Source of the DNA: a virus
Taxonomy: Duplodnaviria; Caudoviricetes
Length of the DNA stretch: 64,000 nt
IMG/VR virus record: IMGVR_UViG_3300031953_000004
Span: 1-64,000 of that record
Strand: one strand, 5' to 3'
How positions within the stretch are numbered: position 1 is the stretch's first letter; every line of letters starts with the position of its first letter. Shown here in pieces: positions 1-64,000 of this stretch. The notes under the pieces are model-generated. The model had not been told where the DNA came from. It searched no databases and saw only the letters and a list, made by a program, of their open reading frames with translations. A program made the position numbers and the translations under genes.

Positions 1-83
1 TCCCATCATGTATATGTTTAAGGGATTGCAAGGACAGTCCAAGACGGACTCTCTTTTTTCATACTTTAAATTAGATGGGGGGT

Positions 84-117
84 ACCCCAAACTTTGATTA
101 AAGGTTGGGGGTTTTTT
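84..117 (+). terminator. Intrinsic terminator-like hairpin
   Basis: ACCCCAA-ACTTT-GATT-AAAG-GTTGGGGG stem with one mismatch, followed by T6 (112-117). Confidence 0.5.
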
Positions 118-252
118 ACTATTAGCCACCAATCGCCACAGCTGCTAGAAATTTTTTATTTTTTGGTATCAGGTTGTTTGTTCATATTGCAGACACATCT
201 GCTGCAAAATTTTTTATTTTTCTGCCAATGCGGATTGTTCGACATAATGACG

Positions 253-260
253 TATGTTTG
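253..260 (+). promoter_or_regulatory. Bacteroidetes sigma70 -7 element (TATGTTTG) driving the tRNA-like unit
   Basis: Matches TAnnTTTG, has a TTG ~17 nt upstream, and ends 5 nt before the first tRNA-like element. Confidence 0.65.
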
Positions 261-265
261 TATTT

Positions 266-362
266 GCAGAGGTGTCGAAATTGGTAGCCGAGCGAGATAC
301 TCGTGTGGAATAGGTTATAAGCTGGTAACCCCATTTTGTAGGTTCGACTCCTGCCCTCTGTA
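266..362 (+). ncRNA. tRNA-like RNA (Leu/Ser type) lacking an anticodon loop
   Basis: Acceptor GCAGAGG/CCTCTGT, D arm TCG-AAATTGGTAGC-CGA, T arm GTAGG-TTCGACT-CCTGC, discriminator A. The anticodon arm is reduced to CGAG-ATA-CTCG, the variable arm is ~30 nt, and there is no encoded CCA (CAA instead). Confidence 0.75.
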
Positions 363-367
363 CAAGG

Positions 368-448
368 TCAATTGGTTGGAGAGTCCGACAGGTAATGGCT
401 CATCGAGGTACACGATGGTAATGGGTTCGAATCCCACAGACTGGTTGA
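368..448 (+). ncRNA. Second degenerate tRNA-like element
   Basis: T arm TGGG-TTCGAAT-CCCA, anticodon-like stem CATCG/CGATG with 7-nt loop AGGTACA (GTA centre, no U33), possible D arm GTC...GGC, GU-rich terminal stem 368-377/439-448. Confidence 0.5.
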
Positions 449-456
449 TAACATAG

Positions 457-484
457 ATCCCGGGGCCTCTCGGGATTTATTTTT
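457..484 (+). terminator. Intrinsic terminator closing the tRNA-like unit
   Basis: ATCCCGGG-GCCT-CTCGGGAT followed by TTATTTTT. Confidence 0.75.
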
Positions 485-540
485 ATAAATAAGTTGGTAG
501 ATGGTTGCGACATATTGACGGAATGTTATATATTCGTGAA

Positions 541-861
541 ATGGAAAAACAAAGATGCACTTGTAAGCCACCGATACACACGACTGTCCGAGCGGATGGT
601 GTTATATGCTGTTGTGATTGCGATAAGCCCTCTGGTGGCATATCTGATTGGGATAAGGCGCTTATAACTGATATAGAAAAGTTTCGAACTAAGACACAAG
701 AGGTAATGGGCGATATCATTGTAAAAACATTTTCGGAGCTTAATGAGCGTAAGTTGCGGTACAGTAGAACGATTACTTCTACTGGCGTGGATATTGACGA
801 TTATGCTGATTGGGAGTTGGCTCCTGAGAGCAGGGTGTTCAATGCGTATGATATAAAATAA
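541..861 (+). CDS. Hypothetical protein with Cys-rich (Zn-binding-like) N-terminus
   Basis: ORF 505..861; ATG 541 preferred because promoter-like TATATTCG lies at 529-536; CTC...CCCDC motif. Confidence 0.6.
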   Translation: MEKQRCTCKPPIHTTVRADGVICCCDCDKPSGGISDWDKALITDIEKFRTKTQEVMGDIIVKTFSELNERKLRYSRTITSTGVDIDDYADWELAPESRVFNAYDIK

Positions 862-936
862 ATTATTAACAGAAATCCCCCCGGAGAAGATGAGAGAAGG
901 TTATGTGTATGGGAAGGAGTTGGAGAGATTACAGGT

Positions 937-1107
937 ATGATATTATTGTTATTGTCTATTTTCTTATTGTTATGGCTATTGGGATTGTTATTGCCCTTTG
1001 GTGTTTGTGGTAGTGGTGGTAGTATATGGGGTTATATGCTCGCAGGATGTTGCGGGCTTTTTTGTGGAATAAAATCAATTAAAACGAGTATATATGGAAG
1101 AAGATAA
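937..1107 (+). CDS. Possible small membrane protein (56 aa, not in ORF track)
   Basis: Manual translation MILLLLSIFLLLWLLGLLLPFG...; ATGA overlap with a 16-codon upstream ORF (890-940). Confidence 0.35.
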   Translation: MILLLLSIFLLLWLLGLLLPFGVCGSGGSIWGYMLAGCCGLFCGIKSIKTSIYGRR

Positions 1108-1393
1108 GTTACAGACTATTGTATTGAAGAAGGGGGATTATTTGGTGGAGCACTTGCCAAATTTCTTTCGGAAGAAGGACAGCAACAAGTTCAGTTCCAA
1201 GTTACGGGAGGTGGAGAATTGTTTTGTCGGGAAGATCCAAAAAGCACAGCCGGGGCATCAGGACAGGGTTGGGATGCTGGTGTATTACCTGAAGGACGTG
1301 TGTCCCGTGATCGAATTGCCTGAGATCGGGGAGTACCACGTGGTCAATGAGGCGTATGTTATATTGTTTCAATCGAATATCAATAATTATTAA
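1094..1393 (+). CDS. Divergent GroES-like co-chaperonin (Cpn10)
   Basis: 99 aa; GDYLVE / GKIQKAQPG / RVGMLVYY / GEYHVVNEAYVIL follow the GroES pattern DRVLV / GEVVAVGPG / KVGDKVLF / GEEYLILRESDIL; groEL lies 0.9 kb downstream. Confidence 0.6.
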   Translation: MEEDKLQTIVLKKGDYLVEHLPNFFRKKDSNKFSSKLREVENCFVGKIQKAQPGHQDRVGMLVYYLKDVCPVIELPEIGEYHVVNEAYVILFQSNINNY

Positions 1394-1411
1394 TCAATTA
1401 AATATTTTAAG

Positions 1412-2290
1412 ATGGCAAAAAAGAAAGTTATTTCAGACACAACAGCAAAGAAAACGGTGAAGACCGACAATCGCTTGGAGCAGATCCAAGATGGGAATTT
1501 AAAAGACTTCAAGATTGAGGTTGACAAGATCGATGATATTAATAAGCTTAACGAGCTTACAGAGATTGAGGCCCGGGACAACAATCGTAAGGGTGCTATG
1601 GAGATTATAGTAGATAGGGCAGAACAACTTCTCCGATCTAATAATGTTCGTGATGAAGAACAGACACCGGAACAAAAGAAAGCTATCCGTGAGTATATTG
1701 ATGGGTTGAATCAAGAAGGAAGTAGCAATGAAGAATTCCCTAAAGACCTGTCAAACGGTCCTGCTAGACCGGCCACAGAGGAAGAGATTGCCTTGTGGAA
1801 GAAAGAAGATGAGGAAAGGGAAGCAAGGGAGAAAGCAGCGATTGAAAAGGTTGTTGTGGACATCAAGGAAAAGCGGTTGGCCGTTGACAGAATGCTTTGC
1901 AAGCTACAGCATCATATGATGATCAACGAGACCCCGGAGCGCTCTTTCTTTTTGACAAAAGCGTGGTTGGGAAGCTGCCTTGGGCAATTGAATGCAGAGA
2001 ACCCGTATGCAAAGGAAGCGGAAATCAAGACTCGTAAAGACATTCCTGCTACTGCCGAGCACGATGATAGCCACGGCTTCAAAGCGGAGTGCGTAGCGTT
2101 CAATAATGTCAATGCGGAGGTTGCAGTGATCGGATTGCGTGAAGAGCTTCTTTCGGTCATTAAATTCATTGAGGAAATAAACAACTTTGATTATACCCGT
2201 GAATTTGCAATTTCCAGAACCCAGGCGTGGATAAACGCGACCGAAGCAAGATTTGCTTTGGGTGTAATCTTAGGATCTTTAAAAGTATAA
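1412..2290 (+). CDS. Phage protein with acidic N-terminus and two C-terminal helical hairpins (Acb2/Tad1-hairpin-like, tentative)
   Basis: KAWLGSCLGQLNAENPY...DIPATAE and TREFAISRTQAW...EARFALG resemble the 'RERSLAITKLQEAVMWLG...NPY' hairpin family. Confidence 0.45.
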   Translation: MAKKKVISDTTAKKTVKTDNRLEQIQDGNLKDFKIEVDKIDDINKLNELTEIEARDNNRKGAMEIIVDRAEQLLRSNNVRDEEQTPEQKKAIREYIDGLNQEGSSNEEFPKDLSNGPARPATEEEIALWKKEDEEREAREKAAIEKVVVDIKEKRLAVDRMLCKLQHHMMINETPERSFFLTKAWLGSCLGQLNAENPYAKEAEIKTRKDIPATAEHDDSHGFKAECVAFNNVNAEVAVIGLREELLSVIKFIEEINNFDYTREFAISRTQAWINATEARFALGVILGSLKV

Positions 2291-2291
2291 T

Positions 2292-3926
2292 ATGATAAAA
2301 ACCTTATATGGAGACGATGCCAGACGGAAACTGCTGTCTGGCGTTAGTCTTATCGCGAGAGCAGTAAAAGTAACATTAGGACCGAGTGGCCGGAACGCCC
2401 TTATCCGGAACGAGTTTGAGCGTAGGCCATTCTCCACCAAGGATGGGGTCACGGTAGCCGGACAGATTGGGAGTGAAGACCCCTTTGAGATGGTCGCCAT
2501 CGAGTCGATGCAGGACATCGCCAACAATGCGGATATGAAAGCTGGAGATGGTACCAGTACCGCTACGATCTTGGGAGAAGCTATCCTTGCAAGAGGTGTG
2601 GAATTCCCAACGCACCTCAACCTACTTGATATAAAAAGAGGGATTGACGAGGCTGTATTGATTGTCGTGGAGCAGCTGCATAAACGTGCGGTGATCATCA
2701 AGGATGATGATGCCAAGCTGAAACAGGTGGCACTGATAGCCTCCAACTACGATGAGGAATGTGCGGACATTGTATTTGATGCCTTTCAGGTAGCCAAGAA
2801 CCAGGGGATTGCAAGGATAGCACGATCACGTACGTATGATACCTATCTGGAAACCATCGAAGGGATGGTATTACCTATGGGGTACCGGTCAAGGGCCTTT
2901 GTGAACGACTATGAAACCGATACGGCCGTATTGAAGGAACCGTATGTGTTTATGACCAACACCAGGGTCAGTGATGTATCTGACAATATGGACTTCTTGT
3001 TATCACATATTGCGGAGCACGACCTCTCGCTGATGATCATCTGCAAGGAGATCGACCCACATATCCTTGCGATGCTTGCCGAGGAAGCCGCAAGGAAGCG
3101 CATCAATGTATGCGTATGCAGGGCACCGGGTTTCGGGAACGAACAAGAGGAACTGCTGAGAGATCTGGGAGTGATCCTTGGGAAACAACCGTTCATCGAG
3201 AACGAGGGATTAGAGTTTGACAAGCTTGCCCACGAAGATATTATGGGGCATATCCCACAATGTCTGGAAATCACGGTAGGAGAACAAACCACCGCTTTCA
3301 AGGAGGCTTTCGTCGATGAGGCTGTTGCCAGTGATATCGAGAAGGCGATCGAGGGAAGGGCGAACAAGCTTCGGGAAGAGGTGATCAATGCCAAGACCCC
3401 TTATGAGATATCTTTGTTGCAAGCGAGGATATCAAGGCTTACGGATGGTATCGCTGCTATCTTCATCGGTGCAAGGAGCGATACTGAATATACCGAGAAA
3501 CAAGCGAGGATCCAAGATGCGCTTTATGCGATCAAGGCAGCTTATCAGGAAGGGGTGATCCCCGGAGGTGGAGCTGCATTGCTGTCACTTTCCAAGCTGG
3601 ATTTTGATTCAAAATCAGGAAATGAGAGTATCGCCTATGGCGCAGAAATTGTCTTTAAAGCTATCCGGGAACCGTTCTTCCAGATATTGGAGAACGTAGG
3701 AATAAATCTTAATGAAGAAGTTATTGAAGAATGCGAAAGAGAATTCAATACAGGCTTTGATGCAAAAAATCGAGGTGTTCAGCTCAATATGATCGATGCG
3801 GGCATTATGGACCCTGTGAAGGTAACACGGGTGGCTTTGGAAAATGCTGCTTCGATTGCCGGAATGATGCTGACCACGGAATGCCTGGTGGTGAATACCA
3901 AATCTTATAACCCCCACGAAGAATAA
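2292..3926 (+). CDS. groEL: Phage-encoded chaperonin GroEL (Cpn60)
   Basis: 544 aa; AVKVTLGPSGRN, TKDGVTVA, AGDGTSTAT, APGFG, IPGGG and DPVKVTRVALENAASIAGMMLTTE motifs; no GGM tail. Confidence 0.97.
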   Translation: MIKTLYGDDARRKLLSGVSLIARAVKVTLGPSGRNALIRNEFERRPFSTKDGVTVAGQIGSEDPFEMVAIESMQDIANNADMKAGDGTSTATILGEAILARGVEFPTHLNLLDIKRGIDEAVLIVVEQLHKRAVIIKDDDAKLKQVALIASNYDEECADIVFDAFQVAKNQGIARIARSRTYDTYLETIEGMVLPMGYRSRAFVNDYETDTAVLKEPYVFMTNTRVSDVSDNMDFLLSHIAEHDLSLMIICKEIDPHILAMLAEEAARKRINVCVCRAPGFGNEQEELLRDLGVILGKQPFIENEGLEFDKLAHEDIMGHIPQCLEITVGEQTTAFKEAFVDEAVASDIEKAIEGRANKLREEVINAKTPYEISLLQARISRLTDGIAAIFIGARSDTEYTEKQARIQDALYAIKAAYQEGVIPGGGAALLSLSKLDFDSKSGNESIAYGAEIVFKAIREPFFQILENVGINLNEEVIEECEREFNTGFDAKNRGVQLNMIDAGIMDPVKVTRVALENAASIAGMMLTTECLVVNTKSYNPHEE

Positions 3927-4186
3927 TGAGCACAATCAAAAAGAAGGCTTTATTGCCACCGGATGCTATTGTCGTAGAAGTGAAAAATAGCTCACAGATA
4001 CAGGAGGTAGCTTATGTACCAAGCATCAAAATGATGTACGTGAATTTTAAAAGCAACAACAGCGTGTATTCATATACGCCCGTGGAGCAAAAGAAATTCG
4101 AAACAATGATAGATTCCCCGAGCATCGGGGCCTATTTTCATAAGCATTTTAAAAAGAGCAGCGAACTGAAAGTGACATCAATATAA
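3926..4186 (+). CDS. KTSC-domain protein
   Basis: SSQIQEVAY...YVNFK-NNSVYSY..V....FETMIDSPSIGAYFHKHFK matches the KTSC pattern. Confidence 0.85.
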   Translation: MSTIKKKALLPPDAIVVEVKNSSQIQEVAYVPSIKMMYVNFKSNNSVYSYTPVEQKKFETMIDSPSIGAYFHKHFKKSSELKVTSI

Positions 4187-4243
4187 ACGAACATTTGGAC
4201 AAATATTGTCCAAATCCTAATGATAATTAAAAATATAAGAATA

Positions 4244-4531
4244 ATGGCAAAATTTAAAAAGAAACCAGTAGTGATTGATGCAATTACTTTTGAAGAGTTT
4301 GTACAATATGGAAAAGATAACGCTGAACATCTTGTAGATGGGATGCCTTGGTCTTTTGATTATAATGGATATTCTGTAACTCACGAAAATGACGAGTGTT
4401 ATCTAATACCTACACATCAAGGCACCTCTGAATTCAAAAAAGGAGATATGCTTATAACTCAGGTAGATGGAGAAATTTATCCCTGTAACGGAAAATTATT
4501 TAAAGAACTTTATACAGAAGAAAATGAGTAG
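4244..4531 (+). CDS. Widespread phage protein of the KKPVVIEA...YPCK.DIF..TY (PGDYG-like) family; possible nucleotide sponge
   Basis: KKKPVVIDAI ... IPTHQG ... GDMLITQVDGEIYPCNGKLFKELY; AT-rich relative to its neighbours; start 4220 or 4244. Confidence 0.7.
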   Translation: MAKFKKKPVVIDAITFEEFVQYGKDNAEHLVDGMPWSFDYNGYSVTHENDECYLIPTHQGTSEFKKGDMLITQVDGEIYPCNGKLFKELYTEENE

Positions 4532-4910
4532 AAAAATCAAAGACATGTCCACCCCTACACTGCTTTCGTACCAGCAGATTTTGGGAAGCTCCAATGAGAT
4601 GATGGATAATTTCGCCACGGGCATCGAGTCCATGGTCAAGGATAAAAAGATCGGAAAGGAATTTCTGGACAGCGTGATCGAGAAGCTCGGACCGAACGTG
4701 AACAAGAATTCGGACTACATCGACGAGATCGACAAGGAACTTATTTCAAGGGTTCAGCGTGACCTGCCTGGTTCTATTACCTCCAAGGTAATGACCACGT
4801 GGTACAAACGACTTCAGGAAGCTCAGGCAGCTTTTGTCAAGGACAACCCTGAACCGGAAAAGGTGGAAGAGGTCAAGAAGCCGAACTTTAAAGTCCACAA
4901 GAAGAAATGA
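4524..4910 (+). CDS. Hypothetical protein
   Basis: ORF 4467..4910, likely start MSRKIKD overlapping the end of the upstream gene; phage-like codon use. Confidence 0.7.
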   Translation: MSRKIKDMSTPTLLSYQQILGSSNEMMDNFATGIESMVKDKKIGKEFLDSVIEKLGPNVNKNSDYIDEIDKELISRVQRDLPGSITSKVMTTWYKRLQEAQAAFVKDNPEPEKVEEVKKPNFKVHKKK

Positions 4911-5215
4911 TATTCTGTGACGAAGGAGGACTAAGGATTGACAGCTTGAATTTTCCTGAGAGATATCTCCCAGGGCTTCGCAGTGAAGAAGAAGAATCAA
5001 AGCTTGATTTTCAGATACCGGACAAGTTTAAATCCAACAAGGAGAAGGCCATTTATAAAATCGGTTTTCTCCACGGGTTTTTAAAACGGCTTTATCCGGA
5101 TGAACCATACCCATCAATCGTACAGATTATGAACGATCGGTATCAGATATTCATCGGTCAAAGACAGATCGAGCGCAATGTAAAAGAGTATCTCAAAAAT
5201 GATATTTATAGATAG
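4907..5215 (+). CDS. Hypothetical protein, possible C-terminal HTH
   Basis: ATGA overlap; SIVQIMNDRYQIFIGQRQIERNVK helix-turn-helix-like pattern. Confidence 0.55.
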   Translation: MIFCDEGGLRIDSLNFPERYLPGLRSEEEESKLDFQIPDKFKSNKEKAIYKIGFLHGFLKRLYPDEPYPSIVQIMNDRYQIFIGQRQIERNVKEYLKNDIYR

Positions 5216-5220
5216 ATCGA

Positions 5221-5250
5221 ACAGGTGGTGAAAGCTACCTGTTTTTTTTT
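5221..5250 (+). terminator. Intrinsic terminator
   Basis: ACAGGTGG-TGAAAG-CTACCTGT followed by a T run. Confidence 0.85.
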
Positions 5251-5251
5251 A

Positions 5252-5259
5252 TATATTTG
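5252..5259 (+). promoter_or_regulatory. Bacteroidetes -7 promoter element TATATTTG
   Basis: TAnnTTTG immediately after the terminator and 5 nt before ATG 5265. Confidence 0.6.
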
Positions 5260-5264
5260 TTAAG

Positions 5265-5858
5265 ATGTATTTAACAAAAATTAACGCTAAAACCGGATTG
5301 GTCGATATCTCTGACGAGAACGACGGTGTCTTGGCTATAAAAGCATTTCGGGATCTCATCGATTCCAAGGACTTGGGGCTAGAGGCATTTACCGCGGTGG
5401 CGCTTTACGTTGATTACGAATCCAAGGTTCGCTTTTACAGCGAGAAAGACCGGCCACGGAAAGCCATGGAGGAAGTCACCGGGAACCGTGATGCCTTCGT
5501 ATGGAACCAGGAGTTGATACAGGCAGCATTGAAGAAGTACGATGATCTGCAATACGACCCTGTTCGGGAAGAAGGACGTCTGTACTACGAATCCAAGGTC
5601 AAGAGGTTAAAAGAATACAAGGAATCCGAAGAATACCACAGCAAGCCTAGGAACAAGGATGATGAATCTCCTGTATTGCGAAATCCCTCACAGATACGTT
5701 CCGATTTGCGGAAGATCAATGAGGATATCAAGGATTACGAAAAACAAATTCAAGGAAAAGACTTAGACAGCTCGCCCGCTGCCAAGAACGGATATAAGCT
5801 CACCAGGTTAGAGCAGAAATTGGAAAAGAAGAATTCGTTTTATAACGAAGTCCGATAA
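5265..5858 (+). CDS. Conserved crAss-like protein upstream of terL (possible terminase small subunit)
   Basis: 197 aa, helical C-terminus, position before terL; family recognised only loosely. Confidence 0.45.
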   Translation: MYLTKINAKTGLVDISDENDGVLAIKAFRDLIDSKDLGLEAFTAVALYVDYESKVRFYSEKDRPRKAMEEVTGNRDAFVWNQELIQAALKKYDDLQYDPVREEGRLYYESKVKRLKEYKESEEYHSKPRNKDDESPVLRNPSQIRSDLRKINEDIKDYEKQIQGKDLDSSPAAKNGYKLTRLEQKLEKKNSFYNEVR

Positions 5859-5886
5859 TATTGAAGGCTCTTCTTTGTTTCCCGTG

Positions 5887-5920
5887 AAGGCATCGGCATT
5901 TGTCGGTGTCTTTGCATTTT
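5887..5920 (+). terminator. Terminator-like hairpin
   Basis: AAGGCATCGGCA-TT-TGTCGGTGTCTT followed by TGCATTTT. Confidence 0.55.
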
Positions 5921-5951
5921 ATATATTATTAATATAAATAATCTAAACCAA

Positions 5952-6101
5952 ATGGGACCAACAGGAACTCTAAATGTAACAACTCCACAATTCACTATAA
6001 GTGAGCGTAAACAGGAGCAAGAACTGGAATACAAAGGACTGGAATATAAAGAACCTAAACGAGGTAAAAATAATCAGCCCAAGAAGAAGAAACGCAAATA
6101 A
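5952..6101 (+). CDS. Small basic protein (49 aa, not in ORF track)
   Basis: MGPTGTLNVTTPQ...PKKKKRK; its TAA overlaps the ATG of 6101 (TAATG). Confidence 0.6.
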   Translation: MGPTGTLNVTTPQFTISERKQEQELEYKGLEYKEPKRGKNNQPKKKKRK

Positions 6102-6421
6102 TGGCAAAAGACAGAGAATGTGTAACGACAAATGGCAGAGCGGTATTTTATGCCGCAATGTGGAACGACTTTAGACAGGCTGCAATGGATAAGGGGTGGG
6201 CTTTAGCGATTCACGGAAGTTTAGCAAACGATATGGATATAATGGCAATGCCTTGGATTGAGGGGGCTTCTCCCGCCTGGGAAATGTTAGGGGCTTTACG
6301 CAACTGTTTTGACAATCCAAAGACAATTGATGTCCATCAAACAGACGGCCCTAATAACAGGAAAATTTATACATTTTCTATTTGGGAAGATTTTTACCTT
6401 GACATAAACATTATTCGATGA
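6101..6421 (+). CDS. Minimal Pol-beta-superfamily nucleotidyltransferase-like protein
   Basis: hG[S]xxxDxD signature GWALAIHGSLANDMDIMAMPW; candidate third Asp in FYLDINI. Confidence 0.65.
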   Translation: MAKDRECVTTNGRAVFYAAMWNDFRQAAMDKGWALAIHGSLANDMDIMAMPWIEGASPAWEMLGALRNCFDNPKTIDVHQTDGPNNRKIYTFSIWEDFYLDINIIR

Positions 6422-6762
6422 TATCTAAGAAATATAAAACCCCTCTTTATGGAACGCCGTTCACTATAATTATTTATAATTCAGAGAAAGAATTTAACGA
6501 TAAATTCAAAGACGATATTTTTGACCCACCGATCTATAATTGTGATGGCGCTGTATTTGAAAGAAAGGATCAATTATATATTGTGTTTTCCGCGGAAAAG
6601 AAGGGATATCCTACACCTGGAATTATTGCTCACGAGGCTAAACATTTAGTAAATAGTATATTCCTTGACATCGGTTACGATTTAGACCGATACAATGACG
6701 AGCCGGAAGACTATTTATTGGGATGGATAGTAAATCGAATACACGAGATTTTACCAAAATAA
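6418..6762 (+). CDS. Small zincin-like metallopeptidase
   Basis: IIAHEAKH motif with downstream DEPEDYLLGW (third ligand E). Confidence 0.65.
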   Translation: MISKKYKTPLYGTPFTIIIYNSEKEFNDKFKDDIFDPPIYNCDGAVFERKDQLYIVFSAEKKGYPTPGIIAHEAKHLVNSIFLDIGYDLDRYNDEPEDYLLGWIVNRIHEILPK

Positions 6763-6772
6763 ATGCCCCCCT

Positions 6773-8950
6773 ATGGAAGTAAACATCAACTGGAACAAGT
6801 TTGATAGTAAGCTTTACAGTGATCTCCCCAATATGGATATCCCGGATTTCAACCCTGGGACCTTATCCTATGACGACTTCTGGGATGAACAGGACAAACG
6901 TTGCCTGGAAGGATATAAGCCCCGCAGCTTTATGCCCAAGATCACGGGCCGACATTACTTTTACCTCAATATGTGCCGCATCAACCTCCTTAAAAAAGGG
7001 GCCAAGCGTAAGACCTTGGACTATCCTTTCTACCGGGAACTCGACAGGCGGCTGTACGATGAACTGGAAGATGCCATCAAGCACAGGCACGGTCTTATTG
7101 TAGGGAAACCACGTAGGGTGGGGCTTTCTTATTTCGGGGCATCAGCATCCCTCTATGAACTTCTGTTCTTTATCCTCAACAAAATAGGCGTTGCTGCCGG
7201 ACAGGATGATAAGGCACAGGATTTCTACGAAAAAGTGAAAGGGCTAATGGAAGACCTCCGTCCGGAATATACCGCAGCGGTGAGCATCAAGAACGACGAT
7301 GTGTACAGGCTGAGTTATTTCGATATCGAGAACAAGCAGAAGAAAGAATACGGACTGAAGTCCACGATGTACATGAAAACGATGTACGCCAACCCTTCCG
7401 GTTTTGAAGGGAAGGAACTCTCCCTGGTGATTTTTGAAGAGGCGGGGCTATTTGATGATATCATTGCGGCCTTTAAAGCCACTGAACCTTGTTTCAAGGA
7501 AGGTGCAATCCAATACGGAATCCCGATTATCTACGGAACGGGCGGGGATATTGAGAAAGGTTCCAAGGGATATCAAACCCTATGGAGGGCCAAGAAAGAA
7601 ACCTACAACCTTAAAAAAATTTTTGTCTCCGCTACGGACTATTATCCTGGGGATGGTATTCCCGATGAAAAAACAGGAAAGACCGTTTCCTTCTTTGATC
7701 GACGTACCGGGAAAACGAATTCCGAAGCAGCCCTGAAATACATCATGGCCGAACGTCAACAGAAAGAAGGATCGGAAGGTTATATAAAACACCTTCAAAC
7801 ATACCCCCTCAAAGAATCCGATATCTTCATCAAGAACTCCGGTGGGTTCTTGAACCGCAAGAAGCTGAACGCCCAGAAAAACAGGCTTGACGATTGTCCT
7901 TACCCGATACTCACCGGAAGGCTGGAATGGACGACCAAAGACCCCGTGACAATGAAGCTCATTGCCAGGGCTAAGAACCTGAAAGAGATCGATAAGATAC
8001 ACCTCAGCCGTGGTTCCAAGATCACATTTATCGAAGATGATGAATTGGGAACGGTCAAGAAGCTAATGGATCCCATCGATCACAAGCGATTGCCATTCAA
8101 TCCCGATATCCTCGGTTGTGATAGTTACGATGATGAGGTGAAGGAAGGTACTGGTTCCCTTGGGGCGACCATTGTCTACCGTTGTTTCTATAGCGTGAAC
8201 CGTGACCACGACCTTCCGATCGCCTACGTGATGGACAGGGGAACCTCGGATGAGGATGATGAATTTTATTCTGCCTCCTTGCGCCTGTGTGTGTACTACG
8301 ATGCGGAGATGCTACTTGAATACACCAAGATCCTTATTAAATCCTACTTTGAGGGAGCGGGGGGAATGCAGTATCTGAAAGCACGCCCGAACCTTGAAGG
8401 GCAGGGGTACAACTCCAATGCGGTCAACCAGGTCGGTTTCAAGCTCTCCAACCAATATGCCTTCGGGCTTACACTTCGGCTTTTAAAGGCAGAGGTGAAC
8501 CAGAACTTCGACAAGATATGGTTTGAAGAAATCCTGGACCACCTGATAGATTTTGGTGAAAGCAATGCCGATTTAGGTTCTGCCTATGGAATGTGCATGG
8601 TCAGCAAGCTCGATATGTTTGGCGACCTCTCCGAGGGGATCGAGGATGAACCGGATAACAATAGCATCATAGACAATTTTGGGGGATGGGTGAACGAGGG
8701 TGGATCCAAGGTTTGGAAGACCGAAAAACAGGTAGACCTGGACAACGATCCCTATGCTTTTGACAAGAAAGCGAACATCTTCGACCCTGAATTTGACCTT
8801 GCAGGGGAAGAAAGGGAAGATTTTGAAAACCTCAAAATAAGCTCCCGGGACCGCATGAAAAAAGAACAACAGGACATCGTTGATCTCTATGGAGGGGATG
8901 TATTTGCATTTACTCTTGAAGAACATCACCGAAAATTAAATAAAAATTAA
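6773..8950 (+). CDS. terL: Terminase large subunit
   Basis: Walker A region GKPRRVGLS, Walker B LVIFEEAG, GTGG coupling motif, RNase-H-like nuclease ILGCDSYD; lies directly before portal. Confidence 0.92.
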   Translation: MEVNINWNKFDSKLYSDLPNMDIPDFNPGTLSYDDFWDEQDKRCLEGYKPRSFMPKITGRHYFYLNMCRINLLKKGAKRKTLDYPFYRELDRRLYDELEDAIKHRHGLIVGKPRRVGLSYFGASASLYELLFFILNKIGVAAGQDDKAQDFYEKVKGLMEDLRPEYTAAVSIKNDDVYRLSYFDIENKQKKEYGLKSTMYMKTMYANPSGFEGKELSLVIFEEAGLFDDIIAAFKATEPCFKEGAIQYGIPIIYGTGGDIEKGSKGYQTLWRAKKETYNLKKIFVSATDYYPGDGIPDEKTGKTVSFFDRRTGKTNSEAALKYIMAERQQKEGSEGYIKHLQTYPLKESDIFIKNSGGFLNRKKLNAQKNRLDDCPYPILTGRLEWTTKDPVTMKLIARAKNLKEIDKIHLSRGSKITFIEDDELGTVKKLMDPIDHKRLPFNPDILGCDSYDDEVKEGTGSLGATIVYRCFYSVNRDHDLPIAYVMDRGTSDEDDEFYSASLRLCVYYDAEMLLEYTKILIKSYFEGAGGMQYLKARPNLEGQGYNSNAVNQVGFKLSNQYAFGLTLRLLKAEVNQNFDKIWFEEILDHLIDFGESNADLGSAYGMCMVSKLDMFGDLSEGIEDEPDNNSIIDNFGGWVNEGGSKVWKTEKQVDLDNDPYAFDKKANIFDPEFDLAGEEREDFENLKISSRDRMKKEQQDIVDLYGGDVFAFTLEEHHRKLNKN

Positions 8951-8975
8951 TACATTTAACTAAAATTTATCATAA

Positions 8976-11231
8976 ATGAGTTCGAGTGCTCTCCCCGACC
9001 AGACCATTCCCGAGTCAAAAAAGACAAAAGAGTGGCATATCTCTCACGTTACTGATTATGTCAGTTCTTCTCATTCAAGCGGTTACGACGACACCAAACA
9101 ACAGATGCTCAAACTCTACAAAGGGTACAATGCAGAGTTGAACGCCGATGAAGCAAAGACGGTGGATGCCATCACCAAACCCCACGGTACTGACCTGGGG
9201 CTTGATTATGTAGTGTACCCGCTGATACAGACCAAGGTCGAACAACTCGTGGGAGAATTCATGTTGCGCCCTATCCGAAGGAAAGCTTACGTATTGGATA
9301 AGAAATCCAAGAACGCCAAGTTTCAAAAGAAACTAGACTTGCTCGCTGAGGAAATGATGCGCGAGTATGCAGAGAAGATGAAACAAGATCTCGGCTTCCA
9401 ACCAGAAACAGAGAACCCCGACATAGAACTTCCCGAAGATGTGGAAGAATTTTTCAATAAAGATTTCAAGATGCTGGCCGAAGAGGTCGCTGATAACCTG
9501 ATATCGCTTTTCCTCGATGTGCGTAAAGAGAAGCACAAGTTCCGGGAACTCTTCCTGGACTATTGCATCACCGACAGGTGCCATGCGATCCTCGATAAGG
9601 AAAACGGGCATACCACCCTTCGGAAGGCACACCCACTAGATGTCGATTATGATATCAACCCCTATAAGATCGTACAGGACAACCACGAAAAATTCTTTGA
9701 GAGCTACTGGCTTTCCTTGAACGAGATCCTGAACATTTTTAAGCTTACCCACACCCAGAAAGAGGACGTCAAGAAGATGTTTGAGAGCTTTGGCAGTAGC
9801 ACCGAGGTAAGTGAAGACGGGGAGAGCTTATCCATAACTCAAAAATATGACGGTTGGCATAATACCAGCAACAAGACCAATAGGCTTCGCGTGGTCAGTG
9901 CGATGTGGAAATCCAAAAAACGCACCAGCGTAAAGGTTTCCAAGAGCAAGAAGACCGGTGAGGAATTCTACAAGAAACTGAACGATGAATCCGAGGCCCG
10001 AAAGAACGATACGGTGGAGAACATAGATGGGGAGATCCCGCGCCATTGCATCATGCTCGGTCCGGACATCTGCCTTTCATGGGGAGAAATGGACCAGCGG
10101 TATTCCTCCAAGGAAAACCCGTATATCTGTTACCTCCCTGTGATATCACTTGTTCGTGATAATACTACCGGAACTGCGAACATCAAATCCCCTGCAGCCA
10201 AGCTTATCCAATTACAGGAGATGGCCTCTGAAATCTTATTTGAGATCAGGCTCTCTATGAAGAGTGCTGGAAGCTCGCGGGTATTGGTGTATGATGTCGC
10301 CCAGACCCCTACGGAATTTACCAAAGGGGGATATGAAAGCGGCCTGAACGCGGTGATGCACCACATCAAGAAAGACCGCCTGATGGTGATCAACTCCAAG
10401 CAGAAAGGCGCGGCAAAAAATACGTTCAATCAATTTACCTCCTTGGACCTCTCGCAAAAAGGGGCTGTACAGGATCTCTTTAGTGGTCTTGCCATCATAG
10501 AAGACCTTGCATCCAAATTCGTCGGAATATCTCCGGAGCGAGAGGGCCAGATAGGGCAATACCAAACAGCGAACAATGCCGAGCGTGCCATTCGTGGTAG
10601 TACCGCAAGGACTGAAGTTATCTATTCACCATTTGATGATTTTATACAGGGATTGTTGGAAAAAGTACTGATGCGTGCCAAGTACGATTATGAGGAAGGG
10701 GAACTGATTCATTTTGTCTTTGGCGATATGAAGAACAAGTTCATCAAGCTTTACAAGGACTTCTTTGAAGCTGACTTGGGAATCTTCTTGTCCGATGCAC
10801 AGAAAGACCTTGATGCTGCAGAAACGATTAATAGAGCAGCAGAGATGGCTTTGTCCACTGCCAATACCCCTGAGATGATCATGGGGCTGATAGAGGTCTT
10901 TGAGGGAGAATCAGCTACTGAGAAGAAAGCGACCTTCCAGAGGATGATCGATTCCTTGTCGAAAATGCGTCAGGAACAAGAGAAAGCTGCTCAGGAGGCA
11001 CATCAAAGAGAACTGGAATCCAAAGCTGCAGATAGGGAAAGTGCTGACACTCTTAAAAGAGAAGGGTACAAAAAAGACAAAGACGTTGCCACGATATATG
11101 CTGATAACAAGGCGTACAGCGACAACACGAAAGCGAATTCCGCAGAGAAGATGAAAGCGGCAGAACTGTTCCAGAAAGAACAGGAAGCTAGGCGTTCAGA
11201 AAATAAAACACCGACTAAAAAGCCGGTATAG
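8976..11231 (+). CDS. Portal protein (crAss-like)
   Basis: 751 aa after terL; YPLIQTKVEQLVGEFMLRP N-terminal motif, GISPEREGQIGQYQTA motif, coiled C-terminus. Confidence 0.88.
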   Translation: MSSSALPDQTIPESKKTKEWHISHVTDYVSSSHSSGYDDTKQQMLKLYKGYNAELNADEAKTVDAITKPHGTDLGLDYVVYPLIQTKVEQLVGEFMLRPIRRKAYVLDKKSKNAKFQKKLDLLAEEMMREYAEKMKQDLGFQPETENPDIELPEDVEEFFNKDFKMLAEEVADNLISLFLDVRKEKHKFRELFLDYCITDRCHAILDKENGHTTLRKAHPLDVDYDINPYKIVQDNHEKFFESYWLSLNEILNIFKLTHTQKEDVKKMFESFGSSTEVSEDGESLSITQKYDGWHNTSNKTNRLRVVSAMWKSKKRTSVKVSKSKKTGEEFYKKLNDESEARKNDTVENIDGEIPRHCIMLGPDICLSWGEMDQRYSSKENPYICYLPVISLVRDNTTGTANIKSPAAKLIQLQEMASEILFEIRLSMKSAGSSRVLVYDVAQTPTEFTKGGYESGLNAVMHHIKKDRLMVINSKQKGAAKNTFNQFTSLDLSQKGAVQDLFSGLAIIEDLASKFVGISPEREGQIGQYQTANNAERAIRGSTARTEVIYSPFDDFIQGLLEKVLMRAKYDYEEGELIHFVFGDMKNKFIKLYKDFFEADLGIFLSDAQKDLDAAETINRAAEMALSTANTPEMIMGLIEVFEGESATEKKATFQRMIDSLSKMRQEQEKAAQEAHQRELESKAADRESADTLKREGYKKDKDVATIYADNKAYSDNTKANSAEKMKAAELFQKEQEARRSENKTPTKKPV

Positions 11232-11242
11232 GATTTTTTTAT

Positions 11243-11250
11243 TAGATTTG
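11243..11250 (+). promoter_or_regulatory. -7 promoter element TAGATTTG
   Basis: TAnnTTTG 20 nt upstream of ATG 11271. Confidence 0.55.
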
Positions 11251-11270
11251 TTTAACATAATTTTTACAAA

Positions 11271-12305
11271 ATGGCAGATAACAAAGAAGAAGAAACAGTA
11301 TTTGACGAAAACAAAGCTTTTGGTTACGATGATGAAATGGACCTTGGTCTGAAGGATCAGGAAGAAGAAGCTGAAGATCTTGAAGAGTACGATGGCATTG
11401 GTGCCGATGCGGAAGGAGCGGAAGCCCCGGAAGAAGAAAACACCGGTGAAGAAAAAGAAGAATCTGAAGAGGAAAGTCTTTTTGGAGAAGAGAAAAAAGA
11501 AGAGGAAGATGATGATGAGTTAACGGATGATGACCTTGCTTCCTTCAACAAGAAACTGAACAAGGAGTTCAAAACCACTCAGGAGTTGAAAGACTTCATG
11601 AACAAAGGGGATGAAGAAGTCGTTTCCGTAACCGAAGATCAGGAGTACGACAAGGCCCAAGGCAAGCTTGAAATGTACGAACCCCTTTTGGAACTTGGAC
11701 ACGAAGAGCTGATGCGCAAGGAGTTTGAAACCATTGCCGTTCAGAAGAACAAAGACCTCAACGATGAGGATGTTCAGGACGATATCGAGGAACAGCTTGA
11801 AAAGCTCCGCGATAGCAATCAGATGGATTTGAGGGCAGAGCGCCTGAGGGACATCCTTCGCAACAAGGTCATTGAACCTGCAAAAGCAGAGAAAGCGAAG
11901 ATCGAACAGGCCCGTACACAAAGACAGGCAGATCAGGAAAAGAGCAGTGCCGAGGAAACTCAGAACGCCCTTGCCGAGATATTCAACAACAAAAACTTTT
12001 TCGGACTGAAACCAGACCGGGAAACCGTTAATAAAGTTTACCAGGATATAAAAACTGGAAAGATCCTTGAAGACTTGAAGTCAGACAAGAAACTGTTAGC
12101 TGAGGTAGCTATGATGCGCGCGTATAAAGAACAAATTTATAAGAAGGCGTCTGGATTAACCTATAATGATGGGATGAAAGCGATACTCGACGATTACAAA
12201 ACGCAGAGTAGCAAGCAAGGTTCATCGATCACTAAAGCCCAAAAACGAGGCAGCAGCACAGGTGGAGACGAAAGTCGAGGATTGTTATCAAGCATATTGA
12301 AATAA
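11271..12305 (+). CDS. Acidic scaffold-like protein between portal and MCP
   Basis: Very D/E-rich N-terminus and helical body; syntenic with the conserved crAss gene preceding the capsid gene. Confidence 0.7.
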   Translation: MADNKEEETVFDENKAFGYDDEMDLGLKDQEEEAEDLEEYDGIGADAEGAEAPEEENTGEEKEESEEESLFGEEKKEEEDDDELTDDDLASFNKKLNKEFKTTQELKDFMNKGDEEVVSVTEDQEYDKAQGKLEMYEPLLELGHEELMRKEFETIAVQKNKDLNDEDVQDDIEEQLEKLRDSNQMDLRAERLRDILRNKVIEPAKAEKAKIEQARTQRQADQEKSSAEETQNALAEIFNNKNFFGLKPDRETVNKVYQDIKTGKILEDLKSDKKLLAEVAMMRAYKEQIYKKASGLTYNDGMKAILDDYKTQSSKQGSSITKAQKRGSSTGGDESRGLLSSILK

Positions 12306-12430
12306 CGCAGGCAACGCCGCACCGTTTCAGTATAAAACCAAATTCCCCCTTAACCTAAAACAGCCAACGGTAGTAAAAGTTGAGGATTTTTTGAAAACAT
12401 ATTTTTAATAAAAAATCTAAAACACACAAC

Positions 12431-14107
12431 ATGGGAGTTCTATTGAGAGGAACCGTTGAACGGTTCAATCCACAGATTCACACCGAAGCTAATTCATTGA
12501 CTACGTTGATGAAGAAACACTTCGCAGTTAAAAGAAAGTCTTTTGACTTATTTAAGAGGTACAACAAATTCCAGTCTTGGATGTATTACTCTGGTCGAGT
12601 GAACCAGGGGATCCAAAAAGGGAAGATGAAGGCTTCTGGCGATGAAATAAACGACAACGCCTATCGCATCGCCTACGAGGGGATGGATGTCCTTCCTGCA
12701 TATACTACAGGAGATGCCACGATTGGAGCCTGGTTTGAGGCCGCTTCTCCAAACCCGGATATGTCCGCCAATGGCGTAACCAACCTCGGTACGATCACCG
12801 CTGGTTTTGACAATGTAGAAACCAACACGTTGGTATCTATCGCTGTACAGCACGATCCTACCAATGGAATTCACGGAGACAAGTTCAACGCGAATGACAG
12901 GGTAGTACTAAACGCAGGTTTAGGAATTACCGTGATCTTTGTAAGAGCTGGTCGTAGAGCAGCTGACGGAAGTCACTACACCTATGATGGGAAGACTGTA
13001 GGTCCAGCTGGACTTTTCAGCACTTCACACCTGGTAATCGGAACGGTACTTACTGAATCCGGTTCTGCCTTCGGGGAAGGTTCTACCAAAGGTGGTCAAA
13101 GGACTGCCCGTAACAAATGGAGGATCAACTATTCCTTCATCACCCGTTACACATTGACAATGACTGGTTCTGCGAAGAAACAGAAAATTGCGAACATCGC
13201 CAACAGTGAAGACGGCAATGGGAAAATGTGGGAATTTGACGAGGTGTTACGTGGGGAAACCATTTTCCGTATGTTGAATGAGCAGGCCCTAAGATACTCA
13301 CGTATCTCCATGGATCCTTCCACTCATAGCTGGTATGAGAACTACGGAACCAATAAGCTTACCGTTGATGGCTTCCAGGCCGAGTCTGGAATTGAAGCTC
13401 CGGTAATCGGTAACGGTTGGATTCCTGAGATCGAGGACAACGCCACGTTCGATTACAACCCGAACAACGGTCTTGACCATAAATTGATCGAAGCAATCAC
13501 CAACGTACTTGCCACACGTTCCCCTGAGGGAAGTGATGGAAACACCTTCCTTGCGGTTACTGACCGTATCGGTCGTACCGCCTTTGATGCGGGTATGAAG
13601 AAACTGATGCAGTTCGATGCGAGCACAACTACTTCCGGAGCATCCAACATTGTTTACAATGTGACTACCGGACAAGAGTTGAAGCTTGGGTTTGCTGTAA
13701 CTCAGTACAACTACCTTGGGAACGCCTTCATCATCCTTGAAGATGAGTTGTTGAACCACCCAGGTCTTTATCCTACCAACGGAGGACTTGTTGGTACTGG
13801 TAACATTTACATTTTGAACACTACTCCGGTGGATGGTGTTCCTAACTTCGAGGTTCTTAGCCGTTCCGGTAGAGGACTGATCAAGAAGTATGTAAATGGA
13901 CTTCACTCTTTCGATCCTGCAGGAGAGCAGAGCAATACTGCTTCCTCTGGTTTTGACGGGTGCCAGATCCACATGCTATCTGAACTGATGGCAGTGCTTT
14001 ATGATGTACGCTCTTGTGGAATCCTGAAAGCTACCACCGCTTATGCTGGTGGTTCTTTAACTGGAACTACATTAGCTGGTCAGAAAGCTGCTGACTTCAC
14101 TTTCTAA
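12431..14107 (+). CDS. Major capsid protein (crAss-like HK97 fold)
   Basis: 558 aa, position after scaffold-like gene, strongly biased codons, followed by a strong hairpin. Confidence 0.85.
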   Translation: MGVLLRGTVERFNPQIHTEANSLTTLMKKHFAVKRKSFDLFKRYNKFQSWMYYSGRVNQGIQKGKMKASGDEINDNAYRIAYEGMDVLPAYTTGDATIGAWFEAASPNPDMSANGVTNLGTITAGFDNVETNTLVSIAVQHDPTNGIHGDKFNANDRVVLNAGLGITVIFVRAGRRAADGSHYTYDGKTVGPAGLFSTSHLVIGTVLTESGSAFGEGSTKGGQRTARNKWRINYSFITRYTLTMTGSAKKQKIANIANSEDGNGKMWEFDEVLRGETIFRMLNEQALRYSRISMDPSTHSWYENYGTNKLTVDGFQAESGIEAPVIGNGWIPEIEDNATFDYNPNNGLDHKLIEAITNVLATRSPEGSDGNTFLAVTDRIGRTAFDAGMKKLMQFDASTTTSGASNIVYNVTTGQELKLGFAVTQYNYLGNAFIILEDELLNHPGLYPTNGGLVGTGNIYILNTTPVDGVPNFEVLSRSGRGLIKKYVNGLHSFDPAGEQSNTASSGFDGCQIHMLSELMAVLYDVRSCGILKATTAYAGGSLTGTTLAGQKAADFTF

Positions 14108-14122
14108 GGAGAGTAATCAACC

Positions 14123-14152
14123 AACCTGTCCGCACCTTACTGCGGGCAGGTT
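14123..14152 (+). terminator. Hairpin after MCP (terminator or RNA stabiliser)
   Basis: AACCTGTCCGCA-CCTTAC-TGCGGGCAGGTT; AT-rich tail but weak U tract. Confidence 0.7.
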
Positions 14153-14170
14153 ATTATTATAAATACAATT

Positions 14171-14995
14171 ATGGAAACACAAGAAAAAGAAAAAACCGTA
14201 TTATCCGAAGGTGTTATCAAGGGCCGATGGAAACTAAGTTACTCCTTGGTAAACAACAATGGGATTGCTGGGTTCAGCGGACGTATGATCGGTCCTTATA
14301 GGGATCCTTTCACAGGTAAACAACGATTTTTGTACAATGCCAATGGCGACCGCCTTTTAGGGTTTAGTATCGAAAAGGTTGAAATGGATTTCAATCCCGA
14401 GTTCAACCCCGATGATAGGCTTGCGATTGACTGGTTGGTAGGACACCCGGAGGTGGGCGTTACGAATGATCAAGTACGCCTCAATAAGCAGTACCTTTCA
14501 AGGAAAATCTCCAACCCACGTATCAAACTGATCAACCTCGATCATCAGGACATCCGTGAATTGGTGGAGGAAGATTTTGTGGACAAGCTCATTGGGCTTA
14601 TCTCCTTGGACAACGGCAAGAACGCTCTCGGAATCGAGAAGCTTCGTTTTGTCCTTTCCAAGCTGAACCTATCCTACCGGGAAGAGAAGCTTATCAATGA
14701 CCCCACGATAGAGAAACAAAAGCTACGTCAGCGATTGAAAACCTATACCCGTGCAAGCTATGAGCATGCAAAAGAAGTAGGGAAGATCATGGAAGACCTT
14801 AACGGTGCTCAGTTCGTGTACGAGATCAAGGAGATGGAACGTCTAAAGATCATCAAGAAAAGCAATGCCACGTATATGTATGAAGGAAACCCGTTGGCTA
14901 CTTCCTATGAGGGCCTAAGGCTTTATTTTGAAAATCAGCCTGAGTTCTATGCAGAACTATCAGGAAAGCTTTACGAGGCTTTAAAATCACAATAA
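14171..14995 (+). CDS. Conserved crAss virion-module protein (gene after MCP)
   Basis: Synteny within the crAss capsid block. Confidence 0.65.
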   Translation: METQEKEKTVLSEGVIKGRWKLSYSLVNNNGIAGFSGRMIGPYRDPFTGKQRFLYNANGDRLLGFSIEKVEMDFNPEFNPDDRLAIDWLVGHPEVGVTNDQVRLNKQYLSRKISNPRIKLINLDHQDIRELVEEDFVDKLIGLISLDNGKNALGIEKLRFVLSKLNLSYREEKLINDPTIEKQKLRQRLKTYTRASYEHAKEVGKIMEDLNGAQFVYEIKEMERLKIIKKSNATYMYEGNPLATSYEGLRLYFENQPEFYAELSGKLYEALKSQ

Positions 14996-15009
14996 ATTAA
15001 TTTCCGGCT

Positions 15010-15663
15010 ATGGATTTCACATATACGTTATCAGAGGTAGAAGAAAAGATGCAGCAGTTCGCTGACAAGAATGGCTCTGATTATTTTCAGTTGCCGGAAT
15101 TGATGAACCACTTCAGAACCGCGACCTTGGAGTTTGTCGGAGAGAAGTTGAGGTCAATGGAGAGAACGCAAGAGGTGGTCGATGATATTCGGCCACTTAT
15201 TGTTCCGGGGAAATTGGCGGTTATCGCTGACCCCGATGATACGGATCGCTATATAGCGGCATTGCCTTTGAAATATATGAGGTTGGTGTCCTATGATATC
15301 ATCTATGAGGATGGTAGCAAGTGCCGAAGGGCCGATCTAAAGACACAGGCTCAATATACCTCAGCGGTATTAAACCCGAACCAACGACCTACCAAACACT
15401 ACCCCATTATACTTCAGGAAAACGGTTTGTTCCAGATCGACTGTGGTACTACGGTGGCTTCTTTTATGAAGATCGTCTACTGCAAGAAGCCTTCCTTTGC
15501 CAAGGTCACAGAACCCGAAAGGAGGATCGTAAACCTCCCCGATGAGGCTATTGAAAACATCATCCTCTCAACGGTGATGGGATTGTATGGCAAGACCGCG
15601 GACGAGCGTGTACAAATAAGCAACCAGTTTGAACAAATGTTTAGAAAAGTGAATCAATCATGA
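15010..15663 (+). CDS. Tail ring/neck protein
   Basis: Pattern typical of crAss ring proteins (YMRLVSY...IVYCKKP...LPDEAIENII); synteny. Confidence 0.65.
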   Translation: MDFTYTLSEVEEKMQQFADKNGSDYFQLPELMNHFRTATLEFVGEKLRSMERTQEVVDDIRPLIVPGKLAVIADPDDTDRYIAALPLKYMRLVSYDIIYEDGSKCRRADLKTQAQYTSAVLNPNQRPTKHYPIILQENGLFQIDCGTTVASFMKIVYCKKPSFAKVTEPERRIVNLPDEAIENIILSTVMGLYGKTADERVQISNQFEQMFRKVNQS

Positions 15664-15767
15664 GAAAACCACCTTTTGTTAGGGTTGTCGCTAACGTAAC
15701 TCTGATAGTTATAGCAATTTCAATCGCTTTTTTCTTTTTTATAATATTCAAAAAGATCACTCAATGA
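15660..15767 (+). CDS. 35-aa single-TM micro-protein (not in ORF track)
   Basis: MRKPPFVRVVANVTLIVIAISIAFFFFIIFKKITQ; ATGA overlaps with both neighbours. Confidence 0.6.
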   Translation: MRKPPFVRVVANVTLIVIAISIAFFFFIIFKKITQ

Positions 15768-16471
15768 CCACAGAGGAAGAAATCATTTACGCTATCTGGG
15801 ATGTAGTCCGAGCAGGAACATTCAACCAGGACGACCCGATCAATGAACGGTTGATGCGGTCATTCCTTCGTATTCACAGGGGCAAGCATCTAAGCAATAC
15901 GTTTTCAAAAGGAATGGAATTGCCCGATGAGGTGTTCCAATACTTGGGGCCCATACCATTTGTCAAGGGAACCAAAGAATTTATATCAGCTACAATACCT
16001 AAGACCATCAGCTTCCCCCAGAATTACGGGGTGATTGCCGATATCGAAGGATATGTGGTTTCCATCGTCAACAGCGAGGAATGGAGAAATGCCCGTTTTG
16101 ACAAGCACAACAAGCACCACCCGATGATCAAGATCGTCAATAACCGTATGGTCTTGTCCTTTGGCCAGAACCAGGCGAACCAGTTGGATGATTTTACCGC
16201 TACCGAACTCAATACTGTTGTAGATATATTAGCGGCAATAGTCGCCCCAGCTACAGTTGATGTAGCTGTACAAGCGGTACTGGTGAATCCCGACGATGAA
16301 CCCGGATATGACTTTACCACTTCTCCTTATCCACTACCGGACGAGTTGGTGGAAGACCTTATCAACTCCGTGAATGCACGGGAGTTTGGCATATTTTTAA
16401 GAATGAAATCTGACACTGTAGGAAATTTACAAGATGAAGCGAACCCGACCGGATCTGAAAAAGAAATCTAA
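15764..16471 (+). CDS. Tail ring/neck protein
   Basis: C-terminal VLVNPDD...YPLPDELVEDLIN motif; synteny with crAss ring genes. Confidence 0.65.
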   Translation: MTTEEEIIYAIWDVVRAGTFNQDDPINERLMRSFLRIHRGKHLSNTFSKGMELPDEVFQYLGPIPFVKGTKEFISATIPKTISFPQNYGVIADIEGYVVSIVNSEEWRNARFDKHNKHHPMIKIVNNRMVLSFGQNQANQLDDFTATELNTVVDILAAIVAPATVDVAVQAVLVNPDDEPGYDFTTSPYPLPDELVEDLINSVNAREFGIFLRMKSDTVGNLQDEANPTGSEKEI

Positions 16472-16985
16472 GGCTGCAGAGATGCACGTCCTTAGCGTAA
16501 AAGACTTTTATAAGAAATTCAAATCTGAAAAGAGAAGGTACCACCCTTCTCTTTTTTGTACGGATAAACCAACAAAATTGATACGTGAAAAAGAAGTTCC
16601 TGAGAAGCTCTTCAAGAAGATCATACTGGAATACCTGAAGATGTATTTCTTTCAGTTTTACAATGAGCAGAAATCCATCTACTTCCCCCTTGGAGGCTTT
16701 ATGAAAAAGGTACGCTATCCTAAATGGAACGCGTGGATGCCCAAGGGAAAAGGCAAAAAACAGCTGAGCAAGAACGAGGCTATTGGTCTTTTCTGGTATC
16801 AACGTGCGAGCAAAAAAATGCAGTATATGGTTTGCCTGAGAAAGCTTACTGGAAGTTCTAATAGAATTCCCAAAATTGAAGAATTCTACAAAAACAATTT
16901 TAACATAGATTTATTACCTATATTTAACACGGAAATGAAAAGACAGTTCAAAAACAAAACCCTCTACCTATGTTCTCTAACCTAG
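16434..16985 (+). CDS. IHF/HU-like basic protein of the crAss virion block
   Basis: Lys-rich; SVKDFYKKFK...KKIILEYLK...IYFPLGGFMKKV; position before the tail tubular gene; start uncertain. Confidence 0.6.
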   Translation: MKRTRPDLKKKSKAAEMHVLSVKDFYKKFKSEKRRYHPSLFCTDKPTKLIREKEVPEKLFKKIILEYLKMYFFQFYNEQKSIYFPLGGFMKKVRYPKWNAWMPKGKGKKQLSKNEAIGLFWYQRASKKMQYMVCLRKLTGSSNRIPKIEEFYKNNFNIDLLPIFNTEMKRQFKNKTLYLCSLT

Positions 16986-18127
16986 TTCCGTTTGAGTCTG
17001 TCGTTGAAAGAGTCAAGGATGACACTGGAATGACCATCGCCAAAAATCAATATCCCAAGATCAGGAGACTGCTTTACAGGGCCGAACACGACCTTGGATA
17101 TGGAGGCACCGTAATTCTGAAAAGAGTTAAATATTCCTTAACAGATGGCACGATGCTCTATGATGGGAATATCTACAAATTGAAACTCCCCGATGATATT
17201 GTCCACCTTGAAAAATTGGGCAGCTGCAACGAAAACAGCATCCACCCAAGCCAATGGAGATTGCAGGGAAACTGGATGTTCTTTTGCAACGGTGTGCGCC
17301 CTGAGGAATTCACCTTATTCTACTACACGCTCCTTCACGATGGGAACGGAAACCCCGTTACCACGGAGAACCACTTTGAAGCGGTTACTTCGGGGATCGT
17401 CTACTGGATGTTCAAGCAAGGTGTCTTTACCGGAAAGAGGAACGCAAACTTGTTGATGTACTATGAAAACTATTACCACGATCGCTTAGGCGAAGCCCGT
17501 GGTTCTGACGTATTCCCATCTACCGATGAGGAATGGAAAAGGATCGCTGAGAAGCTTCGTTGGAGCTATAAGGATGCGTTGATCTATTCCGATAAGGAAC
17601 AGTGCTTCTGCGAGGTTCCTGAGAGCTTCCTTACTACCTCTATAGATGCAGGTGGAACTACCGGAGGTGGTAGTGGATATACCGATCCTGCTGTTACTGT
17701 TCCCGGTGGTGGAAGTGCCGGAACTGGAAGCGGTGGTATTGTAGAACCCGTATATGTAGCACCCGATCCGGCACCGGATCCGGACAACCAACCTCCGACC
17801 ATAGGTAATATACAAATGACGGTGCTTGGAGGAACAACTACACCTATAACCCTTGCTGCATTCACAACACTTGCTGCACCTCCTTACAACGACCCTGAGG
17901 GAGACCTCTTTGATGCGGTGCGCTTCAATTGGATCAACCCATTGAACACCGGAGCGTGGTACCTCAACTATGTACCCGTGGTCGCAAATACCGTGGTTAC
18001 AAGGGTACAACTGAACAACAACGAACTGGTACACGTAGGCGTGGCACCGGAACCGGGAAGCCCCGACAAAAACGATACTTTCTTATTCTCGGTACGGGAT
18101 GAGGTTAACCAAACTTGGGTAGACTAA
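16970..18127 (+). CDS. Tail tubular/ring protein with G/T/P linker and C-terminal cadherin/Ig-like domain
   Basis: N-terminal ring-like domain; linker GGTTGGGSG...PDPAPDPD; NQPPT...YNDPEGD...DTFLFSVRD. Confidence 0.6.
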   Translation: MFSNLVPFESVVERVKDDTGMTIAKNQYPKIRRLLYRAEHDLGYGGTVILKRVKYSLTDGTMLYDGNIYKLKLPDDIVHLEKLGSCNENSIHPSQWRLQGNWMFFCNGVRPEEFTLFYYTLLHDGNGNPVTTENHFEAVTSGIVYWMFKQGVFTGKRNANLLMYYENYYHDRLGEARGSDVFPSTDEEWKRIAEKLRWSYKDALIYSDKEQCFCEVPESFLTTSIDAGGTTGGGSGYTDPAVTVPGGGSAGTGSGGIVEPVYVAPDPAPDPDNQPPTIGNIQMTVLGGTTTPITLAAFTTLAAPPYNDPEGDLFDAVRFNWINPLNTGAWYLNYVPVVANTVVTRVQLNNNELVHVGVAPEPGSPDKNDTFLFSVRDEVNQTWVD

Positions 18128-20781
18128 TGGCTGAATTTAAGATTATACAATCCGGAGATTCCCACGCTCCTAAAGTAAGCGATAATTCAGGGAAGCTCAA
18201 CAGCACGACATTTACCTTTGTAACAGGATCCTTCGTAAAGGGATGGATCGACCCATTACAAGGCGTTCCTTTGACGGTATCTTTGAAGAAGCTGCCACTT
18301 ATATTCCAACTGAAATACAATGGCGCAGTGGCCACCTCAGCGACGACCTTTGCCGTTGCTGATTCAGCGTTGTTGCAATTTGTATTGAACCCGGAGTATG
18401 CCATCTATAATGGTGTACTGTACCAGTACCAGAAGAATATAGATACGATCATTGCGGAGAAAAGATCACAAGGCTATGAGCTCACTTCCAACATCAATGG
18501 GATATTGTTCTTTGTATTCCCTACAGACCTTCACAATATCATTATCATTCAAGGGCAATCCGTTGCCCTTGACAGGACGAACATAGAATTCACGGTATCG
18601 TCTTCCGTAGATCCTTTTCTGGAAAGCAACCAGGCCGTATTCAAGCTGATTCCTTCCGAGAACGTCAACCTGAAGGAGAATTACTTGTTCAAGGGCGATA
18701 AAGGCGATATAGGCCTTACGGGTGCTGCTGGCGCTGATGGGATTCAGGGAATCCAAGGTGTTACCGGCGGACAAGGCATACAAGGTGTTACTGGTGTTAC
18801 AGGAACAACTGGTGCTGCCGGAGCAGATGGAACTACTGTAACACTCCTTGGAGGAAAGGCTTTAGAATCAGACCTTCCTGCTACAGGAAATACCATTGGT
18901 GATGGATGGACTATTCCCGATCCGGTTGATGGTATCAACCATCTTTGGGTATGGAATGGAACGGCCTGGTTCGATGCCGGAGTGTTCCAAGGCCCGAAGG
19001 GAGATCAGGGGTTACAGGGTATTCAGGGAGTGCAAGGTATTGATGGCGTACAAGGACTTATAGGCCCAAAAGGAAACCCGGGTGCGCAAGGACTACAGGG
19101 CATTCAGGGAATACAAGGACCAGCCGGAGCAGATGGAGCTACAGCGCCTGTAACAGACCAGAAGCTGACGATAGTGGAAATCCCTATATCTGAGTTAATA
19201 TCGCTCAACAGGGCAGGTGTAACACAGTGGATGAACACCCACAACACGCCTGTTGCCGATAAGGAATTTATCGGCATCAAGCTTATCGGTGATGCTGTTA
19301 TCGATGAATATGGAGCTGTAACGGTTAACGCCAATGTAACTGCCGCAACCATCGCAGCCGCTTTAGCCTACACCCCAGCCGATGCCGCAGATGTAGTAGA
19401 ACTAAACAATTCTATTTATCGGATTGCATACGAGGACGTCCCATCAGATTATGGTTACTATCTTTCAGGGGTTGCAAATGACTATTCTAATATTTTAGCA
19501 TTATTGGATAGTGTTACTAATGGTAAGCAAGCCGTTATAAAAAGGGCAGATGGTTTTTATAGATATGTGAAACGGGTTACATTTACTGATTTTGAGCCGC
19601 AAAATACGGATGTAACTTTTCGTGTTTTTGACTGGAATCTGGAAAAACCCGCAGCCGATGGAATACGGATTACAAACCTAAGCTTTGAAACTACAGTAGA
19701 TGGGATTGAGATTTGGAGTGGGGACGGAAGTCAGGGAAGTATGGGAGCGGCTGCAAGTGGTGTAGATGTAACTATGTTTTTACACAGACGGAAATTACCA
19801 AGCTTTGCCAATGATGCAGAGGTGGAAAAGATAGCAAACAAAGCAACAAACCTATCCATAATAAACGATGTTAAATACCTTACCACAAAAGGGATTCAGG
19901 ACAATATATTATCAAGTTACTCAGGGGTAGGAACAGGGAAATCTTCCATCCTGAATATTCCAAACCCAATAGGGGGAAAAACCAGCCTTGCAGGAACAGG
20001 AAGTCCAGGGGCAATAAAAATAAAATGCCCTGTTGATACCACAATTATAGGGGGGTTTGGGATGCAAGTTCAAATCATTGGAACTGGTGGTACAGGGTTA
20101 AAAGATTCTGCACTGATTCATATAACAGGGGTTACAAATTCTGTTAATCCTGATTTCTTTTCCGCTACTATTTTGACCAGCGAGGGGAAATATGACGTAC
20201 CTATCAGGTTTGGAAATGATGGTGTTAATTTTTGTATTTGGATAGGCGAACTTAATTTTGGAACAAGTTACATTTCCGTATCTATAAGTAATTTTATTGC
20301 AGGGAGAACCCCGTTAGGTGATCTAATGACTTGGAAAGGTGCTTTTGATATTTCAAGAGTTCAAGCATTTGGGACAGTAGATCTTTTATTACAGAACAAT
20401 TTACCATTATCAGCAAATAGCAGCGCAGCAACAGACACCATTTCTTATGCAATAAGCAACATTTCTGGACAATTAACATCGGGCGATGTCTATACCACGT
20501 ATGCACTTTACAATTTTACTCTTTCTACTTTTTGGATAGGTGTGGAAGTTGCACCCGCAATAACCAATCTTATTTTTGACATCAAGAAAAACGGGGTTTC
20601 TATAACCTCAACAAAGGCACAAATACAATTCAACGAATTTACTTCATTGACAGGAATTGCCCCCGTTTTAGTTACTACGGACTTTTTAAAAGGCGATAAA
20701 ATAACTTGGAATATTTTTCAAACTGGAAGCGGAGAAACAGGACAAAATCTTCAAGCGTATTTAGAAATAATCAAAACTTAG
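18127..20781 (+). CDS. Collagen-like tail fibre / receptor-binding protein
   Basis: Two G-X-Y tracts (~18.69-19.14 kb) flanking LPATGNTIGDGW...LWVWNGTAW; AT-rich distal domain; start 18127 overlaps the upstream TAA. Confidence 0.8.
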   Translation: MAEFKIIQSGDSHAPKVSDNSGKLNSTTFTFVTGSFVKGWIDPLQGVPLTVSLKKLPLIFQLKYNGAVATSATTFAVADSALLQFVLNPEYAIYNGVLYQYQKNIDTIIAEKRSQGYELTSNINGILFFVFPTDLHNIIIIQGQSVALDRTNIEFTVSSSVDPFLESNQAVFKLIPSENVNLKENYLFKGDKGDIGLTGAAGADGIQGIQGVTGGQGIQGVTGVTGTTGAAGADGTTVTLLGGKALESDLPATGNTIGDGWTIPDPVDGINHLWVWNGTAWFDAGVFQGPKGDQGLQGIQGVQGIDGVQGLIGPKGNPGAQGLQGIQGIQGPAGADGATAPVTDQKLTIVEIPISELISLNRAGVTQWMNTHNTPVADKEFIGIKLIGDAVIDEYGAVTVNANVTAATIAAALAYTPADAADVVELNNSIYRIAYEDVPSDYGYYLSGVANDYSNILALLDSVTNGKQAVIKRADGFYRYVKRVTFTDFEPQNTDVTFRVFDWNLEKPAADGIRITNLSFETTVDGIEIWSGDGSQGSMGAAASGVDVTMFLHRRKLPSFANDAEVEKIANKATNLSIINDVKYLTTKGIQDNILSSYSGVGTGKSSILNIPNPIGGKTSLAGTGSPGAIKIKCPVDTTIIGGFGMQVQIIGTGGTGLKDSALIHITGVTNSVNPDFFSATILTSEGKYDVPIRFGNDGVNFCIWIGELNFGTSYISVSISNFIAGRTPLGDLMTWKGAFDISRVQAFGTVDLLLQNNLPLSANSSAATDTISYAISNISGQLTSGDVYTTYALYNFTLSTFWIGVEVAPAITNLIFDIKKNGVSITSTKAQIQFNEFTSLTGIAPVLVTTDFLKGDKITWNIFQTGSGETGQNLQAYLEIIKT

Positions 20782-20791
20782 AATAAAAATT

Positions 20792-21382
20792 ATGAGTGTA
20801 CCAGCAATTTGCTTTAGAATCTCGGACGGAGAAATAGTAGTTCCAAATGGAGTTTATCCAAAAGAGGATTTAACACCAATTACAGATGGTGATCCTGCTT
20901 ACCAATGGTTAATTAAAACAACACCACAACCTGAACCAGATAGAGATTCAAGAATTTTCATATTGGATAAATTCGATACGGATTTAAAAGGGATGGTAGC
21001 AAACAACCAATTGAATTTATTGGAAGACCACCCGCTTTATCCCGGAGTAAAGCAATACCAAAGAACCTATGTATTGAGGAAACGTGCAAACGAAGCTATT
21101 GAACTGGCAATCGACAATGCAGAAGCCGGGGCCAATGATGAACTAACCACCTTTAAGAACAACGAAAAACTCTTTATGTTATCAGCGGGAGTCCAGATTA
21201 AAAGGGCGAGAGGGTTGTCTATAGGTGCAGAAGAACTTGCAATTGAAGACCAGGTATTGGAATTTGAAGTTAAAATGTGGAAAAACGACAACGAGAAAAA
21301 GAACAAAAAACAACAATTAGCGGATGGCTTGACCCCTGATATCGATGCAGGATGGGAACGGGGAGCAAACCCAATCCTCTAA
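20792..21382 (+). CDS. Fibre-associated protein (possible assembly chaperone)
   Basis: Follows the fibre gene; no motif recognised. Confidence 0.5.
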   Translation: MSVPAICFRISDGEIVVPNGVYPKEDLTPITDGDPAYQWLIKTTPQPEPDRDSRIFILDKFDTDLKGMVANNQLNLLEDHPLYPGVKQYQRTYVLRKRANEAIELAIDNAEAGANDELTTFKNNEKLFMLSAGVQIKRARGLSIGAEELAIEDQVLEFEVKMWKNDNEKKNKKQQLADGLTPDIDAGWERGANPIL

Positions 21383-21437
21383 AATGGCAGAGCGCAAAAT
21401 TGACCCAAAATTTAATATCTATGAAACCTATACGACT

Positions 21438-21953
21438 ATGAACATACTGAACCCGTACAGATTTGGAGGGGGAGTAGTTGTGGCTACCATAGACCAGCCT
21501 AATTTACTGTCATTCCCGAATGAATATGAAAACTCGTATTGGACTAAAGCAGGAGCGACAATAAATTCCACGACCCAACCTTCTCCTGATGGTAACAACC
21601 AAGCAAGGACAGTGTCTTTGAACGCAAATTCCTCAGGGCTATACACCTTTATCAATACATCCTTTGATGCAGGGCAAATCCTTAGGGTATCAGTATGGGT
21701 AAAGGCCGATGTAGCTACTGATATTATAATAGGTTTTAATGGCAATGCGCAAGCAGGCAACAACAAAGGTATTGTAAAAACGGTAGGGACTTCTTGGTCT
21801 AAATTAGTGTTTGAGCATACAGCCGTACTTAATGACAGCGGGGCTTACATTACGATAGCTTCTACAAGTTGGGCGTCAAAAAATCCTACTGAAACCATAA
21901 CTTCAGGAGCGAGAACCATAAGCCTTTGGGGTGCAAGTTTTAATATAATTTAA
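21438..21953 (+). CDS. Carbohydrate-binding-like (CBM4/9-like) virion protein
   Basis: MNILNPYRFGGG start motif; NLL...W...beta-sandwich with LRVSVWVK...WSKL; alternative starts 21345/21384. Confidence 0.55.
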   Translation: MNILNPYRFGGGVVVATIDQPNLLSFPNEYENSYWTKAGATINSTTQPSPDGNNQARTVSLNANSSGLYTFINTSFDAGQILRVSVWVKADVATDIIIGFNGNAQAGNNKGIVKTVGTSWSKLVFEHTAVLNDSGAYITIASTSWASKNPTETITSGARTISLWGASFNII

Positions 21954-21954
21954 A

Positions 21955-22212
21955 ATGATAGAAACAATCAAAGACTACTTCGCCAACATTATCGAATCTG
22001 ATAAACTGCTTCATTTCTTTTACGGGTTTATCGGCTTTTGGCTATTGGCAGTGATTTTCAATATCTGGATATCCTTTGGGATTGTCCTATTGATCGCCGC
22101 CGCCAATGAATATTACTTTTGGAAATACGAGGGAGGGAAATTTTCAAAAGGAGATATCATTTTCAGCATAGTCCCTGCTATTTTATTCATCTTGCTAACA
22201 TTTTTCTTATGA
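21955..22212 (+). CDS. VanZ-like small membrane protein
   Basis: DKLLHFF motif, hydrophobic segments, EYY...FSKGDI. Confidence 0.6.
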   Translation: MIETIKDYFANIIESDKLLHFFYGFIGFWLLAVIFNIWISFGIVLLIAAANEYYFWKYEGGKFSKGDIIFSIVPAILFILLTFFL

Positions 22213-22313
22213 ACTGGTTTGACAGAGAACACCCGACCTGGGAAATATTCCTTTTGGTATTTATTCCGATGTTAACAATTATCATTGGCGCTTATTTGAT
22301 ATTCGGAGAATGA
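22209..22313 (+). CDS. 34-aa single-TM micro-protein
   Basis: MNWFDREHPTWEIFLLVFIPMLTIIIGAYLIFGE; ATGA overlaps on both sides. Confidence 0.55.
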   Translation: MNWFDREHPTWEIFLLVFIPMLTIIIGAYLIFGE

Positions 22314-22783
22314 AAACACTTATCCCCCTCTTGTTTTTATTGTCCCTGAATTTATCGGCACAACAGGTGAAATTCACGGGAACGACCAATGACCCAATAT
22401 TGAAAGAGCTGATGAAGGACTTTCACCAATCTGCCAGATATGCAAAGGTGGGAAATATCAAACAATTGGATTCGGTTCAAACAATACTTTTCGTGAAAGC
22501 AGATTTGAATATGATAGGCAGGATATCTAAAGATAGAAAGGCCATTTACTTAAACGAGGATTTGAAACAATTCAAATATTTAACACGGATAATCCTGTTC
22601 AGGCAAATCGGGAAAATATACGGGTTGAAAGACAATAAACGAAATCAAGAAATAATGGGCACGTGCTGGAAAATAGATAAAAGCAGCGAAGGACACGCCA
22701 AACATTTGGCAAAACAAGAATGGCACGACAGGCATTTCTTTGAAGCCCTTGAAAAACAAGCACCAATTAAAGTGAAATTATGA
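22310..22783 (+). CDS. Secreted protein resembling an inactive metzincin
   Basis: Signal peptide (LNLSA-QQ); ILFRQIGKIYGL...EIMG in the place of HExGHxxGL...Met-turn. Confidence 0.5.
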   Translation: MKTLIPLLFLLSLNLSAQQVKFTGTTNDPILKELMKDFHQSARYAKVGNIKQLDSVQTILFVKADLNMIGRISKDRKAIYLNEDLKQFKYLTRIILFRQIGKIYGLKDNKRNQEIMGTCWKIDKSSEGHAKHLAKQEWHDRHFFEALEKQAPIKVKL

Positions 22784-23583
22784 AAAAGTACATACTTATA
22801 ATATTGATTTTTTCGTCTTGCGCAAAAGAGCCTGTTGAAAAAGATGAGTTTTCCCAATGCCGGGAATTGGTAAAACTTGACTTATCAAAAATTGACAATG
22901 AAACAGGATTGATAGAGTTTGATATTATACCTGATATAAACAAAGGAACGGTAATCAGCCCTAAAGACAGGCTTTGGGAAAAAGGCATTATAAACTATGC
23001 TATTCAAGGAAATCGCTATGTTTTCGGAGGTGTCTTTTTAGGATTTGAATCAGATGAGGACAAAGAAAAAATACGTATAGCCTTAAAAGAATTTTCAGAA
23101 GCAACAGGAATTTTATTTAATGAATTTACTCCTGATGAACTAAAATATTCAGGGCTAGACGGAATACGAATTACAAGGGGATTTGCGAGCAGTTCTAGTT
23201 ATTTGGGTAAGCAAGGCGGGGTTCAGGGAATAAAACTAACCTCAGGGCTTGAAGCCAATGTTATCTGGCACGAATTTATGCACGCACTTGGTATTAATCA
23301 CGAATTTACCAGAAAAGATAGGGATCAGTATGTAACGGTAAATTACGAAAATATCCCTGAGAAAATGCACCGACAATTTGAAATAGACGAAAACTCCATT
23401 GACTGTGGCAGTTTTGATATTGAGAGTGTAATGATGTATGGGTCGTTTAATGTACAACAGGATTCCACTAAGATAGAAATAACCTTACTTAATGGGGAGA
23501 TTTTCAACAGGAGCAAGATATTGAGCCAAGGGGATATTCAAACCACTAAAACGCTTTATAACAACGAATTTAATAAACGATAA
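22780..23583 (+). CDS. Astacin-family (M12A) metalloprotease lipoprotein
   Basis: Lipobox FSSC; HEFMHALGINHEFTRKDRD; Met-turn SVMMY; LSQGDI tail. Confidence 0.9.
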   Translation: MKKYILIILIFSSCAKEPVEKDEFSQCRELVKLDLSKIDNETGLIEFDIIPDINKGTVISPKDRLWEKGIINYAIQGNRYVFGGVFLGFESDEDKEKIRIALKEFSEATGILFNEFTPDELKYSGLDGIRITRGFASSSSYLGKQGGVQGIKLTSGLEANVIWHEFMHALGINHEFTRKDRDQYVTVNYENIPEKMHRQFEIDENSIDCGSFDIESVMMYGSFNVQQDSTKIEITLLNGEIFNRSKILSQGDIQTTKTLYNNEFNKR

Positions 23584-23585
23584 TT

Positions 23586-24080
23586 ATGGAAAAATTACTG
23601 TTCAACATCAATTCAACTTCTTTCTTTCCAAAGTGGAGGAATGGTAAGTATTCTAAGTTTGAAATATTCTATGTTCTTATGGCTCTTGCTTGTATTCCAC
23701 TGGCAGCTGCTATTACCTATGAAGGATCTAACCACCTCGGTTATGGCCCTCTCTCTAAATGGTTAAGTATTCCGTTCCTGATCTTCTGGACTCAGTACAT
23801 CGTGTATGCTGTTATTAAAAGTAAGATTCCATTGGAAGTTGAAGATCACTTCTGGAAGACGCAGCTATGGCGATTTATGGATCCCGGATATAATTTTCAA
23901 AAATCACTGCATCCTAATCCTATATTAAAACTTAAACAATTAAGACGTAGATGGCTTTTTGAAACAGGAGTTACTGTTGATTTTACTATACATAATTCAC
24001 CTTGGATTCAAAAAGGCAGAGTAATCATACTCCTTGGATCATTTTTTATCGGAGTTTTGATAGGACTTTATATATTATGA
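23586..24080 (+). CDS. Membrane protein
   Basis: Three hydrophobic segments. Confidence 0.65.
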   Translation: MEKLLFNINSTSFFPKWRNGKYSKFEIFYVLMALACIPLAAAITYEGSNHLGYGPLSKWLSIPFLIFWTQYIVYAVIKSKIPLEVEDHFWKTQLWRFMDPGYNFQKSLHPNPILKLKQLRRRWLFETGVTVDFTIHNSPWIQKGRVIILLGSFFIGVLIGLYIL

Positions 24081-24649
24081 TCACTGACAAAGAAATACAA
24101 GCTTATTGGAACTGGTATGACTGGTATATCATCCGTTGGAATTTGGTTTCTTTCTTTGGATTTCCACTTCTACCATTTGCTTATATTTTGAAGTACAAGT
24201 TTAACGTGAAGGGGTTGTGGCTTTTAAATGATACTGTTGATGGTGATTTCGGAAGTGCGAAAGAACTAAAAAAAGCAGGAAGAACAGTTGGAAGAACATT
24301 AAGTAATTTTATTTGGTGGTGGCTTAGAAATCACAGCCGGAACTTTGTTGAAAAGTTTAAGCCTGAATGGAGCGATGGAGAGGTAGAGGACTTTAGAGTC
24401 ATTAAGAGTACGGTTTTTAAAGCAGGCACCGAAATAGAGCAACTTAAAAAAATACGATTTGTGTGGTGTACTAAAGATGGAATTCACGGACTGCATTACA
24501 TCGCTTACAGAGTTAACGGTAAAGTAGAATGTAGGTACTCCGCCGCCAATGACAAGTTTGAAAAATCAATGGGTAGTGGAGGGAATGAGTACCGATTGAG
24601 AATCAAGAACCCTTTATATATATTAAAAAAAATGTTTTTAAATCAGTAA
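24077..24649 (+). CDS. Hypothetical protein, N-terminal TM
   Basis: ORF 24002..24649; ATGA overlap at 24077. Confidence 0.6.
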   Translation: MITDKEIQAYWNWYDWYIIRWNLVSFFGFPLLPFAYILKYKFNVKGLWLLNDTVDGDFGSAKELKKAGRTVGRTLSNFIWWWLRNHSRNFVEKFKPEWSDGEVEDFRVIKSTVFKAGTEIEQLKKIRFVWCTKDGIHGLHYIAYRVNGKVECRYSAANDKFEKSMGSGGNEYRLRIKNPLYILKKMFLNQ

Positions 24650-24653
24650 GCCA

Positions 24654-25601
24654 ATGTATAAGTACATCATAGCCAACAAAGGACAGGGAACCATCAATGC
24701 GGATAACCCTATTGTAGCAGGAGACCTATTCGAGGTTGCCTCCCCTGCAGCAACATCAGCTGGTGTGGCACAAGTGCAAGCTGACTGGGCAGAAGTCAAC
24801 CCCGCCAATATCCCTTACATCAATAACAAGCCAGATATTCCTGCGGCATATGTTCATTCTTTGAAAGCTTGGATTGACAAGACCACACTATCAGGACCTG
24901 TGGTGATCAGTAATCTTACTTTTGATACTGAAGGCCATCCCACAGGATGGTCTGTACGCAGCCTTACAGCAGCCAATATAGGTGCCGCCCATGTAGATCA
25001 TGTACATACCTACGCACAGATAACGGCAAAGCCCACACTTGATAATTATAAGGGCTTTAACCTGAAGACCAGTGGCATCCAGAGGAAAGTCATTGGATCC
25101 CTTCAGGACATAGATTTTGTTCCTGGTGCAAACGTGGCCATAAGCTATGGTGCCAATGGACAGGTGATCATTGAAGCTACCGTATCGGGGACCGGAGCGG
25201 ATGGAAACAACTTCCCTAACGCCTTGTCCTTTGCAAGTGGAACGGTAACCCTTGGTCGTGCTGGATTGACAAGTTTATCAATCAACCTTGATTCGAGGTA
25301 TGCCTACAGAAAAACCGTGAAAGAGGTTACTACCGCTACCTATACCATCAACTCAACGGATCAATTGCGATGGTTGGTTTTCACAATCAACTGCCTTGTA
25401 ACCGTTCCCACAGGACTTCTAATAGACGATCTCTATGAAGGGGAAGCTGATGCAGGAGCAACCGTTACCTTTCAAGCTGCGGTAGGTGTGACCCTCAGGA
25501 ACGTTGCCTCGGTTACAAAGACTCTAAGTCCAAGCGGAGTATTCGGAATCCGTGGCAGGGCAAATAATAATTTTGTACTTTACGGTACCGACCCAGTATA
25601 A
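24654..25601 (+). CDS. Fibre/spike-like structural protein
   Basis: QVQADWAE...YINNKPDIP and HVHT fibre motifs; C-terminal YTINSTD...VTVP knob motif. Confidence 0.65.
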   Translation: MYKYIIANKGQGTINADNPIVAGDLFEVASPAATSAGVAQVQADWAEVNPANIPYINNKPDIPAAYVHSLKAWIDKTTLSGPVVISNLTFDTEGHPTGWSVRSLTAANIGAAHVDHVHTYAQITAKPTLDNYKGFNLKTSGIQRKVIGSLQDIDFVPGANVAISYGANGQVIIEATVSGTGADGNNFPNALSFASGTVTLGRAGLTSLSINLDSRYAYRKTVKEVTTATYTINSTDQLRWLVFTINCLVTVPTGLLIDDLYEGEADAGATVTFQAAVGVTLRNVASVTKTLSPSGVFGIRGRANNNFVLYGTDPV

Positions 25602-25602
25602 T

Positions 25603-26187
25603 ATGCAAGCAATAAAACAACGATATGGGTTTCCTGATACAGTTCAATTAGCCTGGCGGCCTATTGGACCTTATTGTGTTCAGGGAGCCGTTGTGGTGAT
25701 TCCAGCGCCCGTTATTGACCCCACGCCACAACCACCGGTTGCGAATTGTAGGGTTCACTTCTCAGGACTGCTGATGAGCGACCGTACTGTTACTTCAAAT
25801 CCAGAAGTATTCTACACTAAGATATATGAAGAGGATATTTATAGCGAATTCGTAGGTGCTGGTGAATACCCCGATAACGAAGTAGCTTTTCCGAAATCAA
25901 TAGACTGGACCTTTGATGGTATTGCCGTTGACTCCAATACAAGGCTTGTGATATATAGCGGAAAGAATTTTACGGGCTCAATACTATTGGATATAACTGG
26001 ACCCGCTTTGTTGTACAACAATAGATGGCAAGGTACAAATGGGTATCAGGTAGACTATGGTAACGAGAAATTAAAAAACTTTACGGAACCACTTCAAAGC
26101 ACCTATCCTCAAAGCGTGAGGTATTGGAGTAATTCAAATATGAATTTATGGAACCTGGGTTCCACAAAAATAATCTGCGGAATATGA
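25603..26187 (+). CDS. Structural protein with beta/gamma-crystallin-like segment
   Basis: GIAVDSNTRLVIYSGKNFTG resembles the Greek-key S.KV..G..V.LY...NF.G; start 25603 within ORF 25552. Confidence 0.45.
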   Translation: MQAIKQRYGFPDTVQLAWRPIGPYCVQGAVVVIPAPVIDPTPQPPVANCRVHFSGLLMSDRTVTSNPEVFYTKIYEEDIYSEFVGAGEYPDNEVAFPKSIDWTFDGIAVDSNTRLVIYSGKNFTGSILLDITGPALLYNNRWQGTNGYQVDYGNEKLKNFTEPLQSTYPQSVRYWSNSNMNLWNLGSTKIICGI

Positions 26188-26594
26188 GCAATACAGGAAA
26201 CAAAGCTTGGACCACCCTAGAGCAGTACGATGTAGCTACCGGAGTAGCGACAGGAATCGTGAAACCAAATACCATTGGAGACCCCGACTATGTGGCCCCT
26301 GTTCCAGATACGGAACTATGTCCATTGAGTTTGACAATCCTAGAGGTTTCTCCTAGGAATTATTATGCTCCTTTCCCATCGTTCTATTTTGATATTTCTA
26401 TTATTAGCAATAGTAGTTGGGTTCTTAATATTTCTTTCTCATGGATTACTGCAGATATAATGTCAGGTACCGGTAATGCAACAGTAAGGTTGACCGCCTC
26501 TAAAAATGATTCAGGAAGAACAAGGAGCAGGACTGTAAAAGTAAGAAGTGGAACAATAGATAGGTTCTGTTCTATATCTCAGGAATCACAATAA
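26184..26594 (+). CDS. BACON-domain protein
   Basis: ISIISNSSWVLN..SWIT....SGTGNATVRLTASKNDSGRTRSRTV. Confidence 0.8.
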   Translation: MSNTGNKAWTTLEQYDVATGVATGIVKPNTIGDPDYVAPVPDTELCPLSLTILEVSPRNYYAPFPSFYFDISIISNSSWVLNISFSWITADIMSGTGNATVRLTASKNDSGRTRSRTVKVRSGTIDRFCSISQESQ

Positions 26595-26655
26595 ACATTA
26601 CATATGGATAATCCAGAACCCCGTTAATAAATAAATTAAGAATCATATCCCCCCT

Positions 26656-27267
26656 ATGATGTTCCAAACGATAAAACTAACGTTTTTTAAAATATACTGT
26701 AACCTGCTCATATCTTCCGAAAGTGATGGCGACCCCATGCATCGGTTAGAGAGTTTGGGAAGGGTGCTCATGTATATCTCCCCAATAGCTTTTATAATAG
26801 GTGTACTGGATTTGTGGTACCAGGACAACGAAGCTTTCACATTGTCTGCCGTGGGTTTCATTTTCGCGAATGCTATCATAGGCCTGATAGCCCATTTTGT
26901 AAGGAAGGATTTCAATTGGGAAACATTCCTGACCAAGACCATGAAGATGGTGCTTATTATCTCCGGGGTTTATTTCGTATTGGAACTGATCATTTCCCCC
27001 ATTGGTGATAACTCTATCACTGATGGATTCAGATCTACAATCCAGGTTTCAACCTTGCTTTGGCCAGGCGGTAAAATACTGAAGAACTTCTTTATATGGA
27101 GCGGTGGGGAGCACCCGCCTAAATGGGTCATGCAAAAACTTTACAATTTCCAGAAAAACGGTGATCTAAATGCTTTTCTCAACAAGTCCGATAAAGACGA
27201 GCATATGCATTATGAGAATGATACTGATGATGAATCACCCAGATACAATAAACACAACCGAAGATGA
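26656..27267 (+). CDS. Holin (toxin-secretion/phage holin type)
   Basis: 3-4 TM segments, directly before the endolysin, charged C-tail, Met-Met start. Confidence 0.75.
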   Translation: MMFQTIKLTFFKIYCNLLISSESDGDPMHRLESLGRVLMYISPIAFIIGVLDLWYQDNEAFTLSAVGFIFANAIIGLIAHFVRKDFNWETFLTKTMKMVLIISGVYFVLELIISPIGDNSITDGFRSTIQVSTLLWPGGKILKNFFIWSGGEHPPKWVMQKLYNFQKNGDLNAFLNKSDKDEHMHYENDTDDESPRYNKHNRR

Positions 27268-27878
27268 ACCAACTACAGCTATTTCAAGAGAAACATTGTT
27301 TAGTTCCTGACGGGATCATGGGAAAGAATACCATTTCAAAAATGAAGGAGGTATTTTTTATTTCCTCGGATGCTAAAATAGCGCACTTTGTTGGGCAGAT
27401 TGTTCATGAAACAGCCAATTTCAGGTACGAAAAAGAAAACCTGAATTATTCTGACAAAGGCTTACGAAAAACCTTTAACAGGTATTTCATAAACAATGCC
27501 GATCGTATCGCTTACGCCCACAACCCGGAGAAAATAGCTAATAGGGTCTATTCAAACAGGATGGGCAATGGAGATGAAGCAAGTGGCGATGGCTTCAGGT
27601 ATATTGGAAGAGGGGCAATTCAATTGACCGGAAAAAACAACTATGAGCAATTTGCAAATAAGATGCAAAATTTGCAAATACTTAACAATCCTGATCTGGT
27701 AATTGAAAAATACTATTTTGAATCGGCTTTGTTCTTCTTTGATGAAAACAACCTGTGGCATCTTTGTGAAGAGGTGAACAACCAGTCTATAATCAATCTC
27801 ACAAAACGCATTAATGGTGGCACCAATGGCCTTAAAGATAGAATGTACCTCACTAACAAATATTATGATATGCTATGA
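27264..27878 (+). CDS. GH19 endolysin with N-terminal PG-binding remnant
   Basis: AHFVGQIVHETANF, ENLNYS, ANRVYSNRMGNGDEASGDGFRYIGRGAIQLTGKNNY, TKRINGGTNGLKDR. Confidence 0.95.
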   Translation: MNQLQLFQEKHCLVPDGIMGKNTISKMKEVFFISSDAKIAHFVGQIVHETANFRYEKENLNYSDKGLRKTFNRYFINNADRIAYAHNPEKIANRVYSNRMGNGDEASGDGFRYIGRGAIQLTGKNNYEQFANKMQNLQILNNPDLVIEKYYFESALFFFDENNLWHLCEEVNNQSIINLTKRINGGTNGLKDRMYLTNKYYDML

Positions 27879-27967
27879 AACTCATATTTAAAATATTCAT
27901 TTTAATGGTCGCTGTGTCAGTATTGACAATTTGCATTATCGGATTAATTATAATACAAAACTTATGA
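27875..27967 (+). CDS. 30-aa single-TM micro-protein in the lysis cassette (not in ORF track)
   Basis: MKLIFKIFILMVAVSVLTICIIGLIIIQNL; ATGA overlaps with endolysin and spanin. Confidence 0.6.
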   Translation: MKLIFKIFILMVAVSVLTICIIGLIIIQNL

Positions 27968-28476
27968 AAAACGATCAGATTTTATGGATGTTACTATTGT
28001 TCCTGTTCCTTTCCGGATGCAAGTCCAAGCAAGTTACGGTCGATACCGAAAAAGAAAGTGAAATAAAGACTTCTGAGATTACCTCCGGACTGATACAAAC
28101 AGAATACCGGGACCGGCTTGTTTATGTTACCCGTCCCACCTCCGGAAGTACCGTGATAGAAAACCCCTGCAAGGATGGTATATTGGCCTCTATCGACACG
28201 CAAATCAAATCAGGTGGCAATACCTCCCGTATCTATTCAAAGGATGGGAAACTGTTCCTGGAGCAATTCATAGACAGCACCTCCAACAGTTTAGAGCAAC
28301 GATATTTGATGCAGTTCAAGAAGGACAGTGTAACACTTTACAATAAACTTTACCGAGAACTGAGCCATTCCAAGGAAGTAAAAGTATATGTTTATCCATG
28401 GGATTATTACGCATTTATGATTGGCTGCATTGTGTTTGTAGTATTATTTGTTCTAAGCAAGTTTAGAATTATTTAA
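27964..28476 (+). CDS. Unimolecular-spanin-like lipoprotein
   Basis: Lipobox LSGC and C-terminal TM helix; follows the endolysin. Confidence 0.75.
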   Translation: MKNDQILWMLLLFLFLSGCKSKQVTVDTEKESEIKTSEITSGLIQTEYRDRLVYVTRPTSGSTVIENPCKDGILASIDTQIKSGGNTSRIYSKDGKLFLEQFIDSTSNSLEQRYLMQFKKDSVTLYNKLYRELSHSKEVKVYVYPWDYYAFMIGCIVFVVLFVLSKFRII

Positions 28477-28486
28477 ATTTTAATGA

Positions 28487-28494
28487 TAACTTTG
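28487..28494 (+). promoter_or_regulatory. -7 promoter element TAACTTTG
   Basis: TAnnTTTG 17 nt before ATG 28512. Confidence 0.55.
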
Positions 28495-28511
28495 AAAAAC
28501 CCCCAGCTATC

Positions 28512-29498
28512 ATGGCAATATCGCATTTCATCATTACATCAATCCCTACAACAGTAATAGCTAAGGTAGGGGCTACGGTAGTACTTCTGAACACCAACTA
28601 TGCTATTGCCCTGGAATCGAGCCTTAGCTTTGAAAGGATCCCGTCACTTGATGGATATTATCTTTCAGAGTCCGTCAAGTACAAAACCTATGACCAGAGC
28701 CTTGCCAAGACCAGTAATGAAGCTTCCTTGAATTTAACGTGGAAAGAATATGACCTCGCCAATCTTCCCATCTCGGCAAATGTAACAGCGACCTGGATAA
28801 AAGGACAATCAGATGGTATGCTCAATATCTTGCCCGTCAACCAAGCGGTAGAGTTCGTGGAGATTGTTTCCATTGGAGGGGTTAACAACCTCAGCCTAAA
28901 CGGCCAGTCCGTATTGCAAGGCTATAGATTGTCACCAAAAGACCTATTGTCAGCTATATATACCACGTACCTCGAAGGAGGTGGGTTCCCATATCTGGTG
29001 CTACAATATCAGGTGGGGAAAGGTACAATGCTTGAACCTACGGTTTATTCCTTTACGATCAATGTAGCTTCCATTGCCACGCTTACAAAGACAGAAGATT
29101 ATTCGGTCATTGGTAGCATACTCAGTGAAACCAATGTTACTTATGACACTTTCAACCACACCGCGATATTCGAGATAGTTGAAGGGTACCAAGGTGGAAC
29201 GGCACAAATCAACGTGGATATAAACTGCCCCTTCCTGACTACCGCCAATCCTGAGGCGCAAGGAGTCGTGGTTATTTCTATCGATGGTATAGAAAGCAGT
29301 CATATCGTAAATGCCATTGTTCCTATAAGTGTTGGTTTAGATGAAAAAGGAAAAGGCTCTTTCTCAATACAGCACAGGATTATTAAAGATGAGGCGACGG
29401 AAACAGGAACCAGCACCGTTACTTTAATTGATATCAACGGAGATCTTGCGGCTGTTTCCGCAACAACATATACAGCTTCAATCGTTTCAAACGCTTAA
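28512..29498 (+). CDS. Beta-rich structural protein (cadherin-like repeats, tentative)
   Basis: ITSIP...V.LNTNYAI..ESSLSF and LSLNGQSV..GYRL...DLLSAIY patterns; lies before the muzzle gene. Confidence 0.5.
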   Translation: MAISHFIITSIPTTVIAKVGATVVLLNTNYAIALESSLSFERIPSLDGYYLSESVKYKTYDQSLAKTSNEASLNLTWKEYDLANLPISANVTATWIKGQSDGMLNILPVNQAVEFVEIVSIGGVNNLSLNGQSVLQGYRLSPKDLLSAIYTTYLEGGGFPYLVLQYQVGKGTMLEPTVYSFTINVASIATLTKTEDYSVIGSILSETNVTYDTFNHTAIFEIVEGYQGGTAQINVDINCPFLTTANPEAQGVVVISIDGIESSHIVNAIVPISVGLDEKGKGSFSIQHRIIKDEATETGTSTVTLIDINGDLAAVSATTYTASIVSNA

Positions 29499-29507
29499 TA
29501 ACTGAAA

Positions 29508-32500
29508 ATGGTAAATTTCACTACAGTAAACACATTCGAGGGAGGAAACTCAAAAGACTCTGTACAAAACATAGAGAAGAAGAACACCTACACAAAAGGT
29601 ATCAATGGAAGGCTGTACTCGAAAGACGGCGTTTTTTCATTTTCATCTATTGAAGGGAGCAAGCTTGTTTATGAGAATGCAAGTATCGTAAAGTACCTGG
29701 GGTTTCATTCTTTCAGCGATGAAACGCTGGTAATGGCCAAATGCTTGAAGCCGACAGGAAGCGGACAGGGAACGGAAACCCAGATCACGGAACAAACACT
29801 GTTCTCCGAAAGCTTCACGCTGCAAGCGGATGCCAATACGGGCATATTGATAATGAACACCACGGGCATAGCTGCAAACTCTTCAATCATTGAAAGCGTT
29901 TATACCGTGATCAATCCTGTATCGGATCCCACCGATTATGAGATCCCTTATTCCAGTGTAGAAGGATTGGTAAATGAGATAAATTTCGGAGAATACTACA
30001 AGGAACGTTTTAATGTTGCTGACTTCTCCATTTGCAATATCGACAATAACAATATCCCTCTGAACAACCTTGATTATTACGATACTATTATCAGTTTCAC
30101 GCTCGACAACAACGGCGTGCTCAAAGGGGAACGTATTTGGACAGGCGCACAGAACTGGCCTATGGAAGGTAAGATTACCACCGAGGGCGTGGAGGAAAAT
30201 GAATTCTACAAACGTGTTTATTATACCGATGCCGTGAACCCCAGAAGGGTATTCAACAGGAAAGATACCTCCCTGTCGAAAAGGAGCGCCTCTGAATTCA
30301 ACCAGGTCCTTGACAACGTCTTGTTGCAAGCTGAGGTTAAGCAAATACTTGACGGAGGATTGCTAAAGGCGATGAAGTCCTTGTACTTGTACAGGATCAT
30401 TTCCGAAAACGGACAGGTATCAGGGTTCTCCCCTTTTTCTGAATTCGCTACCCTTTTAGTGGAAGATGCACCAATCCTTTTCAGGGGTGGAGCTGTCAGC
30501 GAGATCACGGGGAAGATGGTGAAGGTACAGTGCAATATATTAGATCCTGAGCCTTCCTCACAAATAGAGTGCATCGCTCTTGAATTTGAAGCCCTGGGTA
30601 TTCCTACGGCAATCAGGAACCTAGGAATAAAACCATCGAGGGCAATTGTCGATTTTAATCATTACGGTAACGAAGCCGAGATGATCGACGATATTACCCT
30701 GAACGATATTTTGGAGTTCAAGAACACCTGGACCTACTGCAACGACTTCACTTCTAAAAAGAACAAGCTGATTGCTGCAGGTCTAAGGAACGCTCCTATT
30801 CCTGCTGCCATAGAAAACCTCGACTACCTGTTTCCTTTACATTCTTGGAACGCTATAGGGCAAACCCATGAAACACTTATAAATCCTGAGCCTTGGAATT
30901 ATCGGTACATAGACCCTACCAGTACCGCCAAGCTCAGTTATGTACGGAACAAGAAATATACGCAGATAGCTTCCTTCGGTCCGCTGACCATTAGTCTTAA
31001 AAATAAACTTGTAGGTTTATCTTTGGACTTCACTATCTCGGACATTGCTCTTGAAAGCTATACCAGCATCCTTCCGGAAGTAACGGCGTGGATCCTGGAT
31101 CAACAAATAAACAATCCTGATTTTCCTGATTATTTCCCGAATTTACTTATCAGCGATAGCGACGGTCAGTTATTATTTTCCCCTATAGATACGCTTGTTC
31201 AAAGTGACTTCTCGTATTACGTTTTTGAATCGAACAATGAGCAATATATCGAGAACATAAAAACAGACCTTGTATTCCTTAGTCCTGATATCGATATTTC
31301 CAAACTTGTGTACGGTGCTGAATCTATAGGGTTCCACCAGGGTAATGGAATCCGGATCACCTTCAGGGAACAGAAGGAAGCTTTACTTAACCAAGCAACC
31401 GAGCCTTATGTAGGTGCTGGGAAGCTATTGGATTTTGTGGCCCCGAGCTTTGAGAAATACGTGATGAAGGATGAAATTTACAGATTGGCTTTTCAGGCAT
31501 ACGACCACAAAAGCCACCGTTATTTCTCCGTTCCCATTGGGGATATAAAGGTTCCCGGATTGGGGGATCTCAGGAAAGAGATCGACGATGAGGGCAATCT
31601 TATACTTTCCAACGAGAATTTTAAACACCAGAACGTTGAGAACGGAACCCTGTACGGGTACGGAATAAAAATGCACGTAGAGGTGCGTTTAAGCTGTGAA
31701 CTACAAAAGCTGATATCAATGTACCAGTTGCTGTACGTGGAGCGCACAGAAGAGAACAGAACCATCCTGTGCCAAGGTATCGCAGCACCGTTGCAGCGGG
31801 TACAGGCAGATGATAATGATGATAACAGGATGCCCGTTGCCCTTCAGGACAAGTGGACGTTGCCTTATTACGGAGGCCCTGTCTATGAAAAACTTGGACT
31901 GGCGCAATATGATGCGAATGGGGATGATTATGTTTACACACCGGCAGACGAGGCAAATGTGGATCCGACAAAAAGGGTAATCACCAGCAGGAAGCTTTGC
32001 ACCTTTGATTCTCCCGACCTGTATTTCGGAAAGATATCAGATCAGTATGTGTCCAGCTCACAGGTAAAGGTTCTGGCGAAATTAAATACCGATCATACCC
32101 CGGGCGTTATTATGAACTATGCCCATGCGATAAATGGGGTCGATACGGGAAGATGGACTTGGACGGAAGTTACCAAAGAGAAATACCCTAAATTTTCAAG
32201 GAAAATATCTTGGGAACAAATTGAGGGTAACATAAATTCGGAAATGCTACCACGGGATGCCAATGAAGACAAGGAAAATGGGAAAAGCAGGGAGTTTTAT
32301 TTCCTTAATGTTTCCGTATTCTCCAAATCACAACCGCTGTACAAGTCTTTGACCGAAGCTCAAAGAACTATCGACATCGCTAAGGCCAAAGGAATGAATA
32401 GGGGAGAGTTGATCTCAGGAGCAGCTTTTGACCTACAACACGATGTATCGAATAATGCGATCGCATTTGCATCAATGCCATGGTACTTCAGCTCCTTTGC

Positions 32501-34175
32501 CCGTAAATGGGAATATAAACAAACCAGGGCTAAGGTGGCCCTCTTTAGTTCCGCAAGGACTTCTCCCGGTTACAGTACGGTAATCCTGAAAACCGAAACA
32601 GACCTGTTCACTCCCGCAATCGTAGGTCCTGATATCCATACCATAGATGCTGAGGTACGTCTTGGAGGCTCCGGGCATATTGTTTATGACAGTTATCCCC
32701 TTGTCAATATCTACAGGGATAATAAGGAATCTGTATATGGTGGAAGAAGCAAACAAGCCTACAGCCACAATGTATATATCCCAATGAGCAAGACCATTCC
32801 TGTAGCAAAAAACAATGGAGTACAGTCCTTTGACGTTGGTGCCGATACCTACATCACTTTGAATCTCCGCACGAAGAACGATGCCGGGGATGATGAGTTG
32901 AGGTACAGGGTGAACCTAAACAACGGAGGGAACGGTCGTGATGGTGGAGATTTAGAATTCTGGGAACGCAACGGTGCATGGAGTTATGCCGTGGTATTGG
33001 AATCACAGGTAGAGCCTAAGCTTACTTCTGGACACGAATTCTTTCGTGAAACTGCTAAGCACAATTTTGAAACACTGCGGACGGAAGATATCAATGAAGC
33101 CTATTTTAATGAAGCGAACCTAAAGGAATTTATACCTAAACCTTTCCAGTTTAAAGATGATCCCGATCTTGGAAATGTTATTGCTGTTTCTGATGTAAAG
33201 CTTTCAGGGGAATTGTATGACAGCTGGACGATGTTCAAGCCCAACAATTTCTATGCGGAACTTGAAAAGAACAAGGGCGATGTATCGAACATCCTTCGGT
33301 GGAAAGACCAGGTGTTCGCTATTCAAAGTAATCAAACCTCTCTTATCCATATCGGTACCGACAGGATCGTTCAGGACTCAAAGGGAAATCCCATAAATAT
33401 CAAACAGGGATCCGGACAGGTCGTGGAAGGACATCAGGTACTCAGTTCTTATGGAACAGCGATACGAAGGGCCGTTGCTTTGAGCGACTTTGGCTTTACC
33501 TTCTTTGACGAAAAGCACATAGAACTCGTGAAAGTGGACAAGCCGATGCTTGTAAAGAACCTCTTGCACGTTGATTACTGGAACCGGTTAAAGAACGATA
33601 GGATCATTGATTGTGAAGGCTTCTATGACCACGCAAACAAAGAGAGCAATGTTCGGGTGCGGACTTCCTCCGGGGCAAGCTTCGTGATCTCCTACAATGA
33701 ACTCTTCGAGGTTATCAATGGGGAGTATGAATACAACAATGACCTGTACATAGATTTTGACAACAAGCTATATGCTCCGGTAAGTAATCAGCTGCACCAG
33801 TTGAATGAAGGATATCCACTTGACTTGTTCGGGGCAAAGAAACTCATCAAAGTGCAGACTACCGTTAACGGTGAGATCAATCAAGTGTTCCTGTACAGGC
33901 AGATGCAGATTGTCACCAATCTAAAGTACCCTATAAAAAGTGCGAAGTTCCTTACCAGTCTTGAACAGGAGCGCACAATCAACGGTAACCATAGGTGGTA
34001 CAAGATCAGGGAAGGGAACCACACGCTTCCTCCCAAGAACGATATCTATACAAAAGCGGAAATGGCCGACCTTCGTGGAAACTGGATGTCAATAGAAATT
34101 ACCGCAGAGAGCCTCAATAAAAATAAAGTAGATATATTAGCAGTAATTAACAGTTTGAGAAACAGTCACCAATAA
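29508..34175 (+). CDS. Tail stabilisation / muzzle protein
   Basis: 1555 aa; NTFEGGNSKD start, E..FYKRVY.TD..NP.RVFN, C-terminal K.REG motif and DLRGNW; crAss synteny. Confidence 0.85.
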   Translation: MVNFTTVNTFEGGNSKDSVQNIEKKNTYTKGINGRLYSKDGVFSFSSIEGSKLVYENASIVKYLGFHSFSDETLVMAKCLKPTGSGQGTETQITEQTLFSESFTLQADANTGILIMNTTGIAANSSIIESVYTVINPVSDPTDYEIPYSSVEGLVNEINFGEYYKERFNVADFSICNIDNNNIPLNNLDYYDTIISFTLDNNGVLKGERIWTGAQNWPMEGKITTEGVEENEFYKRVYYTDAVNPRRVFNRKDTSLSKRSASEFNQVLDNVLLQAEVKQILDGGLLKAMKSLYLYRIISENGQVSGFSPFSEFATLLVEDAPILFRGGAVSEITGKMVKVQCNILDPEPSSQIECIALEFEALGIPTAIRNLGIKPSRAIVDFNHYGNEAEMIDDITLNDILEFKNTWTYCNDFTSKKNKLIAAGLRNAPIPAAIENLDYLFPLHSWNAIGQTHETLINPEPWNYRYIDPTSTAKLSYVRNKKYTQIASFGPLTISLKNKLVGLSLDFTISDIALESYTSILPEVTAWILDQQINNPDFPDYFPNLLISDSDGQLLFSPIDTLVQSDFSYYVFESNNEQYIENIKTDLVFLSPDIDISKLVYGAESIGFHQGNGIRITFREQKEALLNQATEPYVGAGKLLDFVAPSFEKYVMKDEIYRLAFQAYDHKSHRYFSVPIGDIKVPGLGDLRKEIDDEGNLILSNENFKHQNVENGTLYGYGIKMHVEVRLSCELQKLISMYQLLYVERTEENRTILCQGIAAPLQRVQADDNDDNRMPVALQDKWTLPYYGGPVYEKLGLAQYDANGDDYVYTPADEANVDPTKRVITSRKLCTFDSPDLYFGKISDQYVSSSQVKVLAKLNTDHTPGVIMNYAHAINGVDTGRWTWTEVTKEKYPKFSRKISWEQIEGNINSEMLPRDANEDKENGKSREFYFLNVSVFSKSQPLYKSLTEAQRTIDIAKAKGMNRGELISGAAFDLQHDVSNNAIAFASMPWYFSSFARKWEYKQTRAKVALFSSARTSPGYSTVILKTETDLFTPAIVGPDIHTIDAEVRLGGSGHIVYDSYPLVNIYRDNKESVYGGRSKQAYSHNVYIPMSKTIPVAKNNGVQSFDVGADTYITLNLRTKNDAGDDELRYRVNLNNGGNGRDGGDLEFWERNGAWSYAVVLESQVEPKLTSGHEFFRETAKHNFETLRTEDINEAYFNEANLKEFIPKPFQFKDDPDLGNVIAVSDVKLSGELYDSWTMFKPNNFYAELEKNKGDVSNILRWKDQVFAIQSNQTSLIHIGTDRIVQDSKGNPINIKQGSGQVVEGHQVLSSYGTAIRRAVALSDFGFTFFDEKHIELVKVDKPMLVKNLLHVDYWNRLKNDRIIDCEGFYDHANKESNVRVRTSSGASFVISYNELFEVINGEYEYNNDLYIDFDNKLYAPVSNQLHQLNEGYPLDLFGAKKLIKVQTTVNGEINQVFLYRQMQIVTNLKYPIKSAKFLTSLEQERTINGNHRWYKIREGNHTLPPKNDIYTKAEMADLRGNWMSIEITAESLNKNKVDILAVINSLRNSHQ

Positions 34176-34186
34176 TATTATAAGCT

Positions 34187-34819
34187 ATGCCAGATCATGC
34201 CACAAACAGTTTTTTGAAGAAATACGGAAGTAAATTCGGGGAGATCGATTACGATACTTCCGGGGTAAAAACCTCATTAGGAAAGAACCCACAAATGGGT
34301 GCCGACGGTGTTGGTGCCGCATCGGACAAAGGCCTTATGGGTGCCGGGAAGAAGAACTCCTGGCAGATGGGCGATAAAGGTGTCACCAAGGATGGTGTGA
34401 AAGTATCTGGTGGTGGAATGGATGCTGGTGCTGTAGCCGGTGGTGCTATGGATGCCGCTCCGGCAGTGATGGGTCTTATAGATAATATCGGGGGAGGACA
34501 ATTCGACACCTCTGCTGAAGGTGGTGGTGTTGGAAATGGAAAGGCCGCTATCCTTGAAGGAGCAGGACAAGGGGCACAGGCAGGAAAAGCTTTTGGTCCC
34601 TGGGGAATGGTTATAGGAGCAGCTGTTGGTGGAGGGATATCTACCGTTGCCCATTCCGCAGCACAAAAAGAATACCACGGCAACAGACAGAAATTTAATG
34701 TTAAGGGAGATGCTCTTGAACGCAATACACGTGAGGATGAATACCGACAATCGGAAGGACTGGCCGCTATGGATTCGATGCAGAACCTTCGTAAGAAACA
34801 ATTAGGAATAATCTCGTAA
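34187..34819 (+). CDS. Gly-rich ejection/cargo protein with glycine-zipper TM
   Basis: GAGQGAQAGKAFGPWGMVIGAAVGGGISTV; directly after the muzzle gene. Confidence 0.65.
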   Translation: MPDHATNSFLKKYGSKFGEIDYDTSGVKTSLGKNPQMGADGVGAASDKGLMGAGKKNSWQMGDKGVTKDGVKVSGGGMDAGAVAGGAMDAAPAVMGLIDNIGGGQFDTSAEGGGVGNGKAAILEGAGQGAQAGKAFGPWGMVIGAAVGGGISTVAHSAAQKEYHGNRQKFNVKGDALERNTREDEYRQSEGLAAMDSMQNLRKKQLGIIS

Positions 34820-34821
34820 TT

Positions 34822-37800
34822 ATGGCAAACAAGAAACCAGGACCAGGAAAGGATCTCACCAGAGCAGAATGGAAGAAGCGCTATGGTTCCGATACTCAAT
34901 ACTACACCCATCTTCTTAATAGAGTTGATCTTACTACTGGAAAAACTATCAGGAGCCTGATAGAAGCATCTGCTAAGAAGCACAACTTAGATCCTGCTTT
35001 CCTGGCTTCCGGTTTATTTACGGAAGGATTAGATCGCTATAACGTACTTGCAGATAAATACGGCTCTACTAAAGATGATTATTATGAATATCCTATATCT
35101 GGGATGAAGCATCTTGGTCTTGATACTGTTGGTAATATAAAGAATGATTTATTCCGTAAAGGCTATGTAGATCCTAAAGAATATAAGGAAAATGTTCGTG
35201 AGTGGAAAACAGAGAATGAGAAGGATAATGTAATATCAGGTGACTTTAAAAGGCTTGATATCGCTATTGATTATGTAGCTGCTTTTCAAAGAAATGAGAA
35301 TGACAATATAGATAAGTACCTAAAGGAAAATGATATTGAGTTAACGCCTATCCAAAAAACTTTTTTCCAGAATGTAGCTTACAATTTTGGTCCTGGTGGC
35401 GTTCAGCAAATGATTAAAAGTTATAACGATAAAGGATTTTTAAAAGACAATAAATTTATATATGAAAAGCCTAATGAGTTTTTTAAAGAACCTTATACTA
35501 ATGCTTATAAAAGAACTACTGCTGGTATTGGCTTAAAAGAACAAGCCGGGTTTTCTGAAAATGAAGTTGTAGGGAATCCATATAGTTCTACAAAAAACGC
35601 GGAAGTCGTGAGTTCTATAGAAGCTCAGGGTCTTCAGGGAATAGAAGCTGTAAAAGCAGTTGATAAGCATAGGGAATCTGTGCTAGCAGCTAATAAACTT
35701 GATCCTGAAGGATTGGTGCCCAGAGAAGCAGACAAGCTAACTGCTGCAGGGATAGAACGCGCCCCAAAGGTGAAACAAAAGCCAATGGAGTTTACCCCTA
35801 CGGGATTAGTTTCCACAAAGGCGACACCTGTAGTAGCTACCAATACAAATATTCCCTTAAAAGAAGTATCACGTACTAAAACAAAATCAGCTTCCACACT
35901 AAAATCAACAGGCGTTATGGCAAAAAAAACAAAACCCACTCCAAGTGAACTGGCCTTGAAAGAGCAGTTCGTAACCAATATGCAGAAGGCACTTGGACAG
36001 CACGAATCGAATAATCAGTACGATGCTCAAAACCCTACCAGCACCGCTGCAGGGAAATACCAGTTTACTGAAATGTGGTTAAGCAAGGATGGGAAGGCCG
36101 CAGAGAAGAGTATACAGGCCTTTGCAGAAAGGAATGGGATGCCCATCCCTCAAAGCTTGGATGAATTCAAGACGATGCCCGGACTGCAGGATTCTTATTT
36201 TAAGTATTATGCTAAGGAGGTATTATATCCAAAAGCGATGGAAGCCGTTTCTTCATTGAACCCTAAAGGTATTACAATGGAACAGGCTGGGGCACTGGTT
36301 CATCTTAGGGGAGAAGCAAAAGCTATTAAAGAAATCTCCACAGGAAACTTTAGTAAAGCTACTGAAGTAGGTGTGGATGGAGCTAAGCATAAGAATCCGA
36401 GTTCTATTTCTTATATGAACAGTATCGCTACCAAGGTAGGTCAACCCATTACCCCGGAGCAGCTTACGGCGGTGCAGATAGATGCAATGCCACAGGCAGA
36501 AAAGGACAAGATATCCAAGGACTATTTTACTGCTAAAGATAGGATCATCAACTATGAGGACTTGGACGATGTGGATAAGAACCGACAAATAGCACAGCTC
36601 AATTCGGAGTATAAGTCCAAGGGCTATCTTCCTATTGTGAATGACCATATCACAAAACGAAATGAAGGCAACGCTGTCAAGGCCAAAGCCCAAGATGATA
36701 AAATCAAGGCTGGTGTGGCGGAATACCAAAAATGGGGAGAGAAATCAAGGGTAGGTCATATTGGGAAAGGACTATCCAGTACAGGATCTATCACCCTTGG
36801 TGGTCCTGCAGAAGCAAAAGAATTCAAAGCCTGGGCAAAAGCCAATGGAGTCAAAGTTTCAGGTGGAACGAATTTTATTTACAATTTTAATCCACAGGAA
36901 TTTGGAAAGGCCGGAATAAAAGCGGTTACAGGAAAGGACAGTTTTAGTCCTGAACAATTAAAAATCATAGAAGGAAAGGCCGGAGATCAAGATGGGGCGG
37001 TCATAAGCAATACCGCTTCAAAAGACTTCTTCTCCGAGAACAATTTCAGGAAGATAGCCGGTTGGTTCACAGGAGAAAAGGCAGGCGTTTCAGGGCCTAT
37101 GGGATTGGTTCCCGAAGCAGTAGCCTACACGCAGAACCTCAACAGCTATACTGAAATAGATACACTTGACGGAGAGCAGATCGCTGATCTTCCCACAGAA
37201 GAGAAAGCACCCCTTAAAGAAGAACCTGTCAAGGCTACCACCAAGACAACTGATACCGATGGGACTGATGCAGCGAAAACTTCCGGACTCGCTAAAGAAG
37301 GAGAATCCCTGTTAGACCAATGGGGGAAAAACGTAAGGGAAGACCTTGCAAGGAAGAAGGCCGAGGGGGAAGGAAAGTCTTACAACAAAGAGGACTTTAA
37401 GAAAGAGATCCCTTTTGATGCGATCACGGGAATGGCCCTTGGACTTAACGGTCTTGAACAGGCGAGAGATACCAAGATACCTAAACGCACCGAAGAGGTA
37501 ACGGAGGCCTACCGGAACTTTGCCGCACAACTCGCCAAGAAATCCAAAGAGGGATTGCCCCCGTCGGTAGAAGCCGCTATGAAGGCGCAACTTGCCGAGG
37601 GATTACAAGGAGGACTTGCTAACATCGTAAACGCTTCCGGTGGAAACAGGGCATTGGTACTTGGAAACCTCGGTGGATTGGAGAAATCAAAAGCACAGGG
37701 GATCGTAGATATGCAGCTTGCCGATTACGAAGCGAAGGAGCAAGCTTTCAAACAATACGGAGAAGCCCTTAAATACCAAAACGATTTTAAGGCACGTAAG

Positions 37801-38454
37801 GACGTGGCAAACCACTCGATAGACTATCAGGAAGCCTTAAAGCGCAGATCGGATGGAGAAGACCTTGCACAAGCTGGATTTGCACAGATGATCAATGGTC
37901 TTAAATACCAGAAGGAGAATGGACCGGGGAGTATCAACCATATGAAGAAGTCGTGGTTGGAACAGGAGATGTTCGGCTTTGCGATAGATGCCAAACCAGA
38001 TGCCCCGAACAGCCAGGAATCTTATCATAAGAGAAAAGCAGAGTTCAAAGAATATTCCGGACTTCAATTGCAAGCCCTTGAAAAGAAAGCTGCCTTGAAT
38101 CCTCAACAACAAGAGATGGCCAAGGAATTTATTTCCCAAGGAGGTTCCGAGAAAGATCAGGCAAATCTTATCAATTATCTATATGACAATCCTCAGAAGA
38201 TCAAGATGGATGTCACCAAGTTCCCTGAGGCCAAAGAGCGACAGGATTTCGGATTGATGTTCTCGGATGCTGATAAAGCCCTTCCGGAGATGAGCAAGCC
38301 TGAGAAGATAGAATCCCCCGCTATTCAAGAGCTTCAAGCTTTTACAAAAAGGAATACAATGCCCGGGAGAGCTGCGGCAGAGAATGTATCGAGCCTTGAA
38401 CCAATGGGATTAGCGGGATTTGGGGATGAAAAAAAAAATCCCAACCTGATATGA
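34822..38454 (+). CDS. Ejection protein with two lysozyme/transglycosylase-like domains
   Basis: IEASAKKHNLDPAFLASGLFTEG and ALGQHES..QYDAQNP.STAAGKYQF; helical C-terminal half. Confidence 0.7.
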   Translation: MANKKPGPGKDLTRAEWKKRYGSDTQYYTHLLNRVDLTTGKTIRSLIEASAKKHNLDPAFLASGLFTEGLDRYNVLADKYGSTKDDYYEYPISGMKHLGLDTVGNIKNDLFRKGYVDPKEYKENVREWKTENEKDNVISGDFKRLDIAIDYVAAFQRNENDNIDKYLKENDIELTPIQKTFFQNVAYNFGPGGVQQMIKSYNDKGFLKDNKFIYEKPNEFFKEPYTNAYKRTTAGIGLKEQAGFSENEVVGNPYSSTKNAEVVSSIEAQGLQGIEAVKAVDKHRESVLAANKLDPEGLVPREADKLTAAGIERAPKVKQKPMEFTPTGLVSTKATPVVATNTNIPLKEVSRTKTKSASTLKSTGVMAKKTKPTPSELALKEQFVTNMQKALGQHESNNQYDAQNPTSTAAGKYQFTEMWLSKDGKAAEKSIQAFAERNGMPIPQSLDEFKTMPGLQDSYFKYYAKEVLYPKAMEAVSSLNPKGITMEQAGALVHLRGEAKAIKEISTGNFSKATEVGVDGAKHKNPSSISYMNSIATKVGQPITPEQLTAVQIDAMPQAEKDKISKDYFTAKDRIINYEDLDDVDKNRQIAQLNSEYKSKGYLPIVNDHITKRNEGNAVKAKAQDDKIKAGVAEYQKWGEKSRVGHIGKGLSSTGSITLGGPAEAKEFKAWAKANGVKVSGGTNFIYNFNPQEFGKAGIKAVTGKDSFSPEQLKIIEGKAGDQDGAVISNTASKDFFSENNFRKIAGWFTGEKAGVSGPMGLVPEAVAYTQNLNSYTEIDTLDGEQIADLPTEEKAPLKEEPVKATTKTTDTDGTDAAKTSGLAKEGESLLDQWGKNVREDLARKKAEGEGKSYNKEDFKKEIPFDAITGMALGLNGLEQARDTKIPKRTEEVTEAYRNFAAQLAKKSKEGLPPSVEAAMKAQLAEGLQGGLANIVNASGGNRALVLGNLGGLEKSKAQGIVDMQLADYEAKEQAFKQYGEALKYQNDFKARKDVANHSIDYQEALKRRSDGEDLAQAGFAQMINGLKYQKENGPGSINHMKKSWLEQEMFGFAIDAKPDAPNSQESYHKRKAEFKEYSGLQLQALEKKAALNPQQQEMAKEFISQGGSEKDQANLINYLYDNPQKIKMDVTKFPEAKERQDFGLMFSDADKALPEMSKPEKIESPAIQELQAFTKRNTMPGRAAAENVSSLEPMGLAGFGDEKKNPNLI

Positions 38455-39278
38455 ATTTAGGTCAACAAGCCGCAAGAACAATGGGGGCAGAAGGTTTAAC
38501 TTCGTTTAATACAGATCCTCAAATAAAGAAGAATATGAGCATTGATGAAATTTATAATTCTAAAGATGAGAACGGAGTGTACAACACTCCTGAAAATTTG
38601 GATTATGAAAAAGATTGGACCAAAAACTGGTATAATGACCCCAAGACAAAAGAAAGGCTTGTTAAAAATGTCGGTATGGTTGAAGATGATTCAATGCTTA
38701 CAAAAGGATTAAATACGCTTATAAGGCCATTGCTTAGTGAAGATGGAAGACGAGAAGATATTGCCAGTACATACCAGCAAGAAGCTGTAAATAAAATTGA
38801 CAAAACAAGGGCTTTATATGGATTAAATGTCACTGAGGCTTACTCTAATTCATCTGATCTATATCAACAACAGCGAAAAATCACTGGACTTGGACTAGAT
38901 CCAGAAAATAACATGGGGATGTGGGATCCATCTAACGATGTTATTTCTGTCAATGAGAAATATGGTGAAGATGAAGCTCGGGTTACGGCAGTTCACGAAT
39001 ACACGCATGCAACCGGTTTAGATTCTCTTATGACACCTATGGTTCCGGATAGTAAATTCCAAAGCAAAAGGGAGGTATATCCAAGGATAATGCAGATGAG
39101 GTATTTAGGAGGTTTGAAACCAGGAGAAAAAGTAACCCCTGAAAAATTATTGGAAATTAAAATGAAATCTAATAATGAAGAGGAATTTTTTAGAAGTTTC
39201 TCAAATGAACAGATAATAGAAATGATGAATACTATGGCCAGCAATAATAACTCAAATTCCTCTAAAGGACTTGTTTAA
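38451..39278 (+). CDS. Zincin-like protein in the ejection module (possibly a frameshift extension of the upstream gene)
   Basis: TAVHEYTHA ... KREVYPRIMQMR; its -1 frame is open back to the A10 tract at 38429. Confidence 0.7.
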   Translation: MNLGQQAARTMGAEGLTSFNTDPQIKKNMSIDEIYNSKDENGVYNTPENLDYEKDWTKNWYNDPKTKERLVKNVGMVEDDSMLTKGLNTLIRPLLSEDGRREDIASTYQQEAVNKIDKTRALYGLNVTEAYSNSSDLYQQQRKITGLGLDPENNMGMWDPSNDVISVNEKYGEDEARVTAVHEYTHATGLDSLMTPMVPDSKFQSKREVYPRIMQMRYLGGLKPGEKVTPEKLLEIKMKSNNEEEFFRSFSNEQIIEMMNTMASNNNSNSSKGLV

Positions 39279-39289
39279 CTTTACATACT

Positions 39290-41389
39290 ATGAGTAACCC
39301 CCTAATTGGATTAACAGGAAGCGTCAACGACAGAGATCAGGCGTATCGTGATATTGCACAGACCGAGAGCCTGTACGGTATGATGGAACAAAAGAAGCAG
39401 GCAGAGATGCAGTCTCAACAAATGGAAGCAGCAGCTTTCGATGAGATGTATAAAAGTACTGATCAGCTTTTGGAGAAAGACCGCAAGCGAATCAACAAGA
39501 AGATCTTGTTATCCCAAAATCAGCTCCGTGACCAAATAGGGGAAGCTGGTGGTTCCCGAAAAGACTTCTTTGAGAAAGGAGGTATTTCCGCATTGAACAA
39601 TATCAAGAACAGCATCATTCGCTCCGATGAGAATATCCGGTACCAGGAGAATAAGAAAAACCTGACCAATATCCGGTTAGCGGAGAAGGATGGACTTGGT
39701 GCTCGATTGATACCAAAGGACAGGCAATCGGTGGAGGACTACTACAACAATCCCGATGGTGCTACCATTACCTATTCAGGAATGATGAGCGATGTGGAGA
39801 TACCACCTTCCAATGCTTTCAATGTCGGTACTCAAATACATCCTGAATATGTCGCTTCTTATAAAGGGAATATGACCAAGATATTGGGAAACTATCAAAT
39901 GATGTATCCAGAAAGGATAGTTCCTGACCCCCTCACAAGGGATGGACTGGACGTAATAAATAGATATGTCACACAGATGGGATGGGGTGGAGTAGGAACA
40001 AGAGAACCTAGAGTTCCAAAAACTACTACAGGAAGCACTACGGATAAGAGAACTGCTGCACAAAGGGATATGGAAGACAAGGTTACTTATAACAATAACT
40101 ATCGTACCTGGATCAGCGACACTGGACAGCAGAGTGTGGATGATGTTGTAAGTGCCGAGAAAGAAGGTGGCTTTATCGGGAAACGTAAAAAAGGAGATGC
40201 TGAGAACGGAATCCCTTCCGATAAAATGACCACTGCAATGGCTCGTAAGAAAAGCGATCTTATTGTAGAAGACAACGGACTAAATAAAGATGGTTTTGAA
40301 GCAATCGACCTTGTTCTATGGCCTTGGGTAAGGGATGCTTGGTCTGATATAGCTGATAGCCAAGTACAACTGAAAGATAGTTATAATGTTTATGAAGCCA
40401 ATACGGGAGCTGTTGTAAAAGCAGTCCTCAGCAGTGAAGAAGAAAATGGTTTTGGATATAAAATGGACGGTAGATATGTCCTTGATTATGAACCAAAAGG
40501 AGATGTATATACTTCCAGAGGAATCAGGGTAGGAAGTACCAAGCTGGACGATGAATACAAAGGGAAGTATGAAGTACTTGGAGTTAAGACTGCTTGGGAA
40601 ATGACTGCCGGAGATGGGAATGATCCAGACAAGTCTGCTTTAATGATAAACGTTATGCAAGGCGGAGGTATTAGGGGAACTGATGGAACCGTAGATCAAA
40701 AGGCTACTGATAAGATAGATGCTGGTTACAAAGGAGATAATCCTGGTGGAACAGCGAAACTTGCTACGGTGATTGCTTTGAAGAATGAAAATGGAGATAC
40801 GTTCTACCACAAAATAGATCTTGATGATGATGCTTTAAACACCAAGCTTTCTGGTATGATGGCAGAGAACAATGATCTTACTGAAACGGTGCAACTTGAC
40901 AGAACCACTCAGGAAAGACAACAAGCTGCATCCAAAATGAACCAACAAGAACGGGTGGCCCTTGAAACAGGCAAGAAAGAAACAGCAGAGATCTTTGCCG
41001 GACAAGAAAGCGATTTCGGTTTTGAGATGGAAGGATATCAGGGAGCAAACAGCGGAGGTCAGAAAAACAGGGATAAGCTGGCGAAGTCATTCTATCTTGC
41101 CAATGATTATGCCCAACGGGAATTAGAGGATCCTGAACAAGACCCTAAAAATTGGTATGTAGATAAAAATGACGTGGCTTCTGATGTAAAATCCAAAGGA
41201 TTTACAGAAGAAGTTGGCAAAGCTCAGGGAATGAACGAAAAACTTCATGACTATGAGAACTACAACAATGAGCAACTTGTTCAAGCGTGGTACGAAGAGG
41301 TTCAGGCAGGTCTTGAACCAGAATCACAGGAATACAGGGTCAATAAGCATATAGCAGACAGATGGAAACAGTTCCTTCAAAATTATTAA
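39290..41389 (+). CDS. Ejection protein
   Basis: 699 aa, helical Q/E-rich N-terminus, between ejection genes and RNAP. Confidence 0.65.
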   Translation: MSNPLIGLTGSVNDRDQAYRDIAQTESLYGMMEQKKQAEMQSQQMEAAAFDEMYKSTDQLLEKDRKRINKKILLSQNQLRDQIGEAGGSRKDFFEKGGISALNNIKNSIIRSDENIRYQENKKNLTNIRLAEKDGLGARLIPKDRQSVEDYYNNPDGATITYSGMMSDVEIPPSNAFNVGTQIHPEYVASYKGNMTKILGNYQMMYPERIVPDPLTRDGLDVINRYVTQMGWGGVGTREPRVPKTTTGSTTDKRTAAQRDMEDKVTYNNNYRTWISDTGQQSVDDVVSAEKEGGFIGKRKKGDAENGIPSDKMTTAMARKKSDLIVEDNGLNKDGFEAIDLVLWPWVRDAWSDIADSQVQLKDSYNVYEANTGAVVKAVLSSEEENGFGYKMDGRYVLDYEPKGDVYTSRGIRVGSTKLDDEYKGKYEVLGVKTAWEMTAGDGNDPDKSALMINVMQGGGIRGTDGTVDQKATDKIDAGYKGDNPGGTAKLATVIALKNENGDTFYHKIDLDDDALNTKLSGMMAENNDLTETVQLDRTTQERQQAASKMNQQERVALETGKKETAEIFAGQESDFGFEMEGYQGANSGGQKNRDKLAKSFYLANDYAQRELEDPEQDPKNWYVDKNDVASDVKSKGFTEEVGKAQGMNEKLHDYENYNNEQLVQAWYEEVQAGLEPESQEYRVNKHIADRWKQFLQNY

Positions 41390-41411
41390 TCATACTATAT
41401 CCCAACCAATT

Positions 41412-44400
41412 ATGTCAAATATATTAGATCGTCGTAAAGCAAGAATCAAAGGAGAAGAAGAACCACAACAAATCCCGGAAGGACAGCCTGATCAATTTGA
41501 GGCTATAAGCCAGGGACGTACCCCCGACTACGGGGATATGGATCCTGAGAAGAAACGTAAAGCTGCTGAGGAAGCCCAGAACCCTTCACGTATTGATACG
41601 CCTTTGAATGTTCCACAAGGACAGGAGCAGGAACAGGCAGCACAGCGTAATATGGTTGCCGGTCAACAAGTAGGTGGAATGGGTGTTGAGAACTCCCGAG
41701 ATGTACAGGGCGATCCTACCTCGTGGTCACCTGAATACACTATGCGGAGTTTTGCTGATGAAACAGCCAACAGTTTCCTATATGGTGCTTTTGGACAGGT
41801 CGTTCATGATGTGGGAGGTATAGCACAGCTTTTAGGGGCAGCGATTCCCGGTTCTGCTATGGGAACTCTCAAAGATGGGAATTGGATTTCTAATACATTG
41901 CAAGAGATAGGTCAGGATAATATGGATGATTACCAAGCATATATCCCGGAGGAATTAAAAAATGGAAAATTTGGTTGGGCAGATGTTATTAATCCTAAAT
42001 TCTATTCCGTTGATATCGCCCGTCAGATACCAGGAATGATTGCTTATATCAAAGCGGCTAAATACGCTGGAGGTATATCCAGAGGGATATTAGGGCAGAT
42101 AGCAAAAAGAACCCCAGGCACTATTCTTGGAGGTACAAGAACAGCTACTGCTATGGGCAAAGAAGTCTATGGTTCTGGTGCTGGCCTGTTAGGGAAGCTT
42201 GCTACCGATACAGGTCTTACAGGAGCAGGGGAAACCGTAGCCGGTATCTTAGGAGCTGGTTTAGCTTCAAATCTTATAGCGGGTATGTTACAAGCATCGC
42301 AGCTTGTCAATGAACATAAGAACGATAAAATAGGAGATACCGATGAGCTGATGTTCAACGAGGATGAACTCGGGGAAATGGCATCCAATACAATGAAGAA
42401 CAACGCTGCTTATCTGGCAGTTGATATGTTATCGTGGGGAATCACCTACGGGGGAGTAGGAAAGCTGCTTAAAGGTAAGAACGCCCTTAGGGGTGGTAGG
42501 ATGTACAACAAGGCAGAACGTCTTGGTATCTCAGGAAAAATGGCACGTATGGAGCTTGCCCCGTTGTTAAAGAAAACACTTATCGGAAGTAAAAATTTTG
42601 CAGGAAAAACAGCATTTGAAGGTTTGGAAGAATCTGTACAGGAAACTTGGGAGGAATGGGCATCACAGAAAGCGTATGCAGAAGCTACCGGGGATCCGGA
42701 GAAGCTACTGGATCCACAAGGGTTTTATGATTACTATACCTCACCAGGGAACAGGAAAACGATTGCTGTTTCTGCTATTCTGGGTGGTGTTGGTGCCAAC
42801 CTAATGGGTGGAACCGGGTCAAGTGCCTTGTTGAACAAGAAAGCGGAAGAACACTATCAACTGCATAACAGGAAAGAAAACCTATCCACGATAATGCAAC
42901 ACGCTACCGAAGCGGAAAAGACGTGGACAGCGTTCCACAGAAGAGATCAGCTTACTGATATTGCTATTGATGATAACATACCGGCTGAACGAAAACAGGA
43001 ATTGTTTGATGGGTTCCTTGAAAAACAAATCAAGGAAGGTACCATCGATGAAAAACAGGTGGCACAGCTTGAAGAGATGTTTACTCAGGCTATCGATATC
43101 AAAGAAAAAGGAGAAGCATTAAACATCAAAGGCCTTAGGGCATTGGTGCAATCAAACAGCGATGTGGCGTACTTCGATGATCTAATGATCCAGTATAAGG
43201 AGGAAGCTGCCAAACAAACGGCTATCATCAGCGAGGCTGCTGCGGAAACAGGAGCAAATGTAGTACCACGTCTTGAAGGAATCCAAAAGAAGCTTGACGA
43301 GAACTTAAGGAATGCTGCTGCTTTAAAAGCTTATTCCATAGAGCAACGTACCAACCTATTGCTTGGTAAGAAAGCTAATCCATTAAAATTAAAAGTGGAG
43401 AAGGATGAGTATGGCAACGAGATCGTAACCGGGGGATTGTCCACACAAGACTACAATCAATTTACCAAAGATGGTGAGGTCAAACCGGGGAGCAAGAACT
43501 TCGTAGACTTCAAGAGCCTTACAAAAAAAGGGAAAGAAGCTGTTGGAGGGATTGTCGATTTTTTTAAGTCAGGAAAGAAGGAAGAAACAACCGAAGACGG
43601 CAAGCCTAAGAAATCGGAAACCGATACTTTCTGGGATGGTGTTCCAGAGGTAGAAGTTACTAAGGAAGATTTTGAGAATTTCCAGAATTCAAAAGATGGG
43701 GAGATATCTGATGATATCCTGAAAAGCATTGCCAAGAAGATGTCCGGTAAATCCAAAAACAATACTATAAGTAAACAGGAACGGGATATATATAATGCCA
43801 AAAGTGCTGAGGTGGAGAACTTCATAAAAGAGTTCAAAGCCGCTGATGATACCGCTATTGCGAATGATGCTAAAAATTCCAAGGACAAGCCCAAAGACAA
43901 ACCTAAACCGCCTAAGGATGGAAAAGAACCCGGAAAGACTGAGGATGATGAAAACGAAGATGTGGATGATGATCCAGATCCAGAGAATTCAGACTCAGAG
44001 AACGCCTTTACCAAAGCAGAGCGAAATGCCAAAAGCATCTTCGGGAAGGTCAAGGGATTTGTAAAGGATTCTGTTTCCGGTGCAAGGAACGCTATCAATA
44101 ACCAGGGCCTTGATACTGATGTCGCAAAGGGAGAAGCCAAGAAGTACTTCAAGAAGATGTCGGACTTCTTTAAAGATACCAAAGGGATCCAATCGGGAAT
44201 GAAAGCCAAGGCACAGAAGATCCTGACTGATGTGAAAGCATTGTTGGATCAGGATGGAGAGTTGACCACGAAGGTCAAAGCACAGCTTAAAGCGAAGATG
44301 TCAGACTTATCGAACCTTGCTAACACGCAGATGAAATCGGAAACCCTGAGCGATCAGAAAGCCCGGGAGGATGAGGAAGGTTCTACAGATTATAAAGCAG

Positions 44401-47400
44401 ATAAGAATGCTATAAAGGATGCTGCCGATGAAGCCAAGGCAGAGGTTAAAGAGGATGCCCCTGTGGGCAAGGACGCCCGTGCTATGGACTTTATTAAGGG
44501 CAAGGTCAATCAGGTCAAGAACATACAGATGGTCCGGCAGAACCTCGCAGATGCAGCCTTCTTTAAGAACCTTCGCGAGCGTATCAAGAACTTTGACGGG
44601 GATAGCAAATCAACAGATGCCATCTCACAAAATGAGATAGACAACTACCTCAACAAAAGGAGCACGATCAACATCTATGGTCCTTCCGATGTCGATAAGA
44701 TGAGCGCGGTGAACCACGCACTTAAAAACATCTTTCCGGAAGTGGATGAGGTAGAACACAATGGAAAGAAAGCAGGTGCGCCAGTTCGTGCTTTGATAGC
44801 AAAGAACCTTTTTGATGTGGTCGGTTCGCAAGGACTTGGATATTCCCTTGCCTCTACGATCTTTATCGACAGTAAAGCCTGGGATCAAGATTGGGTATAT
44901 ATGCATGAGCTATCCCATATCTTCTTCAAGCTTGGGATGCAACAGTCTGAAACGAAACAGGCCGCAAGGGAGTATATGAAGAACCAACCACTGGTAGATC
45001 AGATCATGAAGACCTACCACGATATGGTTATTTACAACATCAAAGGCGAGGATGGGAAGCTTGCCCCTATGACCAAGAAGTCAGCGGTGGCAACTATTAT
45101 GAAAAGGGAGAATGTTCCTTCCAGTATCGCTTTACAAGCGTTCAACCACGAGGTAGAGAACAAGAACATCCTTCAAGCTCCAATGAACGAGCAAGGATAT
45201 ATCATCGAGGAAGTATTCACCCATTCCCTTCAAGGGCCTTTGTCCGAGAACTACGGGAAGATGTTCGACATCAAGAACGAACCGGTACGTCAGAAGTACA
45301 CCAAAAGCTGGTGGGGTGCTATCCGCACACGTTCAGAAGAGAACTACGGAGAAAGCAACGTCAAGCAATTATTGCGCACCTTGGATGGTCGAGAACCTCT
45401 TCCAGGGGAAACCCAAAAAGATTTTATCCTTGCTGCTTTTTCAGCGGTGGCTAAAGGTGCCGCATTGGATATTCAGGGAATGGATGCGAGGGTAACGGAG
45501 ATCGATATGGAATACGAAGCAGAAATTGAAGATATCAATGAACGAGTGAGAAAATCTTTTAAGCACGATATGGAGGCTATCTCTATGATGGATGAAAAGG
45601 AGCTTGCCGATATGTGGGAGGATGCGGAGATCGGTCTTGAAGAGAACGGGAACGCTTTCTTTAATACGGCTTACAACAAACACGCACAGAAGGCTACCAA
45701 GATGCTTCATAGGTTTGGGATCGTGTACCAGAAATCCCTAAGGCAATCCTTTGCCAAAAAGAATGTAGGCACAGAGAAGCCTGGGGATTGGAAGAAACGC
45801 CCGGAGTTTGACAGGGATCTTTTTGAATCCCACATCTTCGAGCTTGCAAAGGAAAATGATAGAAGTGCTTTTATTCGCCATATAGAAAACTCTGCTTTGG
45901 AAGAAGTACAGGCGTTCAACAGGTATATGGAGCACGTATATCCCGAAACCAAGATGCAGCTGCTGAACTCGATGTTTTATGTAATGAGCAATGCACGTCA
46001 TATCTCAGGGCTTACAACAGTCCTTACCAACAAGGGGGATATTGAGATGTATGATTCTATGAGCAATACAGAATCCGCACAATCACAAAATATACTTGAA
46101 AAGCTTGGAAAGAAATTCAAAGGGGATGCTGCTGACCTGGTGGAGATAGAACAGCTGAGGGCTGCGGTGAAGAGGATCTATGCAATGAAGGCTGAGGATG
46201 GAGATTTCGTAACGGTACTCCGGGCCTATAGTGGGCCGAGCATACGTGTAGGGAAGATACTCAACGAAGGTTCCCTGGTTTATAAAGGGAACAGGATGCC
46301 TATTGAATCGGTTATCACGGGATTGGTACGCCGTGGAGAATTCTTTTTTGAAACAAAAGGAGTAAAAAATCCTAATACGTTGAGCACCTATGGTGGGAAG
46401 TTTCTTGCGGAAGCGATCGTGAACACCAACAGGAAATTCACCCCTTATAGCACGATCAAGAATGCACAGGGGAATATGGAGTCTGTTCGTATCACCAATA
46501 ACAACATCACCAATGAGGTGGATGATATGATCGATTTCCTCTCAGGAAAAATGAAAGGGAAGAAGCCTACCAAGGAAGAGTTTTTGAAGCGCTACTCTCA
46601 CGAGAATTATAAGCTTCAATCAAAGAAGGGACCAAACCATAACCAGAACCACAACAGGCTACTGGAATTTATGTATGACAATTACCAGAAGGGTATTATG
46701 CCTACGGTATCTCAGGACCACGGTCTTCAGGATGATAAGAACGATAAGGGTTCCGTGTACAAGGGAAGTTCTGATGTAGAACAACGGATGAAAGACTTCC
46801 TAATGTTCGTCAAGAGCTCACGTAGTCCTGGAAGGAAAAACCCTAACAAGACCTATATCGGACAGATAGGGGCCTTTGCAGATTCCCCAAGGAAGTTCCT
46901 TATGAACATGCCACGTATCGCCTTTGAAGAAGTATTCAATCCCGATAGGAGTTTGAAGAATGATGGTAAGGTTCTGGGCAGCGTGTACAACTTGCACCAA
47001 CAGCTTTTTAACGATGATCTCTCCAAGAGTAGAAAGAAGTTCAACCAATCCCTCAGGGATGCTATAAACGCACAGGTGGCCTTTGTGAACGATAATGCGA
47101 AAGCGTTTGGAGACATCAAAACGATGCAAGACTATTTTGAGAATGGGAAGCTGACCAAGGAAGGTGAGAACCTGATCGCTGAATATGAAGTCAACAGTTC
47201 TATCAACGGGTATAATATCGTCGATGCCTTCTTACCGGGAGTGAAAGGAGATAGCGTAACCAAGCGATTGAAAATGAACGGTTCCCCGATCTATGGATTT
47301 AAGAACCCTAATTTAAAGATTGAATGGTTGTCCTTTGCCGATGAGATCATCAACGGTAGTATTGCCGGAACGGACTCAGGACAATATATCCTTGAAAAAC

Positions 47401-50400
47401 ACGCTATAAAAATTCAAAACGCAGGTAAAGGAGTCTTTGAGATCAAGGATGGTATCAAGATCCTCAACGGACATATTGAAAAGGACAATGCCGCTTTTAA
47501 AGGTAAGAGTGCCTACCTGAAAGGGTTCACTACGATCGTGGATGAAAACCACCCATTGTATCCTGCAATGAATATGAGGGTAGAGAAGTATGAGAAATGG
47601 TATGCAAAGCAACCGGGTAATGAAGGGAAACTTCCTTCCAATGACCTTGGGGATGGTTCCTTGAACCATATCCTTATTGCTTCTCCACAATCGGCAGATA
47701 AATCTGGTTTCTTTCCCAAGTTTCAGAAAGATACCGATGGAGTGGTGTCTTCTATTTCTGAGGTAAAAGTAAAATTCAGAGGGAAAGATTTTAACCTGGA
47801 CGGAGCGATGCTTCAACCGGAGGCGTTAAGGCTGAACCCTGAGTACATAAATGATCTGATGGATGCGATGTACTATACCGAAGGAGGAGAGTTTATAGGA
47901 ATCAGCTCACAGAACTTCGGACCTCAACAGGTAATGAACGGGATAGAGAACTATTCCGGTACACCGGTGCAGTTGGTGAATAATGTTCTTGTCGGTGCTG
48001 CTGCTTCTATTGGAGGTATGGATAAGGCTTTAGAAATACAAGATCTTATTTCTGAGCAGAAATGGGAGATGCTGAAAGGCACACTTAAAAAGCTTGAAAG
48101 CCACAACCCTGTGGCATACAAGAAACTGCTGCTCGATGGTTTAAATAAGGAGGATATGAACCAAGGACAAAGGATCCTGATTGAAGAAGGTGGCTCTATA
48201 GCTGCCCCTTACAATACAGAGATTTTGGTGAACCAACTTTCTAAGATGATCCGCAGGAAAGGGAACAAGTTGCAAACCCCAGGTTCTTTGTCACAACAGA
48301 AACCTGACATATCTTACAACGTTAAGAAAGGTGGAGTGTTTACAAGTAAAAAGCTAAAGAACTATCAAAGGAATGCTGATGGCACCAACAGTCCTATGGA
48401 GATGGTAGCCCCTAACAATATGGAAGGGAAGTATCATAAGCGAGAAGCATTGACTATTTATAATGCCAAGCACGCCATTGAAACCAGGATGAAAGGGTGG
48501 AGCAATAAAAAGCAAAGTCAGTCAGGGGAATACGATGAAATGAAAGCCCTAAAAGATGCTGCGATAGATATGGCTCGTAAACGATATGGAGTAAATGAGA
48601 AAGATGCTTTGAAACATATCGGTATCGAAAAGAACGATGCTGGTGTTCAGATAGGATGGCACGTGAAAGGGGATATTGTGATAGCCACAAGGGTTCCTTC
48701 AAGCAAGCCTGGTGATACAGGTGTCTTTGAAATCATAGATTTTGACCAGAATAAAAAAGCGAACCAAGTAGTGGTTCCATTAGAGTTTAACGAATATACC
48801 GGTGGAGATTTTGATGGGGATTCGTTGTTTATTCAGGCGAAAGGAAAAGGTGATCAGGCTAAGACCTATGCCAAATGGAATCAGGCAATGGACAAGATTA
48901 TTGACCTGTGGCTCTCTGCGGATATGAACGATCAGATCAAGGCGAAGATGGTATTTGAGAAGGAAACACAAGCGATCATAGATAAGATCGAGATTGACTT
49001 CCCTAAGGCCACCCGGAAACCTTTTCCGTTCTCTTCGGAGTACAGGGCTAAAGAGTATAATAACACTATGGTTTCCAAGCGGTCTGTAGGGATCGTATTC
49101 AATATCCACAAGATCGCCAATATGCTGGCTGCTTATGAGATCCCTATGAAGACAGGGAAGTCCGTGAAAATCGGTGGAAGGGAGTTTCAGAAATTTCAGG
49201 ATATTGAAAAAGGAGAAGCTTCAAGGAACCACCGTTCCGCTATCCTTGCCAACATTATCCTGGATAACGCTGCGCACGGTTTTGCGGATTCTTTAGGATT
49301 GAACGAGCATAATATATCCTTTGCTTCGGTACTGGTGAATATGGGCGTTTCTCTGGAAGATATGGGAAGGTTATTGAACTCGGAAGCTGCACAGCTTTGG
49401 GCGAAGCATAACCGGTATAACAAGAGTTTATTCCACGAGACGACTTCAAGGGAGAAGATCGTAAAGGCTATTTACGATGAGCTTGGTGTAACCGACAGGC
49501 CCTCTGCGGATAAGATCAACGTGAACCCTAAGAACGCCAAGGAACGTTCTGAACAGGCGAATATCGTTGCTTTGTTCGAGATGCTATCCGATATTAACTC
49601 GGAGATACAATCCGTTTCAGGAATGATGAGTGGTCATAATAAGATCCACGTCAACCCCTTGGTGCTGAACGACCAGTTGGAGAAGTATGAGAAAGCAATC
49701 AGGAACAATAATGATAACCAGGTGCTGAACTTCTCTCCGGAATTCAGGAACAATCCTGACCTGAAGAACTATGAGCGTGTAGCAAGGGCGACCTTGGAAC
49801 ATACACAAGTGCTTCATCCTGTTTACAGGGATGCCACCAATGAGATGCTTGCAGACTTCCAGAAGCAGATAGGTGGTGATCTTTCGGAATCGCAGATAGA
49901 GGAGATCTCCCGCGATATCCTTTCGTGGAACGCTTCAAGATTATTGGGATATAACAATACCAATAAACAAGAGCTTGCCGATATTATGAGTACCGATGTG
50001 AACAACAAGAAATCGGTATTCTATAAACTCGGATTGTATATGGACCAGATGAACAAGCTTGATTTTGACAAGAGCTTATTACTAACCAAGGCTCTTAAAG
50101 TGAACCTCAACCACAAGTATGAAAAAGGAATGGGGATATGGGCCAATGCCGATATGGTCAACGAGAGTTTCAATCCGGTGGAAAGGGCACAGGTACAAAG
50201 GGAATTTGATGAGATGCCTATCGACCTGCAGAAAGCCCTGATTGTTTACGATTTGGCTCAACGTGGATGGAAGGGGTATAATTCCATCGTGCCTTTCTTT
50301 GGGAAGGAAACTATTGCAGATATCAACCTCGCTTCCGACCTGGATTTGGTATCCAAGAACAGCACCCCGATTCCAACCAATGTAATCAAGGAGTTGAAAG

Positions 50401-53276
50401 ATGTGGTGGCGCTGAGGTATTCCCAGAAATCCAGCAATCCTTTTAACAAGGTCAATATGTATCCCTCAGAAATGAAGGATATGAAGAAAGCCAGGATCAA
50501 GATGCTATCCAATGAGAGCGTGTTCAAGAACCTGAAAAAGAACTATGCCTCAGGATTGTATGTGAATGCGATTGCTAAGAGCAAGGGGCAGGTCACAAGA
50601 CAGCTTTATGAAATCCCTAAATTCACAAAACAGGAGATCTCTGAAATCGAGAAGATAAAGATCAATAAGGAACGTGAGCGAGCTATCAGAAACCTCGCAT
50701 ATAAAAAGATGGTATTGATTCCCAATACACTTATCGGAAATGGGAACGTGAATTTGATCGGTATTCAGGATAGCTCTACCGGAAGTCCTATGGAACCAAC
50801 CTACAAAAAGACACAGGAAAAAGGGGTGGATCATATGACCCTCGGAACAATCTCTTATGAAGAGGCTATTTCCGCTATGGAACAAGAAGTGGGAATGGAT
50901 GCTAGAGTAGATTATGATTCCGAAGAGTTCTGGCAGGAGAAGGAACTTTCCTTCGCACAATACAATCAGGCCATGGAGTTCAATGAACACGTAAGCCCTA
51001 CGATGCGAAAAGCGATGTATGCCTCTTATCAAAAAAAAAAGATAGAGGCGAATGAGATCGCCAAGACATTGGAGGTAGAAGGCAGGTCCACAGAGGACTT
51101 GCTTTCCGATTATACAAAATACGGTGAAGAAGATGCCTATGCGTATTCCATTGTAATGACCCCGATCCTAAAGCAGCTTGCAAGGAACCTGATCGCGGAC
51201 CAGGCACAGCTGTTCAAGGATAATGGCGTGGAATCCAAAGGGGAAACAGGAGAGGATATCAGTGCCTTGAACGCACTATTCATATCAGGCTCTACCATTC
51301 CAAGCGACCATCCGGCAGCACAGGCAATGGCACGTACCTTGGAGCGTGAATACAAGACTTTTATCGGGGAGAAGAAAAAGTATATCAGGGAGATGAACGA
51401 CATCACCCAGAAGCTCTACGATGAGAAACTGAACTATGGGAACAACAGGATCGTCAGAGCATTGAAAAAACTGCGTGACAATGTATTTTACAGACAGGAG
51501 GTGTACCAGAAATTGTACGGGAACCTGGTTATCCGTGAAGAGGTCAAAGATGATAAGACGGGAAAGGTGACCTATGATTTCAGGTTACGTCCGGAAAAGG
51601 ATATACAGAAGGATTTTGAAGAGGGGAGGATCAGCAAGGCTGAGAAGGATTTTTATGATTACTTCAAGAAGACCACGAATGATCTGAAGGCTGATGTGAA
51701 GAATGAGCTAAAGGACTACATACCACATACTGCAATGACCACGATGGAAGCATTTGCTTCCAGGGGATTGCTCGGGTTGATGGCGAACAGCAGAGGGGAG
51801 AACGAAGCGTTGTCCGATGTAAAGCTATATCATAAAAATATAGAAGGAGAGAATAAGCTGATGAGCTTTCGGGAGATAGAAGACCAATTCAAGGCAGATG
51901 CCGCACAGCAGTACAAGAAAGCTGATGTGGAAAAAATCTTAGAGTATCAGAAGATAAAGAGAAAAGCCAAGAAGCTATTAAAAACAGGAAAGAACGATGA
52001 TGGTTCCACCATTAAGATGAGTATCGTATCGGTAGAAACCGCACTTGGATTTGGAGCTGTAAACAGGTTTGCCAACAACCGTTCTGTAAAGGCCACAGAA
52101 CTTCCGTCAATGGATTTAAATAAAGCTTTGGGAGATTATATTCACTCCACATTGTTTGTCAATGGAAACGAGAATTTTCAGGGGATGAAGAAGTTACAGG
52201 GATTGGTCGATGGTGTACTGGCGTACAACAGGGAGAAGGGATATGACAATATGAACTCGCACGTTCAGAAGGTGTGGAAAGATTATTTCATAAGGGGAAA
52301 AAGACAGGATTCTGTATTAGGAAAGAAAGCCGATAACGTGATACGTTCCTTGACAAGAATGAATTTATTCTATGCTTTGGGATATCAAGCCAATAAAAAC
52401 ACGCTTGGATTGTATGCGGTAGGAAATGTCCTTGTGGGGAAATACCACAATATTAAAGATTTAGGTGGGAAAGAGTGGATAAGGGGAGAAGCTAAATATT
52501 GGGGATTGGACAAAGGAATGCAGGGAGGACTCGAGGGAGTGTTCCAACGGCATAAAAGGATGCAGAGGATTTTGAAGAATATGAACTTTATGGATATCAA
52601 TATTTACGATGAGGTAAATATCGAGAAGAAGGAAGGTCTGGATAAGATGATAGGTAACCTTGCCCTGATGCCGATGCTGGCATCTGAACACTGGATTCAG
52701 CGGGTGCATATGTTGGGGTTATTGTCTGAAGAAGATCTGGGTAAATTCGATGATAACGGAGATTTAAAGCCTGGTGAGAAAGTTGATAATACTCGGCTTA
52801 TTGAATTGGAAGATAGAGTAAAGGCATCACACGGTAGAGGCTATCAGCCTACAGACCAACGTGCCATACAGATGTACAGCTACGGGAATATGATGATGCA
52901 GTTTGCCAAGTTCATTCCTACAATGGTACACGACAGGTTCAGCAAGCGTGATGTGAACATCTATGGTCGGGAGCATATTGGAACTCTTAGGGCGGTAGGT
53001 TCCACACTTAGGAACCTGATCAACAATCCTGAAGGAAAGTCGATGATGGAGTATTACAAAGGATTGCCCGAGCCTGAGAAGCAACGGGTACAAAGCGGAT
53101 TGCGAGGGATGGCACTGACAGGCATTATTGGTGCCGGTGCGATTATAACGGGAAGTAAGCTGGCAGATGAGTTGTACTGGGATAGCAACTACTATTTCAA
53201 CAGTAGTAAGCTTGGGAATAAAGTAATTCCGGCTGCAATTCAATCGACAGATCGGTTGTTATCTGGATTATTTTAA
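41412..53276 (+). CDS. Giant virion-packaged DNA-dependent RNA polymerase polyprotein
   Basis: 3954 aa; catalytic GGDFDGDSLF (48807-48821) preceded by ATRVPS; HELSH zincin motif (44904-44918); Gly-rich hydrophobic N-terminus; crAss-type position. Confidence 0.88.
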   Translation: MSNILDRRKARIKGEEEPQQIPEGQPDQFEAISQGRTPDYGDMDPEKKRKAAEEAQNPSRIDTPLNVPQGQEQEQAAQRNMVAGQQVGGMGVENSRDVQGDPTSWSPEYTMRSFADETANSFLYGAFGQVVHDVGGIAQLLGAAIPGSAMGTLKDGNWISNTLQEIGQDNMDDYQAYIPEELKNGKFGWADVINPKFYSVDIARQIPGMIAYIKAAKYAGGISRGILGQIAKRTPGTILGGTRTATAMGKEVYGSGAGLLGKLATDTGLTGAGETVAGILGAGLASNLIAGMLQASQLVNEHKNDKIGDTDELMFNEDELGEMASNTMKNNAAYLAVDMLSWGITYGGVGKLLKGKNALRGGRMYNKAERLGISGKMARMELAPLLKKTLIGSKNFAGKTAFEGLEESVQETWEEWASQKAYAEATGDPEKLLDPQGFYDYYTSPGNRKTIAVSAILGGVGANLMGGTGSSALLNKKAEEHYQLHNRKENLSTIMQHATEAEKTWTAFHRRDQLTDIAIDDNIPAERKQELFDGFLEKQIKEGTIDEKQVAQLEEMFTQAIDIKEKGEALNIKGLRALVQSNSDVAYFDDLMIQYKEEAAKQTAIISEAAAETGANVVPRLEGIQKKLDENLRNAAALKAYSIEQRTNLLLGKKANPLKLKVEKDEYGNEIVTGGLSTQDYNQFTKDGEVKPGSKNFVDFKSLTKKGKEAVGGIVDFFKSGKKEETTEDGKPKKSETDTFWDGVPEVEVTKEDFENFQNSKDGEISDDILKSIAKKMSGKSKNNTISKQERDIYNAKSAEVENFIKEFKAADDTAIANDAKNSKDKPKDKPKPPKDGKEPGKTEDDENEDVDDDPDPENSDSENAFTKAERNAKSIFGKVKGFVKDSVSGARNAINNQGLDTDVAKGEAKKYFKKMSDFFKDTKGIQSGMKAKAQKILTDVKALLDQDGELTTKVKAQLKAKMSDLSNLANTQMKSETLSDQKAREDEEGSTDYKADKNAIKDAADEAKAEVKEDAPVGKDARAMDFIKGKVNQVKNIQMVRQNLADAAFFKNLRERIKNFDGDSKSTDAISQNEIDNYLNKRSTINIYGPSDVDKMSAVNHALKNIFPEVDEVEHNGKKAGAPVRALIAKNLFDVVGSQGLGYSLASTIFIDSKAWDQDWVYMHELSHIFFKLGMQQSETKQAAREYMKNQPLVDQIMKTYHDMVIYNIKGEDGKLAPMTKKSAVATIMKRENVPSSIALQAFNHEVENKNILQAPMNEQGYIIEEVFTHSLQGPLSENYGKMFDIKNEPVRQKYTKSWWGAIRTRSEENYGESNVKQLLRTLDGREPLPGETQKDFILAAFSAVAKGAALDIQGMDARVTEIDMEYEAEIEDINERVRKSFKHDMEAISMMDEKELADMWEDAEIGLEENGNAFFNTAYNKHAQKATKMLHRFGIVYQKSLRQSFAKKNVGTEKPGDWKKRPEFDRDLFESHIFELAKENDRSAFIRHIENSALEEVQAFNRYMEHVYPETKMQLLNSMFYVMSNARHISGLTTVLTNKGDIEMYDSMSNTESAQSQNILEKLGKKFKGDAADLVEIEQLRAAVKRIYAMKAEDGDFVTVLRAYSGPSIRVGKILNEGSLVYKGNRMPIESVITGLVRRGEFFFETKGVKNPNTLSTYGGKFLAEAIVNTNRKFTPYSTIKNAQGNMESVRITNNNITNEVDDMIDFLSGKMKGKKPTKEEFLKRYSHENYKLQSKKGPNHNQNHNRLLEFMYDNYQKGIMPTVSQDHGLQDDKNDKGSVYKGSSDVEQRMKDFLMFVKSSRSPGRKNPNKTYIGQIGAFADSPRKFLMNMPRIAFEEVFNPDRSLKNDGKVLGSVYNLHQQLFNDDLSKSRKKFNQSLRDAINAQVAFVNDNAKAFGDIKTMQDYFENGKLTKEGENLIAEYEVNSSINGYNIVDAFLPGVKGDSVTKRLKMNGSPIYGFKNPNLKIEWLSFADEIINGSIAGTDSGQYILEKHAIKIQNAGKGVFEIKDGIKILNGHIEKDNAAFKGKSAYLKGFTTIVDENHPLYPAMNMRVEKYEKWYAKQPGNEGKLPSNDLGDGSLNHILIASPQSADKSGFFPKFQKDTDGVVSSISEVKVKFRGKDFNLDGAMLQPEALRLNPEYINDLMDAMYYTEGGEFIGISSQNFGPQQVMNGIENYSGTPVQLVNNVLVGAAASIGGMDKALEIQDLISEQKWEMLKGTLKKLESHNPVAYKKLLLDGLNKEDMNQGQRILIEEGGSIAAPYNTEILVNQLSKMIRRKGNKLQTPGSLSQQKPDISYNVKKGGVFTSKKLKNYQRNADGTNSPMEMVAPNNMEGKYHKREALTIYNAKHAIETRMKGWSNKKQSQSGEYDEMKALKDAAIDMARKRYGVNEKDALKHIGIEKNDAGVQIGWHVKGDIVIATRVPSSKPGDTGVFEIIDFDQNKKANQVVVPLEFNEYTGGDFDGDSLFIQAKGKGDQAKTYAKWNQAMDKIIDLWLSADMNDQIKAKMVFEKETQAIIDKIEIDFPKATRKPFPFSSEYRAKEYNNTMVSKRSVGIVFNIHKIANMLAAYEIPMKTGKSVKIGGREFQKFQDIEKGEASRNHRSAILANIILDNAAHGFADSLGLNEHNISFASVLVNMGVSLEDMGRLLNSEAAQLWAKHNRYNKSLFHETTSREKIVKAIYDELGVTDRPSADKINVNPKNAKERSEQANIVALFEMLSDINSEIQSVSGMMSGHNKIHVNPLVLNDQLEKYEKAIRNNNDNQVLNFSPEFRNNPDLKNYERVARATLEHTQVLHPVYRDATNEMLADFQKQIGGDLSESQIEEISRDILSWNASRLLGYNNTNKQELADIMSTDVNNKKSVFYKLGLYMDQMNKLDFDKSLLLTKALKVNLNHKYEKGMGIWANADMVNESFNPVERAQVQREFDEMPIDLQKALIVYDLAQRGWKGYNSIVPFFGKETIADINLASDLDLVSKNSTPIPTNVIKELKDVVALRYSQKSSNPFNKVNMYPSEMKDMKKARIKMLSNESVFKNLKKNYASGLYVNAIAKSKGQVTRQLYEIPKFTKQEISEIEKIKINKERERAIRNLAYKKMVLIPNTLIGNGNVNLIGIQDSSTGSPMEPTYKKTQEKGVDHMTLGTISYEEAISAMEQEVGMDARVDYDSEEFWQEKELSFAQYNQAMEFNEHVSPTMRKAMYASYQKKKIEANEIAKTLEVEGRSTEDLLSDYTKYGEEDAYAYSIVMTPILKQLARNLIADQAQLFKDNGVESKGETGEDISALNALFISGSTIPSDHPAAQAMARTLEREYKTFIGEKKKYIREMNDITQKLYDEKLNYGNNRIVRALKKLRDNVFYRQEVYQKLYGNLVIREEVKDDKTGKVTYDFRLRPEKDIQKDFEEGRISKAEKDFYDYFKKTTNDLKADVKNELKDYIPHTAMTTMEAFASRGLLGLMANSRGENEALSDVKLYHKNIEGENKLMSFREIEDQFKADAAQQYKKADVEKILEYQKIKRKAKKLLKTGKNDDGSTIKMSIVSVETALGFGAVNRFANNRSVKATELPSMDLNKALGDYIHSTLFVNGNENFQGMKKLQGLVDGVLAYNREKGYDNMNSHVQKVWKDYFIRGKRQDSVLGKKADNVIRSLTRMNLFYALGYQANKNTLGLYAVGNVLVGKYHNIKDLGGKEWIRGEAKYWGLDKGMQGGLEGVFQRHKRMQRILKNMNFMDINIYDEVNIEKKEGLDKMIGNLALMPMLASEHWIQRVHMLGLLSEEDLGKFDDNGDLKPGEKVDNTRLIELEDRVKASHGRGYQPTDQRAIQMYSYGNMMMQFAKFIPTMVHDRFSKRDVNIYGREHIGTLRAVGSTLRNLINNPEGKSMMEYYKGLPEPEKQRVQSGLRGMALTGIIGAGAIITGSKLADELYWDSNYYFNSSKLGNKVIPAAIQSTDRLLSGLF

Positions 53277-53309
53277 TATCTTTATGCAGTCAATTTGATA
53301 TTGGTTTTT

Positions 53310-53358
53310 AAAAAGCCCGTCTATTTCCCCCCAGAAAATAGAACGGGCTTTTTCTTTT
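53310..53358. terminator. Bidirectional terminator between convergent gene blocks
   Basis: AAAAAGCCCGT...ACGGGCTTTTT with inner CTATTT/AAATAG stem; T tracts on both strands. Confidence 0.85.
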
Positions 53359-53481
53359 ATCTAACCTTGTGCTTCCCCATAAGCACATTGTAAACATAAG
53401 ACAATATGTCGTATTATTTTAATAGACAGCTCTTTATTTTATGTTAAAGTTTTGAAGCCTAATGTTTTATGGGGGTTTTCC

Positions 53482-53793
53482 CTATCTTTCGTATCTACTT
53501 ATTTCATAATCTTCTAAGAACAAAGTAGTCCAGAAAGTACGTTCACAGTTAGTGCAATGCCACTGCTTATATTGACTTCCTGCAACAGAGGTCGGTACAC
53601 CTTTACCTCCACATCTAGGACATTTCTTTTTCTGAATTAAACGTAAATATCCGATTGGCACTACAACAGCTCCTATGAATGCGGGAAGCGCCCACCAAGA
53701 TTTTTGATCAAGGAAATAAAGCATTAATACAGTTCCTGATAACACGATTATCATCAGTCCAAGATTTTTGGATATAGCTATTAGATACTTCAT
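53482..53793 (-). CDS. Membrane protein with C-terminal Zn ribbon
   Basis: Two TM helices, CPRC...CTNC. Confidence 0.7.
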   Translation of the reverse strand: MKYLIAISKNLGLMIIVLSGTVLMLYFLDQKSWWALPAFIGAVVVPIGYLRLIQKKKCPRCGGKGVPTSVAGSQYKQWHCTNCERTFWTTLFLEDYEISRYER

Positions 53794-54017
53794 TTCTGTC
53801 TGCTCTTTTTAAAGCCTTCCACAAAACCCCGGTCATACATTGCGGTGTAGCTGGTGTCCTGCAGTCGGAGGATAGGCATCAGGGGAACGATGGGCTTGAT
53901 ACATAACTCCCGTTCATAGCAGTAGCCGTGAACGTAGCCGTCCTTCCAACCTTCTTCAATTGGATCCTGGAAAGCGAGGCACATCAGGATTCCGATAATC
54001 AATAATAGTTTTTTCAT
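53790..54017 (-). CDS. Small secreted/membrane protein with EGW.DGY / YDRGF.EG repeats
   Basis: Hydrophobic N-terminus; 4-nt overlap. Confidence 0.6.
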   Translation of the reverse strand: MKKLLLIIGILMCLAFQDPIEEGWKDGYVHGYCYERELCIKPIVPLMPILRLQDTSYTAMYDRGFVEGFKKSRQK

Positions 54018-54229
54018 TATTTCAATTTTTTAGGTTTTACAATTCCAAACATACTATTAGGCTGTATTTCAACAGCATCAGGAAATTCCCTTCTGTCACA
54101 GATTGTACCTTTCCTATTACAACCGGCATAACCGGAAGCATTCAGTCCTTTAATCCAAGCCACCCTTTCTTCGGGAGTGCTCTCTATAGAAAGGTCGTTT
54201 AGTTTAAAAATCTTATTGTCTTCTATCAT
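54017..54229 (-). CDS. Hypothetical protein
   Basis: Coupled overlaps; GYAGC...G.I.DRREFP motif. Confidence 0.6.
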   Translation of the reverse strand: MIEDNKIFKLNDLSIESTPEERVAWIKGLNASGYAGCNRKGTICDRREFPDAVEIQPNSMFGIVKPKKLK

Positions 54230-54429
54230 AGTTTATATTCTTTAGCATAATATCTATTGTATGAGGCCGTCGCTTCAAGGCGTGTATGTGGTCCTTGTGG
54301 TTTCGGGTAGTGTTTCTTTTCTCTTCGTTTCTTTAAAAACGGTTGTTTCTTCCTGAGGGCGATCAGCATAATGGTCAATGGATCTGGTTCAGATAAGAAG
54401 GTTCCCGCGGGAACAAGGTTGTCTAACAT
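54226..54429 (-). CDS. Small basic hypothetical protein
   Basis: ATG start MLDNLVP preferred over the TTG at 54462. Confidence 0.5.
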   Translation of the reverse strand: MLDNLVPAGTFLSEPDPLTIMLIALRKKQPFLKKRREKKHYPKPQGPHTRLEATASYNRYYAKEYKL

Positions 54430-54540
54430 AAATCGAATTGTTTTATAACCACCAAAAGACAAGCCAGAACGCAGAGAGCTGTTGTGATTCTCCTGCGATC
54501 ATTGTTTACAGCTTGTCCTTCAGGGTTAGTTTTAAGTGGC

Positions 54541-55143
54541 TTATTTTGCTTTTGAGCTCACATCGATCTGTGCAGCCATTAGGGCACCGGACTTTTCAAA
54601 TTCCCTGAGCCTGTTGTCAGGAGTAGCGTTCCAGTATTTAATATCCCAAGGCCAGAATTGATGTCTTCTGTTGACTTCTCTATGATCTGGACTAATAGCA
54701 TAAGCGATCGAGGCCATTGCGAGTTCTTCATCGCTGTAAAGGCTTTTGTCTTTTTCGATATCATAACCTTTGACTTCTTTCTGTCTGGCACGTTCCTCAC
54801 AGATGGCAGCACAACCGAGACCGAACTCAGATTTAATGGCTCGAAGCAAACTTTCTCTAGTAAGCTGCTTCATAGTTGAAATATTCCAGCCCCTATCATT
54901 TGGTTGAGGTGGAACCTTAATGTCAACTCCTTTTGGATAAAAGAAATACTCCTGAAAGCATTGCACACTACAGAAATGGAGATCTTTATTTTTACCTAAA
55001 GAAATTACTTTACGAGAAGCTTTTATATTATTTATTATCACAAGACTTTCTTCGTCTGTGCTTCCAATTGAAAGCCAATCTTTTAAATTTTCTACTTCGT
55101 GATTGCAATCAGCACAATCACAGGAATAATGTAAGTTTTTCAT
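54541..55143 (-). CDS. Zn-finger (TRASH-like) fused to conserved phage 'ERxRQ...WPW...R..L.KAGAL' domain
   Basis: CDCADC...HFCSVQC; EERARQKEVKGY...ELAMASIAYA...WPW...KSGALMAAQID. Confidence 0.65.
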   Translation of the reverse strand: MKNLHYSCDCADCNHEVENLKDWLSIGSTDEESLVIINNIKASRKVISLGKNKDLHFCSVQCFQEYFFYPKGVDIKVPPQPNDRGWNISTMKQLTRESLLRAIKSEFGLGCAAICEERARQKEVKGYDIEKDKSLYSDEELAMASIAYAISPDHREVNRRHQFWPWDIKYWNATPDNRLREFEKSGALMAAQIDVSSKAK

Positions 55144-55376
55144 TATGACGCGTTTTTAAAGTTATAACCTATTATTTGTCTTTCCCTTGTGATCATCCGT
55201 GCAGAAGCTTTTATGTCGTACTGCTGCCGGAGCAATCTCAGGTATAGGAACGGGTTGCTCTTGGTATTGATGAAGATGTTCCCCGTACTGCAATAAATTG
55301 CCCTGGCGATCTTCTCCACGTTCCGTAAGGTCATACGGCATACCACTGGTTCAGTATTTCTGAATACTACTTTCAT
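55143..55376 (-). CDS. Small basic hypothetical protein
   Basis: Tightly packed in the operon. Confidence 0.6.
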   Translation of the reverse strand: MKVVFRNTEPVVCRMTLRNVEKIARAIYCSTGNIFINTKSNPFLYLRLLRQQYDIKASARMITRERQIIGYNFKNAS

Positions 55377-55377
55377 A

Positions 55378-55692
55378 TTAATAAGCTACTTTTTTATCCC
55401 AACTAGGAATTGTTTTTTCAGCTCTATCCCAAAGAGCATCTAAGGTCTTTTTTAAAAGCTGAAAATAAAAGTTTCCGCATAGATGCATATAGCCATCTTC
55501 ATCACCAAAATTGATATGTGAACAACCATCCCACTTTATAGAGCCTTTTATATATTGCTCTTTTTCCGTGGGGTTGTCGTCATTATCCCATTCAGTAACT
55601 ATATATGTTGTAAAATTCATTACAACATCAGATTTAACTTCTGCTTCTATAAGAATTACAGGTGATGCATTATTGCTTATAAGTACTTCCAT
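55378..55692 (-). CDS. Hypothetical protein
   Basis: AT-rich; G.IKWDGCSHINF motif. Confidence 0.65.
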   Translation of the reverse strand: MEVLISNNASPVILIEAEVKSDVVMNFTTYIVTEWDNDDNPTEKEQYIKGSIKWDGCSHINFGDEDGYMHLCGNFYFQLLKKTLDALWDRAEKTIPSWDKKVAY

Positions 55693-56405
55693 TACAATAG
55701 TGTTTGTTGGTTACTCTTGGCTTTCCACTCGCGGTCTTCCTTCAACAACTGGTTAATGGTCGACTGCTGCCGTTCCACATAGTTCTTCAGGCTGTTGGTC
55801 TTGAAGGGGATCTTCCTGCTCATAGATGCCTGGTCAGTAAACAGATACCGGTTCGGGGTGAAGGTCTTTGCAAATAGGTTCGTCTTGATTCCGTGCTTCC
55901 CGCTGTTTGCCGGTACGATCTTGTTTATGTATAGGCCGTAGTAATGCATCAGGGTCTTCTGTATGAACGGAAAGACGTGAGAGGAACGAATGTTCCCCGA
56001 GAACTGCAATACGGCAGCTGGTGGCTTCACATCGATATATGACACGATCTCCATCTCATCCATCAGTTCCCGATAGTGGGAAACAAAGGTGGGGATCCCG
56101 AACCTGAAATGACCATCTGGCCAATACAATTCGGTAAAAACATTCAAGGCCTTTGGCATCCACACAACCCGGTAATCATACCCGTAGTGGGATGCCCCCA
56201 ATAGGGAGATGTCTTCCAGGGTATTGTCCTTGGTCTTGAAATGCTTCTCCCTCTTGTGGTCAAAGGAAGGGAATACTGTAAAGGTTTCCGGTTCCCTGTC
56301 ATAGTACTTGATGTACCCCTCTGCTTTAAGCTCGTCCAGATACCAGGAGAAGTAAAGTTCTCCTGGATTGATATCTGTCTGCTTGGGTGCTTTCCCATTA
56401 TTCAT
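55692..56405 (-). CDS. PD-(D/E)xK nuclease (DUF1064-like)
   Basis: ELYF..YL.EL...GYI...EPETF...Y.YDY.V.W...YIDVKP. Confidence 0.6.
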   Translation of the reverse strand: MNNGKAPKQTDINPGELYFSWYLDELKAEGYIKYYDREPETFTVFPSFDHKREKHFKTKDNTLEDISLLGASHYGYDYRVVWMPKALNVFTELYWPDGHFRFGIPTFVSHYRELMDEMEIVSYIDVKPPAAVLQFSGNIRSSHVFPFIQKTLMHYYGLYINKIVPANSGKHGIKTNLFAKTFTPNRYLFTDQASMSRKIPFKTNSLKNYVERQQSTINQLLKEDREWKAKSNQQTLL

Positions 56406-57162
56406 AGTGCTTGCTTATTTCACCACCGAACAGGTTGCCCTGATCTTTGGTTATTTCCACATTCTCCTTGGAAGGTGGTGGTGGCAATACAGGACTTGAT
56501 TCCTTAAAGATAGCATTCACCGTTTCATTTCTTACAAATGATTCAAGGTTGTCATACTTGAAGCTCTCCACAGCGGCATCGTACTCCGGCATAATATACC
56601 CAAAGAAATGCTTCCTGTTCTTGAAGGTGAACTTCACAGGCTTGTTCTGTGCAATGAAATCCAACACGATATAGTCTGACTTGAACAAAGCTGTCAGCGT
56701 ATCGTAGATCAGCTTTAATGACTGAAACGGAATCGCAATGGAGCTGACCAGGTTGTCCTTCATCTTGTCCAGAGCAATTAGGTTCTTTAGCGGTTCATAG
56801 AAGCTCACGTCCACTTCCTTGTGGTGGAGTTCCTTTGCGTACTTTGGGGTTTCGATATAGAGCATCCCGTTACGGACTTCCATATTCGCCCCTGCAGTAA
56901 GCTCGTTCCAGTACTTGTCGTTGAAGAGCTTCCCTTCCATCAGGAACAGGATGCTTTCAAGGTCTTCCAGTTCATCGCGGTTGTCGATATCACAGTCGAG
57001 GGTGAAGTACTCATAGAGGTCCACCACCAGGCAGAAGTCGTTCCGGAAGATGATTGCATGTTGATTGATAACGGCAATCCCTTTTCGGGGATCGCCATCG
57101 GGATAGTCCTTGGTGTCTTTCAACAAGGCTTTATTAAGCTTGGGGAATGTTAGGTTTATCAT
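56398..57162 (-). CDS. Sliding-clamp (beta-clamp-like) protein
   Basis: C-terminal IAIPFQSLKLI...IVLDFIAQNKPVKF...FGYIMP pattern resembles clamp domain III. Confidence 0.5.
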   Translation of the reverse strand: MINLTFPKLNKALLKDTKDYPDGDPRKGIAVINQHAIIFRNDFCLVVDLYEYFTLDCDIDNRDELEDLESILFLMEGKLFNDKYWNELTAGANMEVRNGMLYIETPKYAKELHHKEVDVSFYEPLKNLIALDKMKDNLVSSIAIPFQSLKLIYDTLTALFKSDYIVLDFIAQNKPVKFTFKNRKHFFGYIMPEYDAAVESFKYDNLESFVRNETVNAIFKESSPVLPPPPSKENVEITKDQGNLFGGEISKHYE

Positions 57163-57164
57163 AG

Positions 57165-58244
57165 TTAATAGTGTTTATTTATAAGGATTTCTAATTCATT
57201 GTAAAGATCTTTGACTTCTTGTGAAGCACCACCTTGTTGTATTCTTGCTAAAAGCTTCTGTTGCTCAAATTTAAGAGTAGTCAATACAGATGTGACCAAA
57301 AGGTTCTTTTCATTCGGTTCAGTCCTTTGAATATCATCAGTATCTAAAGCTGTAGCAGGATCATAAACATTACCAGCCATAGGAGAAACACCAAGCGGTG
57401 GAGCTGGAATGACTTCCTTAGCTTTCTCAGCAGCATAGGCTACCCGCTTCGCTTCGTATTCCTCGAACTTCTGGTCAAGTTTGAATACAGCCCGTTCCTT
57501 CGCTTTGAGAAAGCCTTCCTGAAGTTCTTCAACAGTCGTATCATCCAGAGTAAGAACATCTACACCGGCAATTATGCTGTTCCAGGTTTTCTGTGCGATC
57601 TTAGCCTTTAAAGCTGCCAAGGCATCTTCATTATTATTAAAGATAGCATCATCCACAGCATTGGTAATCTCTTCCTGAATACGCGTATATTTGATCGTAT
57701 TGTAAAGGTTGCTTACCTCGCTCTGTTTCTGCAGGCGTTCAGCTTCTTCATTGGCAGCAGCGATTTGAGCATTCATCGCAGCGTTCTTCTTGTCGAGTGC
57801 TGCCTGTTTGGCTTTCTCCAACTCATCCTCGTACTCCTGAAACTCTTCAAGGATAGTCTCCTTTATCTTATCGGATTCTCCCTTAAAGGTATTCTCCACA
57901 TTCAGGATATCCGACTTCATAGCATTGATAGGATCTTTGATCTCCTTCATCTTGCGTTTCAGTTCTCCGTTAAAAGTCCCTACTTCTTTCTTAACCTCTT
58001 TGTATAACTTTATACACTCCGGGGTGAATTCTAATTCTTCATCGCGTTCCAGCCTCAGCTTAGAGGCTTTCTCCCGTAGTTCTACATATTTCTGAACTAC
58101 TGGTACGAAAATCATAAGTTGTGCTGTAGGGAGCGAGCCTGATAAGACTCGCACTACTTCTACAGCTTCTGTCGGAAGGGCATCGATTTGCTCTTCTGTC
58201 AATACTTGGATCTCTTTGATCTCATTCTTCTTTGTTGTTCCCAT
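57165..58244 (-). CDS. Coiled-coil protein (DUF1351-like)
   Basis: K.KKEV..F..EL....KEIKDP......ILN.E..FK..SDKI. Confidence 0.55.
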   Translation of the reverse strand: MGTTKKNEIKEIQVLTEEQIDALPTEAVEVVRVLSGSLPTAQLMIFVPVVQKYVELREKASKLRLERDEELEFTPECIKLYKEVKKEVGTFNGELKRKMKEIKDPINAMKSDILNVENTFKGESDKIKETILEEFQEYEDELEKAKQAALDKKNAAMNAQIAAANEEAERLQKQSEVSNLYNTIKYTRIQEEITNAVDDAIFNNNEDALAALKAKIAQKTWNSIIAGVDVLTLDDTTVEELQEGFLKAKERAVFKLDQKFEEYEAKRVAYAAEKAKEVIPAPPLGVSPMAGNVYDPATALDTDDIQRTEPNEKNLLVTSVLTTLKFEQQKLLARIQQGGASQEVKDLYNELEILINKHY

Positions 58245-58272
58245 TTGTTTGGTTTTAAGGGGTTAATAATTA

Positions 58273-58428
58273 TTACTCGTTTCCGTAGATTTCAGCTTCC
58301 TCTTGGATGTTGCTGATCTCTACCAGTTCTATTCCTCTTATGTCAAAACCCGTGAGGATCCTCTGGAATATTTCTGTTTTACTGAGGTCGGCATCGACCT
58401 CTAAGGTTACATTAATTTGCTGTGTCAT
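58273..58428 (-). CDS. 51-aa hypothetical protein (not in ORF track)
   Basis: MTQQINVTLEVDADLSKTEIFQRIL...; fills the gap exactly. Confidence 0.6.
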   Translation of the reverse strand: MTQQINVTLEVDADLSKTEIFQRILTGFDIRGIELVEISNIQEEAEIYGNE

Positions 58429-58431
58429 AAT

Positions 58432-58692
58432 TCAATTTGAAATTACTTTAATATAATCCATCGCCTCGCCAACATTGTGGGCAAGGGCTTGCATTGCGGT
58501 TTCCTCTGTGCCAAAAGAGAAATCTTCGAGAGCGTATAATGTATCTCCAATGATTCCCTTTTTAAATACACAGATGGCTGCAGAGAACGAATGTTTCTCA
58601 TCATCAAAAATTGATAAGCTCATCACCCTGTTCGGGTAGTACTCCGCGATCTTCATTGCCACAAGTGGGTCGATTCGTTTCATAACCGTCAT
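58432..58692 (-). CDS. Hypothetical protein
   Basis: Operon packing. Confidence 0.6.
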   Translation of the reverse strand: MTVMKRIDPLVAMKIAEYYPNRVMSLSIFDDEKHSFSAAICVFKKGIIGDTLYALEDFSFGTEETAMQALAHNVGEAMDYIKVISN

Positions 58693-58693
58693 C

Positions 58694-59533
58694 TTACTTA
58701 GTTTTAAGTGATTCCATCAGGATAAAGGCCGAAGCGTATTTCTCCTTCAGATAATCTCCACGATTAAGTTTCATAGATACCAGGTTCCACATCTCGATAA
58801 AGGTGTCGATCCCGTGGAGTATTCCGTACTTATCTGTATACTGCTTAACAGCTCCTATGAATAGTGGTAGGCCACCAGCACCGTTCATCATAACCTTGAA
58901 TTTATTCAAAGCAGAAGGACCAAAGCCTTTTAATCCAGGAATGCAATCTGTGGTATCACCTAAAAGTATCTGGTGGATAAGTATTTCAAAGCCTTCCTCA
59001 TCATCGGTATAGGTAAGCTGCCCGATATCCATCTGATAGTGATATCCTACCACCTGTTTCAGATCCTTGTCGTGAGAGAAGATAAAGGTCTTCTCCCCGT
59101 CCTGTAGCATCGACAAAAGATCATCCGCTTCCAGATCGTCATAGACAAGGATCGGGTACCGCTTTGCTATGAATGATACCACACTGGCCATATCAGTCCA
59201 CTTCCCTTCATAGTCATACGGATCGACCTTGTCTGCCCTTGTGCCTTTGTATTTCTTGCATTGGGCAACGCCGTTCCGGAACACTTGTTTGGAGGGTGCC
59301 GAGAAACAGAAGATGTAGGACTTCGCCTGGAACTTGTTGAATATGTCATTAGAGAGGTATTCATCTAATACGCCCTCTACAAGTGCCTGACTATAGGTTT
59401 CCCCTTCCTGTAATTTCTGAAACACCCTGTACACTACAAGGTGCTTGTAGCGGTCGGCATCTATCAATGCGACCTTATCGTCAAAATATTTCTTTACGTA
59501 GGCCCCTGTGGAGCCTGGTGCTGTAAAACTCAT
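58694..59533 (-). CDS. 5'-3' exonuclease / flap endonuclease
   Basis: LIDAD, EADDLL, SHDKDL.Q, ILLGDTTDCIPGLKGFGP (H3TH); likely start MSFTAP at 59533. Confidence 0.9.
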   Translation of the reverse strand: MSFTAPGSTGAYVKKYFDDKVALIDADRYKHLVVYRVFQKLQEGETYSQALVEGVLDEYLSNDIFNKFQAKSYIFCFSAPSKQVFRNGVAQCKKYKGTRADKVDPYDYEGKWTDMASVVSFIAKRYPILVYDDLEADDLLSMLQDGEKTFIFSHDKDLKQVVGYHYQMDIGQLTYTDDEEGFEILIHQILLGDTTDCIPGLKGFGPSALNKFKVMMNGAGGLPLFIGAVKQYTDKYGILHGIDTFIEMWNLVSMKLNRGDYLKEKYASAFILMESLKTK

Positions 59534-59535
59534 AG

Positions 59536-59679
59536 TTAAGAATTTAAGTATTTGCATTCTCCAAGTTCGATGCATTTCTTCTCATCACAATCCCATTCTT
59601 CAGGATCTAATGGATGATTGCATTTATAGGCTTTACATTTTGGAGTAGCCTCTGTAAACAATGTATTTGCTCTGCTCAT
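59536..59679 (-). CDS. 47-aa Cys-rich protein (not in ORF track)
   Basis: MSRANTLFTEATPKCKAYKCNHP...CDEKKCIELGECKY; stop 2 nt before the exonuclease ATG. Confidence 0.5.
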   Translation of the reverse strand: MSRANTLFTEATPKCKAYKCNHPLDPEEWDCDEKKCIELGECKYLNS

Positions 59680-59716
59680 AATTATCCATTATTATTAATA
59701 TTTATAGTATTCTATT

Positions 59717-59965
59717 TTATGTAACTGTCTTTTTTTCATTTTCTATAGTTTCTGAAAATTTTAATGAGCATTCATCACAACATAGTTTATTCCCTCTGTT
59801 GGTAAATGCTAATCCTATAAAATCACAATCCTTAAACTTTTTTCTGCAAAACCAACATAATTTTTCTTTTCTTATTTTTAAAATGCTTTCAACGTTTGAG
59901 AATGGATGTTTAACGAAATTTATTGTTGTATTAAATGTTGATGTTACTGTTTTAACAAAATTCAT
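59717..59965 (-). CDS. Small Zn-finger protein
   Basis: CWFC...CCDEC; very AT-rich. Confidence 0.55.
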   Translation of the reverse strand: MNFVKTVTSTFNTTINFVKHPFSNVESILKIRKEKLCWFCRKKFKDCDFIGLAFTNRGNKLCCDECSLKFSETIENEKKTVT

Positions 59966-60022
59966 AATTCTAAGTTTATTTGATTTAAAAAAAAATCTAA
60001 TTGCATTGAACCGAAGTTACAT

Positions 60023-60337
60023 TTAGACAGGATAAACTTTGTCTTCTGGAAAACCGCCAGTGTATCTTCCGCACATTCTTTTTGTTACAATCCAATTGTT
60101 TTGTTTTTCAGCTACAACCTCGAACATGCCTTCGTCATTTAAATTATATTTGAATTTATCACCAACTTTCAAGCTGTCTAAACGTGTTACAATACTGTAT
60201 ATAGACAATTTTTCAGCTTGCTCTATTGCATCGCTCAAATGTAATAACAGGTCGTATTTGTTGTTTGGATCTAATTGCCCGTTTTTTATTTCTTCGGCTA
60301 TTAGTAATGCGTTTTTAATTCTTTTTTTTATTTCCAT
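60023..60337 (-). CDS. Hypothetical protein
   Basis: AT-rich ORF following the helicase. Confidence 0.55.
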   Translation of the reverse strand: MEIKKRIKNALLIAEEIKNGQLDPNNKYDLLLHLSDAIEQAEKLSIYSIVTRLDSLKVGDKFKYNLNDEGMFEVVAEKQNNWIVTKRMCGRYTGGFPEDKVYPV

Positions 60338-60339
60338 AG

Positions 60340-61722
60340 TTAAGATTTTAAAAAGTGAACACCGTACTTCGCCCTAGTGATTGCAGTGTATATAGCCTGC
60401 AACTTCCTTTTGGGTGTGAGTGGTCCGGTTTGTAATATGTCATTGATATCTACATATACATCGGAGTATGTAGATCCCTGACTCTTGTAAACACTTGCTG
60501 CATATCCATAGGAATAGTTGCAGAACGTCTTCTTCAAATTCCAGAAGGCTTCCCATAGGAACCTCCGGCTTGAAGGTGCTGCCTTCTTGGCTTTCTGTGA
60601 TAACTCGAATAAGGCGGTCTGATAGATCATCTCCCCCTCGGGGGTAGTAGATATCAGATATTGATTCGGACGGCCTACCAGGTGTGCCCTGTACGCATCA
60701 ATCTTATAAGAGATATCTCCTTGATTGAACCGTACCACGAAGTTCTGTACCTCCCCGATCCTCAGCAATTCTGAATTGAACAGGATATATTCCACCTTAT
60801 CTTCTACCATCTTGTAGAAGTTGTCTTTCATAATGACCACATCCCCAGGTACCAATTTATGGTGTGGGTTTCTAAGTAGGTAATCTCTGATATATGGGTT
60901 CCACTTGTCAATGGTCTTGTTCCGGTAGGCAATAAGCCTTGTGGTCATAATATCCTTCTCTGATATGTGTTTCAGGACATCGTGATACCTCACAAAGCTA
61001 TAGCCAATACCATCAGTCATATTCGGTTTCCTTATCGCATCCAGTACTACCTGTATGTTCTGCTCTCCGAAGATCTGTTCCCGGATGATATCCGATAGTT
61101 CCAGTATGGAGTTCCCTGCAACCTGCCGTACCCTCTCGGTAAGTTCGTGCTTGCAATGGTCAGGGATATCATAACTGAATACAGGGGAATCGGCATCGAC
61201 CTCTACATCAATACCAGCATTAATAGGTGGTAACTGTGCCTTATCTCCAATGAAGATAATCTTGCTGAATATCGGTGCCTTGTTGACCACGATCTCCAAC
61301 ATCTCCTGAGTGAACATAGAAACCTCATCGAACACGAATACAGGGATGCTCATAGTTCCTACCAATGGCCCATCATTGAATGATGCATATGCAAAGCTTC
61401 GCTCTCCTGTCCTCTGGTTGATGACTTCTTCCATTCCATAGGCCTTGGCAAAGGTGAATACGTTGGGAATGAACTCACCCAGCACGTTCTTTGCTGAGTG
61501 AGCCAATGTAATTCCCGCGACGTTCATTCCTGAGAACCCCTGAGCCGTACCGTTCCTGTCTGCTTCTATATGTTCAGCCAACAGGTATTGCAGGACAAAG
61601 GTTTTGCCCACACCGGGTTTTCCCGTCAAAAGGAATATCCGGTCAGAGCCATTTAAAAAGGATTGCATCTTCGGATGCAGTTCAGCTTGACTTTTGGTCA
61701 ATTGAATATCCACGTCGTTCAT
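60340..61722 (-). CDS. SF1B helicase (Dda/RecD-like)
   Basis: GKPGVGKT, FDEVSM, IGDKAQLPPI, LTERVRQ, YAASVYKSQGSTY, YTAITRAK. Confidence 0.93.
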   Translation of the reverse strand: MNDVDIQLTKSQAELHPKMQSFLNGSDRIFLLTGKPGVGKTFVLQYLLAEHIEADRNGTAQGFSGMNVAGITLAHSAKNVLGEFIPNVFTFAKAYGMEEVINQRTGERSFAYASFNDGPLVGTMSIPVFVFDEVSMFTQEMLEIVVNKAPIFSKIIFIGDKAQLPPINAGIDVEVDADSPVFSYDIPDHCKHELTERVRQVAGNSILELSDIIREQIFGEQNIQVVLDAIRKPNMTDGIGYSFVRYHDVLKHISEKDIMTTRLIAYRNKTIDKWNPYIRDYLLRNPHHKLVPGDVVIMKDNFYKMVEDKVEYILFNSELLRIGEVQNFVVRFNQGDISYKIDAYRAHLVGRPNQYLISTTPEGEMIYQTALFELSQKAKKAAPSSRRFLWEAFWNLKKTFCNYSYGYAASVYKSQGSTYSDVYVDINDILQTGPLTPKRKLQAIYTAITRAKYGVHFLKS

Positions 61723-61877
61723 CTATTCTGTTTTGTCGTTTAGCTCTTTGCATAAGGTAACAACCTACGGAGATCACGACTACGGAACGGAACACTTGTT
61801 TCGTCACGTAGCTGGTAGCCCATATCGCTCCAAGCCTTGCTCCCTGAGCAATTAATAAATAAAACATTTAATTGGTT

Positions 61878-62249
61878 TTAAAAGTGAAAGCCAAACGGTG
61901 CTAAGTGCGCCGTGGCCCTGTCTATAAATGAATTAAGATCATCTGCTGTCCACCTGTCAGGTGTTTTAGGTATTCTGCTATTCAACATATCCAAAGGCCA
62001 AAATTGCATTAGCATTGGTTGCATTTCTGAAAAATCATTCCCGAAATGGTCTGCTGCCTTGATAATGAAAGCCCTATATAAGCCTTCCTGGTTCGAGTTA
62101 ATAACCTTAGATTTCACTTCCAGCGTTACAGTTATTATTTCTTCTGAACGTCTATAGTGATCTATAAGCTTATTCCACAACTTAAGTTTAGAAGAATCAG
62201 ACGGAGTTAAATTCTCCGTCTGATCAACTATACATTTAAAGATATGCAT
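61878..62249 (-). CDS. NinB/Orf-like recombination protein
   Basis: NSNQEGLY...I..AADHFG...E...L...T..W...DLNSFIDR. Confidence 0.55.
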   Translation of the reverse strand: MHIFKCIVDQTENLTPSDSSKLKLWNKLIDHYRRSEEIITVTLEVKSKVINSNQEGLYRAFIIKAADHFGNDFSEMQPMLMQFWPLDMLNSRIPKTPDRWTADDLNSFIDRATAHLAPFGFHF

Positions 62250-63340
62250 TAAAATGCAAGTCCATCACCCCCGTGAATGGGATTCCCCTGTGCATCCTTC
62301 TTCCAGTCCGCAAGGGAGTTGTCCACAAGGAGTTCATACGTCCATCCTTTGGCAAGGTAACCATCGATCTGTGATTGCGTTCCCGCAGTCTTCATCAGTA
62401 TCGGGTGGTTATCTCCTGTCGATGCTGGTGCTGGTGGAGGTGTTGCCCATTCCGCAAAACCGGCAGCTGCTACTGGTGGTGCAACAGGTGGAGCCGAGAT
62501 AGGTGCTGCCGGAGGTGCGCTTGGCGCTGGTGCAGCGGGTGGACCTGCAGGTGCCGGAGGGGGAGTAGGCGTTGCCCATTCCGCAAAACCAGCATCCACG
62601 ATCTGCTGATCGCTCCATCCAGAGGCGTTGTATTGTTCCTTGGTGTATGCCTGACCAGGCTTCATCCTGAAAGTCCTACCTGCAGCCGGTGGCGATTGTG
62701 GTGAGCCTGCTGCTCCGGTGTTCTCTGCAGGTTCATTAAAGGCTTTCCCTGTTCTCATAAAGGCTTGTCCCTCGTGGGATTCCTTTAGCATCTTCCTTAT
62801 GAAATGTGGAAGTGTCCGGAAGTTATCGCTCTCGAACCCATCGCTGATGTGAAAGAAATGCAAGGGGTTAATGATATCGACCTTTGGTTCTATAAGATCG
62901 AACATCTTCATATTCCGATTGTCCAGAGGGGCAATGGAAGTGATGTCCATATACTTCTCGTTTTTGGAATGGATGATGCTCGCCACGAACTGCTTTCCAA
63001 GCAAGCTTCCGAAATCAAAAGCATCGGCCTCCTGGTCTGTTAGCTTACGGGCAATCATGTTCTCGACGAAGTCTTTTCTTAATCCTGCATCCTTGTACAT
63101 TGAAAATGTTTTGAACACTTGAATGGCATAAGGTTTTACGCCATCTCCTTCCCAGAACTCTGCCTGTTCCTGTGATGTTTCAAAGCTAAGGCATAACTGT
63201 CTTTTAGGATCGTAATACTTACTATCCTGTGTCCCCAGATCTGCAAGTCCATAAAGGCTTACAAGGTATTGCCCTGGTGCTAAATTAGGCACTTCAATCT
63301 TCTTACTGTTCCCTCCTGCGGGTGCTGTGAAATTTGACAT
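62249..63340 (-). CDS. Single-stranded DNA-binding protein with Pro/Ala-rich repeat tail
   Basis: PGQY.V..YGLADLGTQ...L.LSFE...F.MYKDAGLRK...FDFGSLLGK; acidic/aromatic C-terminus GDGLAF. Confidence 0.7.
   Translation of the reverse strand: MSNFTAPAGGNSKKIEVPNLAPGQYLVSLYGLADLGTQDSKYYDPKRQLCLSFETSQEQAEFWEGDGVKPYAIQVFKTFSMYKDAGLRKDFVENMIARKLTDQEADAFDFGSLLGKQFVASIIHSKNEKYMDITSIAPLDNRNMKMFDLIEPKVDIINPLHFFHISDGFESDNFRTLPHFIRKMLKESHEGQAFMRTGKAFNEPAENTGAAGSPQSPPAAGRTFRMKPGQAYTKEQYNASGWSDQQIVDAGFAEWATPTPPPAPAGPPAAPAPSAPPAAPISAPPVAPPVAAAGFAEWATPPPAPASTGDNHPILMKTAGTQSQIDGYLAKGWTYELLVDNSLADWKKDAQGNPIHGGDGLAF
62442..62590. repeat. 20-bp direct repeat GTTGCCCATTCCGCAAAACC (62442-62461, 62571-62590)
   Basis: Encodes duplicated GFAEWATP in the SSB tail. 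Confidence 0.9.
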
Positions 63341-63352
63341 AGTATTTGTTTT

Positions 63353-63640
63353 TTAGAACCTACGGCCCCTCTCTACCGTAAGGGAGAAGTAACCATAGAT
63401 ATTGATTTTGGTTTTTATTTTGCGAACTGTGTTGATGAGGTAGAAGATGTTGGTGAAGTAACTTACCAGTACATCTCTTACAATAGATTCATCGATATTC
63501 AAATTGATTGCAACCTGAGATACGTGTTCCTTGAAATTGTCTGTGTCAAAGACATTTCCCTGAAGGTATTCTTTAGCCCGTTCCCTCTTTATATTTTTTA
63601 GGTTCCCGGGGAATATGAATTTCTTTTGGATTTTAAACAT
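63353..63640 (-). CDS. Truncated HU/IHF-like protein
   Basis: VSQVAINLNIDESIVRDVLVSYF...INIYGYFSLTV; ends before the DNA-binding arm. Confidence 0.6.
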   Translation of the reverse strand: MFKIQKKFIFPGNLKNIKRERAKEYLQGNVFDTDNFKEHVSQVAINLNIDESIVRDVLVSYFTNIFYLINTVRKIKTKINIYGYFSLTVERGRRF

Positions 63641-63641
63641 C

Positions 63642-63929
63642 TCAATAAACGGTTTTATCCCGTAGTTGCTTTTTAAAGGCAGTAGGCAATGTAGCCTTTA
63701 CCCGGTATCTTCTGGGAATAATCATTTCCTCTTGTGTCTGTGGATTCTTCTTTCTGGTTTCCGGAGAAACCGCTAAGGAGAAACTCACCAGGTCGGTGAT
63801 GTTCACATTGATACCAAACAATAGTTTTTCTTTGACTATCGTAATCATTGTTGTAACAATAGAACGGACGACTTTTATATCCTCGCCCGTCCTGTTTGAA
63901 ACTTCGCTTACTAATTGATTTCTATTCAT
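63642..63929 (-). CDS. HU/IHF family DNA-binding protein
   Basis: MNRNQLVSEVSNRTG...VNITDLVSF...RKKNPQTQEEMIIP...VK. Confidence 0.9.
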   Translation of the reverse strand: MNRNQLVSEVSNRTGEDIKVVRSIVTTMITIVKEKLLFGINVNITDLVSFSLAVSPETRKKNPQTQEEMIIPRRYRVKATLPTAFKKQLRDKTVY

Positions 63930-63949
63930 ACTTTCTCGTTGTTAAGCGA

Positions 63950-63957
63950 TAAATGTA
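63950..63957 (-). promoter_or_regulatory. -7-like promoter element TACATTTA
   Basis: Variant of TAnnTTTG 20 nt before the HU start; the same 8-mer precedes portal (8951-8958). Confidence 0.4.
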
Positions 63958-64000
63958 ATAAACAAAAACAAAATACAAGCTATTTTTATACTATAAATTC

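Follow-up and report, generated by a model that had tools for sequence, protein, structure and literature searches.

Phage tRNA genes are now viewed as counter-measures to host tRNA-cutting nucleases, and phage tRNA look-alikes that cannot decode are usually dismissed as pseudogenes. The stable RNAs species 1 and 2 of phage T4 are anticodon-less look-alikes. The Lak megaphages of Prevotella encode tRNAs with "enigmatic introns" (Devoto et al., 10.1101/356790). In the crAss-like phage phi14:2, early intergenic regions give rise to abundant non-coding RNAs to which no function has been assigned (10.1101/2020.03.07.982082). E. coli LeuRS requires A73, A15-U48, G18G19, A20a and the D/T-loop pairs of its substrate and does not require the anticodon or the variable arm, and tRNA-Leu variants that have lost both the anticodon and variable arms are still active with the enzyme (PMC9976931). 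Among these variants, as that paper summarizes them, are the minimalist tRNA-Leu molecules of Larkin et al. 2002, which lack both arms and are still leucylated by E. coli LeuRS (PMC9976931).

Here we compare with these systems a ~220-nt unit from a crAss-like phage. The original prediction described it as a dedicated transcription unit in which a host-type promoter and a clean terminator enclose two tRNA-like folds of equal standing, neither with a usable anticodon loop. Its candidate roles for them were a decoy for tRNA-targeting nucleases, a synthetase sponge and an aminoacyl donor.

Results

A non-coding unit in a divergent control region

The window, that is, the whole stretch of DNA analysed, is the first 64 kb of a source record of 82,432 bp. 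The record has a 127-bp terminal repeat, a common assembler k-mer, so we read the genome as circular and its start as arbitrary. The source is a crAss-like phage, because its relatives carry the crAss capsid domain PF23898. Long ORFs cover 88% of the genome in the standard code, with no gain under any stop reassignment; since coding density is not raised by recoding, a suppressor tRNA for a recoded genome was rejected. As the original prediction had expected of tRNA finders, no tRNA was called by default ARAGORN, either in the window or in the genome, or by Rfam at gathering scores in the window. Default ARAGORN found no tmRNA in the whole genome either, and within the 64-kb window no Rfam family of any kind matched at gathering scores.

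The divergent control region occupies positions 10-540. It is flanked by a minus-strand gene whose start is near position 9 and by the first plus-strand gene, at 541, and the unit lies directly upstream of the latter. Its features are the following (loci from other contigs carry L numbers):

240..252, + strand: copy 1 of the 13-nt near-dyad CGACATAATGACG, a family-conserved candidate promoter/operator element
253..260, + strand: TATGTTTG, a sequence match to the Bacteroidota -7 box TAnnTTTG
266..362, + strand: element 1, a tRNA-derived RNA without decoding ability (best Rfam match sub-threshold; homologues in L017 and L019)
364..446, + strand: element 2, a degenerate tRNA-derived remnant (T-loop motif)
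453..485, + strand: intrinsic terminator with a 12-bp stem, a 4-nt loop and a T run (hairpin at 453-480, then TTTTT)
505..534, + strand: second promoter copy, for the plus-strand gene at 541 (13-mer at 508-520; TTGCGA-18 nt-TATATT)

A 120-aa ORF at 94-456 was rejected as a protein: public assemblies have no gene call there and the homologous locus L017 has no open frame. Because no frame stays open through the L017 copy, the unit is non-coding, and the proposal of a dedicated unit running from TATGTTTG at 253-260 to the terminator at 453-485 holds.

Other features of the region were recorded. The first plus-strand gene (541-861) encodes a small protein of 106 aa with many Cys-x-x-Cys motifs and no Pfam match; similar Cys-rich small proteins head the array in relatives with or without the cassette. 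For a 106-aa ORF labelled "nucleotidyltransferase" and five other nearby ORFs, the sole Pfam match was a KTSC domain protein at 3926-4186. Positions 36-135, immediately upstream of the minus-strand gene, form a family-conserved non-coding block with a hairpin ending in CGGACTCTCTTTTTT, a C-run/G-run hairpin and the motif CTATTA(A/G)CCAC; this block could serve as a 5' leader or be related to an origin. At 140-225, AAATTTTTTATTTTT occurs in two tandem copies (149 and 207), and between them lie a promoter-like TTGTTTG and then a hairpin, GCAGACACATCTGC, with a T run. The 140-225 segment resembles the leftover of a duplication that took in the promoter and the opening bases of element 1.

The unit is bracketed by two copies of a family-conserved candidate promoter element

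The Bacteroidota sigma-A promoter consensus consists of a -7 box, TAnnTTTG, and a -33 TTTG some 19-21 nt upstream. The -7 box at 253-260 is perfect, and the nearest upstream TTG (235-237) is just 15 nt away. TAnnTTTG occurs 47 times on both strands of the 82-kb genome, against about 40 sites estimated for a 6-base pattern. Because the 8-mer thus occurs at about the frequency expected by chance, the case for a host-type promoter leans on the 13-mer beside the box, a near-dyad that is conserved in the family and that the box follows.

The pattern CG[ATC]CA-N3-TG[ATC]CG is found at only two places in the 82-kb genome, 240 and 508, and so brackets the unit. The 13-mer heads the plus-strand array in L003, L006, L008, L016, L017 and L018, and a TAnnTT(A/T)G box comes after it in every relative with a readable intergenic region. 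In L008, the same 13-mer is followed by TATGTTTG, and a long ORF opens with an ATG 4 nt beyond the box; at the level of sequence, this arrangement before a leaderless ATG supports a promoter function. The 13-mer may be the promoter or operator of the lead operon. In the window, transcription would start at about 265/266, that is, at the first base of element 1. Across the family, the near-dyad reads CG(A/T)CA-N3-TG(A/T)CG and occurs nowhere but at the head of the plus-strand array; because its positions 3 and 11 never differ from each other, it always falls short of a perfect dyad. The 13-mer is duplicated wherever a small cassette is inserted. The two promoter copies of the window have diverged from each other, which argues that the cassette is not a very recent insertion.

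At the other end of the unit, the 12-bp hairpin at 453-480 and the T run after it bear out the predicted clean terminator. Terminator-like sites in positions 1-1500 number 6, against 1.0 expected.

Element 1 has the upper half of a tRNA and no anticodon arm

The motif GGTTCRANTCC occurs at only two sites in the 64-kb window (341 and 424), both on the + strand and 83 nt apart, where 0.32 are expected. The first lies in element 1. Its acceptor stem (266-272/355-361) has 7 bp, GCAGAGG/CCTCTGT, with a G1-U72 pair, and is followed by the discriminator A362 (A73); U8, G9 and G26 are present. The D arm at 275-291 (TCGA-AATTGGTAG-CCGA) is of the Leu type and the T arm at 338-354 reads GTAGG-TTCGACT-CCTGC. 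In the place of the anticodon arm stands a mini-hairpin, CGAG-ATA-CTCG (293-303), with 4 bp and a 3-nt loop. It is followed by an extra arm of 34 nt at about 305-334, with a GGTTA/TAACC core and a GTGG/CCAT extension. No hairpin of at least 4 bp with a 7-nt loop exists in any register within 292-338.

The best Rfam tRNA-clan match on element 1 is tRNA-Sec, at 17.8 bits and E = 1.1; the Rfam thresholds are 29 bits for tRNA and 47 bits for tRNA-Sec. Element 1 therefore has the acceptor, D and T arms of a tRNA and neither its anticodon arm nor its score. In a single-deletion scan, ARAGORN called 53 of 2115 variants, mostly as Tyr(AUA) on a poor stem and only once as Thr(GGU). The fold energy is unremarkable against shuffles (z = -1.60; z = +0.10 for the L017 homologue), and the whole 232-nt stretch is not unusually stable (z = -1.54). 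We conclude that element 1 is a real tRNA-derived gene; having lost its anticodon arm, it would be unable to read codons.

Two other architectures were rejected. A joint fold of both elements was no better than shuffles. A tmRNA or two-piece tmRNA was discarded, as the ARAGORN tmRNA mode returned nothing in positions 1-1200 and Rfam gave no tmRNA match at E up to 10.

Element 2 is degenerate

Element 2 contains the second T-loop motif. Its T arm (422-436, TGGG-TTCGAAT-CCCA) has a 4-bp stem and a canonical loop, and is too specific to be a chance occurrence, so element 2 is tRNA-derived but degenerate. A hairpin at 400-418 has a 7-nt loop, AGGUACA, with G33 and C37, and thus lacks U33 and a purine at 37. 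The small hairpin at 376-388 is not accompanied by a GG-bearing D loop. The terminal stem (366-375/437-446) contains 3-4 G-U pairs and 1-2 mismatches, and shuffled sequences fold at least as well (z = +0.73). ARAGORN calls element 2 only at an 80% threshold and called none of 1260 single-deletion variants; no tRNA-clan Rfam match appeared at E up to 10. No locus that we fetched holds a homologue.

Element 2 is best read as a decayed tRNA remnant in the same predicted transcript. Thus, of the two tRNA-like folds proposed, element 1 stands, with good acceptor, D and T arms, whereas in element 2 only the T arm is convincing. Their treatment as equals must be given up, since no homologue backs element 2 and its features suggest a remnant. 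No decoding fold was found for either element, in agreement with the prediction that neither has a usable anticodon loop.

A homologous cassette occupies the same slot in a second crAss-family phage

We used the phage GroEL (2292-3926) as an anchor to collect relatives, drawing on IMG/VR, on JGI metagenomes and on a larger collection of assemblies. Four same-strain contigs from other samples reach the unit and are all unchanged; being identical, they carry no population-level signal. The GroEL proteins of the next relatives are at most about 62% identical (L002, 62% by tblastn; at most 60% in the protein search). The contig of L002, the closest relative, ends exactly at a remnant of the homologous terminator, and no record of its proteins was found elsewhere. 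The contigs of four further GroEL relatives (P0004, P0012, P0018 and P0021) stop before the intergenic region. L003, L006, L007, L018 and L141 lack the cassette, and their control regions, of about 200 nt, contain a single promoter copy. In L016 (1690-1900), the same slot is filled by another insert, about 190 nt long and not tRNA-like, with two promoter copies around it and its own terminator; the slot seems to accept varied small cassettes.

L017 comes from an 82,833-bp contig whose GroEL is 58% identical to that of the window, and it carries the cassette in the same slot. Two promoter copies surround a single homologue of element 1 (4146-4250), and a terminator follows directly. Scored as a tRNA, the homologue reaches 15.7 bits, below threshold. 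It contains a 4-bp hairpin with a 7-nt loop, GUCGCAA, within a stem that exceeds the canonical length; a second long arm follows. In a quick GroEL tree, the window and L017 fall into different subclades, each nearer to relatives that lack the cassette, so the cassette has been lost several times or has moved between related phages.

A third homologue, L019:262-148(-), comes from another phage contig, one with genes for a UvsX-like recombinase and a thymidylate synthase. Its tRNA score is 47.3 bits. An insert of 42 nt separates its D arm from its anticodon arm, which is canonical (TTCGA-CTGGTAA-TCGAA). In its single-deletion scan, ARAGORN called Thr(GGU) in 150 of 3,195 variants, and L019 may be a working tRNA. 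Element 1 has the heptamer CTGGTAA at 322-328, at the same 9-nt (5+4) distance from the T stem as in L019, and lacks the 5' stem strand. The three compare as follows:

Pair 1:72: window G-U; L017 G-C; L019 A-U
D-stem pairs: window UA, CG, GC; L017 GC, CG, GC; L019 GC, UA, UA
T stem: invariant in window, L017 and L019
Discriminator: A in window, L017 and L019
Length of centre: window 46 nt; L017 54 nt; L019 65 nt

The acceptor and D stems thus show compensatory changes across the three, while the centres cannot be aligned. The window and L017 are identical at 22 of 27 positions in the 5' arm region and at 22 of 25 in the T arm and acceptor 3' strand, and their flanking intergenic DNA cannot be aligned. 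Because L017 is the one crAss-family homologue, covariation among the non-decoding forms amounts to one compensatory pair (10:25) and one G-U/G-C change; the remaining compensatory pairs all involve L019. The covarying homologues named as a check on the prediction therefore exist for element 1, whose whole cassette recurs in L017 with compensatory changes, whereas the loci fetched hold none for element 2. The sequences point, as the simplest history, to descent from an insertion-bearing phage tRNA, in which the crAss lineage would have lost the anticodon arm and kept the upper half.

Wider searches recovered little else. A BLAST search of the unit and the first 3 kb against 50,697 phage records gave no match. 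When the T loop was fixed as in the window, the exact T-arm plus acceptor pattern had no match in IMG/VR; with two loop bases left free, it matched only L019 and L020, the latter on the same 82,833-bp contig as L017. A 5'-half pattern in IMG/VR matched L020 only. A loose gapped pattern gave more than 119 matches, mostly chance, of which 5 passed the stem filter. None of 185,579 species genomes matched the T-arm plus acceptor pattern, and hence no cellular donor tRNA emerged.

Inserts and missing anticodon arms in other phage tRNA-like genes

In an IMG/VR sample, ARAGORN left 39 of 124 matches to this T-arm pattern uncalled, a few of the 39 being cut by a contig end. Many of these tRNA-like genes (L178, L197, L242, L019 and others) have inserts of 40-60 nt. 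L178 and L197 have a common insert, with CCGTCCGC-TTTTCTCC and GGGTTACTTAG; CAGCA..TTTTTCTAT is common to L019 and L242. Such inserts may represent families of short tRNA inserts. Three tRNA-like genes in other phage contigs, likewise uncalled by ARAGORN, have Leu-type bodies. L269:7591-7667(-) has the canonical loop TTTGGGA, which would give the anticodon UGG, and a long variable arm. L267:10131-10228 and L268:1797-1892, from unrelated phage contigs, have no canonical anticodon arm.

Element 1 carries a complete E. coli-type leucine identity set

We compared the 5' half of element 1 with 1,499 phage tRNAs. The best match was a tRNA-Leu, and 10 of the 15 top matches were tRNA-Leu. Element 1 has the E. 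coli-type leucine identity set, with A73 (362), A15/U48 (280/337), G18G19 (283-284) and A20a (286), and also C2-G71. Because the set is complete, LeuRS is the most concrete candidate partner, and it is plausible that element 1 and its L017 homologue would be LeuRS substrates unable to decode.

Discussion

What the tRNA-like folds are for can be read in several ways. The main rival to a maintained RNA is a decaying relic: an ancestral phage tRNA cassette in which both elements are pseudogenes heading for deletion and the conserved arms reflect past selection. We regard this as possible, though it is not the reading we favour. It would account for the missing canonical anticodon arm, the sub-threshold Rfam scores, the unremarkable fold z-scores, the clearly degenerate and homologue-free element 2 and the absence of the cassette from several close relatives. 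However, the genome is compact, with about 88% under long ORFs, and yet two diverged lineages have kept some 270 nt in which the promoter copy is intact and the terminator strong. The arms are also far better preserved between the window and L017 (22/27 and 22/25 identical) than the unalignable centres and flanks, and the relic needs the coincidence of an independent anticodon-arm loss in the same slot of two lineages. It is very unlikely, in our judgement, that the folds are only signals for RNA processing or stability (RNase P/RNase Z handles), or a regulatory or origin part, with no mimicry. The setting speaks for this, as the unit lies in a divergent control region beside conserved non-coding blocks and repeated T-rich promoter elements, another small cassette fills the same slot in a relative (L016), and early intergenic regions of phi14:2 yield abundant non-coding RNAs (10.1101/2020.03.07.982082). 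Yet a terminator follows directly, leaving nothing downstream to process, and with the start of transcription placed at the 5' end of element 1 there would be nothing upstream either.

We also weighed the idea that element 1 is a cryptic working tRNA, in which removal or looping-out of an insert restores a Thr(GGU)-type anticodon arm. L019, with the same acceptor and T arm, scores 47.3 bits and has its canonical arm after a 42-nt insert; element 1 has CTGGTAA at 322-328, spaced from the T stem as in L019; and, were 309-321 taken out, TGTGG (304-308) and CCCCA (329-333) could form 4 of 5 pairs. Introns have been reported in tRNAs of Bacteroidota phages (10.1101/356790). The phage T-arm matches missed by ARAGORN (39 of 124), several with large inserts, fit as well. 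Against this, restoring the arm would take the removal of two non-contiguous segments (293-303 and 309-321), Thr(GGU) emerged from one of 2115 deletion variants while the commonest call was Tyr-AUA on a poor stem, and the heptamer is absent from the L017 homologue. No RtcB or RNA ligase was found in the phage, and we know of no splicing route in bacteria for such short inserts. The standard code and the absence of any other tRNA from the phage also speak against a decoding role, and we consider a working tRNA improbable here.

Taken together, the conserved arms, the shared slot and the intact signals suggest that element 1 is probably a maintained non-decoding tRNA mimic in its own cassette, kept for its acceptor and elbow half, a reading that we hold with about even confidence. 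The pattern of conservation argues that the part under selection would be the acceptor, D and T half and not the anticodon region. The cassette would consist of a promoter, an RNA and a terminator placed between two copies of the promoter of the plus-strand array. Transcription would begin at or beside the first base of element 1, and host tRNA end-processing and CCA addition would then mature its RNA. The RNA would act via proteins that read the acceptor and elbow half of a tRNA. We favour a role as a mimic of, or sponge for, a host tRNA-directed factor, such as a toxin or defence nuclease that recognises tRNA without the anticodon. Of the roles in the original prediction, which the evidence narrows only a little, a decoy for anticodon-loop nucleases is unlikely, because the anticodon region is not conserved.

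A bolder form of the mimic reading is that element 1 and its L017 homologue are the founding class of leucine-chargeable, non-decoding phage tRNA mimics, made from the lead promoter to soak up a host factor; we think this unlikely. Equally doubtful are its two corollaries, that the factor would recognise the acceptor/elbow half or the long variable arm and that it could be a tRNA-directed defence nuclease or a toxin that modifies tRNA 3' ends. Septu is reported to cut the variable loop of tRNA-Tyr. If such a class exists, the Leu-type elements with aberrant centres in L267 and L268 would be further members.

The case argues that at least some tRNA look-alikes may owe their retention to the half of the molecule that takes no part in decoding. 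The grounds are a stand-alone cassette, a phage with no other tRNA, and an upper half conserved with compensatory changes while the anticodon region is free to vary. The cassette is also a compact test object for mimics in crAss-like phages, with about 100 nt, one promoter and one terminator. If it is a relic after all, it is an ordinary by-product of tRNA gene turnover.

Comparison with known systems

Element 1 resembles a class II tRNA-Leu (RF00005) in its 7-bp acceptor, U8, 3-bp D stem and loop AAUUGGUAG, in G18G19, the UUCGAxx T loop, A73, C2-G71 and A15/U48, and in its five-helix layout (acceptor, D, "anticodon" position, variable arm, T). It differs in its anticodon arm of 4 bp with a 3-nt loop, its 34-nt variable region, its score of 17.8 bits and the lack of a default ARAGORN call. 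With the minimalist tRNA-Leu substrates it shares A73 and the D/T-loop tertiary pairs. Those substrates are laboratory constructs used with the E. coli enzyme, whereas charging of element 1 by a Bacteroidota LeuRS is hypothetical.

With the insertion-bearing Lak tRNAs, whose reported cases come from Bacteroidota phages, element 1 has in common an oversized centre and being missed by bacterial tRNA finders; with L019 it shares the acceptor, the T arm and the CTGGTAA heptamer. The insertion-bearing tRNAs and L019 show a canonical anticodon arm once one insert is set aside, but element 1 and its L017 homologue do not.

The tRNA-like domain of tmRNA is likewise an acceptor and T-arm mimic without an anticodon. 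Element 1, in contrast, lacks a tag reading frame, pseudoknots and a G3-U70 pair. A tmRNA does occur in phi14:2 (NC_021806, L264; Cellulophaga phage phi14:2): at 4031-4500, ARAGORN finds one with the tag peptide GSSVQKLAMVA, and its Rfam score of 46 bits (E = 2.6e-16) is just short of the threshold of 47. The tmRNA lies between g004 and g006 in an unannotated stretch for which NC_021806 has no RNA annotation. This stretch appears to be one of the highly transcribed non-coding intergenic regions of the phi14:2 paper, active from the earliest time sampled. phi14:2 also has a second T-loop motif, at 1830.

Further counterparts are the look-alikes in phage tRNA clusters (tRNA-pseudo/tRNA-other), which are also tRNA-shaped, non-decoding, phage-encoded and sometimes conserved. 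Element 1 differs from them in standing alone: its cassette has a promoter copy and a terminator to itself, and the phage is without any other tRNA gene. The cassette is thus a further phage tRNA look-alike and not a new category.
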